This document shows, in pieces, positions 1-64,000 of a DNA stretch of 64,000 bases. The notes beneath the pieces are model-generated. The model did no database searches and was not told where the DNA came from. It was given only the letters and a program-made list of their open reading frames with translations. The number at the start of each line of letters is the position of its first letter. Positions within the stretch are counted from its first letter, which is position 1. The translations under genes and the position numbers were made by a program. The stretch comes from Escherichia coli (GTDB taxonomy: Bacteria; Pseudomonadota; Gammaproteobacteria; Enterobacterales; Enterobacteriaceae), in the NCBI RefSeq assembly GCF_003334335.1, contig NZ_QOWQ01000023.1; one strand, 5' to 3'.

Positions 1-1383
1 AATCAAATGACTGGTTTTGTGGGTGGTCAGCGTTTCAACAAACGATTTGTCGATTTTCAAAATATCGACATTCAATGATTTAAGGTTATGCAAGTTAGAG
101 TAGCCAATACCAAAATCATCAATTGCCACTTCGTAACCTGCCTGGCGGAAAGCCAGAATAATCGGCGTCATTTTGTCAACATCAAGAAATGCATGCTCAG
201 TCACTTCAAATTTAATTTGCTGCGGACGCACCGCGTATTGCTCTGTTTTCTGATTGATTCGCGCTATCAACCGTGACGTATGAAAATCGGAGGCCGACAG
301 GTTAATAGAAACATAGCGATCTGCATGTGTTGCCAGGTAATCGCCCAGATCGCGGAAGACATTATCAATAACATAATCAGTTATCTGTTCTATCATCCCC
401 TCCTTTTCTGCCAGCGGAATAAACTCTGCCGGATTCATTATTTGCCCCTGCTCACCAGGCCAACGTAACAACGCTTCAGCGCCGATACATTTTTCTGTTT
501 TGATATCGATTATTGGCTGGTAATAAAGACAAAGTTGATGTTTTTCGAGGGCGCGTTGCAATTTACGTTTGGGAGATAAATAGTTTTGTCGAATACGTAG
601 CCAGAGTAATAGCAGAACAAGACTCCCCAAAATACCGGCGGGCAACGCAAAAATAAGATGATTATAAAAATGGGTTATAAGACGTTGATATGAAGTCGCA
701 ACAATGGCTGCAATTGGGCGTTTTGTCGAATAAACTGTCGCATATAAATAGCCATTTCTTTGTACGGTTAAATCCTTCAAATGAATCAGCGGAGAAAACG
801 TTGCTGCCGAGGCCTCTTTGCTTAACGAGAAAAAGGTTTTCGTCACCGTATCATACACACCCCATTGCAATGTCGGGTCATCAGACATCACTTCACTCCA
901 GAAGAGAGGGTTGATAACCGCCACATAATTTCCCCGCTGCATATAGGTCATTTTATAGCCAGAGAAAAAAGGCGTATCGCGGTAATAATAGATAGAAACG
1001 TTAGGTTCACGCTTATAATCGGCCGGTGCAATCGTATAGCCGTTTACAGGCGCTATCAGCGATGAGCATAAAAAATGGTTATCACGGGCATAGATCAATT
1101 CATTAATATAAAGATAGCCACGAATAATATTCAACATTCGCTTTTGATGGGCTGGAGTGCAAACTTGCCCCTGATAGCGTTCAGCTGCATCGCTCACTAA
1201 ATCTGCCTGGCGAATGACCAGCTCGGATTTATCCAGTGCCAGTTGAGCAAAGGTTCGGAGCTGATTATTCACTTCTGATTTTGCCCAAAGGAAGGCAATC
1301 CATAGCGAAAGAATGATGGGAAAGAGAACTAAAAAGATAATGCCCGGCAACGCCAGTAATTGGTGTCGTGCACGATGACTCAT
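1..1383 (-). CDS. pdeC: c-di-GMP phosphodiesterase PdeC (YjcC), CSS-motif sensor plus EAL domain; C-terminus cut by window edge
   Basis: ATG at rc(1381..1383); hand translation [19 protein letters not shown]... runs open to position 1; EAL-type motifs ([14 protein letters not shown]) visible. Confidence 0.85.
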
Positions 1384-1812
1384 TGCTATCAATTTCCTGC
1401 CTGTTTATACCCGGCCATTGCAAGGTGAAAACCCTGGGTACCGACGTCTTTAGATAAATCTTACGGTATAAATAGCACTTTTGCCTGATTTGAAATTGAT
1501 ACCTTTCTAATCGTCACCTGGATGAAAATAATTCATTGATATTCAAAATTAATTTCCTACAGGAATGCAGAGGCGGCGGGAAGATATGCCCTTAATGCCA
1601 CTGAAAAACCACATAATCTGTACAGCAATAAAAGTCACGGCCTAATATGGCTAACAAACAATCAATTGTGATATAGTTCACAAAATTAATGAAACAAACA
1701 GAGTGTTTCATTTTTGTGTTCTGCAAGCCCCGCGATAGCCAGAGTGTACCACGCCTCCCGTGAACAACGCCGCGCTGTCCAGGGCATCGGCTCTTTTCAG
1801 AGGAATTGTTTG

Positions 1813-2094
1813 ATGGCTACCCTCACCACTGGCGTGGTTCTTCTTCGCTGGCAACTTCTTAGTGCCGTAATGATGTTTCTGGCCAGCACACTCAACATCC
1901 GTTTTCGTCGGTCTGATTATGTCGGGCTTGCGGTGATCAGCAGCGGTCTGGGCGTTGTTTCCGCCTGTTGGTTCGCAATGGGGTTGCTTGGCATCACAAT
2001 GGCGGACATCACCGCTATCTGGCACAACATCGAGTCGGTGATGATAGAAGAGATGAATCAGACACCGCCACAATGGCCAATGATTTTGACCTGA
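1813..2094 (+). CDS. yjcB: small inner-membrane protein YjcB (93 aa)
   Basis: Internal ATG of ORF 1714..2094 giving MATLTTGVVLLRWQLL...; hydrophobic. Confidence 0.75.
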   Translation: MATLTTGVVLLRWQLLSAVMMFLASTLNIRFRRSDYVGLAVISSGLGVVSACWFAMGLLGITMADITAIWHNIESVMIEEMNQTPPQWPMILT

Positions 2095-2100
2095 TACGTA

Positions 2101-2129
2101 GAAGCCTCCATAACGGAGGCTTCTTTTTT
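2101..2129 (+). terminator. intrinsic terminator after yjcB
   Basis: GAAGCCTCC-ATAAC-GGAGGCTTC stem-loop followed by TTTTTT. Confidence 0.8.
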
Positions 2130-2192
2130 ATGGCTGGCAGATGCTTTAATCATCCACCTTAAAACAATATAACCTATTGTTTTAATGACAAA

Positions 2193-2729
2193 TCAGAACG
2201 GAATGTCATCATCAAAGTCCATCGGCGGCTCGTTAGACGGCGCTGCCGGAGCGGACTGCTGCGGGCGAGACTGCGCGCCGCCGCTGAACTGATTGCCACC
2301 CTGCGGCTGCTGAGGCTGACCCCAACCGCCCTGCGGCTGACCACCACCGATATTGCCACCTGCCGGAGCGCCACCACCCTGACGACCACCCAGCATCTGC
2401 ATGGTGCCGCCAACGTTCACCACGACTTCTGTGGTGTAGCGATCCTGACCGGATTGATCGGTCCATTTACGGGTACGCAGCTGACCTTCGATATAAACCT
2501 GAGAACCTTTACGCAGATATTCGCTCGCCACTTCTGCCAGTTTGCCGAACAGCACAACGCGGTGCCATTCAGTCTGTTCTTTCATCTCGCCGGTCGCTTT
2601 ATCACGCCAGGATTCGGAAGTAGCCAGCGTAATGTTGGCAACTGCGCCACCATTTGGCATGTAGCGTACTTCCGGGTCCTGACCCAGATTACCAACGAGA
2701 ATAACCTTGTTTACGCCTCTGCTGGCCAT
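2193..2729 (-). CDS. ssb: single-stranded DNA-binding protein SSB (178 aa)
   Basis: [28 protein letters not shown]... with Gly/Gln-rich tail ending DDDIPF; ATG at rc(2727..2729). Confidence 0.95.
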
Positions 2730-2879
2730 GTTCGTGTCTCCTGAAAAAAATCGTTCTGAATAAGTGTAAACGCGCGATTGTACCATTACCAATAGCGCTT
2801 TTACTATGTTGTGACCTCGGTTCCGGGAAACAAACCTGGCCAGACATTGTTACACAACACTCCGGGTAATGCATTCCAA

Positions 2880-2899
2880 TACTGTATATTCATTCAGGT
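2880..2899. promoter_or_regulatory. LexA (SOS) box shared by divergent ssb and uvrA promoters
   Basis: TACTGTATATTCATTCAGGT fits CTGT-N8-ACAG. Confidence 0.85.
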
Positions 2900-2982
2900 C
2901 AATTTGTGTCATAATTAACCGTTTGTGATCGCCGGTAGCACCATGCCACCGGGCAAAAAAGCGTTTAATCCGGGAAAGGTGA

Positions 2983-5805
2983 ATGGATAAGATCGAAGTT
3001 CGGGGCGCCCGCACCCATAATCTCAAAAACATCAACCTCGTTATCCCCCGCGACAAGCTCATTGTCGTGACCGGGCTTTCGGGTTCTGGCAAATCCTCGC
3101 TCGCTTTCGACACCTTATATGCCGAAGGGCAGCGCCGTTACGTTGAATCCCTTTCCGCCTACGCGCGGCAGTTTCTGTCACTGATGGAAAAGCCGGACGT
3201 CGATCATATTGAGGGGCTTTCTCCTGCCATCTCAATTGAGCAGAAATCGACGTCTCATAACCCGCGTTCTACGGTGGGGACAATCACCGAAATCCACGAC
3301 TATTTGCGTTTGTTATTCGCCCGCGTTGGCGAGCCGCGCTGTCCGGACCACGACGTCCCGCTGGCGGCGCAAACCGTCAGCCAGATGGTGGATAACGTGC
3401 TGTCGCAGCCGGAAGGCAAGCGTCTGATGCTACTCGCGCCAATCATTAAAGAGCGCAAAGGCGAACACACCAAAACGCTGGAGAACCTGGCAAGCCAGGG
3501 CTACATCCGTGCTCGTATTGATGGCGAAGTCTGCGATCTTTCCGATCCGCCAAAACTGGAACTGCAAAAGAAACATACCATTGAAGTGGTGGTTGATCGC
3601 TTCAAGGTGCGTGACGATCTTACCCAACGTCTTGCCGAGTCATTTGAAACCGCGCTGGAGCTTTCCGGTGGTACCGCGGTAGTGGCGGATATGGACGACC
3701 CGAAAGCGGAAGAGCTGCTGTTCTCCGCCAACTTCGCCTGCCCAATTTGCGGCTACAGTATGCGTGAACTGGAGCCGCGACTGTTTTCGTTTAACAACCC
3801 GGCGGGGGCCTGCCCGACCTGCGACGGCCTTGGCGTACAGCAATATTTCGATCCTGATCGAGTGATCCAGAATCCGGAACTGTCGCTGGCTGGTGGTGCG
3901 ATCCGTGGCTGGGATCGCCGCAACTTCTATTATTTCCAGATGCTGAAATCGCTGGCAGATCACTATAAGTTCGACGTCGAAGCGCCGTGGGGCAGCCTGA
4001 GCGCGAACGTGCATAAAGTGGTGTTGTACGGTTCTGGCAAAGAAAACATTGAATTCAAATACATGAACGATCGTGGCGATACCTCCATTCGTCGTCATCC
4101 GTTCGAAGGCGTGCTGCATAATATGGAGCGCCGCTATAAAGAGACGGAATCCAGCGCGGTACGCGAAGAATTAGCCAAGTTTATCAGTAATCGTCCGTGC
4201 GCCAGCTGCGAAGGGACGCGTCTGCGTCGGGAAGCGCGCCACGTGTATGTCGAGAATACGCCGCTGCCTGCTATCTCCGACATGAGCATTGGTCATGCGA
4301 TGGAATTCTTCAACAATCTCAAACTCGCAGGTCAGCGGGCGAAGATTGCAGAAAAAATCCTTAAAGAGATCGGCGATCGTCTGAAATTCCTCGTTAACGT
4401 CGGCCTGAATTACCTGACGCTTTCCCGCTCGGCAGAAACGCTTTCTGGCGGTGAAGCACAGCGTATCCGTCTGGCGAGCCAGATTGGTGCGGGCCTGGTT
4501 GGCGTTATGTACGTGCTGGACGAGCCGTCTATCGGCCTGCACCAGCGTGATAACGAGCGCCTGTTGGGTACGCTTATCCATCTGCGCGATCTCGGTAATA
4601 CCGTGATTGTGGTGGAGCACGACGAAGACGCAATTCGCGCCGCTGACCATGTGATCGACATTGGCCCGGGCGCAGGTGTTCACGGCGGTGAAGTGGTCGC
4701 AGAAGGTCCGCTGGAAGCGATTATGGCGGTGCCGGAGTCGTTGACCGGGCAGTACATGAGCGGCAAACGCAAGATTGAAGTGCCGAAGAAACGCGTTCCG
4801 GCGAATCCGGAAAAAGTGCTGAAGCTGACAGGCGCACGCGGCAACAACCTGAAGGACGTGACGCTGACGCTGCCGGTGGGTCTGTTTACCTGCATCACCG
4901 GGGTTTCAGGTTCCGGTAAATCGACGCTGATTAACGACACACTGTTCCCGATTGCCCAACGCCAGTTGAATGGGGCGACCATCGCCGAACCAGCACCGTA
5001 TCGCGATATTCAGGGGCTGGAGCATTTCGATAAAGTGATCGATATCGACCAAAGCCCAATTGGTCGTACTCCACGTTCTAACCCGGCGACCTATACCGGC
5101 GTGTTTACGCCTGTGCGCGAACTGTTTGCGGGCGTACCGGAATCCCGTGCGCGCGGCTATACGCCGGGACGTTTCAGCTTTAACGTTCGTGGCGGACGCT
5201 GCGAGGCCTGTCAGGGCGATGGCGTGATCAAAGTGGAGATGCACTTCCTGCCGGATATCTACGTGCCGTGCGACCAGTGCAAAGGTAAACGCTATAACCG
5301 TGAAACGCTGGAGATTAAGTACAAAGGCAAAACCATCCACGAAGTGCTGGATATGACCATCGAAGAGGCGCGTGAGTTCTTTGATGCCGTACCTGCACTG
5401 GCGCGTAAGCTGCAAACGTTGATGGACGTTGGCCTGACGTACATTCGACTGGGGCAGTCCGCAACCACCCTTTCAGGCGGTGAAGCCCAGCGCGTGAAGC
5501 TGGCGCGTGAACTGTCAAAACGCGGCACCGGGCAGACGCTGTATATTCTCGACGAGCCGACCACCGGTCTGCACTTCGCCGATATTCAGCAACTGCTCGA
5601 CGTACTGCATAAACTGCGCGATCAGGGCAACACCATTGTGGTGATTGAGCACAATCTCGACGTGATCAAAACCGCTGACTGGATTGTCGACCTGGGACCA
5701 GAAGGCGGCAGTGGTGGCGGCGAGATCCTCGTCTCCGGTACGCCAGAAACCGTCGCGGAGTGCGAAGCATCACACACGGCACGCTTCCTTAAGCCGATGC
5801 TGTAA
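2983..5805 (+). CDS. uvrA: excinuclease ABC subunit A UvrA (940 aa)
   Basis: Full-length ORF; two ABC ATPase modules ([18 protein letters not shown]) and zinc-finger cysteines. Confidence 0.97.
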
Positions 5806-5810
5806 TCGTT

Positions 5811-5838
5811 AAGGCCGCTTTCTGAGCGGCCTTTTCCT
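5811..5838 (+). terminator. intrinsic terminator after uvrA (between convergent uvrA and yjbR)
   Basis: AAGGCCGCT-TTCTG-AGCGGCCTT hairpin followed by TTCCTTT. Confidence 0.7.
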
Positions 5839-5839
5839 T

Positions 5840-6196
5840 TCAGAGTTGCACCAGCAATTTACGTTTTTCTTCCGGCAGTAAATTCACCGCCTGCTGATAA
5901 GACGCATCCACCAGATAATAGATTTGCGAATCTGGCAGCGAACCGTCGAGATACACGGTGCTCCAGTGCGCTTTATTCAGATGGCGGCTTGGACGCACAT
6001 CGCTGTGCTGCTGACGTAGCAGCTCCGCCAGCTCCGGGCTGGTTTTCAGCGAAACAGCTGGGCGATTTTCTACTTCTTTCACCATCGCAAACAGTACATC
6101 TTCCACTTTGATCTGCGTCGCTTTCCAGTCATTATGCACGCTCTGTTCTGCGCCTGGTTTTGCCATGCAATATTGTAGCAACTCCGAAATGGTCAT
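5840..6196 (-). CDS. yjbR: YjbR (MmcQ/YjbR family) protein, 118 aa
   Basis: ORF MTISELLQYCMAKPGAEQSV...; start overlaps yjbQ stop region. Confidence 0.85.
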   Translation of the reverse strand: MTISELLQYCMAKPGAEQSVHNDWKATQIKVEDVLFAMVKEVENRPAVSLKTSPELAELLRQQHSDVRPSRHLNKAHWSTVYLDGSLPDSQIYYLVDASYQQAVNLLPEEKRKLLVQL

Positions 6197-6199
6197 TTT

Positions 6200-6616
6200 T
6201 TACTCCCCTTGTAGTGTCGCGATGATGCGACGCGATCCGCCGTGGATGCGATGTTCCCCCAGCCAAATGCCTTGCCAGGTGCCGGTCTGAATACGCCCTT
6301 TATGCACCGGCAATACAAGCGATGTTCCCAGCATTGAGGATTTGATATGAGAAGGCATATCGTCTGCTCCCTCATAGTCATGCTCATAATTTCCGTTGTC
6401 GGGAACGGTGCGGAGGAAAAAACGCTCCATGTCGTGGCGTACGGTGGGATCGCAGTTCTCATTAAGTGTCAGAGAGGCGGAGGTATGTTGCAGCAACAGA
6501 TGCAGTAAGCCGATGTTAACGCGCGGCATATCAGCCAGCTGATTCAGAATTTCATCCGTTACCAGATGAAACCCACGAGATTTGGCGCTAAGCGTGAGCG
6601 TCTTTTGATACCACAT
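6200..6616 (-). CDS. yjbQ: YjbQ (UPF0047 family) protein, 138 aa
   Basis: [26 protein letters not shown]... Confidence 0.85.
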
Positions 6617-6698
6617 GTGCTGCTCCTTGATAAAACTCTCTTAATCAGTTTGCAGCAAGACAGCGAAAGGATAAAGGTGTGATTAAAAAAACAGCATT

Positions 6699-6721
6699 CG
6701 GGAGAGCATCACGCTCTCCCG
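6699..6721 (-). terminator. candidate hairpin terminator downstream of aphA
   Basis: CGGGAGAGC-ATCAC-GCTCTCCCG palindrome; T-run on minus strand is displaced by about 7 nt, so non-canonical. Confidence 0.4.
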
Positions 6722-6726
6722 CTCTG

Positions 6727-7719
<993 letters not shown>

Positions 7720-7841
7720 TTAATGAACTTAATGATACAGCATTACAAAAACAATCGAAGTTTATAAAGATGATTTCTGATTGACCAGCCCCCTACCCTA
7801 CAATGGTGATTAATTTTATTACTCGCGATGGAGATGATGAT

Positions 7842-8045
7842 ATGAATATATCATATGTGAATAGCAACAAAACGACATCTTTACCTGTTGAGCTAGATGC
7901 ACTAAATAATAAAGATATCTCTTATGCCAAAGATTTCTTTTTATACATAGAAACACAGTTAAAAATTGCAAAAGATTTTTTAGACCTGGAGAAGAAGTAT
8001 CAAGTTCTATTGCAAGTAAAGTTTTTCACGCATTTATTGATTTAG
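7842..8045 (+). CDS. yjbS: small uncharacterised protein YjbS (67 aa)
   Basis: MNISYVNSNKTTSLPVELDALNNK...; AT-rich; coding status weak. Confidence 0.5.
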   Translation: MNISYVNSNKTTSLPVELDALNNKDISYAKDFFLYIETQLKIAKDFLDLEKKYQVLLQVKFFTHLLI

Positions 8046-8513
8046 TTAACAAAATCAGGGGTAAGAAAGACTTTATGTATATTTGCACGCTTTGCTGTTT
8101 TGCCGAGGAGGTTAAAGGTGATTATTCTCATTACAGGACCTTTTTATTTGATATTGGTAATCAATATAAGGTTAAACTTACACAAAGCGGAAAAAAGAGT
8201 TCTCTTTAACATTAGAATTTAACGATACTATAATTGAATCTCAGAAAGTCACAGGCAATAAGGCAAAGCATATTCTTGAGGATATAGAAATATTCTATCG
8301 TAACAAACCCGATACTTATTATTAAATTTAATAATGGTTAGATGTGCAGAAATTATTACTCCACCCAAAAAAACAGGATAAGGAATTCCAGATAATTGGG
8401 ATAAGCTTAACAATAAAAGAACTAACAACGTTTATTATCTCTCACGTAGAACGATGGCATCAAAAAAATCATCTATAAAGAAAGAGTGAAAGCGACGACA
8501 GTTTAATTTCACT

Positions 8514-8537
8514 GCAGGCTGGGTAGCTCCAGCCTGC
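8514..8537 (-). terminator. hairpin downstream of tyrB
   Basis: GCAGGCTGG-GTAGCT-CCAGCCTGC perfect 9-bp stem just 3' of tyrB stop; weak U-tract. Confidence 0.55.
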
Positions 8538-8546
8538 TTTCCTGCA

Positions 8547-9740
8547 TTACATCACCGCAGCAAACGCCTTTGCCACACGTTGTACATTTGCCGTATTTAA
8601 CCCGGCGACACACATGCGACCGCTGGCGATGAGATAGACACCAAATTCTTCACGTAGTCGGTCAACCTGAGCGGCACTTAAACCGGTATAACTGAACATG
8701 CCGCGCTGATTAAGCAGATAATCGAAATTGCGTTCTGGCATCTCTGTGCTTAATACCTTCACCAATTCCTGACGCATTGCCAGAATGCGAGTACGCATCT
8801 CTTCTACTTCCGCCAGCCAGCTGGCTTTCAATGCCTCGTCATTCAGCACTGCAGCCACCACCTGCGCACCAAAATTCGGCGGGCTGGAGTAGTTGCGGCG
8901 AACTGTTGCTTTCAATTGCCCCAGTACGCGGCCAGCGGCTTCGGCATCTTCACACATAACAGAAAGTCCGCCGACGCGCTCGCCGTAAAGGGAGAAAATT
9001 TTCGAGAACGAATTGCTCACCAGAGCGGGTAATCCAGCGCTGGCAATGGCGCGAATAGCGTAGGCATCCTCTTCCATACCGGCACCAAATCCTTGATAGG
9101 CAATATCGAGGAATGGAATAAGCTCGCGGGCTTTGAGAATTTCAATCACCGCATCCCACTGATCATTAGTGAGATCGGCACCCGTTGGGTTGTGGCAACA
9201 TGGATGCAGCAACACAATACTGCGGGCAGGTAATGTTTTCAGCGTCGCCAACAGGTCATTAAAGCGCACGCCGTTAGTCGCTTCGTCATACCAGGGGTAA
9301 GTACTCACTTCGAATCCAGCCCCGGCGAATATTGCTACGTGGTTTTCCCAGGTAGGATCGCTGACCCAGACGCCTGATTCCGGGAAGTAGCGTTTCAGGA
9401 AATCCGCGCCCACTTTCAATGCCCCGGAGCCGCCAAGGGTTTGAATGGTTGCTACGCGCTGTTGTTTCAGTACCGGATGGTCCGCACCAAACAGCAGCGG
9501 CGCAATGGCATGGCGATAGCAGTTAAGCCCTTCCATCGGTAAATAAAGCGAAGCGCCATGAGGCTGCGCATTCAGGCGCGCTTCCGCCTCCGCCACGGCT
9601 TGCAGTTGTGGAATAATTCCGTCTTCGTTGTAGTACAGACCGATACTTAAATTCACTTTGTCGCTGCGAGGGTCTTCTTTAAAACGCTCCATAAGCGTAA
9701 GAATCGGGTCGCCAGCGTAGGCGTCAACTTTTTGAAACAC
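8547..9740 (-). CDS. tyrB: aromatic-amino-acid aminotransferase TyrB (397 aa)
   Basis: GTG start at rc(9738..9740) giving (M)[19 protein letters not shown]...; PLP lysine context [14 protein letters not shown]. Confidence 0.93.
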
Positions 9741-9936
9741 GCGATGGTTCTCCAGGTTTACGGGCAGGTGGTTAAAACACAATAAACCGGAAGAAGGCGA
9801 AGATCGAGTGGATGTTCAGGAGCGAACGGCAATTAGCAACAGAGTGAGACTCATGACAAACGTACATCCGCCAGAGGCACGACCTTTATAAGAGCATGAA
9901 AGAACATCAACTTATTGAATTTTTAGGATTTTATTG

Positions 9937-9966
9937 GCCGGATAAGGCATTCACGCCGCATCCGGC
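9937..9966. repeat. REP (repetitive extragenic palindrome) unit between alr and tyrB
   Basis: GCCGGATAAGGCATTCACGCCGCATCCGGC. Confidence 0.85.
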
Positions 9967-9992
9967 ACAGACAATCAAATATTACAGAACGA

Positions 9993-11072
9993 TTAATCCA
10001 CGTATTTCATCGCGACCCTTGAAGTCAGGCGCGTAATAAGTTCGTAAGCGCTTACTTTCGTCATTTCAGCGATACGTTCTACGGGCAAACCTTCGCCCCA
10101 TAAAATGACCGGATCCCCGGCTTTGTCCTGCGCCTGTGGACCTAAGTCTACGCAGATCATATCCATCGCCACGCGCCCGACAATCGGTACTTCGCGACCG
10201 TTCACCAGCACTGGCGTACCGGACGGCGCGGCGCGCGGATAACCATCGCCATAGCCCATCGCGACTACGCCAAGACGGGTATCACGTTCGCTTACCCAGG
10301 TTCCACCATAACCAACAGGCTCTCCGGCTTTATGCTCACGCACGGCAATCAGGCTGGAGGTTAGTGACATCACTGGCTGACAGCCAAAATCGGCACCGGT
10401 GGAGCGATCTTCCAGCGGCGAGACGCCATAAAGAATGATGCCCGGGCGCACCCAGTCAAAATGCGACTGTGGCCACAGCAGAATGCCACCCGACGCGGCA
10501 ATGGAACGTTGACCAGGTTTGCCTTCGCAAAAGGTATTAAAGATAGCGAGTTGTTTCTCGGTTGCGCCACATTTTGGTTCATCCGCGCGCGCAAAATGGC
10601 TGACGATATTCACCGGCTGACGAACGTTTTTGCACTGGGTCAGGCGATGATAAAACGCCTCAGCCTGTTCCGGCCTTACGCCCAGACGGTGCATACCGGT
10701 ATCGAGTTTCATCCAGACGGTAACCGGCTCGTCCAGGCTAGCCTCTTCCAGCGCAGCCAGCTGTTCTTCGTTATGCACGGCGGTATGAAAATGTTGCGCA
10801 GAAATCGTCGGCAGATCTCTGGCATCAAAAAAGCCTTCGAGTAACAGTACAGGTTTGGTGATTCCCCCCGCACGCAGTCGCAGAGCTTCTTCGAGACGGG
10901 CTACGCCAAAGGCGTCAGCATCGGGGAGCGTTCGCGCGGTCTCAAGAAGACCGTGACCATAAGCGTTCGCTTTCACCACCGCAACCATTTTACTGGCAGG
11001 GGCCAGTTCACGAAGACGTTGCAGGTTGTGTCGCAGAGCGCGGCGGTTAATCACAACAGTTGCCGCTTGCAT
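9993..11072 (-). CDS. alr: alanine racemase Alr (359 aa)
   Basis: [20 protein letters not shown]...[13 protein letters not shown]-lysine motif. Confidence 0.95.
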
Positions 11073-11124
11073 TTGTGTTCCTTGATAAGTGTTTGCTTTA
11101 ATTACCTAATTCATAAAATAATTA

Positions 11125-12540
11125 TTATTCGTCGTCGTACTGCGGCCCCGCATAGTTGTCGAAGCGCGACCATTGACCGTTAAAGGTCAGGCGTACCGTC
11201 CCGATTGGGCCGTTACGTTGTTTACCGATAATAATTTCCGCGATGCCTTTTAAATCACTGTTTTCGTGATACACCTCATCACGATAGATAAACATGATCA
11301 AGTCCGCATCCTGCTCGATAGAGCCAGATTCACGCAGGTCGGAGTTGACCGGGCGTTTGTCGGCACGTTGTTCCAGAGAACGGTTCAACTGGGACAGCGC
11401 CACCACCGGCACGTTCAGTTCTTTCGCCAGTGCTTTCAGCGAGCGAGAGATTTCTGCAATTTCCAGCGTACGGTTATCGGAAAGCGCCGGTACGCGCATC
11501 AGTTGCAGGTAGTCGATCATGATAAGCCCGATGCCGCCGTGTTCACGGGCAATACGGCGTGCGCGGGAACGCACTTCCGTTGGCGTCAGGCCGGAGGAGT
11601 CATCGATATAGATATTGCGTTTTTCGAGCAAAATACCCATGGTGCCGGAAATGCGCGCCCAGTCTTCGTCATCGAGCTGCCCGGTACGGATTTTAGTCTG
11701 GTCAACGCGCGACAGCGACGCCAGAGAACGCATCATGATCTGTTCTGATGGCATCTCCAGCGAGAAGATAAGTACCGGTTTATCCTGCAACATCGCCGCG
11801 TTTTCGACGAGGTTCATCGCAAATGTTGTTTTACCCATCGACGGACGCGCGGCGACGATGATCAAATCCGACGGCTGCAAGCCAGCGGTTTTTTTGTTGA
11901 GATCGTCATAACCGGTGTTTACCCCGGTAACGCCATCGTGTGGCTGCTGAAACAACTGCTCAATACGCGCCACGGTTGCGTCGAGCACATCGGCGATGTT
12001 CTTCGGCCCTTCGTCTTTGTTCGCACGACTTTCGGCAATTTTAAAGACGCGGGATTCAGCCAGATCCAGCAGATCTTCGCTGGTACGCCCCTGCGGATCA
12101 AAACCAGCTTCGGCAATCTCATTCGCAACCGAGATCATCTCACGGACAACGGCACGTTCACGCACGATGTCCGCATAGGCACTGATGTTAGCCGCACTTG
12201 GCGTATTTTTTGACAGCTCTGCCAGATAAGCAAAACCACCGACGCTATCGAGTTGCCCCTGGCGTTCCAGCGATTCCGCAAGAGTAATCAGATCGATAGG
12301 GCTACCGCTTTCCTGCAAACGCGCCATTTCAGTAAAGATATGACGGTGTGGGCGGGTGTAAAAATCGTCTGCTACCACACGCTCGGCTACATCATCCCAG
12401 CGTTCGTTATCTAGCATTAAACCGCCCAACACCGACTGCTCCGCTTCGATCGAGTGCGGAGGCACTTTCAGCCCGGCAACTTGTGGATCGCGTTCGCGGG
12501 GTTCAGCCTGCTGTTTGTTGAAGGGTTTATTTCCTGCCAT
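11125..12540 (-). CDS. dnaB: replicative DNA helicase DnaB (471 aa)
   Basis: Full-length ORF; Walker A GKTTFAMNL; DnaB N- and C-domains. Confidence 0.97.
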   Translation of the reverse strand: MAGNKPFNKQQAEPRERDPQVAGLKVPPHSIEAEQSVLGGLMLDNERWDDVAERVVADDFYTRPHRHIFTEMARLQESGSPIDLITLAESLERQGQLDSVGGFAYLAELSKNTPSAANISAYADIVRERAVVREMISVANEIAEAGFDPQGRTSEDLLDLAESRVFKIAESRANKDEGPKNIADVLDATVARIEQLFQQPHDGVTGVNTGYDDLNKKTAGLQPSDLIIVAARPSMGKTTFAMNLVENAAMLQDKPVLIFSLEMPSEQIMMRSLASLSRVDQTKIRTGQLDDEDWARISGTMGILLEKRNIYIDDSSGLTPTEVRSRARRIAREHGGIGLIMIDYLQLMRVPALSDNRTLEIAEISRSLKALAKELNVPVVALSQLNRSLEQRADKRPVNSDLRESGSIEQDADLIMFIYRDEVYHENSDLKGIAEIIIGKQRNGPIGTVRLTFNGQWSRFDNYAGPQYDDE

Positions 12541-12622
12541 AGTGAATGGAGTTACCGAGATAAAGAATGGGTCGAAACTTTATCATATGAAGCAGACCCT
12601 GACGATACGTTCTGGAGGACAC

Positions 12623-37123: not shown

Positions 37124-39220
37124 TTAGCGGAAATTGACGCTACGGTCGCTGGTCATGTCATACAACTGGAACTTACGCCCAAGTTGCTGACCACCGTCAC
37201 GCGTCAGCGGCGTCCAGCCAATCGCCGCACGGCTGCGTGTCGGGCCAGACGAGAAGAGATCCAACGGTACCGAGACATACACGCCTTTGGTGAAGTCCCC
37301 TTCGCCGTACTCCTCTTTCGAAACATTAGTGATCGTGGCATAGCCACCCACCACCACGCCGCTATCAAAGCGTTTGGCGATCTCCAGCGTGCCGCCTTTA
37401 TCCCCTGCCAGATACTGCCCGACGCTGGCTTTAACTAACACATCCTGAGCGAAAGATGGCGTCCAGTAGGCGGTCAGATGTCCGGTTTTCACGCTGTAGT
37501 CGGTGAATTTCATCATATCTTTTGCACTACGCCAGTCGCGCTGTTTAACGTAGTTGGCATCCAGACCAAACGCCCAGTTGCTGTCCAGCGGGCGATACAA
37601 CACTTCTGCCCCCGCACCGCCAAACATGGTTTCGAGATAACCACCGTAGACCTGACCGTAGAAGCCGTTGCCCAGATGCTGGAAGTAGTTGGCTTGCAGG
37701 TTATTCACATAGACATCGTTCTGCACATACTCGCGCACATGGGTACGCACGCGCGGTAAGTGCGAGTCCTGCGGAGGATTAGTGTAGTTAAACTTGTCGT
37801 AGTTGTTGGCAAGATTTGCAAACAGGCTGCCGGTGGTCAGCAGATGGTCCGTCAGCCACAAATCTGCCGTTCCCATCACGCCCAGCTGATACATGTAAAA
37901 GTTTTCCGGGCCACCGACCGACTGGTTCAGCACCGGATCGATATGGAAATCAAAGCGTGATTTGTCGATATACCAGCCCTGCTCGGTGGACTGCGGAACC
38001 ACTGGCTCGACGCGTTTTTGCGCCAGCGTCGTTTCGTGGCCCAACGGCTCTCCGGCGAGATGATTTTTCAGGCTGGCGACATCGGTTTCCGTCGTCACCT
38101 GCGGCATGTTAAGGCGATTTTCCGTAATGCGGATCGTTTTGATCCCATCCGGCAGATCGTTCATCACGATCCGATTCGCACGGATGATCCCTTCGCGCGA
38201 ATCACGATATTTCACCTGCTCGCCGGTAACATACAGCGTATCGCCTTTCGCCTGGATCTGTGGATCGGCAAGTCCGGCATTGTATTTCAACAGCGTTAAC
38301 TGATTCGCCACCACCGAATGCTGCAAAATGGCATCCTGCGGCTGCGGTTGATATTGCGGGCGGGCGTTATCGTTGTAAGACGGGCGCAGATCGTTAAAGT
38401 TGGTGCGCAACGTAACGCCAAACATAAAGGTGTTGCCACGTTCATAGCTAAGGTTAACGTCGGCCCAATCGGTAACGCGATAAATCGCACCGACGTTAAA
38501 CTTACTTTTTTGCTCCAGCTTCCCGGCAAAATCCTGCTGATAATTATTGCCTTCATACTCCAGTTTCAGGCGCAGCGGTTGCCAGGGCGTCTGGTATTCC
38601 ACGCCGCCAAACAGTGAGGCAGGACCGTGGAACATCTGGCTACCGTCGATAGATCCCGCCTGTTTGTAGCTGTTATCGCGATAGCAATATTTATCACTGG
38701 CTGAACAGAGCGGATTTTTCACATTACCGCTGGTGCCCAAATATCCCCAGCCCAGGCCGAGCGTAAAATCGAACGGCCCCCAGGCTTTGCTGGCAACAAG
38801 ATATTCCGCATCAAACAGCCCCGTACCGCCGATATCCCGCGCACCAACCGCCACTTGCGGCAGCCAGTAACTCTCTTCCCACAAACGCAGTTTGAGATCG
38901 AAGGCTTTATCTTTATACGTTTGATCGCCAGAGAACGCTTCGACGCTGCTGTACTGCCGGGTGCGCACGTCGGTGTAGCGCAGCGTTGTTTCCAGCCACG
39001 GGAAGAGTTGCACTGAAGCTGAGTAATAACGGTACTGATCGTTATCGCGATAGTTCAGACTCAACTCCCCTTCCCGTGCCATACGCGCGGTGGGCGTTTG
39101 TAATAATCCTACGCCACCGAAATCCGACTGCGACGGACCAATGGGCGCAGGATATGTTTCGCCGTAGCAAGCTGTGCTAATGCCCAGCGCCAGTAAGCTA
39201 AGCAGATGTCTTTTTTTCAT
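37124..39220 (-). CDS. yjbH: YjbH, outer-membrane protein of the yjbEFGH exopolysaccharide operon (698 aa)
   Basis: [20 protein letters not shown] signal; beta-rich, ends in aromatic residue (...SVNFR); start overlaps yjbG stop (TAATG). Confidence 0.85.
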
Positions 39221-39957
39221 TATTGAGGTATCCGCTGCGTCAGAGTCTGAAGAATGTCGGCGTTAAGGGCATCAGGCGTCTCACTCCAGACGGAGTCCGC
39301 GAGGCCAACATAAATAATGCTGCCGGGCATCGGCTCTACGTGACGCTTGTTCCAGTAAGCCACCGGCGCTTTTTGCGTGCGTCCGTCCGGGTAAACCACC
39401 CACGCGTAGCTGCGATCCGCACCGCTGAGCAGGCTCTGGTCAGAGAGATAGCTCGCCACGTCGCGACCTGGAGTGAATGGCTGCTTGCCAGGACGGCTGA
39501 TAAGCCCGAACAACGTGACCGTGGACGGCGGTGGTCCGACCCACAGCGTGTAGTTGCCCTGCAACGGCGGGTTACCGCGTTCGGCAACGCGGACGATATC
39601 GGGATCAAGATTGATTTTTTGCCTGCCCGTCACTTTCAACGCCTGAATTTGCTGGCGTAAGGCGTTAATCGCAGCGGCATCGTCGGCGCTGGAATCTGCG
39701 CCCTGTTCTGCCAGCCGTGTCAGCAACGCCTGCTGCTGACGCAATGCTGCCGCCGTTGCCAGCTCTTCGCTAATCACCGCACCGGGCCACCAGCTGTTTG
39801 CCAGCCGCGGTTGGCCTACCAGATCGATTAAATGCTCTGCGCCCGTTAGCGTTTTGGCCTCACTGCTGCCATTGCTGAACACCTTGACGGTTCCTGCCGC
39901 GAAGACCGATGACGCTCCCACACTCAAAAGCAACGCGACAATAGTTTGTTTAATCAT
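39220..39957 (-). CDS. yjbG: YjbG periplasmic protein (245 aa)
   Basis: [20 protein letters not shown] signal; ATG at rc(39955..39957) overlapping yjbF stop. Confidence 0.8.
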
Positions 39958-40592
39958 TGTTTTGCCGCCTTGATGAGAGTGGTTTTCACCGGAAAATAAT
40001 CCGCGCCGAGATACTGTTCCGACTGGCGAATTTGCCCTTCGCTGTCGATCCAATAGCGGTTATGCCAGCGCGCCTGGTCGGTGGAGACTTCTTCGTCCAG
40101 CACGCGAACCGGGGTTTCATCGCTGCCGACTTTGACGGTATCGGTGCCATCCCATTTGAAGACTGAGCGTGCGGTGGCGTAGCGTACCTGCTGGTACTCG
40201 GTCCAGCCCATCGTGCGCGTCCAGCTTGCGCCATCAACGATTTGTGCGGGTTTAATCAGCGGGTCGGCAGCAAGGTTATTCACTTCAATCAGGTTGTCGC
40301 CGCCGAGCAGAGTCTTCACCAGACGGCCATGTTGGGTAACGAGAGTAGCCTGATCCTGAGTGACCCATTTTTGTTGTCCGTCTTCAGCGAAGGCCAGCAC
40401 CACAAATAACTGCGGCCCGCCATTAAGCTGCATGTACTGGCTGGCGTAGGGCATATTTTGAATATCATCATCCGTCAGCTGTACGCCTGGCGTGCCGAAC
40501 AGACTGTCCCACAGTGAATTGCCCAGCTCTTTAGTCGTGGCTGAACAGGCCTGTAATAACAGGCAGATAAGAATGAGTGCAGGTCGCTTCAC
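39954..40592 (-). CDS. yjbF: YjbF lipoprotein (about 212 aa)
   Basis: GTG start at rc(40590..40592); lipobox LLLQAC. Confidence 0.8.
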   Translation of the reverse strand: MKRPALILICLLLQACSATTKELGNSLWDSLFGTPGVQLTDDDIQNMPYASQYMQLNGGPQLFVVLAFAEDGQQKWVTQDQATLVTQHGRLVKTLLGGDNLIEVNNLAADPLIKPAQIVDGASWTRTMGWTEYQQVRYATARSVFKWDGTDTVKVGSDETPVRVLDEEVSTDQARWHNRYWIDSEGQIRQSEQYLGADYFPVKTTLIKAAKQ

Positions 40593-40705
40593 GACTCTTC
40601 TCCAGAGGGGCAGAATAACCACACCGGAGTGTGGTTATGGTTAATCCCTTCATACTTCTAGCCACAGATGCAATGACTCGAATTATTTTGGGGATACATA
40701 CTTTA

Positions 40706-40948
40706 TTACTGGGTACTGGTGGTCGTGGTTGTGGTGGTCCCGGTATTAGAACCATCACCGCCACCGGTTGCCGCAAGCGCGACACCCACCGCCGAGCTTA
40801 CGGTGCTGACGCTGGTCGCGGAGGAACTCCCCGCCGAAACCGACGTTGCTGCCGACCCTGCCGCTTCGCCCACCTGTACAGGTGCAGCCCACGCAGAAGT
40901 CGCCGCAAGCGCAGATATGGCAAAAATGCCATACAGAACTTTTTTCAT
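40706..40948 (-). CDS. yjbE: YjbE, small secreted Ala/Ser/Thr-rich protein (80 aa)
   Basis: [21 protein letters not shown] signal, then low-complexity A/S/G/T sequence ending in a TTTTTTT run. Confidence 0.75.
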
Positions 40949-41255
40949 AACAATTTCCCTTCATTGAATGAATGGAGATTTACCCAAAAACATTTCGGGC
41001 GGGATCGAGTATACACAACTAAAGCATGCGAATTACGGCGCGGGGAATTAGCGATGGCGTTTTAGGATAATTGGAATGAATATCAAATATAAGTTTCAAC
41101 TTATATTTAAATAACAATAAAAATCATAAACTTAAAATAAAAACAAAAGCAATTAATCTGCGTATTTTCCGAAATAAACAACGATTAAAAATCTATTTTA
41201 GGATTAACCTCATGGTATGATTTCCGTTAAATCACAGACAAGGGGATTTATCTGA

Positions 41256-41283
41256 TAAAAAAATGCCGACATAACGTCGGCAT
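41256..41283 (-). terminator. intrinsic terminator distal to pgi (after the 3'-UTR REPs)
   Basis: ATGCCGAC-ATAAC-GTCGGCAT stem followed on minus strand by TTTTTTT. Confidence 0.7.
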
Positions 41284-41356
41284 TGTTATTAAGGTTATTT
41301 AATCAATCGTGCTATGTATTAATTGCCGAATACGATGTACATATCGGCATCGACCT

Positions 41357-41433
41357 GTAGGCCTGATAAGACGCGACCGCGTCGCATCAGGCATCGGTTG
41401 CCGGATGCGGCGTGAACGCCTTATCCGGCCTAC
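41357..41433. repeat. REP pair (BIME) immediately 3' of pgi
   Basis: GTAGGCCTGATAAGACGCGACCGCGTCGCATCAGGC and GCCGGATGCGGCGTGAACGCCTTATCCGGCCTAC. Confidence 0.9.
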
Positions 41434-41446
41434 ATATCGACGATGA

Positions 41447-43096
41447 TTAACCGCGCCACGCTTTATAGCGGTTAATCAGACCATTGGTCGAGCTATCGTG
41501 GCTGCTGATTTCTTTATCATCTTTCAGCTCTGGCAGAATACGGTTCGCCAGCTGTTTACCCAGTTCCACGCCCCACTGGTCGAAGGTGAAGATGTTCAGG
41601 ATCACGCCCTGAGTAAAGATTTTGTGCTCATACAGCGCAATCAACGCACCCAGGCTGAACGGAGTGATTTCACGCAGCAGGATGGAGTTGGTCGGGCGGT
41701 TACCTTCGAATACTTTGAACGGCACCACGTAGTCAAGCGTTGCCGGATCTTTACCCTGATCACGATATTCCTGCTCAACCACTTCGCGGGATTTACCAAA
41801 CGCCAGCGCTTCGGTCTGGGCGAAGAAGTTAGACAGCAGTTTCTGGTGATGATCAGAGAGCGGGTTATGGGTGATAGCCGGAGCGATGAAATCGCACGGT
41901 ACCATTTTGGTTCCCTGGTGGATCAGCTGGTAGAACGCGTGCTGACCGTTAGTGCCTGGTTCACCCCAGATAATCGGGCCAGTCTGGTAATCCACAACGT
42001 TACCGTTACGGTCAACATACTTACCGTTGGACTCCATATTGCCCTGCTGGAAGTACGCCGCGAAACGGTGCATATACTGGTCATACGGCAGAATCGCTTC
42101 AGTTTCCGCACCAAAGAAATTGTTGTACCAGATGCCAATCAGCGCCAGCAGTACAGGCAGGTTTTTCTCGGCAGGCGTGGTGGAGAAATGCTTGTCCATC
42201 GCGTGTGCGCCGGAAAGCAGTTCAACGAAGTTATCAAAGCCGATGGAGAGAACAATCGACAGGCCAATCGCTGACCACAAAGAGTAACGGCCGCCAACCC
42301 AGTCCCAGAACTCGAACATGTTGGCAGTATCAATACCAAACTCGCCAACGGCTTTGGCATTGGTGGAAAGCGCCGCAAAGTGTTTTGCAACGTGTTTTTC
42401 ATCACCTGCCGCTTTCAGGAACCAGTCACGCGCGCTATGGGCGTTGGTCATAGTTTCCTGAGTGGTGAAGGTTTTAGATGCTACCAGGAACAGCGTGGTT
42501 TCCGGGTTTACTTTTTTCAGCACTTCCGCGATGTGAGTCCCATCGACGTTAGAAACAAAGTGCATGTTCAGGTGGTTTTTGTACGGACGCAGAGCTTCGG
42601 TCACCATGTATGGGCCGAGGTCAGAACCGCCGATCCCGATGTTCACTACGTCAGTGATTGCTTTGCCGGTATAACCTTTCCACTCACCGGAAATAATCGC
42701 TTCTGAGAAGGTTTTCATCTTCTCCAGCACCGCGTTGACTTCCGGCATTACGTCTTTGCCATCAACCAAAATCGGGGTATTGCTACGGTTACGCAGCGCT
42801 ACGTGCAGCACGGCGCGGTTTTCAGTGCGGTTGATCTTCTCGCCAGAGAACATCGACTTAATCGCGCCCGCCAGATCGCACTCTTTCGCCAGATCCTGTA
42901 ATTTCGCCAGCGTCTCTTCAGTGATGCGGTTTTTGGAGTAATCCACCAGCATCTGATCGTCGAAGGTTGCGGAGAACTTAGAAAAACGATCGCCGTCTTT
43001 AGCAAAAAGATCGGCGATCGTAACGTCTTTCATTTCATCGAAGTGTTTCTGTAGTGCCTGCCAGGCAGCGGTCTGCGTTGGATTGATGTTTTTCAT
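41447..43096 (-). CDS. pgi: glucose-6-phosphate isomerase Pgi (549 aa)
   Basis: [42 protein letters not shown]...; ATG at rc(43094..43096). Confidence 0.97.
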
Positions 43097-43279
43097 TAGC
43101 AATACTCTTCTGATTTTGAGAATTGTGACTTTGGAAGATTGTAGCGCCAGTCACAGAAAAATGTGATGGTTTTAGTGCCGTTAGCGTAATGTTGAGTGTA
43201 AACCCTTAGCGCAGTGAAGCATTTATTAGCTGAACTACTGACCGCCAGGAGTGGATGAAAAATCCGCATGACCCCATCG

Positions 43280-43314
43280 TTGACAACCGCCCCGCTCACC
43301 CTTTATTTATAAAT
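43280..43314 (+). promoter_or_regulatory. candidate sigma70 promoter of lysC
   Basis: TTGACA at 43280..43285 and TATAAAT-like element near 43308..43314; spacing not ideal. Confidence 0.45.
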
Positions 43315-43339
43315 GTACTACCTGCGCTAGCGCAGGCCA

Positions 43340-43620
43340 GAAGAGGCGCGTTGCCCAAGTAACGGTGTTGGAGGAGCCAGTCCTGTGATAACACCTGAGG
43401 GGGTGCATCGCCGAGGTGATTGAACGGCTGGCCACGTTCATCATCGGCTACAGGGGCTGAATCCCCTGGGTTGTCACCAGAAGCGTTCGCAGTCGGGCGT
43501 TTCGCAAGTGGTGGAGCACTTCTGGGTGAAAATAGTAGCGAAGTATCGCTCTGCGCCCACCCGTCTTCCGCTCTTCCCTTGTGCCAAGGCTGAAAATGGA
43601 TCCCCTGACACGAGGTAGTT
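43340..43620 (+). promoter_or_regulatory. lysine riboswitch (L-box) and expression platform in the lysC 5' leader
   Basis: Long structured leader with conserved AGAGGCGC...GGAGGAGCCAG...GAGGGGG...GGTGGAGCAC elements ending at the lysC RBS. Confidence 0.85.
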
Positions 43621-44970
43621 ATGTCTGAAATTGTTGTCTCCAAATTTGGCGGTACCAGCGTAGCTGATTTTGACGCCATGAACCGCAGCGCTGATATTGT
43701 GCTTTCTGATGCCAACGTGCGTTTAGTTGTCCTCTCGGCTTCTGCTGGTATCACTAATCTGCTGGTCGCTTTAGCTGAAGGACTGGAACCTGGCGAGCGA
43801 TTCGAAAAACTCGACGCTATCCGCAACATCCAGTTTGCCATTCTGGAACGTCTGCGTTACCCGAACGTTATCCGTGAAGAGATTGAACGTCTGCTGGAGA
43901 ACATTACTGTTCTGGCAGAAGCGGCGGCGCTGGCAACGTCTCCGGCGCTGACAGATGAGCTGGTCAGCCACGGCGAGCTGATGTCGACCCTGCTGTTTGT
44001 TGAGATCCTGCGCGAACGCGATGTTCAGGCACAGTGGTTTGATGTACGTAAAGTGATGCGTACCAACGACCGATTTGGTCGTGCAGAGCCAGATATAGCC
44101 GCGCTGGCGGAACTGGCCGCGCTGCAGCTGCTCCCACGTCTCAATGAAGGCTTAGTGATCACCCAGGGATTTATCGGTAGCGAAAATAAAGGTCGTACAA
44201 CGACGCTTGGCCGTGGAGGCAGCGATTATACGGCAGCCTTGCTGGCGGAGGCTTTACACGCATCTCGTGTTGATATCTGGACCGACGTCCCGGGCATCTA
44301 CACCACCGATCCACGCGTAGTTTCCGCAGCAAAACGCATTGATGAAATCGCGTTTGCCGAAGCGGCAGAGATGGCAACTTTTGGTGCAAAAGTACTGCAT
44401 CCGGCAACGTTGCTACCCGCAGTACGCAGCGATATCCCGGTCTTTGTCGGCTCCAGCAAAGACCCACGCGCAGGTGGTACGCTGGTGTGCAATAAAACTG
44501 AAAATCCGCCGCTGTTCCGCGCTCTGGCGCTTCGTCGCAATCAGACTCTGCTCACTTTGCACAGCCTGAATATGCTGCATTCTCGCGGTTTCCTCGCGGA
44601 AGTTTTCGGCATCCTCGCGCGGCATAATATTTCGGTAGACTTAATCACCACGTCAGAAGTGAGCGTGGCATTAACCCTTGATACCACCGGTTCAACCTCC
44701 ACTGGCGATACGTTGCTGACGCAATCTCTGCTGATGGAGCTTTCCGCACTGTGTCGGGTGGAGGTGGAAGAAGGTCTGGCGCTGGTCGCGTTGATTGGCA
44801 ATGACCTGTCAAAAGCCTGCGGCGTTGGCAAAGAGGTATTCGGCGTACTGGAACCGTTCAACATTCGCATGATTTGTTATGGCGCATCCAGCCATAACCT
44901 GTGCTTCCTGGTGCCCGGCGAAGATGCCGAGCAGGTGGTGCAAAAACTGCATAGTAATTTGTTTGAGTAA
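43621..44970 (+). CDS. lysC: lysine-sensitive aspartokinase III LysC (449 aa)
   Basis: MSEIVVSKFGGTSVADFDAMNRSADIVLSDANVRLVVLSASAGITNLLVALAEG... Confidence 0.97.
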   Translation: MSEIVVSKFGGTSVADFDAMNRSADIVLSDANVRLVVLSASAGITNLLVALAEGLEPGERFEKLDAIRNIQFAILERLRYPNVIREEIERLLENITVLAEAAALATSPALTDELVSHGELMSTLLFVEILRERDVQAQWFDVRKVMRTNDRFGRAEPDIAALAELAALQLLPRLNEGLVITQGFIGSENKGRTTTLGRGGSDYTAALLAEALHASRVDIWTDVPGIYTTDPRVVSAAKRIDEIAFAEAAEMATFGAKVLHPATLLPAVRSDIPVFVGSSKDPRAGGTLVCNKTENPPLFRALALRRNQTLLTLHSLNMLHSRGFLAEVFGILARHNISVDLITTSEVSVALTLDTTGSTSTGDTLLTQSLLMELSALCRVEVEEGLALVALIGNDLSKACGVGKEVFGVLEPFNIRMICYGASSHNLCFLVPGEDAEQVVQKLHSNLFE

Positions 44971-45222
44971 ATACTGTATGGCCTGGAAGCTATATTTCGG
45001 GCCGTATTGATTTTCTTGTCACTATGCTCATCAATAAACGAGCCTGTACTCTGTTAACCAGCGTCTTTATCGGAGAATAATTGCCTTTAATTTTTTTATC
45101 TGCATCTCTAATTAATTATCGAAAGAGATAAATAGTTAAGAGAAGGCAAAATGAATATTATCAGTTCTGCTCGCAAACGAATTCCCGTACACTGAACTCT
45201 CTGGCTCACTGAGGGCACCATC

Positions 45223-45495
45223 ATGGCACTCCCCCGTATTACCCAAAAAGAGATGACTGAACGCGAGCAGCGTGAACTTAAAACACTGCTGGATCGGGCG
45301 CGGATTGCGCATGGTCGCGTATTGACCAACTCCGAAACCAACAGCATTAAGAAAGATTACATCGATAAATTAATGGTTGAGCGTGAGGCTGAAGCGAAAA
45401 AAGCCCGCCAGTTGAAGAAAAAGCAGGCTTATAAACCGGATCCTGAAGCGTCATTTAGCTGGTCAGCAAATACGTCGACGCGCGGCAGGCGCTAA
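45223..45495 (+). CDS. yjbD: YjbD (DUF3811-type) protein, 90 aa
   Basis: ORF MALPRITQKEMTEREQRELKTLLDRARIAHGRVLTNSETN... Confidence 0.8.
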   Translation: MALPRITQKEMTEREQRELKTLLDRARIAHGRVLTNSETNSIKKDYIDKLMVEREAEAKKARQLKKKQAYKPDPEASFSWSANTSTRGRR

Positions 45496-45543
45496 TCCAC
45501 AATCAACGCCTGAGATTTTCACTCGTCAGTGTGAACACAATTT

Positions 45544-45582
45544 TCCCCTCACCCTAACCCTTTTCCCGAAGGGGCGAGGGGA
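45544..45582. repeat. GC-rich imperfect palindrome between yjbD and rluF
   Basis: TCCCCTCACCC ... GGGGCGAGGGGA, 10 of 11 bp complementary with a 16-nt loop; no adjacent U-tract. Confidence 0.5.
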
Positions 45583-45627
45583 CTGTCCGGGCACTTTTGG
45601 GCCGTTTTCATCAGTCTGAGGCGTTAA

Positions 45628-46500
45628 TCAGCGCCCCTTCTTTTTACGCCCCGGCGAGGTAAAACGCTTACCGTTGGACGCCGGGCGACCGCCTTTTTCC
45701 GCCGTTTTTTCCATCTTAACGACTGGACGTTTGATGCCCGCTGTTTTCGGTTTGGCCTTCGCTTTAGGTTTTACCTCGGAAGAGGAATTTTCAATGAGCT
45801 TAAAGAGGTCGATTAACTCATCGTCGGTTAAATCGCGCCATTCCCCCAGCGGAATGCCGCTTAAGCTAACGTTCATGATGCGCGTGCGTTCCAGCTTTTT
45901 CACTTCATAGCCGAAATGCTCGCACATGCGCCGGATCTGACGGTTCAGCCCCTGCACCAGGGTAATGCGGAAGACAAACGGCGCTTCTTTTTTAACTTTG
46001 CACTTTTTGGTCACTGTCCCGAGGATTGGCACCCCCGCACTCATGCCGCGAATAAACTCCTCGGTAATCGGTTTATCGACCGTCACCAGATACTCTTTCT
46101 CATGATCATTGCCAGCACGCAGGATCTTATTCACCAGATCGCCGTGATTGGTGAGGAAAATCAGCCCCTGGGAGTCTTTATCCAGGCGGCCAATCGGGAA
46201 CACGCGTTTGCTGTGGTTAACGAAATCGACAATGTTATCGCGCTCGCCATCTTCGGTGGTGCTTACAATACCAACGGGCTTGTTCAGGGCGATAAGTACC
46301 AAATCTTCGGCTTCCCGAGGTTCAATCAACTGACCGTTTACTTTCACAACGTCGCCGGGTTTCACCTGATCGCCAATGGTGGCTCGCTTGCCATTAAGGA
46401 ACACATTGCCTTGCTCGATATAGCGATCCGCTTCGCGGCGTGAGCAAATTCCGCTTTCGCTGATGTATTTATTTAAACGGACTGATGAGTCGGGCAGCAT
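45628..46500 (-). CDS. rluF: 23S rRNA pseudouridine synthase RluF (290 aa)
   Basis: S4 domain ([29 protein letters not shown]) plus RsuA-family catalytic motif [12 protein letters not shown]; basic C-terminal tail. Confidence 0.93.
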
Positions 46501-46711
46501 AAATTCTCCTGTAAAAAACGGAATATACCGTACCTTTGGGTTGATAAAAAATAGTCATGAGCGAACTATTTGTTATTTCCATTGGCTTGAATTCGTTACC
46601 TGCTCAAATCACTTTCCAGAAGCAATGTGCGACATCGTGAGCCATGTCAGTAAGTGGTTAAATTCGCAGTGGTAGCATGCCTCCCGTGATTTCTTACTAA
46701 CCGGAGAAGTA

Positions 46712-47401
46712 ATGGAACTGCTTTTATTGAGTAACTCGACGCTGCCGGGTAAAGCCTGGCTGGAACATGCACTGCCGCTAATTGCTGAACAGTTGCAGGG
46801 TCGCCGCTCAGCGGTGTTTATCCCTTTCGCTGGCGTAACGCAGACCTGGGATGATTACACAGCGAAAACGGCTGCGGTTCTCGCTCCGCTGGGTGTTTCT
46901 GTCACCGGTATTCATAGCGTTGTCGATCCCGTTGCCGCGATTGAAAATGCTGAGATCGTGATTGTCGGCGGCGGGAATACTTTCCAGTTGCTGAAACAGT
47001 GCCGCGAGCGCGGGCTGCTGGCACCAATTACTGACGTGGTTAAACGTGGCGCTCTGTATATTGGCTGGAGCGCAGGCGCTAACCTTGCTTGCCCAACTAT
47101 TCGTACCACCAACGATATGCCGATTGTCGATCCGCAAGGTTTCGATGCGCTAAATCTGTTCCCGCTGCAAATCAACCCGCACTTCACCAACGCGCTGCCG
47201 GAAGGCCATAAAGGTGAAACCCGTGAGCAGCGTATTCGCGAACTGCTGGTCGTCGCGCCAGAACTGACGATTATTGGTCTACCGGAAGGTAACTGGATCA
47301 CAGTGAGTAAAGGTCACGCTACGCTGGGTGGCCCGAACACCACTTATGTGTTTAAGGCTGGTGAAGAAGCGGTTCCGCTGGAAGCTGGTCACCGTTTTTA
47401 A
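46712..47401 (+). CDS. pepE: alpha-aspartyl dipeptidase PepE (229 aa)
   Basis: [30 protein letters not shown]...[11 protein letters not shown]. Confidence 0.93.
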
Positions 47402-47408
47402 GTGAATT

Positions 47409-47478
47409 GCCGGATGCATGATCCGGCATCTTGTTCATAGTGCCTGATGCGACGCTTGACGCGTCTTATCAGGCCTAC
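47409..47478. repeat. REP-type palindromes between convergent pepE and yjbB
   Basis: GCCGGATGCATGATCCGGC and GCCTGATGCGACGCTTGACGCGTCTTATCAGGCCTAC. Confidence 0.85.
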
Positions 47479-47491
47479 AGGATTCACAATA

Positions 47492-49123
47492 TTAATACTC
47501 GTCCCGTCCTTCATCTTCATCCGGCTGTTCCAGCACACTGTAAGCCACCGAACAAAACAGCGAGTTCAGGCGCTGCATATCTCCCAGTAAGCCTAAATGT
47601 AGCGAACTGGTTTCAATGCTCTGCACGTTTTGCTGATGCAGGCGATCGACGTGGGCGTGGGAATAGCGGCGATTAAGAATGCGAAAACGATGTTTGCTGC
47701 GACGCAAACGACGAGCGCTGGTGACATCGCCAGAGAAGAACACCGACATTGCCAGCTTTAAATTACTGAGCAATTGCTCATAGAGCGCATCCAGTTCCTT
47801 CAACCCATCAAGCGAAAATGCCCGCCGTGCTGCCAGTGATTTGTCAGCAATTTCGCTGCCCATGCGCTCGACGATATCGGAGGCCTGTTCAAGGTTGAGC
47901 GACATTTCGATGATCTCTGCCCAGCGGCGCGACTCTTCCTCCGCCAGCTCTTCTTTTGGCATCCGCGCCAGATACAGCTTAATGGCGGTGTAGAGAACGT
48001 TGATATCATCTGCCAGCTTACGCAGCTCTTTCTCCTGCCGTGGCTCACCGTGCATCACTTTATTCAACCCTTCCATCATCTGTTCCATGGCGTCGCCAAT
48101 GCGCAGGGTTTCGCGCGCGGCGTTCGCCAGAGCAAGCGTGGGCGTATCCAGCGCGCTGACATCCAGATGTTTAGGCCGTAGCTGGGTATCCAGTTCCGGT
48201 TCATCGCGAATAATCGTTTTGCAAAACCGTGCCATCGGGTCAACAAATGGCAGCATGACCAGGCAACGTACAAGGTTGTAGAAGACGTGGAAATAGATCA
48301 CCAGTTCCGCTTTTGGCAATGACAACTTCCCCATTGTCTCTGCCAGCAAATGGACAAACGGCAGGATAATCAGGCTACCCACCAGCTTAAACAGCAGACT
48401 ACCCAGCGCGACACGGCGGGCTGCGGCATTGGCGGCACTGTTGTTGAGCATTGCCAGCAGACCGGAACCGAGGTTAGCACCAATCACCAGACAGAGCGCC
48501 ACGGGGAAGGAGATAATGCCTGCGGCGGTCAGAGTCGCGGTCAGCAGTACAGCAGCAAGGCTGGAGTAGCTGATAATGGCGAACATCGCGCCAATCAGCG
48601 CATCCAGCAGAATATCGCCGGTCAGCGAGGCAAAGATCACCTGAACGCCGTTTGCCTGGGTGATCGGCGTTACGGCCTGCACAATCAACTCCAGCGCTAG
48701 CAAAATCAGCCCAAGACCAATACCGACGCGGCCCAGTTGCCCGGCGCGTGACTGTTTGCGTCCGAGGAAAAAAATCACGCCGATAAAAATAAGTAACGGT
48801 GACAGCCAGGATAAGTCGAAGGTGAGAATACGCGCCATTAGCGCCGTCCCGACATCTGCACCCAGCACAATGACCAGAGCCGGTGCGAGGGCTACCAGAT
48901 CCTGAGCGACAAACGAGGTCACCAGCATGGTGGTGGCATTACTGCTCTGTACCAGTGCGGTAACGCCGATCCCCGCGCAAAAGGCGAGCGGCTTTTTTTC
49001 GACGCTCCGGCTAAGGACAGTACGCAAACGCGCGCCGAAGACGCGCATTACGCCGGTTCGAACAATATGAGTCCCCCAGACCAGCAGGGCGACGGCAGAA
49101 AGCAGGTGAAGCAGCGTTAACAC
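47492..49123 (-). CDS. yjbB: YjbB, Na/Pi-cotransporter-family membrane protein with PhoU-like C-terminal domain (543 aa)
   Basis: Polytopic N-terminus, soluble helical C-terminal domain. Confidence 0.88.
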   Translation of the reverse strand: MLTLLHLLSAVALLVWGTHIVRTGVMRVFGARLRTVLSRSVEKKPLAFCAGIGVTALVQSSNATTMLVTSFVAQDLVALAPALVIVLGADVGTALMARILTFDLSWLSPLLIFIGVIFFLGRKQSRAGQLGRVGIGLGLILLALELIVQAVTPITQANGVQVIFASLTGDILLDALIGAMFAIISYSSLAAVLLTATLTAAGIISFPVALCLVIGANLGSGLLAMLNNSAANAAARRVALGSLLFKLVGSLIILPFVHLLAETMGKLSLPKAELVIYFHVFYNLVRCLVMLPFVDPMARFCKTIIRDEPELDTQLRPKHLDVSALDTPTLALANAARETLRIGDAMEQMMEGLNKVMHGEPRQEKELRKLADDINVLYTAIKLYLARMPKEELAEEESRRWAEIIEMSLNLEQASDIVERMGSEIADKSLAARRAFSLDGLKELDALYEQLLSNLKLAMSVFFSGDVTSARRLRRSKHRFRILNRRYSHAHVDRLHQQNVQSIETSSLHLGLLGDMQRLNSLFCSVAYSVLEQPDEDEGRDEY

Positions 49124-49342
49124 GAGTTCAGGTTCTCCTTATCGTTATATGTTCCTGAAGCAATTGAATGACCAAAGGACCGGAAACACGCTGACTGGCA
49201 TCTTTACTGTGCCTTTTGACATTCGTTTTTCCGGCTAAGATTATTCCAGCCTGTTTCCAGTATAAGTGTTTCATATTAATAAAGAGACAGGGCACTCATT
49301 GAGCGCCCTGTTTGTTGTAAGGAAAAGTGACAGATTTGTGAA

Positions 49343-52300
49343 TCAGTCCGCGTCATACCCCAGATTCGGTGCCAGCCAGCGCTCAACTTCGGTAACGCTC
49401 ATACCTTTACGGCGGGCATAATCTTCAACCTGATCGCGCTGAATTTGTGCTACAGCGTAGTACTTGCTGTCCGGGTGGCTGAAGTACCAACCCGAAACCG
49501 ATGCACCGGGCCACATGGCGAAAGATTCTGTGAGTTTCATGCCAGTGTGTTTTTCCACTTCCAGCAGCTCCCAGATGGTGGCTTTTTCCGTATGTTCCGG
49601 GCAGGCCGGATAGCCCGGTGCCGGACGGATGCCCTGGTAGTTTTCGCGGATCAGCTCTTCGTTGCTGAGGTTCTCGTTCGGCGCATAGCCCCAGTAGACT
49701 TTACGCACACGCTCATGGAGATACTCCGCAAAGGCTTCGGCTAAACGGTCGGCAAGCGCTTTCACCATGATTTTGTTGTAATCATCGTGCTGCGCTTCAA
49801 AGGCATCAGCCAGTGCGTCCTCTTCCAGCCCGCCAGTCACGGCAAATGCGCCGATGTAATCTGCTTTACCAGAAAGCTTCGGCGCAACGAAGTCAGCGAG
49901 ACAGTAGTTAGCGAAGCCTGTTTTTTCGGTCTGTTGACGCAGATGGTGGCTGACGTTGATCACATGGGTACGCGTTTCGTCACGGTAGATTTCAATGTCA
50001 TCGCCCACACGGTTTGCCGGGAACAGGCCCACCACGCCACGCGGATTCAGCGTTTTCTCGGCGCTTAATTTATCCAGCATGTCGTTGGCGTCTTTAAACA
50101 GCCGCTGCGCCTCAACGCCCACCACTTCATCTTCCAGAATGCGCGGATACTTCCCGGCCAGCGACCAGGTCATAAAGAACGGTGTCCAGTCGATGTAATT
50201 ACGCAGCGTTTCGATGCTGGCTTCGACTTCCTGCACGCCGAGACGGTGCGCCACCGGCGGCGTGTAAGCCTGCCAGTCAAAAGCGAAATCGTTATCGCGC
50301 GCCGCTTCCAGCGTGACCGGTGGTGTGCGCGGTTTCTTGCGCCCGTGCTGAATACGTACGGTTTCGTACTCCTTGCGGGTACGAGCGACAAAATCATCAC
50401 GCTGGGTATCGGAAAGCAGCGCCGCCACCACACCAACGGTACGCGAGGCATTCTGCACATACACCGTCGGGCCGCTGTAGTTCTGCTCGATTTTCACCGC
50501 CGTGTGCGCTTTTGAGGTCGTCGCGCCGCCAATCAGTAACGGAATAGTGAAGCCCTGACGCTCCATCTCTTTCGCCACGTTAACCATCTCGTCCAGCGAC
50601 GGCGTGATAAGCCCCGAAAGGCCAATCAGATCAGCATTCACTTCTTTAGCGGTACGGAGAATTTTTTCCGCAGGCACCATAACGCCGAGATCGACAATTT
50701 CGTAGTTGTTACATTGCAGCACCACACCAACGATATTTTTACCGATGTCGTGGACGTCGCCCTTCACGGTGGCGATCACCATCTTGCCGTTGGTTTTGCC
50801 CTGCTCTTTGCTGGCTTCAATAAACGGTTCGAGGTAGGCCACCGCCTGTTTCATGACGCGCGCCGATTTGACCACCTGTGGCAGGAACATTTTCCCTTCG
50901 CCAAACAGGTCGCCGACCACATTCATGCCGTCCATCAACGGGCCTTCAATCACTTCAATCGGGCGCGTAGCCTGCTGGCGGGCTTCTTCGGTATCCTGCT
51001 CGATAAACTCGGTAATGCCTTTGACCAGCGAGTATTCCAGACGTTTATTCACTTCCCACGAGCGCCACTCCGCCTGCTGGGCGTTGGCGGTGTCGTCGGT
51101 TTTGCTGCCGCGATATTTCTCGGCAAGCTCCAGTAAACGCTCGGTGCCATCGTCGCGACGATTAAGAATCACATCTTCCACCGCGTCGCGCAGTTCAGCG
51201 GGTAGGTCGTCGTAAATCGCCAGTTGCCCGGCGTTGACGATCCCCATATCCATGCCATTGCGAATAGCGTAGTAGAGGAACACTGCGTGAATGGCTTCGC
51301 GCACCGGATCGTTGCCACGGAACGAGAAAGAAACGTTAGATACGCCGCCGGAAATCAGCGCGTGCGGCAGTTCGCGTTTGATGTCTTCACACGCGCCGAT
51401 AAAGTCCTGCGCGTAGTTGTTGTGCTCTTCAATGCCAGTTGCGACCGCGAAGATGTTTGGGTCGAAGATGATATCTTCTGGCGGGAAGCCAACCTCTTCG
51501 GTGAGGATTTTGTACGCCCGACGGCAAATCTCGATTTTCCGTGCGCGAGTATCGGCCTGTCCCTGTTCGTCAAAGGCCATTACCACCACTGCCGCACCGT
51601 AGCGACGCAACAATTTCGCGTGATGGATAAAGGCATCGACGCCCTCTTTCATCGAGATAGAGTTAACAATGCCTTTGCCCTGGATACACTTCAGACCTTT
51701 TTCAATGACGTCCCATTTTGAGGAGTCGATCATAATCGGCACGCGAGCGATATCCGGTTCACCGGCAATCAGATTGAGAAAACGCACCATCGCCGCTTCG
51801 GCATCGAGCATCCCTTCATCCATGTTGATATCGATAATCTGCGCGCCGTTTTCCACCTGTTGACGCGCGACATCCAGCGCCTCGCTGTATTTCTCTTCTT
51901 TGATCAGGCGCTTGAACTTAGCGGAACCGGTGACGTTGGTGCGTTCACCCACGTTCACAAACAGGCTATCTTCGCCAATGTTCAGCGGCTCCAGGCCGGA
52001 CAAACGGCAGGCTACGGGAATTTCCGGCAGTTTGCGCGGCGCTAATCCTTCTACTGCACGACTCATCGCTGCAATATGTTGTGGCGTGGTGCCACAGCAG
52101 CCGCCGACGATATTGAGAAAACCCGCTTGCGCCCATTCACGTATCTGTTTTGCCATCGTGTCGGCGTCGAGATCGTACTCACCAAAGGCGTTGGGTAGCC
52201 CGGCGTTCGGGTGCGCGGTGACGTAGCATTCCGCAATCCGTGACAGCTCCTGCACGTACTGGCGCAGTTCATCGGGCCCCAGCGCACAGTTCAGGCCAAA

Positions 52301-53026
52301 GGTCAGAGCTTCAGCGTGGCGCAATGAGTTGTAAAATGCTTCGGTGGTCTGCCCGGAGAGCGTGCGCCCGGAGGCGTCGGTGATGGTGCCGGAGATCATA
52401 ATCGGCAGCTCAACGCCCAGCGCTTCAAACTCCGTTTTCACCGCAAATACCGCCGCTTTGGCGTTAAGGGTGTCGAAAACGGTTTCAATCAGGATCAGAT
52501 CCGCGCCACCTTCCACCAGCGCTTTGGTGGACTCTCGATAAGCCGCCACCAGCCCGTCAAAAGTGATATTACGAAATGCCGGATCGTTGACGTCCGGAGA
52601 AATAGACGCCGTGCGGTTGGTCGGGCCGAGAACACCGGCAACGTAGCGCGGTTTCTCTGGCGTGCGCGCGGTCCACTCGTCAGCACAAGCTCGCGCCAGT
52701 TTCGCCGCCGCAAAGTTGATTTCCGCCGACAGGGATTCCATCTGGTAATCCGCCATCGCAATGGTCGTGGAGTTGAAGGTGTTGGTTTCGATGATATCCG
52801 CGCCCGCTTCAAAGTAGGCGTTGTGGATAGCGGCGATCACTTCCGGTTTACTGAGTACCAGCAGGTCGTTGTTGCCTTTGAGGTCGCATGGCCAGTCGGC
52901 AAAGCGTTCACCACGAAAATCGGCTTCGTTCAGTCGATAACTCTGGATCATGGTGCCCATACCGCCGTCCAGCACCAGAATACGTTCATTTAACTGCGCA
53001 CGCAGTTGTTCCACTTTGCTGCTCAC
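49343..53026 (-). CDS. metH: cobalamin-dependent methionine synthase MetH (1227 aa)
   Basis: GTG at rc(53024..53026) gives (M)[27 protein letters not shown]...; Hcy, pterin, B12 and AdoMet domains in order. Confidence 0.97.
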
Positions 53027-53185
53027 ACTTGCTCCCGACACGCTCAACCCAGATTTAATAAAAATTCAACAAACCATACTGGCATAAACGCATCTGTGGT
53101 AAAAGCGACCACCACGCAACATGAGATTTGTTCAACATTAACTCATCGGATCAGTTCAGTAACTATTGCATTAGCTAACAATAAA

Positions 53186-53202
53186 AATGAAAATGATTTC
53201 CA
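53186..53202. promoter_or_regulatory. IclR box in iclR promoter (autoregulation)
   Basis: AATGAAAATGATTTCCA (rc TGGAAATCATTTTCATT), near-palindromic. Confidence 0.7.
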
Positions 53203-53225
53203 CGATAAAGAAAAAGGAGACTGTC

Positions 53226-54050
53226 ATGGTCGCACCCATTCCCGCGAAACGCGGCAGAAAACCCGCCGTTGCCACCGCACCAGCGACTGGACAGGTTCAG
53301 TCTTTAACGCGTGGCCTGAAATTACTGGAGTGGATTGCCGAATCCAATGGCAGTGTGGCACTCACGGAACTGGCGCAACAAGCCGGGTTACCCAATTCCA
53401 CGACCCACCGCCTGCTAACCACGATGCAACAGCAGGGTTTCGTGCGTCAGGTTGGCGAACTGGGACATTGGGCAATCGGCGCACATGCCTTTATGGTCGG
53501 CAGCAGCTTTCTCCAGAGCCGTAATTTGTTAGCGATTGTTCACCCTATCCTGCGCAATCTAATGGAAGAGTCTGGCGAAACGGTCAATATGGCGGTGCTT
53601 GATCAAAGCGATCACGAAGCGATTATTATCGACCAGGTACAGTGTACGCATCTGATGCGAATGTCCGCGCCTATCGGCGGTAAATTGCCGATGCACGCTT
53701 CCGGTGCGGGTAAAGCCTTTTTAGCCCAACTGAGCGAAGAACAGGTGACGAAGCTGCTGCACCGCAAAGGGTTACATGCCTATACCCACGCAACGCTGGT
53801 GTCTCCTGTGCATTTAAAAGAAGATCTCGCCCAAACGCGCAAACGGGGTTATTCATTTGACGATGAGGAACATGCACTGGGGCTACGTTGCCTTGCAGCG
53901 TGTATTTTCGATGAGCACCGTGAACCGTTTGCCGCAATTTCTATTTCCGGACCGATTTCACGTATTACCGATGACCGCGTGACCGAGTTTGGCGCGATGG
54001 TGATTAAAGCGGCGAAGGAAGTGACGCTGGCGTACGGTGGAATGCGCTGA
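53226..54050 (+). CDS. iclR: glyoxylate-shunt repressor IclR (274 aa)
   Basis: MVAPIPAKRGRKPAVATAPATGQVQSLTRGLKLLEWIAESNGSVALTELAQQAGLPNSTTHRLL...; ATG 53226 internal to ORF 53187..54050. Confidence 0.95.
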   Translation: MVAPIPAKRGRKPAVATAPATGQVQSLTRGLKLLEWIAESNGSVALTELAQQAGLPNSTTHRLLTTMQQQGFVRQVGELGHWAIGAHAFMVGSSFLQSRNLLAIVHPILRNLMEESGETVNMAVLDQSDHEAIIIDQVQCTHLMRMSAPIGGKLPMHASGAGKAFLAQLSEEQVTKLLHRKGLHAYTHATLVSPVHLKEDLAQTRKRGYSFDDEEHALGLRCLAACIFDEHREPFAAISISGPISRITDDRVTEFGAMVIKAAKEVTLAYGGMR

Positions 54051-54366
54051 CTTTTTCTGGCGGGCAGAGGCAATATTCTGCCCATCATACCTGAGTGGCA
54101 ATAGAATAAGGGTGTCTGTTAATCGCATTGACGCCAAAATAACTTAATGTCATACACTTCACACACTTTTATTAACTCAGCATTATTTTTAAACATCAAA
54201 CCACTTAATTATTAACAAAATCGCAAGATCTCATTCCACCGAAACTTTTACGGCTGCATTATGAGATTGAGCGATTTATGATATTTATTTAGTTGTAATC
54301 ATATTAAATTTTTTCACTGTTCTGATAGTTAAAATTCAAGACATCAATAAACAATGAGATATTTAA

Positions 54367-58258
<3,892 letters not shown>

Positions 58259-58283
58259 TTAGCGCCCTCATCAGGAGCAGAGA

Positions 58284-58530
58284 ATTGCCGGATGCGGCGT
58301 AAACGCCTTATCCAGCCTACGTTCGGCAACGGTTGTAGGCATGATAAGACGCGCAAGCGTCGCATCAGGCATCGTGCACCGATTGCCGGATGCGGCGTAA
58401 ATGCCTTATCCGGCCTACGTTCGGCAACGGCTGTAGGCATGATAAGACGCGCAAGCGTCGCATCAGGCATCGTGCACCGATTGCCGGATGCGGCGTGAAC
58501 GCCTTATCCGGCCTACAGTCAGCAACGGTT
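58284..58530. repeat. BIME array: about 2.5 tandem copies of a 98-bp unit of two REP palindromes, between aceA and aceK
   Basis: Unit starts at 58284, 58382, 58480 (ATTGCCGGATGCGGCGTAAACGCCTTATCC...GTAGGCATGATAAGACGCGCAAGCGTCGCATCAGGCATCGTGCACCG); copies near-identical. Confidence 0.9.
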
Positions 58531-58538
58531 GTTGTTGC

Positions 58539-59843
58539 TTAGAACTGCGATTCTTCAGTGGAGCCGGTCAGCGCGGTGACTGAAGACGTGCCGCCCTGAA
58601 TAATAGTCGTCACTTTATCGAAGTAACCTGTACCCACTTCCTGCTGGTGAGATACGAAGGTATAGCCATCTTTCGCGGCGGCAAATTCCGGCTGCTGCAC
58701 TTTCTCAACGTAGTGCTTCATACCCTCGCCCTGGGCATAGGCGTTTGCCAGGTCAAACATGTTGAACCACATGCTGTGGATACCTGCCAGGGTGATGAAC
58801 TGGAACTTGTAGCCCATATCCGACAGCTGCTGCTGGAAGCTGGCAATAGTTTTGTCGTCGAGGTTTTTCTGCCAGTTGAACGACGGCGAGCAGTTATAAG
58901 CCAGCAGTTTGCCCGGATATTTCGCGTGGATAGCTTGTGCAAAGCGACGCGCCAGTTCCAGATCCGGCGTGGAGGTTTCACACCAGACCAGGTCAGCATA
59001 TGGCGCATACGCCAGGCCACGGCTGATCGCTTGCTCAATGCCCGCATGAGTACGGAAGAAGCCTTCACTGGTACGCTCGCCGGTAATAAATTCGCTGTCA
59101 TACGGGTCGCAATCGGAGGTGATCAGATCCGCCGCATCAGCATCGGTACGGGCAACCAGCAGGGTTGGAACGCCCGTCACGTCAGCTGCCAGACGCGCCG
59201 CGACCAGTTTCTTAATAGCTTCCTGAGTTGGCACTAAAACTTTGCCGCCCATGTGACCGCATTTCTTCACTGACGCCAGCTGATCTTCGAAGTGAACTGC
59301 CGCTGCACCGGCTTCAATCATCGCTTTCATCAGTTCAAAGGCATTCAGGACACCGCCAAAACCGGCTTCCGCATCGGCAACGATCGGCAGGAAGTAATCG
59401 ACATAGCGCGGATCGCCCGGCTCAATGCCCGCGGACCATTGGATCTGATCGGCACGACGGAAGGTGTTGTTGATCCGCTCCACCACAGCTGGCACCGAGT
59501 TTGCCGGATAGAGCGACTGATCCGGATACATGCTGGCCGCCAGGTTAGCGTCCGCCGCTACCTGCCATCCCGACAGATAGACTGCTTCAATACCCGCTTT
59601 CGCCTGTTGCAGCGCCTGACCGCCAGTCAGTGCGCCGAGGCTGTTGATGTAGCCTTTTTTCGACTCACCGTGCAGCAGACGCCACATTTTCGCTGCGCCC
59701 AGTTGCGCCAGCGTGCATTCAGGATTGACTGAACCGCGTAATTTCACCACATCTTCCGCACTGTATGGGCGAGTAATGCCTTCCCAACGCGGTTGAGTCC
59801 ACTCTTTCTGTAATTCTTCAATTTGTTGTGTACGGGTTTTCAT
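58539..59843 (-). CDS. aceA: isocitrate lyase AceA (434 aa)
   Basis: [38 protein letters not shown]...; catalytic KKCGHMGGK. Confidence 0.97.
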
Positions 59844-59872
59844 GTGCAGATGCTCCATAGTTATGTGGTGGT

Positions 59873-61474
59873 TTACGCTAACAGGCGGTAGCCTGGCAGG
59901 GTCAGGAAATCAATTAACTCATCGGAAGTGGTGATCTGTTCCATCAAGCGTGCGGCATCGTCAAAACGCCCCTGGGAGAAACGTTCTTCGCCCAGTTCGC
60001 TGGCAATGACTTTCATCTCTTCGCCCAGCATCTGGCGGAACAAGGCTTTGGTCACCGGTTTGCCATTGCTCAACGTTTTTTGATGATGGATCCACTGCCA
60101 GATCGAGGTACGGGAAATTTCAGCCGTCGCCGCATCTTCCATCAGGCCATAAATCGGCACACAGCCGTTGCCAGAGATCCACGCTTCGATGTACTGCACA
60201 GCCACGCGAATGTTGGCGCGCATACCTTCTTCGGTGCGTTCACCATCACAAGGTGCCAGCAGCTGATCGGCAGTAATCGGCGCGTCTTGTTCGCGCATCA
60301 CTTCAAGCTGATTTTTACGGGAGCCGAGAATGTCGTTGAATACCGCCATTGCCGTGTCCGCAAGGCCTGGGTGAGCGATCCATGTGCCATCGTGACCGTT
60401 ATTGGCTTCCAGCGATTTATCCGCTTTTACTTTGTTGAGCACCTGGTTATTGTGCTCTTCATCTTTGCTCGGAATAAACGCCGCCATGCCGCCCATCGCA
60501 AAAGCACCGCGTTTATGGCAGGTTTTAATCAACAGGCGTGAGTAAGCATTCAGGAATGGTTTATCCATCGTCACTGCCTGTCTGTCTGGCAGGACGCGAT
60601 CGGGATAGTTTTTCAACGTTTTGATATAGCTGAAGATGTAATCCCAACGACCGCAGTTCAGACCAACAATATGGTCACGCAGCGCGTGAAGGATTTCATC
60701 CATCTGGAACACGGCGGGCAGCGTTTCAATCAGCAACGTCGCCTTGATGGTGCCGCGCGGCAGATTAAAGCGATCTTCTGCATAGCTGAAGACTTCGCTC
60801 CACCAGGCCGCTTCCTGCCAGGACTGGGTTTTCGGCAGATAGAAATAGGGACCACTGCCCTTTGCCAACAGTGCCTGATAGTTGTGGAAGAAATAGAGCG
60901 CAAAATCAAACAGGCTGCCGGGGATTGCCTCACCACGCCAGGTGACATGTTTTTCCGGCAAGTGCAGACCGCGTACCCGACAAATCAAAACCGCTGGATT
61001 GGGCTTGAGCTGGTAAATTTTGCCTGCTTCATTGGTGTAACTGATGGTGCCGTTAACCGCATCACGCAGGTTAATTTGCCCGTCGATCACTTTGTTCCAG
61101 TCTGGTGCCAGTGAATCTTCGAAATCGGCCATAAAGACTTTCACATTGGCGTTGAGCGCGTTGATCACCATCTTGCGCTCTACCGGGCCAGTTATCTCTA
61201 CGCGGCGGTCTTCTAAGTCCGCAGGAATCCCGCGAATTTTCCAATCAGCATCGCGAATGGAAGCTGTTTCCGAAATAAAATCAGGCAACGTTCCGTTATC
61301 AATATCTTGCTGCTGCTGAATGCGCGCTGCCAGAAGTTTATTGCGTTGTGGCGTAAAATGCGTCACCAGCTCAGTCAGAAATTCTACCGCTTCGGCAGTA
61401 AGAATTTGCTTCTCCTGCTCGCCATACGGCCTTGTGAAAGCCAGTTCATCGGTTGTTGTTGCCTGTTCAGTCAT
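59873..61474 (-). CDS. aceB: malate synthase A AceB (533 aa)
   Basis: [40 protein letters not shown]... Confidence 0.97.
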
Positions 61475-61580
61475 CGTGCAGCTCCTCGTCATGGATCCGA
61501 AAACTTCCCCACTGTGAACGAAGGATCGTTGTGCTCTTTTCGTTCAGCACAACTAAGACTACTCATTTAAAATGCAAAAT

Positions 61581-61599
61581 CAAAAACAATTTCCATTTT
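61581..61599. promoter_or_regulatory. IclR operator candidate in aceBAK promoter
   Basis: Minus-strand sense AAAATGGAAATTGTTTTTG, resembling TGGAAAT-N-ATTTCCA. Confidence 0.65.
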
Positions 61600-61671
61600 A
61601 ATTAAAAATACTTGATAACTTGTTGATAACAATATGAATAAAATTTATTCACCTGCTGAGGTACGTTTCGG

Positions 61672-61698
61672 AAATAAAAAAGGCACCCGAAGGTGCCT
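61672..61698 (-). terminator. intrinsic terminator of metA
   Basis: AGGCACC-CGAA-GGTGCCT stem followed on minus strand by TTTTTATTT. Confidence 0.85.
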
Positions 61699-61742
61699 GA
61701 GGTAAGGTGCTGAATCGCTTAACGATCGACTATCACAGAAGA

Positions 61743-62672
61743 TTAATCCAGCGTTGGATTCATGTGCCGTAGATCGTATGGCGTGATCTGGTAGACGTAA
61801 TAGTTGAGCCAGTTGGTAAACAGTAAATTACCGTGACTACGCCAGCTCGCTCGCGGTGTATTTTGCGGATCATTGTGCGGGAAATAGTTATACGGTACAT
61901 CCGGGTCTAGTCCGGCTTCCACATCGCGGAAAAATTCCTGCGCCAGCGTTTGCGCATCATATTCGGGATGGCCCGTCACAAAGGCAATGCGCTTATCTTT
62001 ACTGGCAAACAGATATGCATCCCCTTCTTCCGTCTCTGCCAGAATTTCCAGATCGGTGTAATCACGAATCAACGCTGCCGGAAAGTCAGCATAGCGCGAA
62101 TGCGGTGCCAGGAATGAATCATCAAAGCCACGCGTCAGAAGCGCATGAGGATGGAGAATATGATGCTCGTAAACGCCAGAGAGTTTGTCGGTGCGAGTTT
62201 GCTTAGGAATGCCGTAGAGGATATTGAGCGCGGCCTGTACCGCCCAGCAGACAAACAGCGTCGAGGTGACGTGATCTTTCGACCACTCCAGCACCTGTTT
62301 GATCTGCGGCCAGTAAGCGACATCATTAAACTCCACCAGGCCCAGCGGCGCACCAGTTACAATCAAACCGTCAAAGTTCTGATCCTGAATATCTTCAAAG
62401 TTACAGTAGAAGTTGTTCAGATGCTCTGCGGGCGTGTTGCGCGATTCACGGGAATCGATGCGCAACAGCTGAATATCGACCTGCAAAGGTGAGTTTGAAA
62501 GCAGGCGCAGAAACTGATTTTCAGTTTCAATCTTCTTCGGCATCAGGTTAAGGATCAGAACCTTAAGTGGACGAATTTCCTGACCAGACGCACGAGAAGT
62601 TGTCATCACAAAGACGTTTTCTTCACGCAAGAAATTGACGGCGGGTAGCTCGTCCGGCACACGAATCGGCAT
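61743..62672 (-). CDS. metA: homoserine O-succinyltransferase MetA (309 aa)
   Basis: [51 protein letters not shown]... Confidence 0.96.
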
Positions 62673-62691
62673 AACCTGATTACCTCACTAC

Positions 62692-62723
62692 ATACGCTTA
62701 TACGTTTAGACATCCAGATAGCT
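62692..62723. promoter_or_regulatory. tandem MetJ-box-like octamers upstream of metA
   Basis: Four consecutive 8-mers ATACGCTT, ATACGTTT, AGACATCC, AGATAGCT, each 5-6/8 to AGACGTCT. Confidence 0.6.
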
Positions 62724-62828
62724 GAAGATAACCAGAAAATTTGCCAATGTCGAGCCTGCATGTTGAAGGTGAGAAAGTTTCAAGGAAAAGACTACGTTAG
62801 AATATAAGAATGACTAAAAGGAGAGAAA

Positions 62829-63272
62829 ATGGTTATTAGTATTCGCCGCTCACGGCATGAGGAAGGGGAGGAACTCGTTGCGATTTGGTGTCGTTCTGTC
62901 GATGCCACTCACGATTTTCTATCAGCAGAGTATCGGACCGAGCTGGAGGACCTAGTTCGTTCCTTCCTGCCGGAAGCGCCGTTGTGGGTCGCGGTTAATG
63001 AGCGGGATCAGCCGGTTGGATTTATGTTGCTAAGTGGGCAGCATATGGATGCGCTGTTTATCGATCCTGATGTGCGCGGCTGCGGCGTAGGTCGGGTGCT
63101 GGTGGAGCATGCGCTCTCGATGGCACCGGAACTGACAACCAACGTTAATGAGCAAAATGAGCAGGCGGTTGGGTTCTATAAGAAGGTGGGTTTTAAGGTT
63201 ACGGGACGCTCTGAGGTGGACGATTTGGGGAAACCGTATCCGTTGCTGAATCTGGCGTATGTGGGGGCGTAG
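62829..63272 (+). CDS. yjaB: GNAT-family N-acetyltransferase YjaB (147 aa)
   Basis: GNAT acetyl-CoA motif RGCGVGRVLVEHAL. Confidence 0.88.
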   Translation: MVISIRRSRHEEGEELVAIWCRSVDATHDFLSAEYRTELEDLVRSFLPEAPLWVAVNERDQPVGFMLLSGQHMDALFIDPDVRGCGVGRVLVEHALSMAPELTTNVNEQNEQAVGFYKKVGFKVTGRSEVDDLGKPYPLLNLAYVGA

Positions 63273-63334
63273 GCGATTTTTTCTCATCCCGGTGGGCTGA
63301 ACTTCAGGTTTAGTACCCACCAATGGTGACACGA

Positions 63335-64000: not shown

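Follow-up and report, generated by a model that had tools for sequence, protein, structure and literature searches.

A single LexA operator in the 253-bp region between ssb and uvrA (positions 2730–2982 of the window, the whole 64,000-nucleotide stretch of Escherichia coli DNA analysed here) very probably serves both the uvrA promoter and a distal ssb promoter, P1. The shared operator is already known, as the sequence-only reading of this DNA had remarked: the site is described as shared in PMC9505508 and PMC3323433 and, for Salmonella, in PMC8072944. It is a founding example of one repressor site for two divergent genes, and it ties nucleotide excision repair (UvrA) and the protection of single-stranded DNA (SSB) to the DNA-damage response. 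The additions made here are a corrected boundary of the control region, a quantitative measure of conservation (72 of 72 orthologous regions) and the apparent behaviour of the box and the uvrA -10 element as a fixed unit; their significance beyond annotation is little. The analysis itself shows which locus this is, where the box lies, how well it scores, that it is unique and conserved, and that the uvrA -10 element is likewise conserved.

The ssb–uvrA intergenic region and its LexA box

Positions 2100–3400 of the window were found to be 100% identical to E. coli K-12 MG1655, and all 5426 complete E. coli genomes match this segment at 90% identity or more. The RefSeq annotation of the identical MG1655 sequence places ssb (minus strand) and uvrA (plus strand) as adjacent, divergent genes, in agreement with the sequence-only reading. 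The main features of the locus are as follows.

2193–2729, minus strand: ssb coding sequence, single-stranded DNA-binding protein, 178 aa (from translation; RefSeq WP_000168305.1; 178 aa also in PMC9505508)
2738–2742, minus strand: ssb Shine-Dalgarno sequence AGGAG, 8 nt 5' of the ATG, read from the sequence
2880–2899, no strand assigned: LexA operator (SOS box) TACTGTATATTCATTCAGGT, with a CTG-N10-CAG core and A or T at 9 of the 10 spacer positions
2983–5805, plus strand: uvrA coding sequence, excinuclease ABC subunit A, 940 aa (RefSeq WP_000357740.1)
19131–19739, minus strand: lexA, encoding the repressor that acts on the ssb–uvrA box (annotated in the same window)

The control region had earlier been given as 2793–2982 (190 bp), a boundary that had to be abandoned. 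The ssb ATG lies at 2729, and position 2792 is merely the furthest-upstream TTG of a mechanical open reading frame (2193–2792) that adds 21 residues ahead of MASRGVNKV; because ssb starts at 2729, the intergenic region spans 253 bp and not 190. The 63 bp dropped by the shorter boundary (2730–2792) hold conserved promoter-like elements proximal to ssb, and the Shine-Dalgarno columns are at least 95% conserved in the 72 orthologous intergenic regions. From the far edge of the box to the start of ssb the distance is 170 nt, the same as that given in PMC9505508. In an Rfam scan of 2000–3200, nothing between the two genes was assigned to an RNA family.

The 20-mer TACTGTATATTCATTCAGGT was read at exactly the positions claimed for the LexA box. 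Its inner part, CTGTATATTCATTCAG at 2882–2897, has one mismatch to CTGT-N8-ACAG, and the whole box has five mismatches to a perfect 20-mer palindrome. A search for the perfect palindrome TACTGTATATATATACAGTA with up to three mismatches gave no matches, being too strict for a box with five. The core pattern CTGT-N8-ACAG with one mismatch was not enriched (21 occurrences in the window against 17.8 expected from shuffles) and is too loose when used alone. We therefore used a position weight matrix built from 18 E. coli LexA boxes that PMC3009722 lists (Table 4), with a symmetrised score; this table excludes the uvrA/ssb box, so that the score obtained for the box is out of sample.

The matrix scan, which the sequence-only reading had suggested as a check, gave 17.1 bits for the ssb–uvrA box, within the range of the verified boxes used for training (13.1–28.3 bits). 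The box ranks third in the 64 kb, after the tandem operators just upstream of lexA (lexA-dinF operon), which are the top two matrix hits and provide an internal positive control: the site at 19767–19786, a training site, scores 20.8 bits and that at 19746–19765, which is not a training site, scores 18.3 bits. The next best site in the window reaches 10.95 bits, at 34594. Against the 18 training-site scores the ssb–uvrA box would rank 14th, and it is a genuine operator of middling strength. The claim that the region has a single box also holds, the second-best site never exceeding 6.8 bits in the 72 orthologous regions. The heterology index of the box was 9.5 with our own 18-site matrix (training range 1.8–12.2), and the published value with the standard matrix is 6.98 (PMC9505508); the training sets differ, and we do not treat this as a discrepancy.

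The per-position probability of a site at 17.1 bits is 7.1e-7 under window composition and 1.4e-6 under intergenic composition, corresponding to 3.3e-4 to 6.7e-4 sites expected by chance in the 253-bp region, 0.09–0.18 per 64 kb and 6.6–13 per genome of 4.64 Mb. A first-order Markov simulation gave three hits in 100 windows of 64 kb. With 6–13 chance hits expected genome-wide, the score alone is no proof, and it is the position and the conservation of the box that carry the argument.

Promoters on either side of the box

A strict scan for sigma-70 promoters and terminators across 2650–3050 returned no promoter or terminator. The promoters here appear to be non-canonical, of extended -10 type, and a weighted scan was therefore used, from which the following elements were assigned.

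2907–2915, plus strand: uvrA extended -10 element, TGT (2907–2909) followed by CATAAT (2910–2915), from the weighted scan and conservation
2887–2894, plus strand: weak uvrA -35 element inside the box, either TATTCA (2887–2892) with a 17-bp spacer or TTCATT (2889–2894) with a 15-bp spacer
2897–2902, minus strand: candidate -35 element TTGACC of ssb P1, the distal, LexA-controlled promoter; overlaps the box edge by 3 bp
2873–2878, minus strand: candidate -10 element TGGAAT of ssb P1; TTGACC-18-TGGAAT scores 8.2 in the weighted scan
2846–2854, minus strand: weaker candidate ssb extended -10 element TGT-AACAAT, score 5.7
2777–2785, minus strand: candidate proximal ssb extended -10 element TGG-TACAAT, score 9.0, with TGn present, followed by G+C-rich CGCGCG
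2763–2768, minus strand: candidate proximal ssb -10 hexamer TACACT, the best-scoring minus-strand promoter candidate

The box lies 7–8 bp upstream of the uvrA extended -10 element and would therefore cover the uvrA -35 element and spacer. That it sits on this part of the only evident uvrA promoter is well supported by the match to consensus and the conservation from which the promoter was assigned, and PMC9505508 likewise reports that the LexA box overlaps the uvrA -35. The uvrA leader also contains a 15-codon open reading frame (2943–2990) whose last 8 nt lie within uvrA. Only Escherichia and Citrobacter keep it, two of three changes being synonymous in a divergent E. coli strain; any in-frame ATG is present in the leaders of just 32 of the 72 regions, and the peptides are unrelated.

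On the ssb side, the exact hexamers of P1 and of the proximal promoters are putative, having been chosen by consensus and conservation. TTGACC-18-TGGAAT is the sole ssb-side promoter candidate that spans the box; it is kept in close relatives only, and would fit the published distal, LexA-repressible P1 (PMC9505508). Its -35 hexamer varies among relatives (TTGACC, CTGACC, TTAACC and ATGACC), and a natural E. coli variant turns TTGACC into TTAACC. The two proximal candidates are better preserved: in TGG-TACAAT the T, A, A, A, T and TG positions are 70–100% conserved across Enterobacterales, and in TACACT the TAnACT positions are 70–100% conserved in the 72 regions. Both are likely to be LexA-independent ssb promoters. 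Around the weaker TGT-AACAAT candidate, GACATTGTT(A/G)CAC is conserved in Escherichia, Citrobacter and Enterobacter only. The CGCGCG that follows TGG-TACAAT (2771–2785, minus strand) resembles the discriminator type of stringently controlled, growth-rate-dependent promoters, and such a G+C-rich discriminator would fit the growth-phase dependence reported for ssb mRNA.

Conservation of the box and its fate in split loci

In order to compare the region across species, GTDB species-representative genomes were scanned with a degenerate UvrA N-terminus pattern, giving 120 loci in each of which ssb was placed by tblastn with the SSB N-terminal domain. In 72 of these (the window included) ssb is divergent from uvrA at a distance of 161–467 bp; they comprise Enterobacterales, one Photobacterium and one Pasteurella. 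Each of the 72 adjacent divergent loci carries a single LexA box scoring 12.5 bits or more (median 17.3), a level to be set against the 0.8% of shuffled intergenic regions that reach 12 bits. The box lies 75–195 nt from the uvrA start, with a mode of 100–105. When the 72 regions were aligned, mean identity to the E. coli base was 56% over the whole intergenic region, 88% over the LexA box and 93% over TGT-CATAAT (2907–2915), and the CTG, ATAT and CAG columns of the box were at least 95% conserved.

When the alignment was anchored on the box, TGTG(T/C)CATAAT was seen on the uvrA side at an almost constant distance all the way from Escherichia to Proteus, Budvicia and Pragia. Towards ssb the information content dwindles to almost nothing a few bases away, except in the Escherichia/Citrobacter/Salmonella/Enterobacter group, which has GCATTCCAA in common; this is not conserved beyond the group. 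Judged from these alignments, the box and the uvrA -10 element evolve as a fixed unit and the ssb-side promoter does not, a pattern in keeping with how hard ssb induction has long been to detect.

Within E. coli, a 30-base probe spanning the box (2870–2899) matches exactly at 28 or more of its 30 bases in 5396 of 5426 complete genomes, and 976 of about 5420 genomes have one mismatch within 2866–2920; the two one-mismatch variants sampled, at 2869 (strain M3) and 2900 (strain AH19K002), both fall outside the box. The E. coli region that differs most (91.7% identity) has an unaltered box, uvrA -10 element and proximal ssb -10. Four E. coli records labelled as plasmids carry the chromosomal ssb–uvrA region and may be mislabelled replicons or large chromosomal inserts.

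Loci in which the gene pair has been parted were also found. In five Vibrio loci, two genes running in the same direction as uvrA, a qstR-like gene and galU, put about 2.1 kb between ssb and uvrA. These loci have a strong box (20.8–25.2 bits) 83–97 nt upstream of uvrA, and none has a site of 10 bits or more within 300 bp upstream of ssb. The separate LexA sites for both genes that PMC3323433 reports to be kept in some split Vibrionaceae were thus not seen upstream of ssb in the five split Vibrio loci sampled. In one of the five, the qstR-like open reading frame contains a site of 13.3 bits, 419 nt upstream of ssb. In Zobellella, Oceanisphaera and a metagenome-assembled genome related to them, the gene that ends 15 nt before ssb, on the ssb strand, encodes an MFS transporter; uvrA and this gene diverge across a 145-bp gap, in which a box of 13.9–15.2 bits lies at 61 nt from uvrA. 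The Alteromonadales and Shewanella loci sampled have the same MFS–ssb layout without a box; across the Aeromonadales, Alteromonadales and Shewanella loci examined, the transporter gene ends 15–35 nt before ssb. Where genes have been inserted between ssb and uvrA, the box stays with uvrA.

Regulation, rival readings and related systems

In 1982 Sancar et al. reportedly published LexA footprints and the repression of uvrA in vitro. The site at 2880–2899 has every sequence-level feature of a gammaproteobacterial LexA operator; LexA binding and induction, the LexA dependence of both genes and the existence of three ssb promoters are taken from the literature. According to PMC9505508, LexA represses only the distal of the three ssb promoters, uvrA is induced about 3.5–4-fold, and the induction of ssb by UV and gamma rays is LexA-dependent by RT-qPCR, with ssb overexpressed in an SOS-constitutive strain. 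The same paper summarises radioimmunoassays and three microarray studies that missed ssb induction, and reports that ssb mRNA is equal in wild-type and lexA3 cells during unstressed growth. In addition, the box was found upstream of the UV-induced uvrA transcript (PMC3009722), and a shared ssb/uvrA LexA site has been described across gamma-proteobacteria (PMC3323433). The earlier claim that both genes are SOS-controlled from one operator is hence upheld for the sharing of the site (PMC9505508, PMC3323433, PMC8072944) and not for its implied symmetry, as ssb is reached only via P1.

We propose that in undamaged cells a LexA dimer at 2880–2899 would cover the uvrA -35 element and spacer and block RNA polymerase, leaving a moderate basal level of uvrA, and that the same dimer would cover the spacer and the -35 edge of the back-to-back, leftward distal ssb P1. 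Upon DNA damage, RecA filaments would bring about LexA self-cleavage and so free both the uvrA promoter and ssb P1, with the proximal ssb promoters, 95–135 bp from the box, remaining out of LexA's reach throughout. The expected outcome would be a few-fold rise in uvrA and a modest rise in ssb over a high constitutive level, because the operator is middling and ssb has proximal promoters that LexA could not reach. High LexA-independent expression from these promoters would likewise account for an ssb induction that is modest and was long disputed (PMC9505508).

The weightiest alternative is that the box is in effect the operator of uvrA, its proximity to ssb being a product of gene order and LexA control of ssb being negligible or confined to a few lineages. 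The five split Vibrio loci, in which the box remains near uvrA and the 300 bp upstream of ssb hold nothing that reaches 10 bits, agree with this, as do the fixed spacing of the uvrA -10 element from the box, the lack of conservation of the P1 elements, the conservation of the proximal ssb -10 elements, the older assays and three microarray studies without ssb induction, and the equality of wild-type and lexA3 cells when unstressed. It is opposed by the LexA-dependent induction seen by RT-qPCR and the overexpression in SOS-constitutive cells (PMC9505508), by the report that some Vibrionaceae with a split pair keep a LexA site for each gene (PMC3323433), and by the Zobellella/Oceanisphaera loci, where the box is still in a divergent region, between uvrA and the MFS-transporter gene that precedes ssb. 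We consider this alternative unlikely; since the box follows uvrA, we grant it that much weight for the ssb arm. A related idea, that the operator is ancestrally and primarily that of uvrA and that SOS control of ssb is a lineage-restricted add-on, present where P1 arose against an existing box, is somewhat easier to entertain, and we put it forward tentatively. If it were true, induction of uvrA without that of ssb would be expected in many Enterobacterales that share this gene order, and in the split Vibrio loci the parting of ssb from the box would have cost nothing.

The other two alternatives concern the site itself. A chance CTG-N10-CAG match in an A+T-rich intergenic region, without operator function, would be in keeping with one-mismatch cores that are no more frequent than in shuffles and with the 6–13 chance hits expected genome-wide; it is at odds with the expectation of 3e-4 to 7e-4 in the 253-bp region, with the near-invariance of the 30-base probe over the box in 5426 E. 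coli genomes and with the experimental literature on this exact site. As all 72 orthologous regions retain the box while their flanks diverge, conservation appears to overturn the chance reading, which is in practice refuted and to which we assign a negligible probability. It is also very improbable that the conserved block is mainly the site of another regulator, such as ArcA, or promoter sequence, with its likeness to a LexA box secondary. The non-consensus right half, TTCATTCAG, is itself conserved and overlaps the weak uvrA -35 element, a hint that these bases are constrained in a second way, and the Figure 1 legend of PMC9505508 places an ArcA site in the region. The columns that do not vary, however, coincide exactly with the CTG and CAG triplets contacted by LexA and with the A/T spacer, and in lineages where the right half has changed, for example Salmonella and Enterobacter, it has come closer to the LexA consensus (TTCAAACAG, 21.6 bits); extra regulators would be compatible with LexA control and no replacement for it. 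A single LexA operator acting on uvrA and on ssb P1 thus remains the reading that we prefer.

The E. coli locus described by Brandsma et al. (Nature 305:243, 1983, and Nucleic Acids Res 13:5095, 1985, both cited in PMC9505508) is the one analysed here, and the published uvrA–ssb region has the same box and the same divergent genes, with no biological difference here. The ssb/uvrA locus of Salmonella enterica has the same gene order and one shared box with a heterology index of 6.99, and both genes count among loci that nalidixic acid upregulates (PMC8072944). The S. enterica arizonae locus that we sampled has a 247-bp region, with the box 100 nt from the start of uvrA. The Salmonella/Enterobacter box, TACTGTATATTCAAACAGGT, is nearer to consensus than that of E. 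coli (21.6 against 17.1 bits) because its right half reads ACAG and not TCAG. Other E. coli SOS operators (the lexA pair at 19746–19786, recA, sulA and umuDC) have the same CTG-N10-CAG pattern, the same repressor and the same overlap with the core promoter; the ssb–uvrA site differs from them as a single middling box for two divergent transcription units instead of one. Sinorhizobium meliloti, unlike E. coli an alphaproteobacterium, has the divergent uvrA–ssb pair in common with it, and its LexA motif differs, being a direct-repeat GAAC-type box. Its divergent uvrA–ssb promoters were reportedly studied as a jointly regulated unit by Tapias and Barbe (1999, Mol Gen Genet 262:121).

Several further observations were made in the window. 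The weak LexA-like site at 34594–34613, GTCTGAATGAATACCCAGTA, scores 10.95 bits, below every training site, and overlaps the xylE start codon at 34600; it has CTGAATGAATA in common with the ssb/uvrA box and is probably due to chance. In the convergent yjcB/ssb gap, a strong hairpin followed by a T-run (AGAAGCCTCCATAACGGAGGCTTCT TTTTT) lies after yjcB at 2100–2134. The only Rfam hits in 2000–3200 were sub-threshold Phe_leader hits at this yjcB terminator (27.7 bits against a gathering score of 55), which are due to the hairpin and T-run. The annotation also places two frameshifted pseudogenes, of a DUF2713 protein (15548–16533) and a SopA-family protein (24571–26151), and a lysine riboswitch upstream of lysC (43333–43529).

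Follow-up and report, generated by a model that had tools for sequence, protein, structure and literature searches.

Several roles have been attached to the REP palindromes of Escherichia coli. In outline, REP hairpins transcribed beyond a coding region are reported to stabilise the message at malE-malF and gdhA (Newbury et al. 1987; Merino et al. 1987), and REPs are reported to lower translation when fewer than 16 nt separate them from a stop codon (Liang et al. 2015). Attenuation of transcription is known for some BIMEs, and REP325 has been described as a terminator and a stabiliser at the same time, the stabilised message being the upstream yjdM transcript (2026 preprint). A nucleoid-condensing role was proposed for the REP-derived naRNA4 and was then not reproduced (2026 preprint). 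It is common in E. coli for a 3' untranslated region to carry REPs ahead of an intrinsic terminator; in one survey, 13% of the 3' ends formed by intrinsic terminators were tied to annotated REPs, and it is already documented that the location of REPs varies between strains. With respect to pgi, my literature search found no paper tying this gene specifically to its REPs, nor any published data on how their presence or absence affects pgi mRNA half-life or Pgi output. In this study I show that the terminator of pgi is ancestral, that the REPs reside in a derived and polymorphic insertion ahead of it, and that E. coli carries natural variants with zero, one or two REPs at this place.

The DNA analysed is a stretch of 64,000 nucleotides of E. 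coli (contig NZ_QOWQ01000023.1), referred to below as the window. Its gene order around the locus, lysC (plus strand), pgi (minus strand, 43096..41447) and yjbE (minus strand, 40948..40706), is the same as in E. coli K-12. The pgi product is a glucose-6-phosphate isomerase of 549 amino acids, and the gene is named pgi in all matching E. coli genomes. The features on the pgi strand are the following.

43167..43138, minus strand: promoter-like hexamers ATCACA-18-TACAAT ahead of pgi, from the promoter scan
43133, minus strand: mapped pgi transcription start, equal to K-12 4233721, from SMRT-Cappable-seq
41447..43096, minus strand: pgi coding sequence, 549 codons and a TAA stop at 41449-41447, from the open reading frame list and its translation
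41400..41433, minus strand: REP1, a Y-type unit, with GTAG at 41433-41430 and a hairpin at 41429..41400, aligning with the first hairpin of naRNA4
41357..41392, minus strand: REP2, an inverted Z2-type unit, with a hairpin at 41392..41361 and CTAC at 41360-41357, aligning with the second hairpin of naRNA4
41324..41349, minus strand: weak third hairpin, in the tail of the insertion described below, -11.2 kcal/mol, z = -2.7, foot GCCGA...UCGGC
41257..41284, minus strand: pgi intrinsic terminator, 9-bp stem, 5-nt loop and U7 at 41263..41257, with mapped transcript ends at 41259 and 41257

Read along the minus strand, the pgi TAA is thus followed by a 13-nt spacer, REP1, a 7-nt linker, REP2, an AT-rich stretch of 72 nt and the terminator, and the entire 3' untranslated region of 221 nt folds at -88 kcal/mol (z = -6.6). 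The preliminary description of this DNA had placed the stop codon, the REP pair (41357..41433) and the hairpin with its U7 tract in this arrangement, and all of these positions were right, as can be read directly from the sequence. One weak hairpin (41349..41324) is present in the 72-nt AT-rich stretch; its foot is REP-like or terminator-like, it coincides with the direct-repeat families D1-D3 and the inverted repeat I8, and it is possibly a decayed copy. Elsewhere in the window, a lysine riboswitch (43333..43529, plus strand, 99.5 bits) is found upstream of lysC, and a 5S rRNA gene (63795..63910, minus strand) lies close to the window end. In strain Ec-042-T5-ESBL (locus L002, 669-671) the final pgi codon reads GAT versus GGT, which changes the last residue (G549D).

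The two palindromes have what is expected of REPs: they are imperfect palindromes of about 35 nt with GTAG or CTAC feet, they belong to a dispersed family, and they form an inverted Y/Z2 pair. The hairpin of REP1 folds at -20.9 kcal/mol (z = -4.1) and that of REP2 at -21.5 kcal/mol (z = -4.3). The units are mutually inverted across a 7-nt linker, and jointly they could fold into a single extended hairpin (-49 kcal/mol, z = -8.4). Matches to the REP core consensus GCCKGATGCGRCG number 16 in the window where 0.57 would be expected, and two of them, both exact, are in the pgi REPs, at 41380-41392 (minus strand) and 41400-41412 (plus strand). The REP part of the region matches a median of at least 38 places per E. 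coli genome. The Rfam model naRNA4 (RF02564), which describes a Y/Z2 REP doublet, scores 79.5 bits on the pair, with a gathering score of 59.5. The pgi element is therefore a BIME-2-like, REPIN-like Y/Z2 REP doublet in a 3' untranslated region. A BIME-1 with an IHF site can be rejected, as the linker between the units measures only 7 nt.

Four further Y/Z2 doublets in the window, all on the minus strand, exceed the naRNA4 gathering score (27460-27530, 31689-31759, 58338-58415 and 58436-58513), and the two near 58.4 kb are arranged in tandem. Since the model matches five places in the window, a match means that a REP doublet is present and points to no particular gene. I therefore also discarded the idea of naRNA4 as a specific gene, the function proposed for it not having been reproduced.

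The terminator stem, AAUGCCGAC / GUCGGCAUU (41284..41262), folds at -13.7 kcal/mol (z = -4.2) and contains five GC pairs among its nine, and it was returned as the best terminator-like site in a scan of positions 40500-43700. The hairpin and the U tract overlap by 2 nt, because the first two U can pair with the AA at the foot of the stem. From the pgi start to the U tract, the window agrees with E. coli K-12 MG1655 at 1876 of 1877 positions and the alignment is free of indels, so that K-12 coordinates, and with them published transcript maps, transfer exactly to the window. In the SMRT-Cappable-seq data (Yan et al. 2018, Supplementary Data 1) a transcript covering b4025 alone runs from 4233721 to 4235597, and the latter position corresponds to window position 41257, the final U of the tract. 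In M9, 110 reads begin at the start site, 39 reach the end and none pass it, and in rich medium these numbers are 108, 52 and 0, respectively. Of the 110 M9 reads that begin at the start site, about 70 end short of the terminator, at places that are not in the table, and some of them may stop at the REPs. Term-seq in M63 glucose (Adams et al. 2021, Supplementary file 1) lists a plus-strand 3' end at 4235595 with 1163 reads, labelled 'orphan', which is window position 41259, the fifth U.

As the reads run from the pgi start to the last U, the pgi mRNA includes the REPs, and the hairpin with U7, which is an efficient terminator, sets its end. The proposal of the preliminary description, that the REPs are transcribed into the 3' end of the pgi message, is thereby borne out by full-length reads spanning the start site to 41257 and by the Term-seq end at 41259. 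The 3'-end mapping that it had suggested as a check is available in these published K-12 data, with ends at the U tract and zero reads passing beyond it, and the ends between the stop codon and the first REP that would have contradicted it are absent from both curated lists. Neither SMRT-Cappable-seq nor the three-condition Term-seq lists contain any 3' end at K-12 4235400-4235499, the section occupied by the REPs, although reads inside the repeat may have been dropped as multi-mapping. Further downstream, Adams and co-workers (2021) list a region of Rho-dependent termination with a Rho score of 2.8 at K-12 4235753 (plus strand), near window position 41101 (minus strand). It is situated 158 nt past the pgi terminator, in the AT-rich DNA upstream of yjbE.

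The REP doublet is only part of a longer segment that distinguishes this allele from others.

41303..41446, minus strand: derived insertion of 144 nt between the pgi stop and the terminator, with both REPs and a unique tail of 54 nt, delimited by alignment with short alleles and with E. albertii

In about one third of the complete E. coli genomes the stop codon is followed by 19 nt and the same hairpin, with no REPs, as was seen directly in the sequence of such short alleles. A stop codon, 14-30 nt, a hairpin and a T run, again with no REPs, are also observed in E. albertii and in seven to eight other enterobacterial genera sampled; the relatives with this short form are E. albertii, Superficieibacter, Enterobacter cloacae, Pseudocitrobacter, Kluyvera, Mangrovibacter, Siccibacter and Escherichia sp. 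ESNIH1. Across genera, six of the nine pairs of the terminator stem are changed on both sides and 99% of the cells remain paired, a statistic that is inflated, since I chose the hairpins at the orthologous position for their complementarity. TTAAATAACC, the sequence at the right junction of the insertion, is identical to what follows GGTTAA in E. albertii. The conserved terminator together with the REP-less relatives indicates that the terminator is ancestral and that the REPs came with the 144-nt insertion, which, on the evidence of these alignments, is derived and polymorphic. The opposite direction, in which the short allele arose by precise excision from the long one, is not favoured, as E. 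albertii and seven other genera have the short form; it is also disfavoured by the three substitutions that set the E. coli short alleles apart from the junction retained in the long one.

The ends of the insertion form an imperfect inverted repeat of 20 nt (I3, 41431-41450 and 41299-41318). They could be read as inverted repeats proper (19/21, with 2 gaps) or could alternatively reflect a duplication of the 3' end of pgi (18/25). The tail is single-copy and was found in 3607 of 5426 complete E. coli genomes; it was considered as a repeated or mobile sequence in its own right, and this was rejected, as genomes carrying it have one copy.

Among the E. coli alleles, approximately 1819 genomes have no REP, approximately 2680 have the doublet 13 nt from the stop, and 931 have 13-16 extra nucleotides between the pgi stop and REP1, resulting in a spacing of 26-29 nt. 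The natural variants of pgi thus comprise zero, one or two REPs and spacings from the stop codon of 13, 26 or 29 nt. The extra 13-16 nt hold a REP-like fragment, GCCTGATGCC (L004, 675-703; L087, 125-150; L086, 336-361). Strain EC31 combines the longer spacing with a deletion of REP2 between two CGATGCC repeats, leaving one REP. The terminator varies as well: in some E. coli alleles, with or without REPs, the U tract is broken (UUGUUUU versus UUUUUUU; seen in L002, L004 and L087), and in strain R32 the terminator loop also differs. Since the broken tract occurs in both REP-containing and REP-less alleles, it marks a terminator haplotype to which the insertion is not strictly linked.

Outside E. 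coli, an independent REP pair separates pgi from the orthologous terminator in Citrobacter werkmanii (L009, 2140-2260). The 5' arm of its first REP, GCCTGATGACGC, provides the pgi stop codon TGA, and the last residue of the protein is changed from G to A. A different insert occupies the slot between pgi and the terminator in Citrobacter sp. FP75. In strain 13C1065T (L005, 892-1476) an IS1 is located in the pgi-yjbE spacer, about 190 nt past the pgi terminator. The E. albertii NBRC 107761 contig (L006) ends 121 nt after the pgi stop, just beyond the terminator, and there may be a repeat or an assembly break downstream of this contig end. The presence/absence polymorphism in E. coli and the independent pair in C. 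werkmanii are indirect evidence, read from the alignments, which would be consistent with REP mobility at pgi by way of a REP-associated tyrosine transposase.

I estimate at about 85% the probability of the following reading: the Y/Z2 doublet arrived in a 144-nt insertion placed before the pre-existing pgi terminator, it is transcribed, and any effect it exerts is modulatory. Polymerase starting at the pgi promoter reads through the REPs and halts, essentially completely, at the hairpin with U7, with the consequence that every full-length pgi mRNA of the K-12 type carries the highly structured REP segment before the terminator hairpin. The doublet itself may be a mobile repeat that is tolerated in a 'safe' position between stop codon and terminator. 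Once the terminator hairpin is breached, the structure of the REP RNA could present a further obstacle to 3'-to-5' exonucleases, and as the REPs begin 12-13 nt past the stop, they may slightly hinder terminating ribosomes. That an effect of the REPs would be modulatory and not essential follows from the many E. coli strains, and all the sampled relatives, that lack the insertion.

Alternatively, the doublet could be a working stabiliser, which is how the preliminary description read it, at which PNPase and RNase II stall after the terminator hairpin has been removed with the assistance of poly(A), so that the functional life of the pgi mRNA would be longer. I regard this as possible, with the odds leaning clearly against it. 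The REPs do lie inside the transcript, according to the full-length reads, they are predicted to fold very stably (the doublet at -49 kcal/mol, within the strongly folded 3' untranslated region), and malE-malF, gdhA and, more recently, yjdM with REP325 are precedents of REP-dependent stabilisation. However, a genome-wide comparison has shown no difference in half-life for terminal REPs, and the 3' end of pgi is already guarded by the terminator hairpin. The curated Term-seq lists also have no 3' ends at the base of the REPs, where stalled exonucleases would be expected, even if this argument is weak in view of the multi-mapping reads that may be discarded. Finally, the REPs are missing from roughly a third of the E. 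coli genomes and from the sampled relatives.

A second alternative concerns the stop codon. The helix of the doublet could stall the terminating ribosome 12-13 nt past the stop, leading to cleavage of the mRNA, recruitment of tmRNA and a lower output of Pgi, in which case alleles with a spacing of 26-29 nt or with no REP would escape. This would agree with the effect that Liang and co-workers reported for REPs close to stop codons, as GTAG follows the pgi stop after 13 nt and the REP1:REP2 helix has its first pair 12 nt past it; the pgi stop codon is itself base-paired in the fold of minimum free energy, and the 931 genomes with 13-16 extra nucleotides would provide the escaping class. However, if REP1 is folded alone, its stem begins only 17 nt after the stop, which is beyond the reported limit, and pgi is an abundant housekeeping gene for which no tagging data were found in the literature. 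I therefore consider such a brake unlikely.

A still less probable suggestion, which I would put low, is that the doublet attenuates transcription, partly via Rho, and that the downstream hairpin catches only the remainder. Besides the known attenuating BIMEs and the double role of REP325, it would account for the observation that only 39 of 110 (M9) and 52 of 108 (rich medium) start-site reads reach the mapped end. However, the short reads may be incomplete cDNAs, the SMRT-Cappable-seq and Term-seq lists hold no termination site at the REPs, and the Rho-dependent region that is listed lies 158 nt past the terminator and away from the REPs.

On the opposite strand, the pgi hairpin is part of a match to an Rfam family.

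41145..41294, plus strand: match to Rfam STnc430 (RF02053), 79 bits with a gathering score of 47, model positions 1-162, ending in the pgi terminator hairpin

On this account, STnc430 could be a genuine small RNA that starts at about 41145 on the plus strand and converges on pgi, the hairpin serving both as a bidirectional terminator. Full-length matches to RF02053 above the gathering score are present in the window and at eight other loci, transcription from a promoter-like site at 41111..41138 (plus strand) would begin close to 41145, and on the plus strand an A run precedes the stem and a U-rich tail follows it. However, that site lies in AT-rich DNA, and promoter-like sites in the scan were no more numerous than in shuffled sequence. 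The terminator scan makes no plus-strand call at the hairpin, and no plus-strand 3' end is listed in the three, admittedly limited, Term-seq conditions. In the source table of STnc430 the candidate is a prior prediction only, with 0 reads in the control and Hfq libraries and with no Northern size. The consensus fold of ten homologues retains just the terminator hairpin and a 3-bp helix, and in these homologues the U tract in the sense of pgi is nearly invariant, whereas the plus-strand tail varies. The conserved blocks could equally be explained as regulatory sites upstream of yjbE. With 0 reads, no 3' end on the plus strand and only the hairpin structurally conserved, a convergent small RNA is very doubtful, and the RF02053 match is probably not a real RNA gene; the family probably represents the pgi terminator read backwards together with conserved sequence upstream of yjbE.

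In the same intergenic region, the yjbE leader (40949..41018, minus strand; also L007-L019) is strongly conserved over ten loci from about nine genera, with two from Citrobacter. Its first block is the invariant TTGTGTATACTCGA, in which TATACT resembles a -10 box. The second element is a hairpin, GCCYGA...UYRGGY, with one pair changed on both sides, and the third is an invariant hairpin, UCCAUUCAU-UCA-AUGAAGGGA, which includes the yjbE ribosome-binding site. The leader has no match in Rfam, and a position for the yjbE promoter was not found in the literature searched.

Returning to the inserted doublet with its supposed modulatory effect, the alleles form a series (no REP; doublet at 13 nt; doublet or single REP at 26-29 nt) that could conceivably tune the output of Pgi by way of ribosome stalling, mRNA stability or both. 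I would call this improbable; if true, the split between glycolysis and the pentose-phosphate pathway would shift among E. coli lineages with protein and promoter unchanged. In any case, the pgi locus is a clean natural test case, with the same gene and terminator combined with zero, one or two REPs and three spacings from the stop, and these alleles could give rise to an experimental setup in which the roles of stabiliser, translational brake and attenuator are separated in a gene of central metabolism.

Compared with described systems, the pgi arrangement consists of a standard REP doublet and a standard intrinsic terminator, an arrangement that is already known and whose transcript end had already been mapped. 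It resembles the E. coli REP/BIME elements, and the unit of REP325 in particular, in having two inverted palindromes of about 35 nt, one Y and one Z2, with GTAG and CTAC feet, in its extragenic position at the 3' end of a gene and in its high copy number. However, REP325 comprises six doublets, whereas pgi has a single one, with a 7-nt linker, 6 nt shorter than the naRNA4 model and followed by a separate terminator. The terminator shares with other intrinsic (Rho-independent) terminators its GC-rich 9-bp stem, 5-nt loop, U7 and in vivo ends in the U tract, and nothing in it is unusual; the A run upstream lends it a bidirectional look, but the tail in the reverse direction is weaker and not conserved. 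STnc430, a candidate from the pgi/yjbE intergenic region of Salmonella, agrees with the window match in intergenic region, strand relation and full model length; however, that family is itself a computational prediction, and its conserved structure is only the pgi terminator reversed. With the REPs treated by Liang, Rudd and Deutscher (2015), which are reported to lower translation from within 15 nt of the stop, the pgi REP at 13 nt has its position in common, but the distance depends on the fold, being 12 nt for the doublet helix and 17 nt for the REP1 stem, so that pgi is a borderline case. Like the stabilisers of malE-malF and gdhA, the pgi doublet forms REP hairpins that are transcribed past a coding region and might block 3'-to-5' exonucleases. 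At malE-malF, however, the REPs lie between cistrons and set the protected end, whereas in pgi the mapped 3' end is defined by the terminator hairpin 72 nt downstream.

Follow-up and report, generated by a model that had tools for sequence, protein, structure and literature searches.

The lysC locus and its 5' leader

The stretch of DNA that we analysed (hereafter, the window) is 64 kb of the E. coli chromosome, and the element of interest lies in it immediately upstream of lysC. The open reading frame that begins at 43621 matched NF006570, lysine-sensitive aspartokinase 3, with 767.9 bits against a cut-off of 455, and RefSeq likewise names the downstream gene lysC. The divergent upstream gene is pgi (-), which ends at 43096. 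The interval 43280-43620 spans the TTGACA -35 hexamer of the promoter through the base preceding the ATG. Extended through the start codon (43280-43623), it is 100% identical to DH1 and many other E. coli strains, and the wider region 43100-43700 was found in 5,426/5,426 complete E. coli genomes, with an identity of at least 99% in 5,421 of them. The landmarks of the transcription unit are as follows.

43280-43285 (+), lysC promoter -35 hexamer TTGACA, a perfect consensus, conserved to at least 90% among 14 related leaders
43303-43309 (+), probable -10 region TTATTTA, placed from +1 = 43315 and from the conserved TTTTATTTAT block
43315 (+), transcription start +1, a G, mapped from published numbering at the sole offset that fits 7/7 landmarks
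43621-44970 (+), lysC, lysine-sensitive aspartokinase III, 449 aa, from NF006570 and RefSeq

Ghosh et al. (2024; PMC10946432) numbered the leader from the transcription start, with G309 being the G of the AUG; +1 is therefore G43315 and the lysC leader is 306 nt long (43315-43620), in agreement with the length of about 300 nt originally predicted. At this offset all seven published landmark bases (G309, G349, U354-357, A364) fit the sequence, as opposed to at most 4/7 at the 12 neighbouring offsets. Given where it lies with respect to the published +1, we infer that 43280-43285 acts as the -35 element of the lysC promoter. The best -10 hexamer is probably TATTTA (43304-43309), with an 18-nt spacer, the exact hexamer being uncertain. 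The candidate promoter of the original prediction is thus backed by a perfect TTGACA and by the conservation of both this hexamer and the TTTTATTTAT block (at least 90% in related leaders), but it was not called by a simple consensus promoter scan because the -10 region is weak. Support for the promoter consequently rests on conservation and on the published +1.

All Rfam families were scanned across the whole 64-kb window. At E values up to 0.5, Lysine (RF00168) was the sole cis-regulatory family, so that the lysC leader, as anticipated, is the only cis-acting RNA sensor of the window within the scope of Rfam at that threshold. The remaining matches were to 5S rRNA, REP-derived naRNA4 copies, STnc430 and a sub-threshold ES036. 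The STnc430 sRNA match (41145-41294, +; 79 bits against a gathering score of 47) lies downstream of the 3' end of pgi and adjoins a REP/naRNA4 copy at 41360-41430. That copy is one of the naRNA4 (CssrE) REP-derived matches on the minus strand (27460-27530, 31689-31759, 41360-41430, 58338-58415 and 58436-58513), to which weaker copies at 9936, 22817, 27361, 31590, 47408 and 58280 can be added; some are in tandem, at least six exceed the gathering score and several fall short of it. A 5S rRNA gene (63795-63910, -; 90.4 bits) occupies the right edge of the window, where an rrn operon therefore begins or ends.

The lysine aptamer

The original prediction of a lysine riboswitch in the lysC leader was to be given up if no significant covariance-model match lay over 43340-43560. 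The scan returned a match to RF00168 at 43333-43529 (+) that scores 99.5 bits, where the gathering score is 30 (E 3.1e-25), and that covers model positions 1-182 of 182 without truncation; a permissive scan gave the same match. A riboswitch feature also stands at the corresponding span in the RefSeq/PGAP annotation of another strain. We took the aptamer helices P1 to P5 from the alignment to the RF00168 model, relative to which the P5 loop of the E. coli aptamer carries an 18-nt insertion.

43333-43529 (+), lysine riboswitch aptamer, RF00168 and RefSeq riboswitch feature of the same span
43338-43343 / 43519-43524 (+), P1, model alignment
43348-43356 / 43403-43411 (+), P2, model alignment
43363-43370 / 43389-43396 (+), P2a, model alignment
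43415-43426 / 43435-43445 (+), P3, model alignment
43446-43456 / 43463-43472 (+), P4, model alignment
43474-43480 / 43508-43514 (+), P5, model alignment
43376-43380 (+), L2 loop bases GCCAG of the L2-L3 kissing contact, pairing with 43428-43432
43428-43432 (+), L3 loop bases CUGGC of the L2-L3 kissing contact, pairing with 43376-43380

For comparative analysis we gathered 80 lysC loci from species-representative Enterobacteriaceae genomes, Salmonella not being among them. When upstream regions of fixed length were first aligned globally with MAFFT, the result (906 columns) was uninterpretable because many of the loci are without an aptamer; tracing the cause led to the short leaders described in the last section. 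The 46 leaders with an aptamer and enough upstream sequence were used as alignment A1. Imposing the Rfam structure on these 46 species placed 88.3% of the cells in standard pairs, with changes on both sides in 21 of the 51 aptamer pairs, distributed over P2 (5 pairs), P2a (7), P3 (8) and P4 (1); the standard pairs of P1 and P5 showed no variation. The covariation score of the aptamer was 0.249, compared to 0.150 in shuffled alignments and 0.05-0.09 in slid controls, and none of 500 shuffles reached 0.249. Furthermore, RNAalifold recovered P2, P2a, P3, P4 and an extended P5 hairpin when no structure was supplied.

A tertiary hallmark that defines the lysine riboswitch family is the kissing contact between the L2 and L3 loops. 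In the alignment, 90.9% of the cells of this contact were paired, versus 10-48% when the pairing was slid, and a G:C to A:U double change was present in 15 sequences. The blocks CCAGAAGAGG, GGGG, GCC.AG, GCUGAAUCC, UGUCACC and GGUGG.GC.CUUCUGGG were invariant or at least 90% conserved across the 46 species, in agreement with the consensus of the RF00168 model at the junction and core. In published structures, these conserved junction and core nucleotides form the lysine pocket. The aptamer is also located where it would be expected, between +1 (43315) and the lysC ATG (43621), that is, in the 5' leader of a lysine biosynthesis gene. On all the features that can be tested computationally (score, covariation, L2-L3 contact, conserved junction and core nucleotides, and location), 43333-43529 is thus a member of the lysine riboswitch family. 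Lysine-dependent effects have been reported for the lysC leader sequence (Ghosh et al., 2024).

Two further features of the leaders deserve mention. A 5'-terminal hairpin is predicted ahead of P1.

43321-43336 (+), predicted 5'-terminal hairpin CCUGCG-CUAG-CGCAGG, -9.9 kcal/mol

By our own tally of predictions, a hairpin of -7.2 kcal/mol or stronger occupies the same place in 27 of the 46 riboswitch leaders, formed by several unrelated stems (CCUGCGC/GCGCAGG, UAUUCCC/GGGAAUA and CUUGCUCA/UGAGUAAG); the leaders of Klebsiella, Raoultella, Kosakonia and E. albertii are without it. One possibility is that this putative structure stabilises the 5' end against RNase E. The second feature is the insertion of about 110-130 nt that interrupts the P5 loop in Buttiauxella and Cedecea (L050 and L074; A1 columns about 203-330), around which the aptamer aligns. 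Three Citrobacter species (L011, L017 and L018) have similar insertions, of about 125 nt, right after the -10 region, where the short leader starts. Both kinds contain ...GAGCTTAC..AAGTAAGTGA..., and they seem to resemble the ERIC/IRU intergenic repeats.

The expression platform and the control of lysC

The conserved aptamer elements of the original prediction are present, but the aptamer does not end directly at the ribosome-binding site. P1 closes at 43524 and an expression platform of about 90 nt separates the aptamer from the Shine-Dalgarno GAGG. The following elements were recognised in the platform.

43505-43528 (+), 5' strand of the antisequester (anti-P1) helix, from the minimum free energy (MFE) fold and RNAalifold, overlapping the 3' strands of P5 and P1
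43533-43553 (+), small hairpin within the antisequester helix, from the MFE fold, its four outer pairs also in RNAalifold
43545-43580 (+), C-rich, G-poor tract, which includes part of the antisequester 3' strand (43558-43581) and the published rut and Site1
43578-43589 (+), 5' arm (CUUGUGCCAAGG) of the Shine-Dalgarno-sequestering helix, RNAalifold consensus
43604-43614 (+), 3' arm (CCUGACACGAG) of the same helix, RNAalifold, taking in the first three Shine-Dalgarno bases
43612-43615 (+), Shine-Dalgarno GAGG, 5 nt upstream of the ATG and invariant in A1

The unconstrained MFE fold forms the antisequester by pairing 43505-43517 with 43570-43581 and 43523-43528 with 43558-43563, and the helix is also part of the RNAalifold consensus. 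The small hairpin enclosed by it shows a U:G to U:A change in 8 sequences. In the sequester helix, CUUGU (43578-43582) pairs with ACGAG (43610-43614) and CA.GG (43585-43589) with CCUG (43604-43607). This helix came from RNAalifold; a simple thermodynamic fold with P1 enforced did not produce it. The tetranucleotide CUUG at 43578-43581 is common to the antisequester and sequester helices, and the antisequester also takes the 3' strands of P5 (43508-43514) and P1 (43523-43524). Given these shared nucleotides, the three structures are mutually exclusive. As isolated duplexes, the antisequester (ON) has an energy of -27.3 kcal/mol, the sequester (OFF) helix -13.7 kcal/mol and P1 -11.3 kcal/mol; as modelled, these values fit a leader that would be ON by default and would need the ligand to hold P1 and P5. 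Within the C-rich tract, windows of 25 nt have a C fraction of 0.52-0.56 and a G fraction of 0.12-0.16. The tract is where the C-rich region near +240 that was proposed as a rut site maps, and the RNase E Site1 at +250-253 corresponds in it to the UCUU at 43564-43567 (Ghosh et al., 2024).

Across the 46 species, 99.5% of the antisequester and 99.8% of the sequester cells are paired. Compensatory double changes were found in neither helix among these species, the only changes being one-sided exchanges of G:C or A:U with G:U at five antisequester pairs and one sequester pair. The platform helices are so nearly invariant that they are backed by conservation and energetics rather than by covariation, and sequence comparison of this kind cannot separate the exact pairings from other causes of conservation such as protein or ribosome contacts. 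The conservation is nonetheless meaningful because CGCUCUUCCCUUGUGCCAAGGCUG and CCCUGACACGAGG vary no more than the core of the aptamer does, and because the sequester arms stay fixed in A1 while the spacer between them can be as short as about 8 nt or as long as about 140 nt. The block CCCUGACACGAGG is, in addition, kept in all the riboswitch leaders and in nearly all the short ones.

The loop of the sequester hairpin (A1 columns 420-576; between 43592 and 43600) is the site of this length variation, with about 8 nt in E. coli and up to about 140 nt elsewhere. The loop insertion of Klebsiella and Raoultella appears self-complementary (GGCCUGGCUUAUUAAGAC ... GUUUUAAUAAGUCAGGCC) and may extend the hairpin. 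A single E. coli genome of the 5,426 (EECO1006, NZ_CP090319.1; L082 729-1504) carries an IS1 element in the platform right after P1, following 43527, with an 11-bp target duplication of 43517-43527. The promoter and aptamer are intact there but cut off from the platform and lysC.

The arrangement of these elements suggests how the leader would operate. When lysine is absent, 43505-43528, which holds the 3' strands of P5 and P1, would form the antisequester with the C-rich tract and CUUG at 43558-43581; this would free the Shine-Dalgarno sequence, hide the entry site of RNase E and Rho in a duplex and let lysC be translated. Lysine bound by the five-helix aptamer (43333-43529) would instead hold P1 and P5 closed. 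The freed CUUGUGCCAAGG (43578-43589) would then pair with CCUGACACGAG (43604-43614), burying the Shine-Dalgarno sequence and blocking translation initiation. With P1 and P5 closed, the C-rich tract (43545-43580) would also be left single-stranded, where RNase E could cut it at Site1 (43564-43567) and Rho could load on it to terminate transcription at the AUG pause, G43623, and inside the open reading frame.

Several layers of this scheme have been demonstrated by others. Experiments on the identical sequence have established that control depends on lysine, that RNase E cleaves the leader and that Rho terminates transcription (Ghosh et al., 2024, who cite Caron et al. (2012) for RNase E control of lysC). 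G309, which is G43623 here, is both a pause site and a Rho/NusG termination site, and further Rho stops map to 43663, 43668-43671, 43678 and farther into the lysC open reading frame (Ghosh et al., 2024). The translational and RNase-dependent control that the original prediction attributed to the leader is therefore upheld by Ghosh et al. (2024) and, as cited there, by Caron et al. (2012), but Rho, the third published layer, had been left out. The present analysis contributes the identity of the aptamer and its constraint, the existence, exclusivity and conservation of the platform helices, the C-rich tract and the lack of an intrinsic terminator. Taking all of this together, we consider it almost certain that the 306-nt leader (43315-43620) is the E. 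coli lysine riboswitch, with translational, RNase E and Rho control. The element is real, annotated in RefSeq and dissected experimentally, and hence already known; our analysis brings nothing new on its mechanism. The lysC leader stands as a model case in which one ligand-induced fold has three outputs: translation initiation, RNase E decay and Rho termination.

The same aptamer can serve other modes of control. The L-box of Bacillus subtilis lysC shares with the E. coli leader the aptamer family, the aspartokinase gene, the five-helix junction and the L2-L3 contact, but it feeds an intrinsic terminator/antiterminator platform, whereas the E. coli platform sequesters the Shine-Dalgarno sequence and exposes the RNase E/Rho entry site without a terminator. 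The B. subtilis precedent lends some credit to attenuation of the Bacillus type, in which lysine would promote an intrinsic (Rho-independent) terminator in the leader and control would be purely transcriptional. The level of lysC mRNA does drop with lysine in E. coli (Ghosh et al., 2024), as attenuation would have it. Yet there is no intrinsic-terminator-like site (stem and U-run) on the plus strand between the aptamer and the ATG (43529-43621), which excludes a Bacillus-type platform; the sole plus-strand site in 43000-43700 is at 43066, inside pgi, and the helix downstream of the aptamer ends on the Shine-Dalgarno sequence and not on a U-tract. Moreover, the published lysine-linked fall in the lysC transcript depends on Rho and NusG, and single-round in vitro transcription without Rho gave no lysine-dependent short product (Ghosh et al., 2024). 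Intrinsic attenuation is, on these grounds, extremely improbable.

Control could also reside elsewhere than in the RNA fold. If the aptamer were a relic, lysine would act on E. coli lysC at the promoter only, via a DNA-binding regulator. Promoter-level control of lysC does exist, according to Liao and Hseu (1998) as cited by Ghosh et al. (2024), and in many relatives lysC is driven by this conserved promoter without any aptamer (see the last section), so that the riboswitch is dispensable in some lineages. A relic is, however, hard to reconcile with core and junction bases that are conserved and helices that are kept by compensatory changes across 46 species, or with a leader that is at least 99% identical in 5,421 of the 5,426 E. 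coli genomes, and it is contradicted by reporter fusions driven by lacUV5, which were repressed by lysine only with the riboswitch present (Ghosh et al., 2024). We regard promoter-only control as highly improbable. A 57-codon open reading frame with a TTG start (43420-43593) is listed in the leader and could in principle encode a leader peptide or small protein whose translation mediates control. The length differences over its span in 45 relatives are, however, even across the three frames (14, 17, 14), indicating that no reading frame is conserved at 43420-43593, and covarying RNA helices account fully for the span; we give control by translation of this frame almost no credence. The riboswitch with its three outputs thus remains our reading of the leader.

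The element is the same as the E. coli K-12 lysC riboswitch described by Ghosh et al. (2024) and, as cited there, by Caron et al. (2012): all the published landmarks map exactly, and the two share their ON/OFF architecture, RNase E Site1 and C-rich rut, with no difference detected. Among other E. coli riboswitches, thiC (TPP) and ribB (FMN) are also translational and gate Rho via a C-rich tract and a start-codon pause, although they differ from lysC in ligand and aptamer fold (Ghosh et al., 2024). The half-life of the lysC pause is not modulated by the ligand, unlike that of thiC (Ghosh et al., 2024), and lysC goes beyond thiC and ribB in directly exposing an RNase E site ('nucleolytic repression').

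Short lysC leaders in related Enterobacteriaceae

The original prediction called the riboswitch expected for this gene. That is true of E. coli, where the leader was found in every one of the 5,426 genomes, but not of the family as a whole. Three of the 80 loci had too little upstream DNA to judge, and 31 of the 77 assessable loci (about 40%) showed no aptamer similarity in the 1.2 kb that precede lysC. Twenty of these 31 were scanned with covariance models, and no Rfam family was matched. The leader is conserved and about 78 nt long at 30 of the 31 loci; that of Atlantibacter (L078) is different and unalignable.

lysC loci without an aptamer: L004 (1090-1203), L005, L007, L009, L011-L019, L021, L034, L044, L045, L048, L049, L051, L064-L066, L069, L070, L073, L075, L076, L078, L079, L081

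The aptamer-less loci keep the pgi side and the promoter up to 43314, one base before +1, and their similarity to E. coli resumes at about 43550-43600. Missing from the short leaders are the aptamer and the G-rich antisequester strand (about 43328-43550). They keep the Shine-Dalgarno-sequestering hairpin and a region homologous to the C-rich tract, the latter without the CGCUCUUCC antisequester partner. In E. coli, CTGCGC occurs as a direct repeat at 43322-43327 and 43551-43556, and the short leaders look like the product of a deletion between the two copies, since (C)TGCGC is the sole block common to both ends of the E. coli leader and to all the short leaders. After CCANGG, all 30 scorable short leaders read TC[G/A]C[T/G], whereas 44 of 47 riboswitch leaders read CTGA and the other three CTTAT, TTGAT or CTAAT. 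These shared derived characters, together with the loss of CGCUCUUCC, make the short leaders one sequence family. We also considered repeated deletion at CTGCGC, by which each short leader would be nearest to the full-length leader of its own genus; the shared derived characters argue against it.

On a neighbour-joining (NJ) tree of the lysC coding sequence, built from p-distances and weakly resolved at depth, the short-leader loci are scattered. They include most of the sampled Citrobacter, the Enterobacter cloacae complex with Lelliottia, and also Trabulsiella, Atlantibacter, Pluralibacter and others. All the sampled Citrobacter with enough upstream DNA are aptamer-less except for a strain labelled Citrobacter sp. 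18056. Escherichia itself is divided: the riboswitch is present in E. coli, Escherichia sp. MOD1-EC7003 and E. albertii but missing from E. whittamii and Escherichia sp. E1V33. The lysC DNA of the riboswitch-less Escherichia is about 84% identical to that of E. coli and the flanks are 89-93% identical; the greater divergence of the gene hints at allele exchange by recombination. Between horizontal transfer and ancient polymorphism, the NJ tree is too weak at depth to choose.

We find it reasonably probable, if far from assured, that the lysC leader of Enterobacteriaceae exists as two alleles, one with the full-length riboswitch and an aptamer-less one of about 78 nt that would be 'locked-OFF' in E. 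coli terms. If so, the short allele would be a locked-OFF platform that still supports growth and hence a natural experiment on the dispensability of the riboswitch. According to a survey of 2017 (PMC5584792), the lysC riboswitch is well conserved in Enterobacteriales, and our literature search on riboswitch loss upstream of lysC in Salmonella and Citrobacter found nothing relevant, though such a loss may still be reported. If undocumented, the short leaders offer ready natural deletion variants with which to gauge what the riboswitch contributes beyond promoter-level and allosteric lysine control.

The coding DNA of lysC in Escherichia falls into three deep lineages that are about 84-87% identical to one another (L003, labelled E. 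coli SCPM-O-B-8794, L004 and L005, compared with 43621-44970). Their proteins are 95-97% identical and the flanking pgi DNA about 92-93%. By this comparison, lysC in Escherichia seems to be unusually diverged at synonymous sites, or imported.

Follow-up and report, generated by a model that had tools for sequence, protein, structure and literature searches.

A Box C repeat copy inserted between the convergent yjbD and rluF genes of Escherichia coli, with a yjbD-strand RNA 3' end at the base of its hairpin

The genes yjbD and rluF converge in the 64,000-nucleotide stretch of E. coli DNA analysed here (hereafter the window). yjbD, which encodes a DUF3811 protein, lies at 45223-45495 on the + strand and ends in the stop codon TAA at 45493-45495. 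rluF, which encodes a 23S rRNA pseudouridine synthase, occupies 45628-46500 on the - strand, its stop codon being read as TCA on the + strand at 45628-45630. The two stop codons are separated by an intergenic region of 132 bp. From 44000 to 47000 the locus is identical to the reverse complement of E. coli K-12 MG1655 (NC_000913.3), and window positions (w) were converted by the checked relation K-12 position = 4276854 - w. A permissive Rfam search of 45000-46000 returned only chance-level matches, the top one being Antizyme_FSE with 18 bits against a gathering score of 40. A curated RNA family for the yjbD/rluF spacer was therefore rejected.

A GC-rich imperfect palindrome occupies 45544-45582 between the two genes, just where a first-pass annotation of the sequence had noticed it. 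Its outer arms, TCCCCTCACCC at 45544-45554 and GGGCGAGGGGA at 45572-45582, can be read on both strands; they are 11 nt long each and complementary at 10 of 11 positions (91%). The stem thus stands as first described, but the loop, previously given as 16 nt, measures 17 nt between the arms. As RNA, the palindrome folds with -19.7 kcal/mol on the + strand (z = -2.2) and with -23.0 kcal/mol on the - strand (z = -3.0). The outer stem is the minimum-free-energy structure on both strands, as it also is in each copy of the family that was folded. Searched as the pattern CCCCTCACCC-N-GGGNGAGGGG, the motif has a single match in the window, against no match in 100 shuffled sequences.

No run of U follows the stem on either strand, the + strand continuing with CTGTCCGG and the - strand with AAAATTGT. 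The terminator scan, which requires a U-run within 0-2 nt of a GC-rich stem, did not call this stem; its calls were 45620-45635 and, weakly, 45585-45602. The palindrome shares with intrinsic terminators a stable GC-rich stem-loop located 3' of a stop codon, but a U-tract is found only after a second hairpin at 45620-45645. An intrinsic terminator was thus rejected on sequence, in line with the first-pass annotation. The same annotation had set the palindrome apart from REP elements; indeed, the GCCGGATG-type palindromic unit is absent from the sequence, and a REP/BIME identity was rejected for this reason.

The palindrome is almost certainly a copy of Box C, the dispersed E. coli repeat also called PIT element or TMECO, and is as such an ordinary element of an already described repeat family. 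The earlier guess of a different small repeat family was right, but the family is not the "unknown" one that had been supposed. Box C was described in the 1990s, from 1992 onwards, and characterised further between 2000 and 2015 (PMC4666352, PMC2267715). Holder et al. (2015, PMC4666352) equate TMECOs with Box C and with the PIT elements of Hoyne and Maher (2000/2002), and tabulate 23 TMECO triplex motifs for MG1655 (their Table 1). Box C also appears among the known E. coli stem-loop families of Petrillo et al. (2008, PMC2267715), with 22 copies by their own model and 32 from the literature.

The assignment rests on the 36-nt TMECO/PIT core at 45545-45580, which reads CCCTCGCCCC-TTC-GGGAAAAGGG-TTA-GGGTGAGGGG on the - strand (the G-rich strand) and belongs to type A. 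It is identical at 33 of 36 positions to the commonest K-12 consensus, CCCTCGCCCC-TTT-GGGGAGAGGG-TTA-GGGTGAGGGG (PMC4666352 Table 1; TMECO #7, #11 and #15), and its blocks 1 and 3 and its type-A loop (second loop TTA) match this consensus exactly. The copy conforms to the three-block consensus of Box C, which can be written CCCTC(G/T)CCCC - loop - GGGGAGAGGG - TTA or CCG - GGGTGAGGGG. Given as an oligonucleotide, the 36-nt K-12 variant from yjbD/rluF is CCCTCGCCCCTTCGGGAAAAGGGTTAGGGTGAGGGG.

A genome-wide search for further copies had been suggested in the first-pass annotation. With the 55-nt element as the query, matches were sought in 5426 complete E. coli genomes; the median number per genome was 18, and K-12 had 21. 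As 89,651 of the 89,703 matches were chromosomal and 52 were on plasmids, the element is a dispersed, multi-copy chromosomal repeat, although no further Box C copy was found inside the window itself. The motif is therefore not unique, nor is it remote from any transcript end (see below), the two findings that would together have spoken against its being a meaningful element.

Similarity to recognised members also extends beyond the core. The copy upstream of fabI (TMECO #9, PMC4666352) matches the yjbD/rluF copy in the core and in the flanks TTTTCCCC...GGGGACYGT; the two are identical in TTTTCCCC...GGGGAC, the aligned units being TTTTCCCCTCACCCTAACCCTCTCCCCAGAGGGGCGAGGGGACCGT for fabI and TTTTCCCCTCACCCTAACCCTTTTCCCGAAGGGGCGAGGGGACTGT for yjbD/rluF. 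Moreover, the copy between fimH and gntP (TMECO #23) is ~85% identical to the yjbD/rluF copy over 82 nt. This homology in the flanks indicates that we are dealing with a repeat unit rather than with a chance motif. True REPs can be seen elsewhere, such as upstream of the Box C copy at fimH/gntP.

With the other members of the family, the yjbD/rluF copy thus has in common the three-block architecture (a C-rich block, a G-rich block, the TTA loop and a second G-rich block), the flanks, the chromosomal location and the number of about 20 copies per genome, as well as an intergenic position, here with the stop codons of yjbD and rluF on either side. It differs in its middle block, GGGAAAAGGG instead of GGGGAGAGGG, with a reduced triplex potential, in its omission from the 23 published K-12 TMECOs, and in being present in only about one third of E. 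coli genomes.

The middle block, at 45558-45567, reads CCCTTTTCCC on the + strand where the consensus has CCCTCTCCCC. The two differences are transitions, G-to-A on the G-rich strand, and they leave the outer hairpin unaffected. In the triplex model, 7 of 10 triads are correct in this copy against 9 of 10 in the consensus of the "A mm" type, triads 4-6 being broken, and the changes are thus predicted to weaken the proposed DNA triplex. The copy falls outside the strict TMECO definition, an ITxF intrastrand triplex with at most one imperfect triad of 10. Located at K-12 4,231,274-4,231,309, it is missing from the TMECO Table 1, whose nearest entries are at 4,070,452 and 4,314,285. Given that the TMECO search tolerated one mismatch only (PMC4666352), the drop from 9 to 7 correct triads is the likely reason for the omission from the 2015 list. 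Another long allele of the locus (~190 genomes, among them strain HCP6S3_I1, L005) retains the consensus middle block CCCTCTCCCC, indicating that the K-12 form is derived and has decayed.

The Box C copy is carried by a lineage-specific insertion of 121 bp at 45498-45618, recognised by comparing long and short alleles of the locus. The allele alignment places a left target copy, AGGCGCTAATC, at 45487-45497 (+ strand), where it contains the yjbD stop codon TAA, and a right target copy, AGGCGTTAATC, at 45619-45629 (+ strand), which is identical to the left one at 10 of 11 positions. The whole 132-bp spacer is thus made up of the 121-bp insert and an 11-bp target duplication. A 381-nt query spanning the locus found full coverage in 1773 of 5426 E. 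coli genomes (about a third), and in most of the remaining genomes the locus is shorter by exactly 132 bp. In three short-form strains, NC101, M18 and EC42405, no spacer separates yjbD from rluF as annotated; their junction reads ...GGCAGGCGC TGA immediately followed by TTA GCGCCCCTTCTTTTT, a small palindrome that includes both stop codons and is followed by a T-run.

To establish the direction of this change, the orthologous locus was taken from 80 Enterobacteriaceae species representatives, 78 of which yielded both genes. Among these 78 other species, 76 have stop codons that adjoin directly or overlap over 4 nt (GTTAAC), and all six other Escherichia loci sampled, including those of E. albertii and E. 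whittamii, have zero spacing. As abutting or overlapping stops prevail across the outgroup species, the long form at yjbD/rluF is very probably a derived insertion.

The insert is composite in its distribution. Its left 48 nt are single-copy and confined to the 1774 long-form genomes, and no donor for this part was found in the E. coli genomes searched. In contrast, the right-hand extension CTGTCCGGGCACTTTTGGGCCGTTTTCATCAGTCTG (45583-45618, + strand) is common to a subset of Box C copies: it recurs at fimH/gntP, alx/sstT and yihR/yihS, and partly at pstB/pstA. In the fimH/gntP and alx/sstT copies, the similarity ends at ...CATCAGTCTG, which is the exact insertion boundary at yjbD/rluF. The best inverted match between the ends of the insert is 12/14 (shuffle p ~0.01) and partly overlaps the target sequence, and its internal direct similarities are weak (shuffle p 0.06). 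We claim neither terminal inverted repeats nor a template-switch origin.

Like MITEs such as ERIC (IRU), the insert is short, non-coding, strain-polymorphic and situated at gene 3' ends, and it is flanked by a target duplication with a matching empty site (AGGCGCTAATC/AGGCGTTAATC around 121 bp). It differs from them in that it has no convincing terminal inverted repeats, is repeated elsewhere only in part rather than as full-length copies, and has no known cognate transposase. No clean empty sites were found at other copies: fimH/gntP and yihR/yihS are length-polymorphic, and their short alleles keep fragments or carry replaced sequence. The Box C copies at zntA/tusA and aaeR/tldD are fixed, occurring in >94% of genomes. 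Any mobility of the Box C family is putative.

The insertion left two small hairpins at the stop codons. The ancestral one, GGCGTT-AATC-AGCGCC followed by CCTTCTTTTT, was identified by the terminator scan and by folding at 45620-45645 on the + strand (stem 45620-45635), where it covers the rluF stop codon and the last Lys codons. It is weak, with -7.9 kcal/mol (z = -1.5). Of 78 other Enterobacteriaceae species, 76 share this hairpin and T-run over both stop codons. The first-pass annotation had proposed that this smaller hairpin may be the real yjbD terminator. The structure is real, and its ancestry and conservation make it a reasonable candidate intrinsic terminator for yjbD-sense transcription; however, the curated list of 3' ends contains no end there. 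The other hairpin is a small rebuilt one at the yjbD stop codon, formed jointly by the left target copy and the first part of the insert: an inverted repeat, CAGGCG...CGCCTG (82% complementary), followed by AGATTTTCA, at 45486-45512 on the + strand.

Published Term-seq data place a dominant yjbD-strand RNA 3' end at K-12 position 4231270 (minus strand), that is, at window position 45584 on the + strand, in cells grown in LB to an OD600 of ~0.4 (Adams et al. 2021, Supplementary file 1, PMC7815308). The sequence string published for this end is ...GGGGCGAGGGGAC[T]GTCCGGGCAC (PMC7815308). The end, recorded in one of three growth conditions and in one curated dataset, lies 2 nt past the foot of the Box C stem; its distance to the yjbD stop codon is 89 nt. 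It is labelled "antisense rluF" only because this distance exceeds the 50 nt from an ORF within which an end is classed as "primary" (PMC7815308). The Term-seq comparison recommended for yjbD in the first-pass annotation thus locates an end directly at the palindrome. No other curated end falls in the yjbD/rluF spacer, including the second hairpin, and the list lacks an rluF-sense end at this stem even though the rluF strand forms the stronger hairpin (PMC7815308). The supplements of TERMITe contain no yjbD or rluF entries.

Moreover, a bicyclomycin-sensitive Rho region is reported on the yjbD strand at 4231091, which corresponds to 45763 in the window (Rho score 4.3, p = 3e-13; PMC7815308) and lies 179 nt beyond the 45584 end on the same strand. 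A second Rho region was found on the rluF strand, inside antisense yjbD. Both regions were called from 800-nt windows, and their positions are accordingly coarse (PMC7815308).

The yjbD/rluF copy is not alone in this respect. For three more Box C copies of K-12, a curated 3' end coincides with the hairpin or follows it closely, at 3781065, 632098 and 847200. The end at 3781065, downstream of lldD, occupies the same position as the yjbD/rluF end, directly after GGGGAC at the following nucleotide, and is classed as "primary". By a rough estimate, fewer than 0.1 such ends would be expected by chance among the 1175 curated ends of the LB 0.4 condition. Rho-dependent E. coli transcripts are known to end just past stable stem-loops without U-tracts, which shield them from PNPase and RNase II (Dar and Sorek 2018, PMC6061677). 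In the yjbD case, three features of such a protective 3' stem-loop come together, namely a stable U-less stem and, in the published data, an adjacent 3' end and Rho read-through beyond it. An RNA stability element, one of the options considered in the first-pass annotation, is directly supported by the 3' end 2 nt after the stem.

What has been established, namely the family of the element, the polarity of the insertion, the stability of the hairpin and the site of the 3' end, can be joined in a single course of events. The 121-bp insertion brought in the Box C copy, duplicating 11 bp of the ancestral stop-codon hairpin and placing the Box C stem-loop in the yjbD 3' UTR of K-12-type strains. 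Transcription in the yjbD sense would pass through the stem and stop further on, whether at the older hairpin with its T-run (45620-45645), through Rho acting inside antisense rluF, or in both ways. Exonucleases acting from 3' to 5' would then trim the RNA back to the GC-rich stem, leaving the end 2 nt after it. We infer that the end arises by such trimming rather than by termination, and that the mRNA is stabilised as a result. Taken as a whole, from the insertion to the trimmed and protected transcript, we consider this account probable, if by a modest measure.

By analogy with REP elements, the most likely role of the Box C stem-loop is therefore that of a block to 3' exonucleases. The likeness to REP/BIME stabilisers of mRNA 3' ends lies in a GC-rich extragenic palindrome that is located in a 3' UTR and has no U-tract; the protective stem-loops of Rho-dependent transcripts (PMC6061677) likewise show a steady-state 3' end just past the stem, with Rho termination further downstream. 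The Box C copy differs from REP/BIME elements in that its sequence is unrelated to the GCCGGATG type, it has no associated RAYT transposase, and its protection against exonucleases is putative. Since two thirds of E. coli genomes are without the element, any benefit must be dispensable, and the insertion may be neutral.

The 45584 end could also be a true termination point, with the Box C hairpin acting as a non-canonical, U-less or factor-assisted terminator of yjbD. The closeness of the end to a stem of -19.7 kcal/mol would fit this idea, as would the equal relative position of the "primary" end at the lldD copy. We nevertheless find it unlikely: the stem has no U-tract and was passed over by the terminator scan, PIT elements had neither promoter nor terminator activity in earlier reporter assays (summarised in PMC4666352), and the bicyclomycin-sensitive read-through downstream shows that polymerases pass the element. 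Still less probable at this locus is an action at the DNA level, the function that Hoyne and Maher as well as Holder et al. (PMC4666352) suggested for the family. In this view the G-rich strand, while the DNA is replicated or transcribed, would fold into an intrastrand purine-motif triplex, stall polymerases and destabilise the locus. Consensus TMECO oligonucleotides do form very stable triplexes in vitro, as judged by CD and NMR (PMC4666352), TMECO loci vary between E. coli strains more than control intergenic regions, and the yjbD/rluF copy is itself a presence/absence polymorphism. However, this polymorphism is a gain and not a deletion through instability, and the copy, with its three central triads disrupted, falls short of the criterion for TMECO listing. 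In addition, DMS footprinting in vivo yielded no sign of triplexes, and the duplex wins in vitro once the complementary strand is present. A G-quadruplex is a very remote prospect. The sequence GGG-AAAA-GGG-TTA-GGG-TGA-GGGG fits the G3+N1-7 x4 rule, its four G-runs survive the two G-to-A changes, and it might act as folded DNA or as rluF-sense RNA. Yet the NMR spectrum of the consensus TMECO, with 18 imino signals, argues against a quadruplex (PMC4666352), the G-runs are engaged in pairing with the neighbouring C-rich block (-23 kcal/mol as RNA), and the published map shows neither an rluF-sense 3' end nor another signal at the element (PMC7815308).

The alternative that we take most seriously, while holding it to be possible rather than probable, is that the insert is a selfish or neutral passenger: a 121-bp non-autonomous, MITE-like or copy-pasted element that landed in a terminator hairpin and is merely tolerated at gene 3' ends. 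The clean filled and empty sites, the 11-bp direct repeat (10/11) and the derived state of the long form would all be expected of such an element. So would the ~85% identity of core and right extension to the fimH/gntP copy up to the shared ...CATCAGTCTG boundary, the decay of the middle block, and the placement of the 12 K-12 Box C loci examined, of which 7 are in convergent, 5 in tandem and none in divergent intergenic regions. It is harder to reconcile with the left 48 nt being single-copy, with the weakness of the terminal inverted repeats (14 nt, shuffle p ~0.01), with the family having no associated transposase, with the short alleles at fimH/gntP and yihR/yihS not being clean empty sites, and with other copies being fixed in >94% of genomes. 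A passenger origin is compatible with the preferred account of a trimmed and protected yjbD transcript, as the element could have been co-opted after its insertion. REP/BIME elements bind gyrase, IHF and RAYT transposases, and a corresponding role of Box C as a binding site for a nucleoid protein, gyrase or a repeat-specific transposase might be imagined. This analogy is the one point in its favour, nothing specific to Box C adding to it, and no binding data for Box C were found in the family literature (PMC4666352); we regard such a role as highly improbable.

A wider and doubtful proposal would extend the yjbD/rluF case to the whole family: Box C elements may be mobile now or have been so recently, inserting with target duplication into small terminator hairpins at gene 3' ends and then being kept because their very stable stem provides the upstream mRNA with a defined, exonuclease-resistant 3' end. 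If this were true, a family that has been without either for 30 years would be given both an origin and a function, the "genomic instability" reported at Box C loci would represent the gain and loss of insertions, and yjbD/rluF would be the cleanest example of a filled and an empty site.

It should be noted that Box C already figures among the catalogued repeats of E. coli and that the present copy lies in the best-studied bacterial genome. What is added here is a K-12 copy, that of yjbD/rluF, which is missing from the 2015 catalogue, together with an unambiguous polarity for a Box C polymorphism. Here, the variation is an insertion with target duplication between ancestrally abutting stop codons, whereas published work has taken variation of this kind to be deletion or instability. 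Furthermore, published 3'-end maps put RNA ends directly at the foot of several Box C hairpins, and while the family literature centres on DNA triplexes, these ends point to a simple, REP-like protection of mRNA 3' ends.

At 12 K-12 loci (L002, L088, L090–L098 and the window), the intergenic contexts of Box C were convergent in seven cases, tandem in five and divergent in none, these being raw counts from a small sample. Within the limits of those 12 loci, the distribution hints that the 3' ends of genes, rather than promoter regions, are where Box C may be tolerated or retained.

Some Box C copies have in common a right-hand extension of 36–40 nt, GACYGTCCGrGCAC-TTTTT-GaC-TTTGTCATCAGTCTG, outside the 36-nt core to which the literature refers. 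It occurs at fimH/gntP (L098), yihR/yihS (L096), alx/sstT (L088) and pstB/pstA (L095), and at positions 45583–45618 of the window, and in three of these extended copies it is directly followed by a terminator-like hairpin. Most other Box C copies have only ~10 nt in common past the core, and this short segment pairs with the left flank to form a longer palindrome.

At two of the loci with the extension, fimH/gntP (L098 compared with L100/L102) and yihR/yihS (L096 compared with L101), there are common alleles that are ~70 bp shorter and are devoid of the Box C core. These shorter alleles either retain short fragments (GACAATCCGAA or an end of the form ...ATCAGnCTG) or have replaced sequence, and at neither locus do they represent clean empty sites.

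Two Box C-like variants, CCCTCTCACCCTAACCCTCTCCCCGGTGGGGCGAGGGGAC and CCCTCTCCCCTATGGGGAGAGGATTAGGGTGAGGGG, are absent from the list of 23 TMECOs (PMC4666352), indicating that the K-12 family comprises more than 23 copies. They lie at ~632,050–632,098 (+ strand) and ~847,150–847,200 (− strand) of NC_000913.3, as located from the Term-seq strings in supplementary file 1 of PMC7815308, and in each of them the same data map an RNA 3' end to a hairpin or to the position just past it (632,098 and 847,200). At yjdP/phnP a second, shorter palindrome, TCTCCCTCTCCCCATTGGGGTGAGGGGCGA, is found ~40 nt past the listed Box C copy (L097, ~400–520; K-12, ~4,314,285–4,314,400); it looks like a partial partner, resembling the inverted pairs of type A and type B described in the literature.

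The long form of the yjbD/rluF locus exists as two alleles, the K-12 type (~1580 genomes) and the E. coli C/HCP6S3 type (~190 genomes). Their inserts (window 45498–45618 vs. L005, 361–611) diverge at ~11 of 132 positions, whereas the gene ends on either side differ at only 1–2 of ~250. This points either to fast evolution of the insert or to a long history of the two alleles.

Across Enterobacteriaceae, the stop codons of the convergent genes yjbD and rluF abut (e.g., TGA directly followed by TTA) or have a 4-nt overlap (GTTAAC), as observed in the short E. coli alleles (L003, L004 and L006) and in other species (L007–L086); the corresponding region of the window is 45487–45645. One small palindrome, GGCGC...GCGCC, encloses both stop codons, and the T-run on its 3' side is coding sequence for the last Lys codons of rluF; coding sequence of both genes thus makes up a terminator-like hairpin. 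In the long form of E. coli, yjbD ends in TAA and rluF in TGA, and this assignment is reversed in the short form (yjbD TGA, rluF TAA). Elsewhere in the window, the known lysine riboswitch upstream of lysC is annotated in the matching RefSeq record and lies at ~43333–43529 on the + strand.

Follow-up and report, generated by a model that had tools for sequence, protein, structure and literature searches.

A BIME-2 array of strain-variable copy number between aceA and aceK in Escherichia coli

Genes, spacer, and repeat array

The window, which is the whole stretch of 64,000 nucleotides of Escherichia coli DNA that we analysed (contig NZ_QOWQ01000023.1), contains aceB, aceA, and aceK, all on the minus strand. 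Because the open reading frames that flank the spacer studied here lie on this strand, the operon was assigned to the minus strand. Upstream in the transcript is aceA (58539..59858, minus strand), which encodes isocitrate lyase (match of 802 bits to the NCBIfam equivalog NF011645, cut-off 562; also RefSeq annotation of identical DNA), and downstream is aceK (56522..58258, minus strand), which encodes isocitrate dehydrogenase kinase/phosphatase (match of 944 bits to the NCBIfam equivalog NF002804, cut-off 488). The two genes are separated by a spacer of 280 nt (58259-58538). A repeat array fills this spacer and is wholly extragenic; the open reading frames that cross it (78, 68, and 50 amino acid residues) are read-throughs of its palindromes.

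Tandem Repeats Finder reported one array at 58284-58532, with a period of 98, 2.5 copies, 94% matches, no indels, and a score of 449. The first-pass annotation had described a two-REP BIME unit in tandem at this place, and this description was borne out by Tandem Repeats Finder, by a repeat finder, and by Rfam. Its unit starts (58284, 58382, and 58480) were also recovered, whereas its array end, 58530, fell 2 nt short of 58532. In the repeat-finder comparison, the two full units (58284-58381 and 58382-58479) are 97% identical, linkers included, with mismatches at 3 of 98 positions, and the third copy is partial (53 nt, 58480-58532; identity 91-94%). Since the operon is on the minus strand, this partial copy comes first in transcript order and adjoins aceA. 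The linkers, which are not parts of the REPs, were duplicated together with them; thus, the array reflects local tandem duplication and not a chance neighbourhood of REP-family members.

Each 98-bp unit holds two imperfect palindromes in opposite orientation, namely one Y REP and one inverted Z2 REP, and by dissection of the unit the whole array (58284..58532, no strand assigned) consists of 2.5 copies of Y + S-linker + Z2 + l-linker. The REP order is therefore Y, inverted Z2, Y, inverted Z2, Y, which gives five hairpins. In the transcript (all features minus strand), the aceA stop codon is followed by a segment of 22 nt with a small 5-bp hairpin, GCAAC...GUUGC (58517..58538; predicted fold -5.3 kcal/mol). 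The first Y REP, within the partial copy and with GTAG first in the mRNA, is at 58482..58516 (hairpin -20.9 kcal/mol), covered by an Rfam naRNA4 match at 58436-58513. It is followed by one inverted Z2 REP (58433..58469; -14.8 kcal/mol; naRNA4 match of 85.6 bits), the second Y REP (58384..58418; -19.1 kcal/mol; naRNA4 match at 58338-58415, 81.8 bits), the other inverted Z2 REP (58335..58371; -14.8 kcal/mol), and the third Y REP, which is the final hairpin ahead of aceK (58286..58320; -18.7 kcal/mol; partial Rfam match at 58280-58317). The hairpins thus range from -15 to -21 kcal/mol in prediction, pairing is retained in all five despite point differences, and the transcript strand of the array as a whole has a predicted fold of -152.8 kcal/mol (z = -6.0). 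The remaining tail of the spacer (58259..58285, minus strand) contains GAGGG, the Shine-Dalgarno sequence of aceK, at a distance of 6-7 nt from the AUG and with a predicted SD/anti-SD duplex of -6.1 kcal/mol.

The sequence after the REPs is AAUCGG or AAUUCU, and the terminator scan for a GC-rich hairpin followed by a U tract found no intrinsic terminator site in 58259-58538; its only minus-strand sites were inside aceK, at 57920-57899 and 57974-57959. A search of the array for an internal aceK promoter was also negative: all promoter-like hexamer pairs of the region belong to the plus strand and are thus antisense to the operon.

We identify the array as a BIME-2 element that sits between two cistrons of the minus-strand aceBAK operon. 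In the Gilson/Bachellier scheme, which we follow as summarised by Ton-Hoang et al. (2012, PMC3333891), BIME-2 elements combine y and z2 in tandem copies that are conserved within a locus and whose number varies among strains. The ace array shows alternating Y and Z2 REPs, near-identical tandem units with short linkers, an extragenic position, and a copy number that differs among strains (see below), and its unit of one Y and one inverted Z2 REP makes it a textbook BIME-2 (Y-Z2-Y-Z2-Y). The Rfam family RF02564 (naRNA4), which models the Y-l-Z2 unit, matched with 85.6 and 81.8 bits on the minus, that is, the transcribed strand (gathering score 59.5). It also matched three other BIME-2s in the window; thus, the model detects any Y-Z2 pair, not a specific gene, and since it matches every such pair in the window we rejected naRNA4 as a specific identity.

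Alleles among strains and species, and origin of the array

To describe the variation at this site, we used allele counts from 5,426 complete E. coli genomes. The 2.5-unit allele of the window was present in about 2,617 of them (~48%), among them the BL21 lineage. An allele of 1.5 units was found in 1,016 genomes; this is the K-12 and O157:H7 type, and all sampled K-12 and O157:H7 genomes had it. A REP-free spacer of 48 nt was carried by 718 genomes (13%), including several strains named as ExPEC or UPEC, and 3.5 units were seen in only 11. The other 1,064 genomes had remaining alleles. Spacer lengths in E. coli were 48, 85, 124, 182, 215, 280, and 378 nt, and truncated or hybrid alleles, with the 85-, 124-, and 215-nt spacers among them, were many. 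An odd match with a 215-nt spacer, considered as an IS insertion into the BIME, proved to be the 215-nt allele in a strain that has iclR directly beside aceK. Repeat counting across these genomes, with 0 to 3.5 units, agrees with the strain-variable copy number that had been proposed from the sequence of the window.

In an even sample of 2.5-unit carriers, about 22 of 30 were 100% identical over 329 nt, and a single 2.5-unit sequence was identical in roughly 1,900 genomes. About 2,600 complete genomes have the allele, most of them without a difference over these 329 nt, so that an assembly artefact is excluded.

Outside E. coli, Y/Z2 arrays occupied the site in all four of the other Escherichia genomes recovered (E. 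albertii, E. whittamii, and two Escherichia sp.), that of E. albertii having 5.5 units. Salmonella, Citrobacter, and Kluyvera have unrelated REP types there, and among the other enterobacterial species sampled, those without a REP at the site form the largest group. The REP-free spacer of E. coli is of the ancestral type and resembles the spacer of Phytobacter.

The units themselves bear on the origin of the array. All 98-nt units of E. coli share the linker ATCGGTGCACGAT. In E. albertii, E. whittamii, and one E. coli allele, the units are 91-92 nt long, with an S linker 7 nt shorter than that of the 98-nt unit. The 3.5-unit alleles of the 11 genomes have at least three different unit compositions; for example, the allele of Rosetta2(DE3) is that of C43(DE3) plus one extra copy of unit 1. 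Judged from these compositions, the 3.5-unit alleles appear to have at least three separate origins, and expansion appears to be continuing. The 2.5-unit allele, to judge from its frequency and from its identity among carriers, is an old one that has been stable in most lineages. We regard as established an origin in which a 98-nt variant of the unit, seen in the E. coli alleles examined, was amplified in place, through unequal recombination or replication slippage between units. The REP-associated transposase TnpA-REP may have been involved. Its binding in vitro needs a 5' GTAG and an internal stem mismatch in the REP hairpin, and it cleaves and recombines BIMEs in vitro (PMC3333891); all three Y REPs of the array start with GTAG and have an AA/GC internal stem mismatch, as expected of a TnpA-REP (RAYT) substrate. 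The near-identity of the units had been taken in the first-pass annotation as a sign of recent duplication or gene conversion. Local amplification agrees with the shared 98-nt form and with the several origins of 3.5 units, but the proposed recency does not hold for the allele of the window; an allele that about 48% of E. coli genomes share, for the most part without any difference, is not a recent duplication.

The same data raise the question of whether the array has any function. It could be a neutral, selfish repeat: a REP/BIME inserted into the ancestral 48-nt spacer, its copy number drifting and no function maintained by the host. We hold this to be possible though rather unlikely. The ancestral-type, Phytobacter-like spacer that persists in E. 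coli, the unrelated REP types of the three other genera, the many truncated and hybrid alleles, and the action of TnpA-REP on BIMEs in vitro would all fit it. However, the Y/Z2 arrays of the four non-coli Escherichia genomes, the pairing kept by the five hairpins, and the two molecular activities measurable in K-12 (gyrase cleavage and a 3' end of the transcript) speak against it.

Activities at the array and the low output of aceK

At the DNA level, published Topo-seq data from a K-12 derivative with the 1.5-unit allele place 8 of the 104 ciprofloxacin-trapped gyrase cleavage sites found across 263 BIME-2 intervals in the aceA-aceK element, and most of these intervals have none. The counts for the element were 8 (Cfx), 2 (rifampicin plus ciprofloxacin, RifCfx), 0 (Micro), and 2 (oxolinic acid, Oxo). 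In its K-12 allele, the element ranks among the stronger BIME-2 gyrase cleavage sites of the chromosome. Gyrase prefers Y REPs, also where it cleaves this element in K-12, and BIME-2 signals go up when transcription is blocked. These observations would suit a selected function in DNA, in which a strong, transcription-independent gyrase site relieves or insulates supercoiling near the heavily transcribed aceBA genes and the effects on RNA are by-products. We give this proposal about the same limited credence as the neutral repeat, since 718 E. coli genomes, like the largest group among the other enterobacterial species sampled, do without a REP here. Furthermore, not one ciprofloxacin-trapped site lies in REP325, a BIME-2 of far greater size, and the use of BIME-2 elements by gyrase is therefore idiosyncratic.

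At the RNA level, a transcript 3' terminus of K-12 at 4218573, annotated to aceA, lies 5-6 nt past the last REP and was significant in two of three libraries (TRS Supplementary Data 2, PMC10687069). By sequence identity of the segment, its equivalent in the window would be 58281 (minus strand), 23 nt upstream of the aceK AUG. This end could be a processing product instead of a site of termination. A complete lack of transcript 3' ends at the array, together with a uniform copy number, would have counted against the reading of the first-pass annotation; one such end maps there in K-12, and the reading is not refuted in this way.

The setting is that of an intercistronic REP stabiliser or attenuator: the two genes are co-transcribed on the same strand, and the upstream gene is expressed far above the downstream gene. 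From REP325, whose Y-Z2 array has 6 units, truncated transcripts appear as a ladder; in one construct the mRNA upstream of it was stabilised more than 160-fold, and its attenuation depends partly on Rho. Tandem gene pairs split by a REP have a raised ratio of upstream to downstream expression (Harris 2026 preprint, 10.64898/2026.03.23.713779). These REP325 data are from a preprint and largely from plasmid constructs, and its authors stress that the effects of REPs depend on context (Harris 2026). On the basis of the K-12 terminus and REP325, we infer that the co-transcribed ace hairpins may form a barrier to 3'-to-5' exonucleases and may also act as a leaky, possibly partly Rho-dependent attenuator. 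The outcome would be stable aceBA transcripts that end just past the last REP, with fewer transcripts entering aceK. Our literature search found no direct REP-deletion experiment at aceA-aceK; Chung et al. 1993 was outside its scope.

Whether such an effect explains the low output of aceK, as had been suggested from the sequence, is a separate matter. Chung 1993 reportedly ascribed the downshift from aceA to aceK to poor translation and premature termination. The product ratio of aceB, aceA, and aceK is about 0.3:1:0.003, and the aceK transcript is far below that of aceA (BL21 transcriptome paper, citing Chung 1993). The BL21 transcriptome paper itself also describes premature termination in aceK. 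In our scan, a terminator-like hairpin with a U tract lies inside aceK at +338 to +369 (57889..57920, minus strand), just where the AceK-int sRNA has its 3' end. In K-12, AceK-int spans 4218879-4218963, and a transcript 3' terminus at 4218963 is its end (PMC10687069), which other species have conserved. Of 79 enterobacterial loci, 59 had a stable hairpin and a T run at the position of the aceK hairpin, with REP-free species among those inspected. The hairpin at +338 to +369 is likely the site of the reported premature termination in aceK.

The main causes of the downshift would thus be weak translation of aceK and termination at the conserved hairpin and U tract about 340-370 nt inside the gene, both of which would act also in species and strains without a REP at the site, and the array would be a secondary contributor. 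The functional reading of the REPs is therefore upheld in part, by the K-12 3' end and by REP325, and it is unlikely that the array accounts for most of the shortfall in aceK output. Taken together, we consider it fairly likely that the locus holds a BIME-2 amplified in place that acts in RNA as a barrier and attenuator of secondary weight in the downshift, and in K-12 also as a gyrase site.

A stronger claim, which takes up the tuning knob of the first-pass annotation, is that unit number works as an adaptive dial that varies among strains: with every further Y-Z2 pair, attenuation or the decay barrier would grow, and the AceA:AceK ratio would be set in this way. The spread of unit numbers (0 to 3.5 in E. 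coli, 5.5 in E. albertii) invites this idea, and in the ladder of REP325 the main species has about four hairpins, which suggests cumulative leaky stops; the authors of that study propose REPs as tunable dials (Harris 2026 preprint). We nevertheless find the dial unlikely. The alleles mostly track lineages (K-12 and O157:H7 at 1.5 units, one 2.5-unit sequence in roughly 1,900 genomes), a pattern that looks like inheritance and not like frequent retuning, and changes are rare, as the 11 genomes with 3.5 units indicate. In addition, the predicted accessibility of the aceK ribosome-binding site showed no trend with unit number (mean unpaired probability 0.30-0.50 across alleles), and the downshift of aceK is present in REP-free species too. 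Two further proposals fare worse. The units could give rise, by processing, to small RNAs of the naRNA4 kind, with HU binding and a part in nucleoid condensation, as two units score above the RF02564 gathering score on the transcribed strand, and HU binding and nucleoid effects were reported for REP325 RNAs (Qian et al. 2015, PMC4550694). However, RF02564 matches the three other BIME-2s of the window as well, and deletion or overexpression of REP325 had no effect on nucleoid volume, with no HU-dependent REP-REP contacts, in a study whose authors include the senior author of the 2015 work (Harris et al. 2026). This reading is already largely refuted at its type locus, REP325, and we judge it very improbable here. 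A REP does follow the aceA stop codon, but stalling of ribosomes there, with tmRNA tagging and less AceA, is the least credible proposal of all, for the first REP begins 22 nt past the UAA and its stem about 26 nt past it, such stalling reportedly needs a REP within about 15 nt of the stop codon (Liang, Rudd and Deutscher 2015), and AceA is the most abundant product of the operon.

Significance and comparison with known systems

The array matters little as a discovery, as it is an ordinary repeat of an already-described kind: BIME-2 arrays, their homogeneity within a locus, variation in copy number, affinity for gyrase, and stabilising or attenuating effects are all already published. Even the REPs between aceA and aceK were reportedly noted in the aceK sequence paper of 1988. 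What our counts usefully provide is a clean set of naturally occurring alleles, with numbers of genomes attached, at a single operon that is well understood: E. coli spans 0 to 3.5 units, and E. albertii reaches 5.5. This set makes a good test bed for the proposal of the 2026 preprint that REP copy number quantitatively tunes the downstream gene. That the natural series (REP-free with a strong SD, 0.5, 1.5, 2.5, and 3.5 units) sets lineage-specific levels of AceK is, in our estimate, quite doubtful. If it were true, lineages would have their own set points for the phosphorylation of isocitrate dehydrogenase and for glyoxylate-shunt flux, the source of variation, heritable as well as reversible, would be unequal crossing-over between units, and the array would be a contingency-like expression dial inside an operon of central metabolism.

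Compared with other BIME-2 elements, the ace array has no essential difference. It is peculiar only in its locus- and lineage-specific 98-nt unit, with the longer S linker ATCGGTGCACGAT and a Z2 variant with the end TCATGCCTAC.

In other Enterobacteriaceae, the ancestral aceA-aceK spacer is about 48-55 nt long and has a GC-rich hairpin beside the Shine-Dalgarno sequence. Like the ace array, it places a stable stem-loop (-19 to -32 kcal/mol) directly after aceA; unlike the array, it has a single non-REP hairpin in a short spacer. The 48-nt allele of E. coli also has a stronger SD, AAGGAG, with a predicted SD/anti-SD duplex of -9.2 kcal/mol, compared with -6.1 kcal/mol in the array-bearing window.

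The classical intercistronic REPs of malE-malF and hisJ-hisQ are said to have been proposed by Newbury, Stern, and Higgins in 1987-88 as a block to 3'-to-5' decay. As at ace, their hairpins lie between a strong upstream gene and a weak downstream gene; unlike there, most of the downshift at ace is attributed in published work to other causes, namely poor translation and termination inside aceK. REP325 (yjdM-yjdN; Rfam RF02564; naRNA1-6; Qian 2015, PMC4550694) shares with the ace array the Y-l-Z2 unit and a co-transcribed position between two co-oriented genes of one operon, and its reported dual role, as a leaky, partly Rho-dependent terminator and as a stabiliser of the upstream mRNA, is the one we propose for ace. 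The two arrays differ in size, with 6 units and 12 hairpins in REP325 and 2.5 units at ace, and in their behaviour toward gyrase, with 0 ciprofloxacin-trapped sites in REP325 against the 8 of the aceA-aceK element.

Structure and class of the aceA-aceK array

Most of the 280-nt spacer between aceA and aceK (58259-58538) is taken up by a single tandem array. Tandem Repeats Finder placed it at 58284-58532 (period 98, 2.5 copies, 94% matches, no indels, score 449). A gap-free repeat finder gave two full units at 58284-58381 and 58382-58479, which are 97% identical with 3 mismatches, and a third, partial copy of 53 nt at 58480-58532, which is the first in transcript order. The coordinates and description of the repeat in the first-pass annotation agree with both programs; only the end coordinate was 2 nt short. 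The genes for isocitrate dehydrogenase kinase/phosphatase (aceK, 56522-58258), isocitrate lyase (aceA, 58539-59858), and malate synthase A (59873-61492), all on the minus strand, scored far above the NCBIfam equivalog cut-offs. A 728-aa ORF (54367-56553, plus strand) is convergent with aceK, shares 32 nt with the 3' end of that gene, and had no NCBIfam match; it is probably arpA, judging from position and length. In strain FDAARGOS_1260, iclR adjoins aceK, so the gene of this ORF is absent there.

In the mRNA sense, the spacer consists of a 22-nt segment (with a weak hairpin of 5 bp) 3' of the aceA stop codon, then a Y REP (GTAGGCCGGATAAGGCG...CGCCGCATCCGGCA), the linker ATCGGTGCACGA, an inverted Z2 REP (TGCCTGATGCGACGC...GCGTCTTATCATGCCTAC), and the linker AGCCGTTGCCGAAC; this Y-linker-Z2-linker series is repeated and followed by a third Y REP and a 27-nt tail with the aceK Shine-Dalgarno sequence. 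As RNA, the Y hairpins have predicted energies of -19 to -21 kcal/mol and the Z2 hairpins of -14.8 kcal/mol, and the predicted fold of the whole transcribed spacer is -152.8 kcal/mol (z = -6.0 versus shuffles). ORFs across the array (58234-58470, minus; 58292-58498 and 58390-58542, plus) were rejected as genes, as they are read-throughs of the palindromes.

BIME-2 elements are defined by y and z2 REPs in multiple tandem copies with short linkers, good conservation of the units at any one locus, and a copy number that differs among strains (PMC3333891), and the aceA-aceK array fits this definition. On the transcribed strand, the Rfam covariance model RF02564 (naRNA4), which was built on Y-l-Z2 units of the REP325 array, scored 85.6 and 81.8 bits (gathering score, 59.5). 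Three more Y-Z2 BIME-2 pairs in the window, all on the minus strand, also exceeded the threshold (27460-27530, 31689-31759, and 41360-41430); thus, the model detects Y-Z2 pairs generically and identifies no specific gene. The family name implies an HU-binding nucleoid RNA, a reading that we rejected for the array and that is contradicted for the type locus REP325 by Harris et al. 2026. Other gathering-level Rfam matches in the window were a lysine riboswitch (43333-43529, plus), the sRNA STnc430 (41145-41294, plus), and a 5S rRNA gene (63795-63910, minus).

Allele distribution and history of the array

We surveyed the locus with a flank-anchored 582-nt query, taking targets at even intervals from the full ranking of the 5,426 complete E. 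coli genomes. Target spans in the even sample were 582, 517, 484/485, 426, 387, and 350 nt, and the spacers of representative loci were 280, 215, 182, 124, 85, and 48 nt. Alleles were then counted with queries and E-value limits under which nothing but an uninterrupted match to the allele in question passed. In this collection, which is skewed to clinical and laboratory strains so that frequencies describe the database and not nature, at least 3.5 units were found in 11 genomes, at least 2.5 units in 2,628 (about 2,617 with exactly 2.5), 1.5 units in 1,016 (including every sampled K-12 derivative and O157:H7), and a REP-free 48-nt spacer in 718, several with ExPEC or UPEC strain names. The other 1,064 genomes, obtained by subtraction, mostly carry the 124-nt allele (about 10% of the even sample); the 85-nt and 215-nt alleles each account for about 3%. 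All four fetched 3.5-unit loci had a 378-nt spacer. Copy number therefore varies among strains, as the first-pass annotation had supposed, and ranges from 0 to 3.5 units.

The 98-nt units of E. coli all have an S linker longer by 7 nt and a Z2 variant ending TCATGCCTAC. E. albertii, E. whittamii, and the 215-nt E. coli allele have units of 91-92 nt, in which the linker reads ATCAAC or ATCAGC. The sharing of one linker/Z2 variant by all 98-nt units indicates in-situ amplification of a single variant unit. Removing one unit from the window allele gives the K-12 allele, and the junction falls in an 18-nt stretch common to both units; judged from the sequences, this is the outcome that would be expected of unequal crossing-over or slippage. 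At least three distinct unit compositions occur among the 3.5-unit alleles (strains 3359 and 90-3040; strain SBF45; BL21 derivatives), which arose as separate events. The allele of Rosetta2(DE3) is the 2.5-unit allele of C43(DE3) plus one more exact copy of its unit 1. BL21-RIPL also has 3.5 units and was deposited under an accession number consecutive with that of Rosetta2(DE3); C43(DE3) and B-ZidR have 2.5. The extra unit in these BL21-derived strains is either a laboratory-lineage expansion or an assembly error.

In an even sample of the 2,628 genomes with at least 2.5 units, about 22 of 30 carriers were 100% identical over 329 nt. The 2.5-unit allele is thus old, and the near-identity of its units had been wrongly read as a sign of recent duplication. 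The array is better described as locally amplified and then inherited over the long term, with units gained or lost now and then.

We also compared one genome per species; 80 loci were returned, and 79 had both aceA and aceK. The largest group (about 37 of the 79) has a REP-free spacer of 47-55 nt, in genera including Enterobacter, Raoultella, Klebsiella (K. oxytoca), Lelliottia, Yokenella, Trabulsiella, Kosakonia, Atlantibacter, and Phytobacter; at some other loci, the spacer is longer but also devoid of REP motifs. Two REPs of different type in a spacer of about 93-105 nt occur in Salmonella, Citrobacter, and Kluyvera, and Y/Z2 arrays were found only in Escherichia among the 79 loci. E. albertii NBRC 107761 has the largest array found at this site (542-nt spacer, 5.5 Y-Z2 units of 91-92 nt, more diverged from one another than E. 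coli units). The spacer is 308 nt in E. whittamii and 198 and 116 nt in two other Escherichia species. Two records have an aceK product 85-88% identical to E. coli AceK: one titled Chryseobacterium sp. 18061, which also has a typical enterobacterial 50-nt spacer, suggesting a contaminated or mislabelled assembly, and Edwardsiella ictaluri ATCC 33202, with a putative 0-nt spacer as automatically parsed.

In the REP-free short-spacer loci inspected, a GC-rich hairpin of the CCCCTCTCC...GGAGAGGGG type lies directly 3' of aceA, adjoining the Shine-Dalgarno sequence, and could be a conserved translation-occluding or mRNA-stabilising element. It has energies of up to -32 kcal/mol and falls within the roughly 50 nt preceding the aceK start (position 1201 in L025, L030, L033, L035, L048, L072, L082, and similar loci), and its 3' side borders on or runs into the purine-rich ribosome-binding site of aceK. 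What is conserved is thus a stem-loop after aceA, which in Escherichia specifically takes the form of BIME-2. The E. coli 48-nt allele (strain MLI121, L005:451-498) closely resembles the spacer of Phytobacter massiliensis, both ending GTAAGGAGAGGCGATG; it forms a hairpin of its own and carries a stronger Shine-Dalgarno sequence (AAGGAG). This allele looks like an ancestral type kept in part of E. coli, though it may instead have been gained by recombination.

Probable contribution of the array to low aceK output

Chung 1993 reportedly ascribed the downshift to inefficient translation and premature transcription termination. In the BL21 transcriptome paper, there was far less aceK transcript than aceA transcript, premature termination was seen in aceK, and the product ratio is given as about 0.3:1:0.003 (citing Chung et al. 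1993). A consensus scan found a hairpin resembling a terminator, with a U tract (CCGCTCGCTTACTCCCGAGCGG CTTTTTAT), at 57889-57920 on the minus strand (aceK +338 to +369), at the same place as the 3' end published for the Hfq-dependent sRNA AceK-int (K-12 4218879-4218963). A stable hairpin and T run occupy this position in 59 of 79 enterobacterial loci, with REP-free species among those inspected. This hairpin is likely the site of the reported premature termination. The aceK Shine-Dalgarno sequence does not differ among the 85-, 124-, 182-, 280-, and 378-nt alleles, where it is weak (-6.1 kcal/mol); the value is similar (-6.4) in the 215-nt allele, and the REP-free allele has a stronger sequence (-9.2 kcal/mol). 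Across the alleles, the aceK initiation region showed no trend in predicted accessibility with unit number.

For the array itself, a re-analysis of K-12 RNA 3' termini (TRS) has a terminus at dominant position 4218573 (window equivalent, 58281), annotated 'Alternative primary in TU, aceA', which lies 5-6 nt beyond the last Y REP and 23 nt upstream of the aceK AUG and was significant in two of three libraries. Among studied relatives, the closest is REP325, which is reportedly a partly Rho-dependent terminator and a stabiliser of upstream mRNA and gives a ladder of truncated transcripts. REPs also define stable 3' ends of Rho-terminated transcripts, and genome-wide the upstream/downstream expression ratio is raised for tandem gene pairs separated by REPs. 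An intrinsic-terminator reading of the REPs was rejected because the terminator scan found no U tract 3' of them. The REP/stop-codon stalling mechanism, for which the criterion is said to be 15 nt, should not apply, as the first REP begins 22 nt past the aceA stop codon.

The first-pass annotation had proposed that the array could lower aceK expression. The 3' end past the last REP and the REP325-type effects favour this, and the array probably adds a decay barrier and some attenuation. However, given the termination inside aceK, the weak Shine-Dalgarno sequence, and the presence of the aceK-internal hairpin in REP-free species, low AceK output probably does not require the array and has its main cause elsewhere.

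Gyrase activity and comparison with studied BIME-2 elements

In Topo-seq of a K-12 derivative, the aceA-aceK BIME-2 (131 bp, 1.5-unit allele) had 8 ciprofloxacin, 2 rifampicin+ciprofloxacin, 0 microcin B17, and 2 oxolinic acid cleavage sites. All 263 BIME-2 intervals together had 104 ciprofloxacin sites, most having none; in the parts of the table covered, only tldD-yhdP, with 35, had a higher count. Gyrase has a preference for Y REPs, and a block of transcription increases the BIME-2 signals. Gyrase activity at the K-12 allele is genuine and can coexist with an RNA-level role.

The observation of the repeat is confirmed and its first interpretation partly supported. Every general property inferred there was already in the literature for BIME-2, a well-described family; what is new is the locus-specific census and comparative picture, and the allelic series would be a convenient natural resource for a quantitative test of whether REP copy number tunes downstream expression. 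In contrast to the 8 ciprofloxacin sites of the aceA-aceK element, the far larger REP325 has none, which indicates that array size does not predict gyrase use.

What the first reader, a model, noticed from the sequence alone, without database searches (positions are those of the whole stretch)
61493..61560. Spaced inverted repeat between the aceB start codon and its promoter/IclR site
TGTGAACGAA (61513..61522) and TTCGTTCAGCA (61540..61550) form a 10-bp inverted repeat with a 17-nt spacer just upstream of the aceB start (61474). In the mRNA this would form a stem-loop close to the RBS, or at DNA level a dimeric regulator site distinct from the IclR box at 61581..61599.
Basis: seen in the sequence. 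Interest (0 to 1): 0.25.

Follow-up and report, generated by a model that had tools for sequence, protein, structure and literature searches.

The report
Conserved 5'-end hairpin of aceBAK mRNA
The inverted repeat is real, is transcribed, and most likely folds into a small hairpin at the very start of the E. coli glyoxylate-shunt (aceBAK) messenger RNA; the hairpin is conserved in related enteric bacteria and is an ordinary kind of element that usually protects an mRNA from decay.

Summary
The window is E. coli metA–aceBAK on the minus strand. The repeat exists, but it is 8 perfect bp (61515-61522 / 61539-61546) with 16 nt between the arms.

Published positions put the aceBAK start site at 61550. 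The arms are therefore +5..+12 and +29..+36 of a 76-nt leader. They lie downstream of the IclR box and promoter, and end 27 nt upstream of the Shine-Dalgarno.

Across 67 distinct Enterobacteriaceae leaders, this pairing is the only conserved structure:
- 85-92% of cells are paired.
- A-U changes to G-U and G-C, and C-G changes to U-A.
- 34 double-change cells are seen against 13±3 in shuffles.

The two competing small hairpins, which E. coli's own minimum-energy fold prefers, are either not conserved or not compensated. In the consensus the stem begins at +3, and at +2 in this allele.

Best reading: a 5'-terminal stem-loop that limits 5'-end-dependent decay (RppH/RNase E). The function is inferred, not shown.

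A DNA operator is unlikely. No known factor motif fits, arm spacing varies from 14 to 17, and no site is annotated there. The strand-asymmetry test, however, did not exclude it.

Verdict: a new member of a known kind, of low to moderate interest.

The parts
61539..61546 (-). 5' arm of the hairpin, UGAACGAA, +5..+12 of the aceBAK mRNA
   Evidence: Exact inverted repeat. It is the most conserved segment of the leader, with a majority fraction of 0.95. It pairs with the 3' arm in the RNAalifold consensus.
61515..61522 (-). 3' arm of the hairpin, UUCGUUCA, +29..+36
   Evidence: C at the column pairing with position 8 occurs only when position 8 is G (13 of 13 in the main clade).
61523..61538 (-). 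16-nt loop AAGAGCACAACGAUCC; CACAACGAUC is largely conserved and contains a GATC (61524-61527)
   Evidence: Alignments A1 and A2. Loop length is 14-17 nt among species with intact arms. One metagenomic variant (L083) keeps the arms but has an unrelated loop.
61547..61549 (-). Outer extension of the stem on the 5' side (+2..+4). In this allele U+2·A+38 and G+3·C+37 pair, with C+4 bulged. In most species G3-C37 and C4-G36 pair, with U5 bulged.
   Evidence: Constrained fold. RNAalifold consensus. Pair 4-37 switches between CG, UG and UA.
61513..61514 (-). Outer extension of the stem on the 3' side (+37..+38)
61550..61550 (-). aceBAK transcription start (G), taken from the literature; G at 61548 is the alternative
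   Evidence: [quoted passage not shown] RegulonDB centre positions IHF -72 and IclR -38 coincide with the IHF consensus at 61616-61628 and the IclR-like site at 61581-61595.
61556..61561 (-). -10 hexamer TAGTCT
   Evidence: Read from the sequence and conserved in all Enterobacteriaceae aligned. Assignment is by position relative to the published start.
61578..61583 (-). -35 hexamer TTGATT, inside IclR box II (palindrome 61567-61601)
   Evidence: IclR box II is at -52..-19 as quoted.
61531..61535 (-). AGCAC, partner of GUGCU (61546-61550). This forms the competing hairpin +1..+20 that the single-sequence E. coli fold prefers.
   Evidence: MFE fold. Not conserved: 53-56% of cells paired, equal to shuffles.
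61526..61530 (-). AACGA, which can pair with UCGUU (61517-61521). This forms the competing small hairpin +21..+34.
   Evidence: MFE fold. Pairing potential is 78-88%, but the U-to-C change in the Enterobacter/Klebsiella-type leaders is not compensated here.
61482..61487 (-). Shine-Dalgarno GAGGAG of aceB (+64..+69); start codon at 61472-61474
   Evidence: The hairpin ends 27 nt upstream of it.

Best explanation
The repeat is the stem of an RNA hairpin at the extreme 5' end of the aceBAK mRNA.

- Transcription starts at window 61550, from -35 TTGATT and -10 TAGTCT. IclR box II overlaps the -35.
- The first ~38 nt fold into an 8-10 bp stem (+2/+3 to +37/+38) closed by a 16-nt loop. This leaves 0-2 unpaired nucleotides at the 5' terminus.
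- By analogy with the ompA and papA 5' stem-loops, such a structure denies RppH and the 5' sensor of RNase E the single-stranded 5' end they need. That would lengthen the life of the aceBAK message once IclR repression is lifted.

Shown here: the repeat, its position in the leader, its conservation and its covariation.

Taken from the literature: the start site.

Inferred only: that the hairpin forms in vivo in E. coli, and that its role is stabilisation.
For: Position:
- TSS at GTGCTG. It is consistent with the RegulonDB offsets mapped onto consensus sites.

Conservation:
- The arms are the best-conserved part of the leader (0.95 and 0.88, against 0.86 for the SD).

Structure:
- RNAalifold on 25 species returns this helix as the only consensus structure.
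- On 25 sequences, 91% of cells are paired, with 1/500 shuffles as good and slid controls at 27-50%.
- On 67 distinct sequences, 84.9% are paired, with 34 double-change cells against 13.4±2.9 (0/500) and slid controls at 26-49%.

Parsimony on an aceB CDS tree:
- A8 changes to G in two clades.
- C34 is found only with G8.
- U/C flips repeat on that G8 background.
- C-to-U changes opposite G occur in the 3' arm in at least 8 lineages.
- Kluyvera carries a double A-U to G-C change.

RNA-like tolerance:
- Loop length varies from 14 to 17.
- The loop is replaced in L083, and the arm is re-registered with bulges in L025 and L082.

5'-end pairing:
- 87% of leaders have 2 or fewer unpaired 5' nt in the MFE, against 45% of shuffles.

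Specificity:
- The covariance model hits only this site in the 64-kb window (E = 1e-11).

Mechanism precedent:
- 5' secondary structures stabilise mRNAs because RppH and RNase E need single-stranded 5' ends (PMC3997798).
- RppH needs at least 2 unpaired nt (PMC10667835).
Against: - For the E. coli sequence itself, the hairpin is not the predicted minimum. With the start at 61550, two small hairpins (+1..+20 and +21..+34) give -10.1 kcal/mol against -8.3. It becomes dominant only if transcription starts at 61548.
- The leader is not unusually stable (z = -0.2).
- The strand-asymmetry test is neutral. G·U cells number 28 and A·C cells 23 in the main clade. The data therefore do not by themselves separate an RNA helix from a DNA palindrome.
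- The 5'-arm sequence is also conserved in Yersinia, Serratia and Dickeya, which lack the 3' arm. Part of the conservation is therefore not due to pairing.
- The sequences are related, so the shuffle statistics overstate significance.
- No half-life, probing or primary TSS data were available.
- Both alternative folds also bury the 5' end. This fits the proposed function, but it weakens the claim that this particular helix is the functional one in E. coli.
Confidence: 0.5

Rival explanations
1. The repeat is a DNA operator. A dimeric or tetrameric transcription factor would bind the two half-sites at +5..+12 and +29..+36 and block elongation or promoter escape. This would be a regulator distinct from IclR.
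For: - Perfect 8-bp dyad in E. coli.
- 86% strict Watson-Crick symmetry across the main clade, with no excess of sense-strand wobble (28 G·U against 23 A·C).
- The 5' half-site sequence is conserved even where the 3' arm is absent.
- aceBAK is reported to respond to ArcA and CRP without well-mapped sites (PMC3094197).
Against: - No acceptable match to the Cra, CRP, IHF, ArcA, FNR, IclR, FadR, LexA, Fur or PdhR consensus in 61505-61558, while the known Cra, IHF and IclR sites are recovered elsewhere by the same scan.
- The RegulonDB entries for -115..+45 quoted list nothing downstream of -26.
- The half-site spacing (24 bp centre to centre) puts the sites on different helical faces, and it varies by up to 3 bp between species.
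- Asymmetric G·U-type states recur and flip within clades.
- In some species the arm re-registers with bulges.
Confidence: 0.1
2. The hairpin is a platform or switch. The conserved loop (CACAACGAUC) or the choice between two folds (+3..+37 versus +1..+20 plus +21..+34) would be read by a trans-acting RNA or protein that tunes aceBAK translation or decay.
For: - Loop positions A13, A14, C20 and A21 are nearly invariant.
- E. coli has two folds within about 2 kcal/mol of each other.
- A second conserved GGAUC at +53..+57 is complementary to the loop's GAUCC.
- A Cedecea-type clade has a different local hairpin at the +21..+34 position.
Against: - The +1..+20 helix is not conserved.
- GATC is self-complementary, so the loop-to-downstream pairing carries no information.
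- GcvB, the obvious CA-rich-target sRNA, pairs with the loop no better than with shuffles.
- No Rfam family matches.
- No report of sRNA control through this leader was found.
- L083 keeps the arms but not the loop.
Confidence: 0.15
3. There is no structural function. The arms would be conserved as primary sequence for another reason, such as the initial transcribed region or promoter escape, and the symmetry would be a by-product or chance.
For: - A single 8-bp repeat occurs by chance in about 11% of shuffled intergenic regions.
- The leader's stability is average.
- The 5' arm is conserved without a partner in distant genera.
- The covariation rests on few independent events.
Against: - Compensatory and wobble-preserving changes exceed shuffles and slid controls.
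- C34 is restricted to the G8 background.
- Independent double changes occur in Kluyvera and in L191/L195.
- The 3' arm is as conserved as the SD.
Confidence: 0.2

Closest known systems
ompA 5'-UTR hairpin hp1 and the papA 5' stem-loop (5'-terminal stabilising stem-loops of E. coli mRNAs; Emory, Bouvet and Belasco 1992; Bricker and Belasco 1999, as cited in PMC3997798)
   Same: A simple stem-loop beginning within 0-2 nt of the 5' triphosphate of a long 5' UTR, far from the RBS. The expected action is to block access of RppH and of the RNase E 5' sensor.
   Different: No half-life or mutational data exist for aceB. The stem is shorter and weaker (about -7 to -8 kcal/mol) with a large 16-nt loop, and in E. 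coli it competes with two smaller hairpins. There is no sequence similarity; these elements are a functional class, not a homologous family.
rne 5'-UTR hp2 (a hairpin bound by RNase E for autoregulation)
   Same: A conserved 5'-UTR hairpin with conserved unpaired nucleotides, which could be a protein-recognition element.
   Different: No evidence of any binding partner here, and no sequence or structural similarity was tested or seen. Rfam found nothing.
IclR operator (box II) of aceBAK
   Same: A palindromic element in the same control region.
   Different: Box II lies at -52..-19 (61567-61601) and matches the TGGAAAT-type consensus. The repeat studied here is downstream of the start site, has an unrelated sequence (7 of 14 mismatches to the IclR consensus) and has variable spacing.

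Membership tests
5'-terminal stabilising stem-loop (ompA/papA class) | Lies in the transcript, with the stem starting within about 2-4 nt of the 5' end | tested here: met
   The published start is at 61550. The stem starts at +2/+3. 87% of 67 leaders have 2 or fewer unpaired 5' nt in the MFE, against 45% of shuffles. Caveat: the start site comes from secondary sources and is assumed to be homologous in other species.
5'-terminal stabilising stem-loop (ompA/papA class) | The helix actually forms (thermodynamically favoured or probed in vivo) | tested here: inconclusive
   It is the MFE in 42 of 67 species. In E. coli it is 1.8 kcal/mol worse than an alternative pair of hairpins when the start is 61550, and dominant when the start is 61548. 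No probing data were available.
5'-terminal stabilising stem-loop (ompA/papA class) | Pairing maintained in evolution by compensatory change | tested here: met
   A-U/G-U/G-C at pair 8-34, C-G/U-G/U-A at pair 4-37, and the Kluyvera double change. 0-1 of 500 shuffles are as good.
5'-terminal stabilising stem-loop (ompA/papA class) | Lengthens mRNA half-life; the effect is lost when the stem is opened or a single-stranded 5' tail is added | not testable with these tools
   Needs rifampicin-chase or reporter experiments.
Palindromic operator of a dimeric transcription factor | Dyad symmetry at the DNA level | tested here: met
   8 of 8 positions in E. coli. 86% Watson-Crick cells in the main clade.
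Palindromic operator of a dimeric transcription factor | Fixed half-site spacing and phasing | tested here: not met
   14, 15, 16 or 17 nt lie between the arms in species with intact arms. Bulged re-registration occurs in L025, L082 and L180.
Palindromic operator of a dimeric transcription factor | Match to a known factor's motif, or an experimentally mapped site | tested here: not met
   The consensus scan gives at least 3-10 mismatches for ten factors. The RegulonDB list quoted has no site downstream of -26. Reg-Seq had no dynamic range at this promoter.
RBS-sequestering translational hairpin | The stem overlaps the Shine-Dalgarno or start codon, or lies within the 30S footprint | tested here: not met
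   The stem ends at +37/+38; the SD is at +64..+69 and the AUG at +77. A separate SD-pairing helix predicted in E. coli is not conserved.
Curated cis-regulatory RNA family (Rfam 15) | Score at or above a family's gathering threshold | tested here: not met
   The best hits are 15-22 bits against thresholds of 46-70, and all are unrelated families.
Intrinsic terminator / attenuator | GC-rich stem immediately followed by a U-run | tested here: not met
   The 3' arm is followed by CACAGUGGGG. The terminator scan finds only the metA terminator at 61681-61698.

The most novel reading that the evidence does not exclude
The first 38 nt of the aceBAK mRNA would be a two-state element. One state is the long hairpin +3..+37; the other is two short hairpins. 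Its nearly invariant loop nucleotides would be read by an as yet unknown RNA-binding protein or sRNA. This would give the glyoxylate shunt a post-transcriptional control layer on top of IclR, IHF and Cra. It could also explain why the 5'-arm sequence is kept even in genera that lack the partner arm.
Probability: 0.12. Interest if true: 0.55.

Novelty: new member of a known kind. Interest (0 to 1): 0.25.

Why it matters
aceBAK is a textbook operon whose control is described almost entirely at the level of transcription (IclR, IHF, Cra, ArcA) and of AceK phosphorylation. A conserved 5'-terminal hairpin would add an mRNA-stability component that affects how long the shunt stays expressed after induction. 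It would also matter to people who engineer the glyoxylate shunt or reuse the aceB 5' UTR in reporters, as in the EttA study. The expected effect is modest and the mechanism is of a well-known type.

Tried and rejected
- Rfam scan of 61300-61900 at E ≤ 10: only sub-threshold chance hits.
- Sigma-70 consensus scan: no promoter called, because TAGTCT fails the tool's 4-of-6 rule. The promoter was placed from the literature instead.
- Primary TSS tables: not held or no hit in Thomason 2015, Kim 2012, Conway 2014 and Ettwiller 2016. The start site therefore rests on an EttA-paper primer and on RegulonDB offsets.
- Competing hairpin +1..+20: not conserved.
- Competing hairpin +21..+34: pairing potential is present, but the Enterobacter/Klebsiella-type change is not compensated. 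The double changes seen in the wide alignment come mainly from a different Cedecea-type local hairpin.
- SD-sequestering helix UUUUCG/CGAGGA: no better than shuffles.
- Loop GAUCC pairing with downstream GGAUC: 85% 'paired', but GATC is its own complement, so the result is uninformative.
- GcvB targeting of the CA-rich loop: duplex energy equals that of shuffles.
- Sense-versus-antisense wobble asymmetry, as a discriminator between RNA and DNA: neutral.
- Covariance-model search of Yersinia, Serratia, Dickeya, Photorhabdus, Vibrio and Aeromonas loci: no credible homologous hairpin.
- Literature searches for an aceB leader, hairpin or sRNA role: nothing specific, apart from a TargetRNA3 prediction for MicC without a mapped site.

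Full report
**Locus.** The 321-nt region matches all 5,426 complete E. coli genomes, and the annotated features under the match are metA and aceB. On the minus strand the window carries three genes:
- metA at 62672..61743
- aceB at 61474..59873
- aceA at 59858..58539

The 268-nt intergenic region holds several known elements:
- the metA terminator at 61681-61698
- a perfect Cra consensus at 61709-61722
- a perfect IHF consensus at 61616-61628
- the IclR box II palindrome at 61567-61601

**The observation.** The repeat finder gives perfect arms at 61515-61522 (TGAACGAA) and 61539-61546 (TTCGTTCA), with 16 nt between them. The claimed 10 bp needs a one-base bulge. On its own, one such repeat is weak evidence:
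- The window carries 1.5 of them per kb.
- 11% of shuffled intergenic regions contain at least one.
- Two within a 79-nt stretch (the leader plus 3 nt upstream) occur in 0.8% of shuffles.

**Where transcription starts.** I could not reach primary TSS tables. Two secondary sources agree instead.
[quoted passage not shown] The genomic part of that primer begins GTGCTGAACGAAAAGAGCAC, so +1 is the G at window 61550 (PMC11282234).
- The Reg-Seq supplement quotes RegulonDB centre positions IHF -72 and IclR -38, with IclR box II at -52..-19. With +1 at 61550, the IHF consensus (centre 61622) falls at -72. The best IclR-like 15-mer (centre 61588) falls at -38.

The promoter is then TTGATT (61583-61578), a 16-bp spacer and TAGTCT (61561-61556). 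All three are conserved across Enterobacteriaceae. The leader is 76 nt. The arms are +5..+12 and +29..+36, the SD is +64..+69 and the AUG is +77. The repeat is therefore transcribed and sits at the 5' end of the mRNA, not next to the RBS.

**Single-sequence folding.** The result for E. coli depends on the exact start site.
- With +1 at 61550, the minimum-energy fold is two small hairpins: GUGCU/AGCAC at +1..+20 and AACGA/UCGUU at +21..+34. Together they give -10.1 kcal/mol.
Its pairs have probability about 0.2 in a 41-nt context and below 0.01 in the 91-nt context.
- The whole leader is no more stable than shuffles (z = -0.2).

Thermodynamics alone therefore does not settle which fold E. coli uses. 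Both alternatives bury the 5' terminus in a stem.

**Comparative evidence.** A protein-guided scan of one genome per species returned 80 aceB loci. In 25 Enterobacteriaceae the leader aligns without difficulty.
- RNAalifold returns one consensus structure only. It consists of pairs 6-12 with 29-35, plus C4-G36 and G3-C37 with U5 bulged.
Only 1 of 500 shuffles is as good, and slid controls give 27-50%.
- The +1..+20 helix is paired in 56% of cells, no better than shuffles.
- The +21..+34 helix is paired in 88% of cells but has no compensatory change at all.

A DNA-pattern scan of metagenomes with the IclR box added 120 loci. Pooling gave 67 distinct +1..+46 sequences, including outgroups that lack the hairpin. 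On this set:
- The consensus helix has 84.9% of cells paired. There are 34 double-change cells against 13.4±2.9 in shuffles (0/500), and slid controls give 26-49%.
- The +1..+20 helix again equals shuffles.
- The +21..+34 helix now shows double changes. These come mainly from a Cedecea-type clade that has its own CUGG/CCAG hairpin there and no long hairpin.

**Independent events.** I mapped pair states onto a neighbour-joining tree of about 960 nt of aceB coding sequence.
- A8 became G in two separate clades, Klebsiella-like and Enterobacter-like.
- C at the partner column occurs only with G8 (13 of 13 in the main clade), and U/C flips recur on that background.
- The 3' arm shows C-to-U changes opposite G in at least eight lineages.
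- Pair 4-37 moves between C-G, U-G and U-A.
- Kluyvera has GGGC/GCCC in place of GAAC/GUUC.
- L191 and L195 have GUAC/GUAC in place of GAAC/GUUC, misaligned by MAFFT and so not counted.

Other RNA-like behaviour is also seen:
- Loop length varies from 14 to 17.
- L083 keeps both arms with an unrelated loop.
- L025, L082 and L180 keep the pairing through bulges or a new register.

The arms are the best-conserved part of the leader, at 0.95 and 0.88 against 0.86 for the SD. A covariance model of the helix hits only this site in the 64-kb window (53.7 bits, E = 1e-11). It finds nothing credible in Yersinia, Serratia, Dickeya, Photorhabdus, Aeromonas or Vibrio loci. The element is thus confined to Enterobacteriaceae in the narrow sense.

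**What the data do not show.** I expected sense-strand G·U pairs to outnumber A·C cells, which would point to RNA rather than a DNA palindrome. They do not clearly do so. In the main clade the counts are 28 and 23, and 8 of the A·C cells come from the E. coli-type C4/A36, which has an alternative U5·A36 pair. The 5'-arm sequence CTGYYGRNNGAAAA is also retained in Yersinia, Serratia, Rahnella, Dickeya and Hafnia, where there is no partner arm. Some constraint on that sequence is therefore independent of pairing and remains unexplained. The shuffle statistics ignore phylogeny, and the real number of independent compensatory events is perhaps five to ten.

**DNA-operator rival.**
- The same scan that recovers the known Cra, IHF and IclR sites finds nothing better than 3-10 mismatches for ten regulator consensus sequences in 61505-61558. 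The consensus strings came from my own knowledge of these factors.
- The RegulonDB entries quoted for -115..+45 stop at -26. Reg-Seq saw nothing, but it admits the promoter had no dynamic range in that assay.
- Variable spacing and a 24-bp centre-to-centre distance argue against a rigid dimer.

I rate this rival at about 0.1.

**Mechanism.** A stem beginning 0-2 nt from the triphosphate is the defining geometry of the 5'-terminal stabilisers of ompA and papA. RppH and the RNase E 5' sensor both need single-stranded 5' ends (PMC3997798). RppH needs at least two unpaired nucleotides (PMC10667835). Among the 67 leaders, 87% have at most two unpaired 5' nucleotides in the predicted fold, against 45% of shuffles. 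I therefore commit to a 5'-terminal protective hairpin as the most likely function (about 0.5). The function is inferred by analogy, and in E. coli itself the alternative fold would do the same job.

I tested several other ideas and found no support:
- an SD-sequestering helix
- loop-to-downstream GAUC pairing, which is uninformative
- GcvB targeting of the loop
- an Rfam family

**Novelty.** Searches of the held literature found no description of this hairpin or of any post-transcriptional role for the aceB leader. The EttA paper shows only that the 5' UTR alone confers EttA-independent expression. The element is a new member of a well-known kind in a classical operon. It is useful to know, not surprising, and easy to test.

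Noticed in passing
window 61524-61527 and 61494-61497 (minus-strand mRNA +24..+27 and +54..+57): Two GATC (Dam) sites are conserved in most Enterobacteriaceae aceB leaders. One lies in the hairpin loop and one about 20 nt before the AUG. GAUCC and GGAUC could pair, but GATC is self-complementary, so conservation says nothing about pairing. Kosakonia-type leaders keep the first site and lack the second.
   Followed up: partly
L034-L049, L058, L069 (Yersinia, Serratia, Rahnella, Dickeya, Pectobacterium, Brenneria, Hafnia), first 15-25 nt after the predicted start: The start of the leader (CTGYYGRNNGAAAA, then GACCAG-like) is conserved at the sequence level in genera that lack the 3' arm and have 120-180-nt leaders. 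This points to a constraint on the initial transcribed region that is independent of the hairpin. It remains unexplained.
   Followed up: partly
L050-L055, L065, L070, L073 (Photorhabdus, Moellerella, Proteus, Providencia): The IclR box II and -10 are conserved, but the aceB leader is only about 28 nt and has no hairpin.
   Followed up: no
window 61490-61492 (minus strand): An in-frame ATG lies 18 nt upstream of the annotated aceB start, so the longest ORF is 539 aa rather than 533 aa. It lies in the leader upstream of the SD and is ATA in another E. coli (L002), so the annotated start stands.
   Followed up: partly
window 61681-61698 (minus strand): A textbook intrinsic terminator of metA (AGGCACC-TTCG-GGTGCCT followed by a T-run) lies about 45 nt after the metA stop. 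It should insulate aceBAK from metA read-through.
   Followed up: no
window 61709-61722 (+) and 61616-61628 (-): There are perfect matches to the Cra consensus (about -166) and the IHF consensus (centre -72). The IHF site coincides with the RegulonDB position and helped fix the start site.
   Followed up: yes
window 61635-61651: An almost contiguous palindrome, TGAATAAA-T-TTTATTCA, lies at about -85..-101, between the IHF site and the upstream IclR box I region. It was not analysed.
   Followed up: no
L027-L030, L103, L116, L128 (Cedecea-type leaders), +21..+35: These leaders lack the long hairpin. Instead they carry a different local hairpin (CUGG-N5-CCAG or GCAC-N4-GUGC) at the position of E. 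coli's small +21..+34 hairpin. Some early hairpin may therefore be the conserved requirement.
   Followed up: partly
window 61531-61536; E. coli alleles in L003, L098 and others: The window and K-12 carry AAGAGCAC in the loop, whereas the commonest E. coli allele in the metagenome sample is AAGCGCAC (26 loci against 3). The polymorphism shifts the register of the competing +1..+20 hairpin.
   Followed up: no
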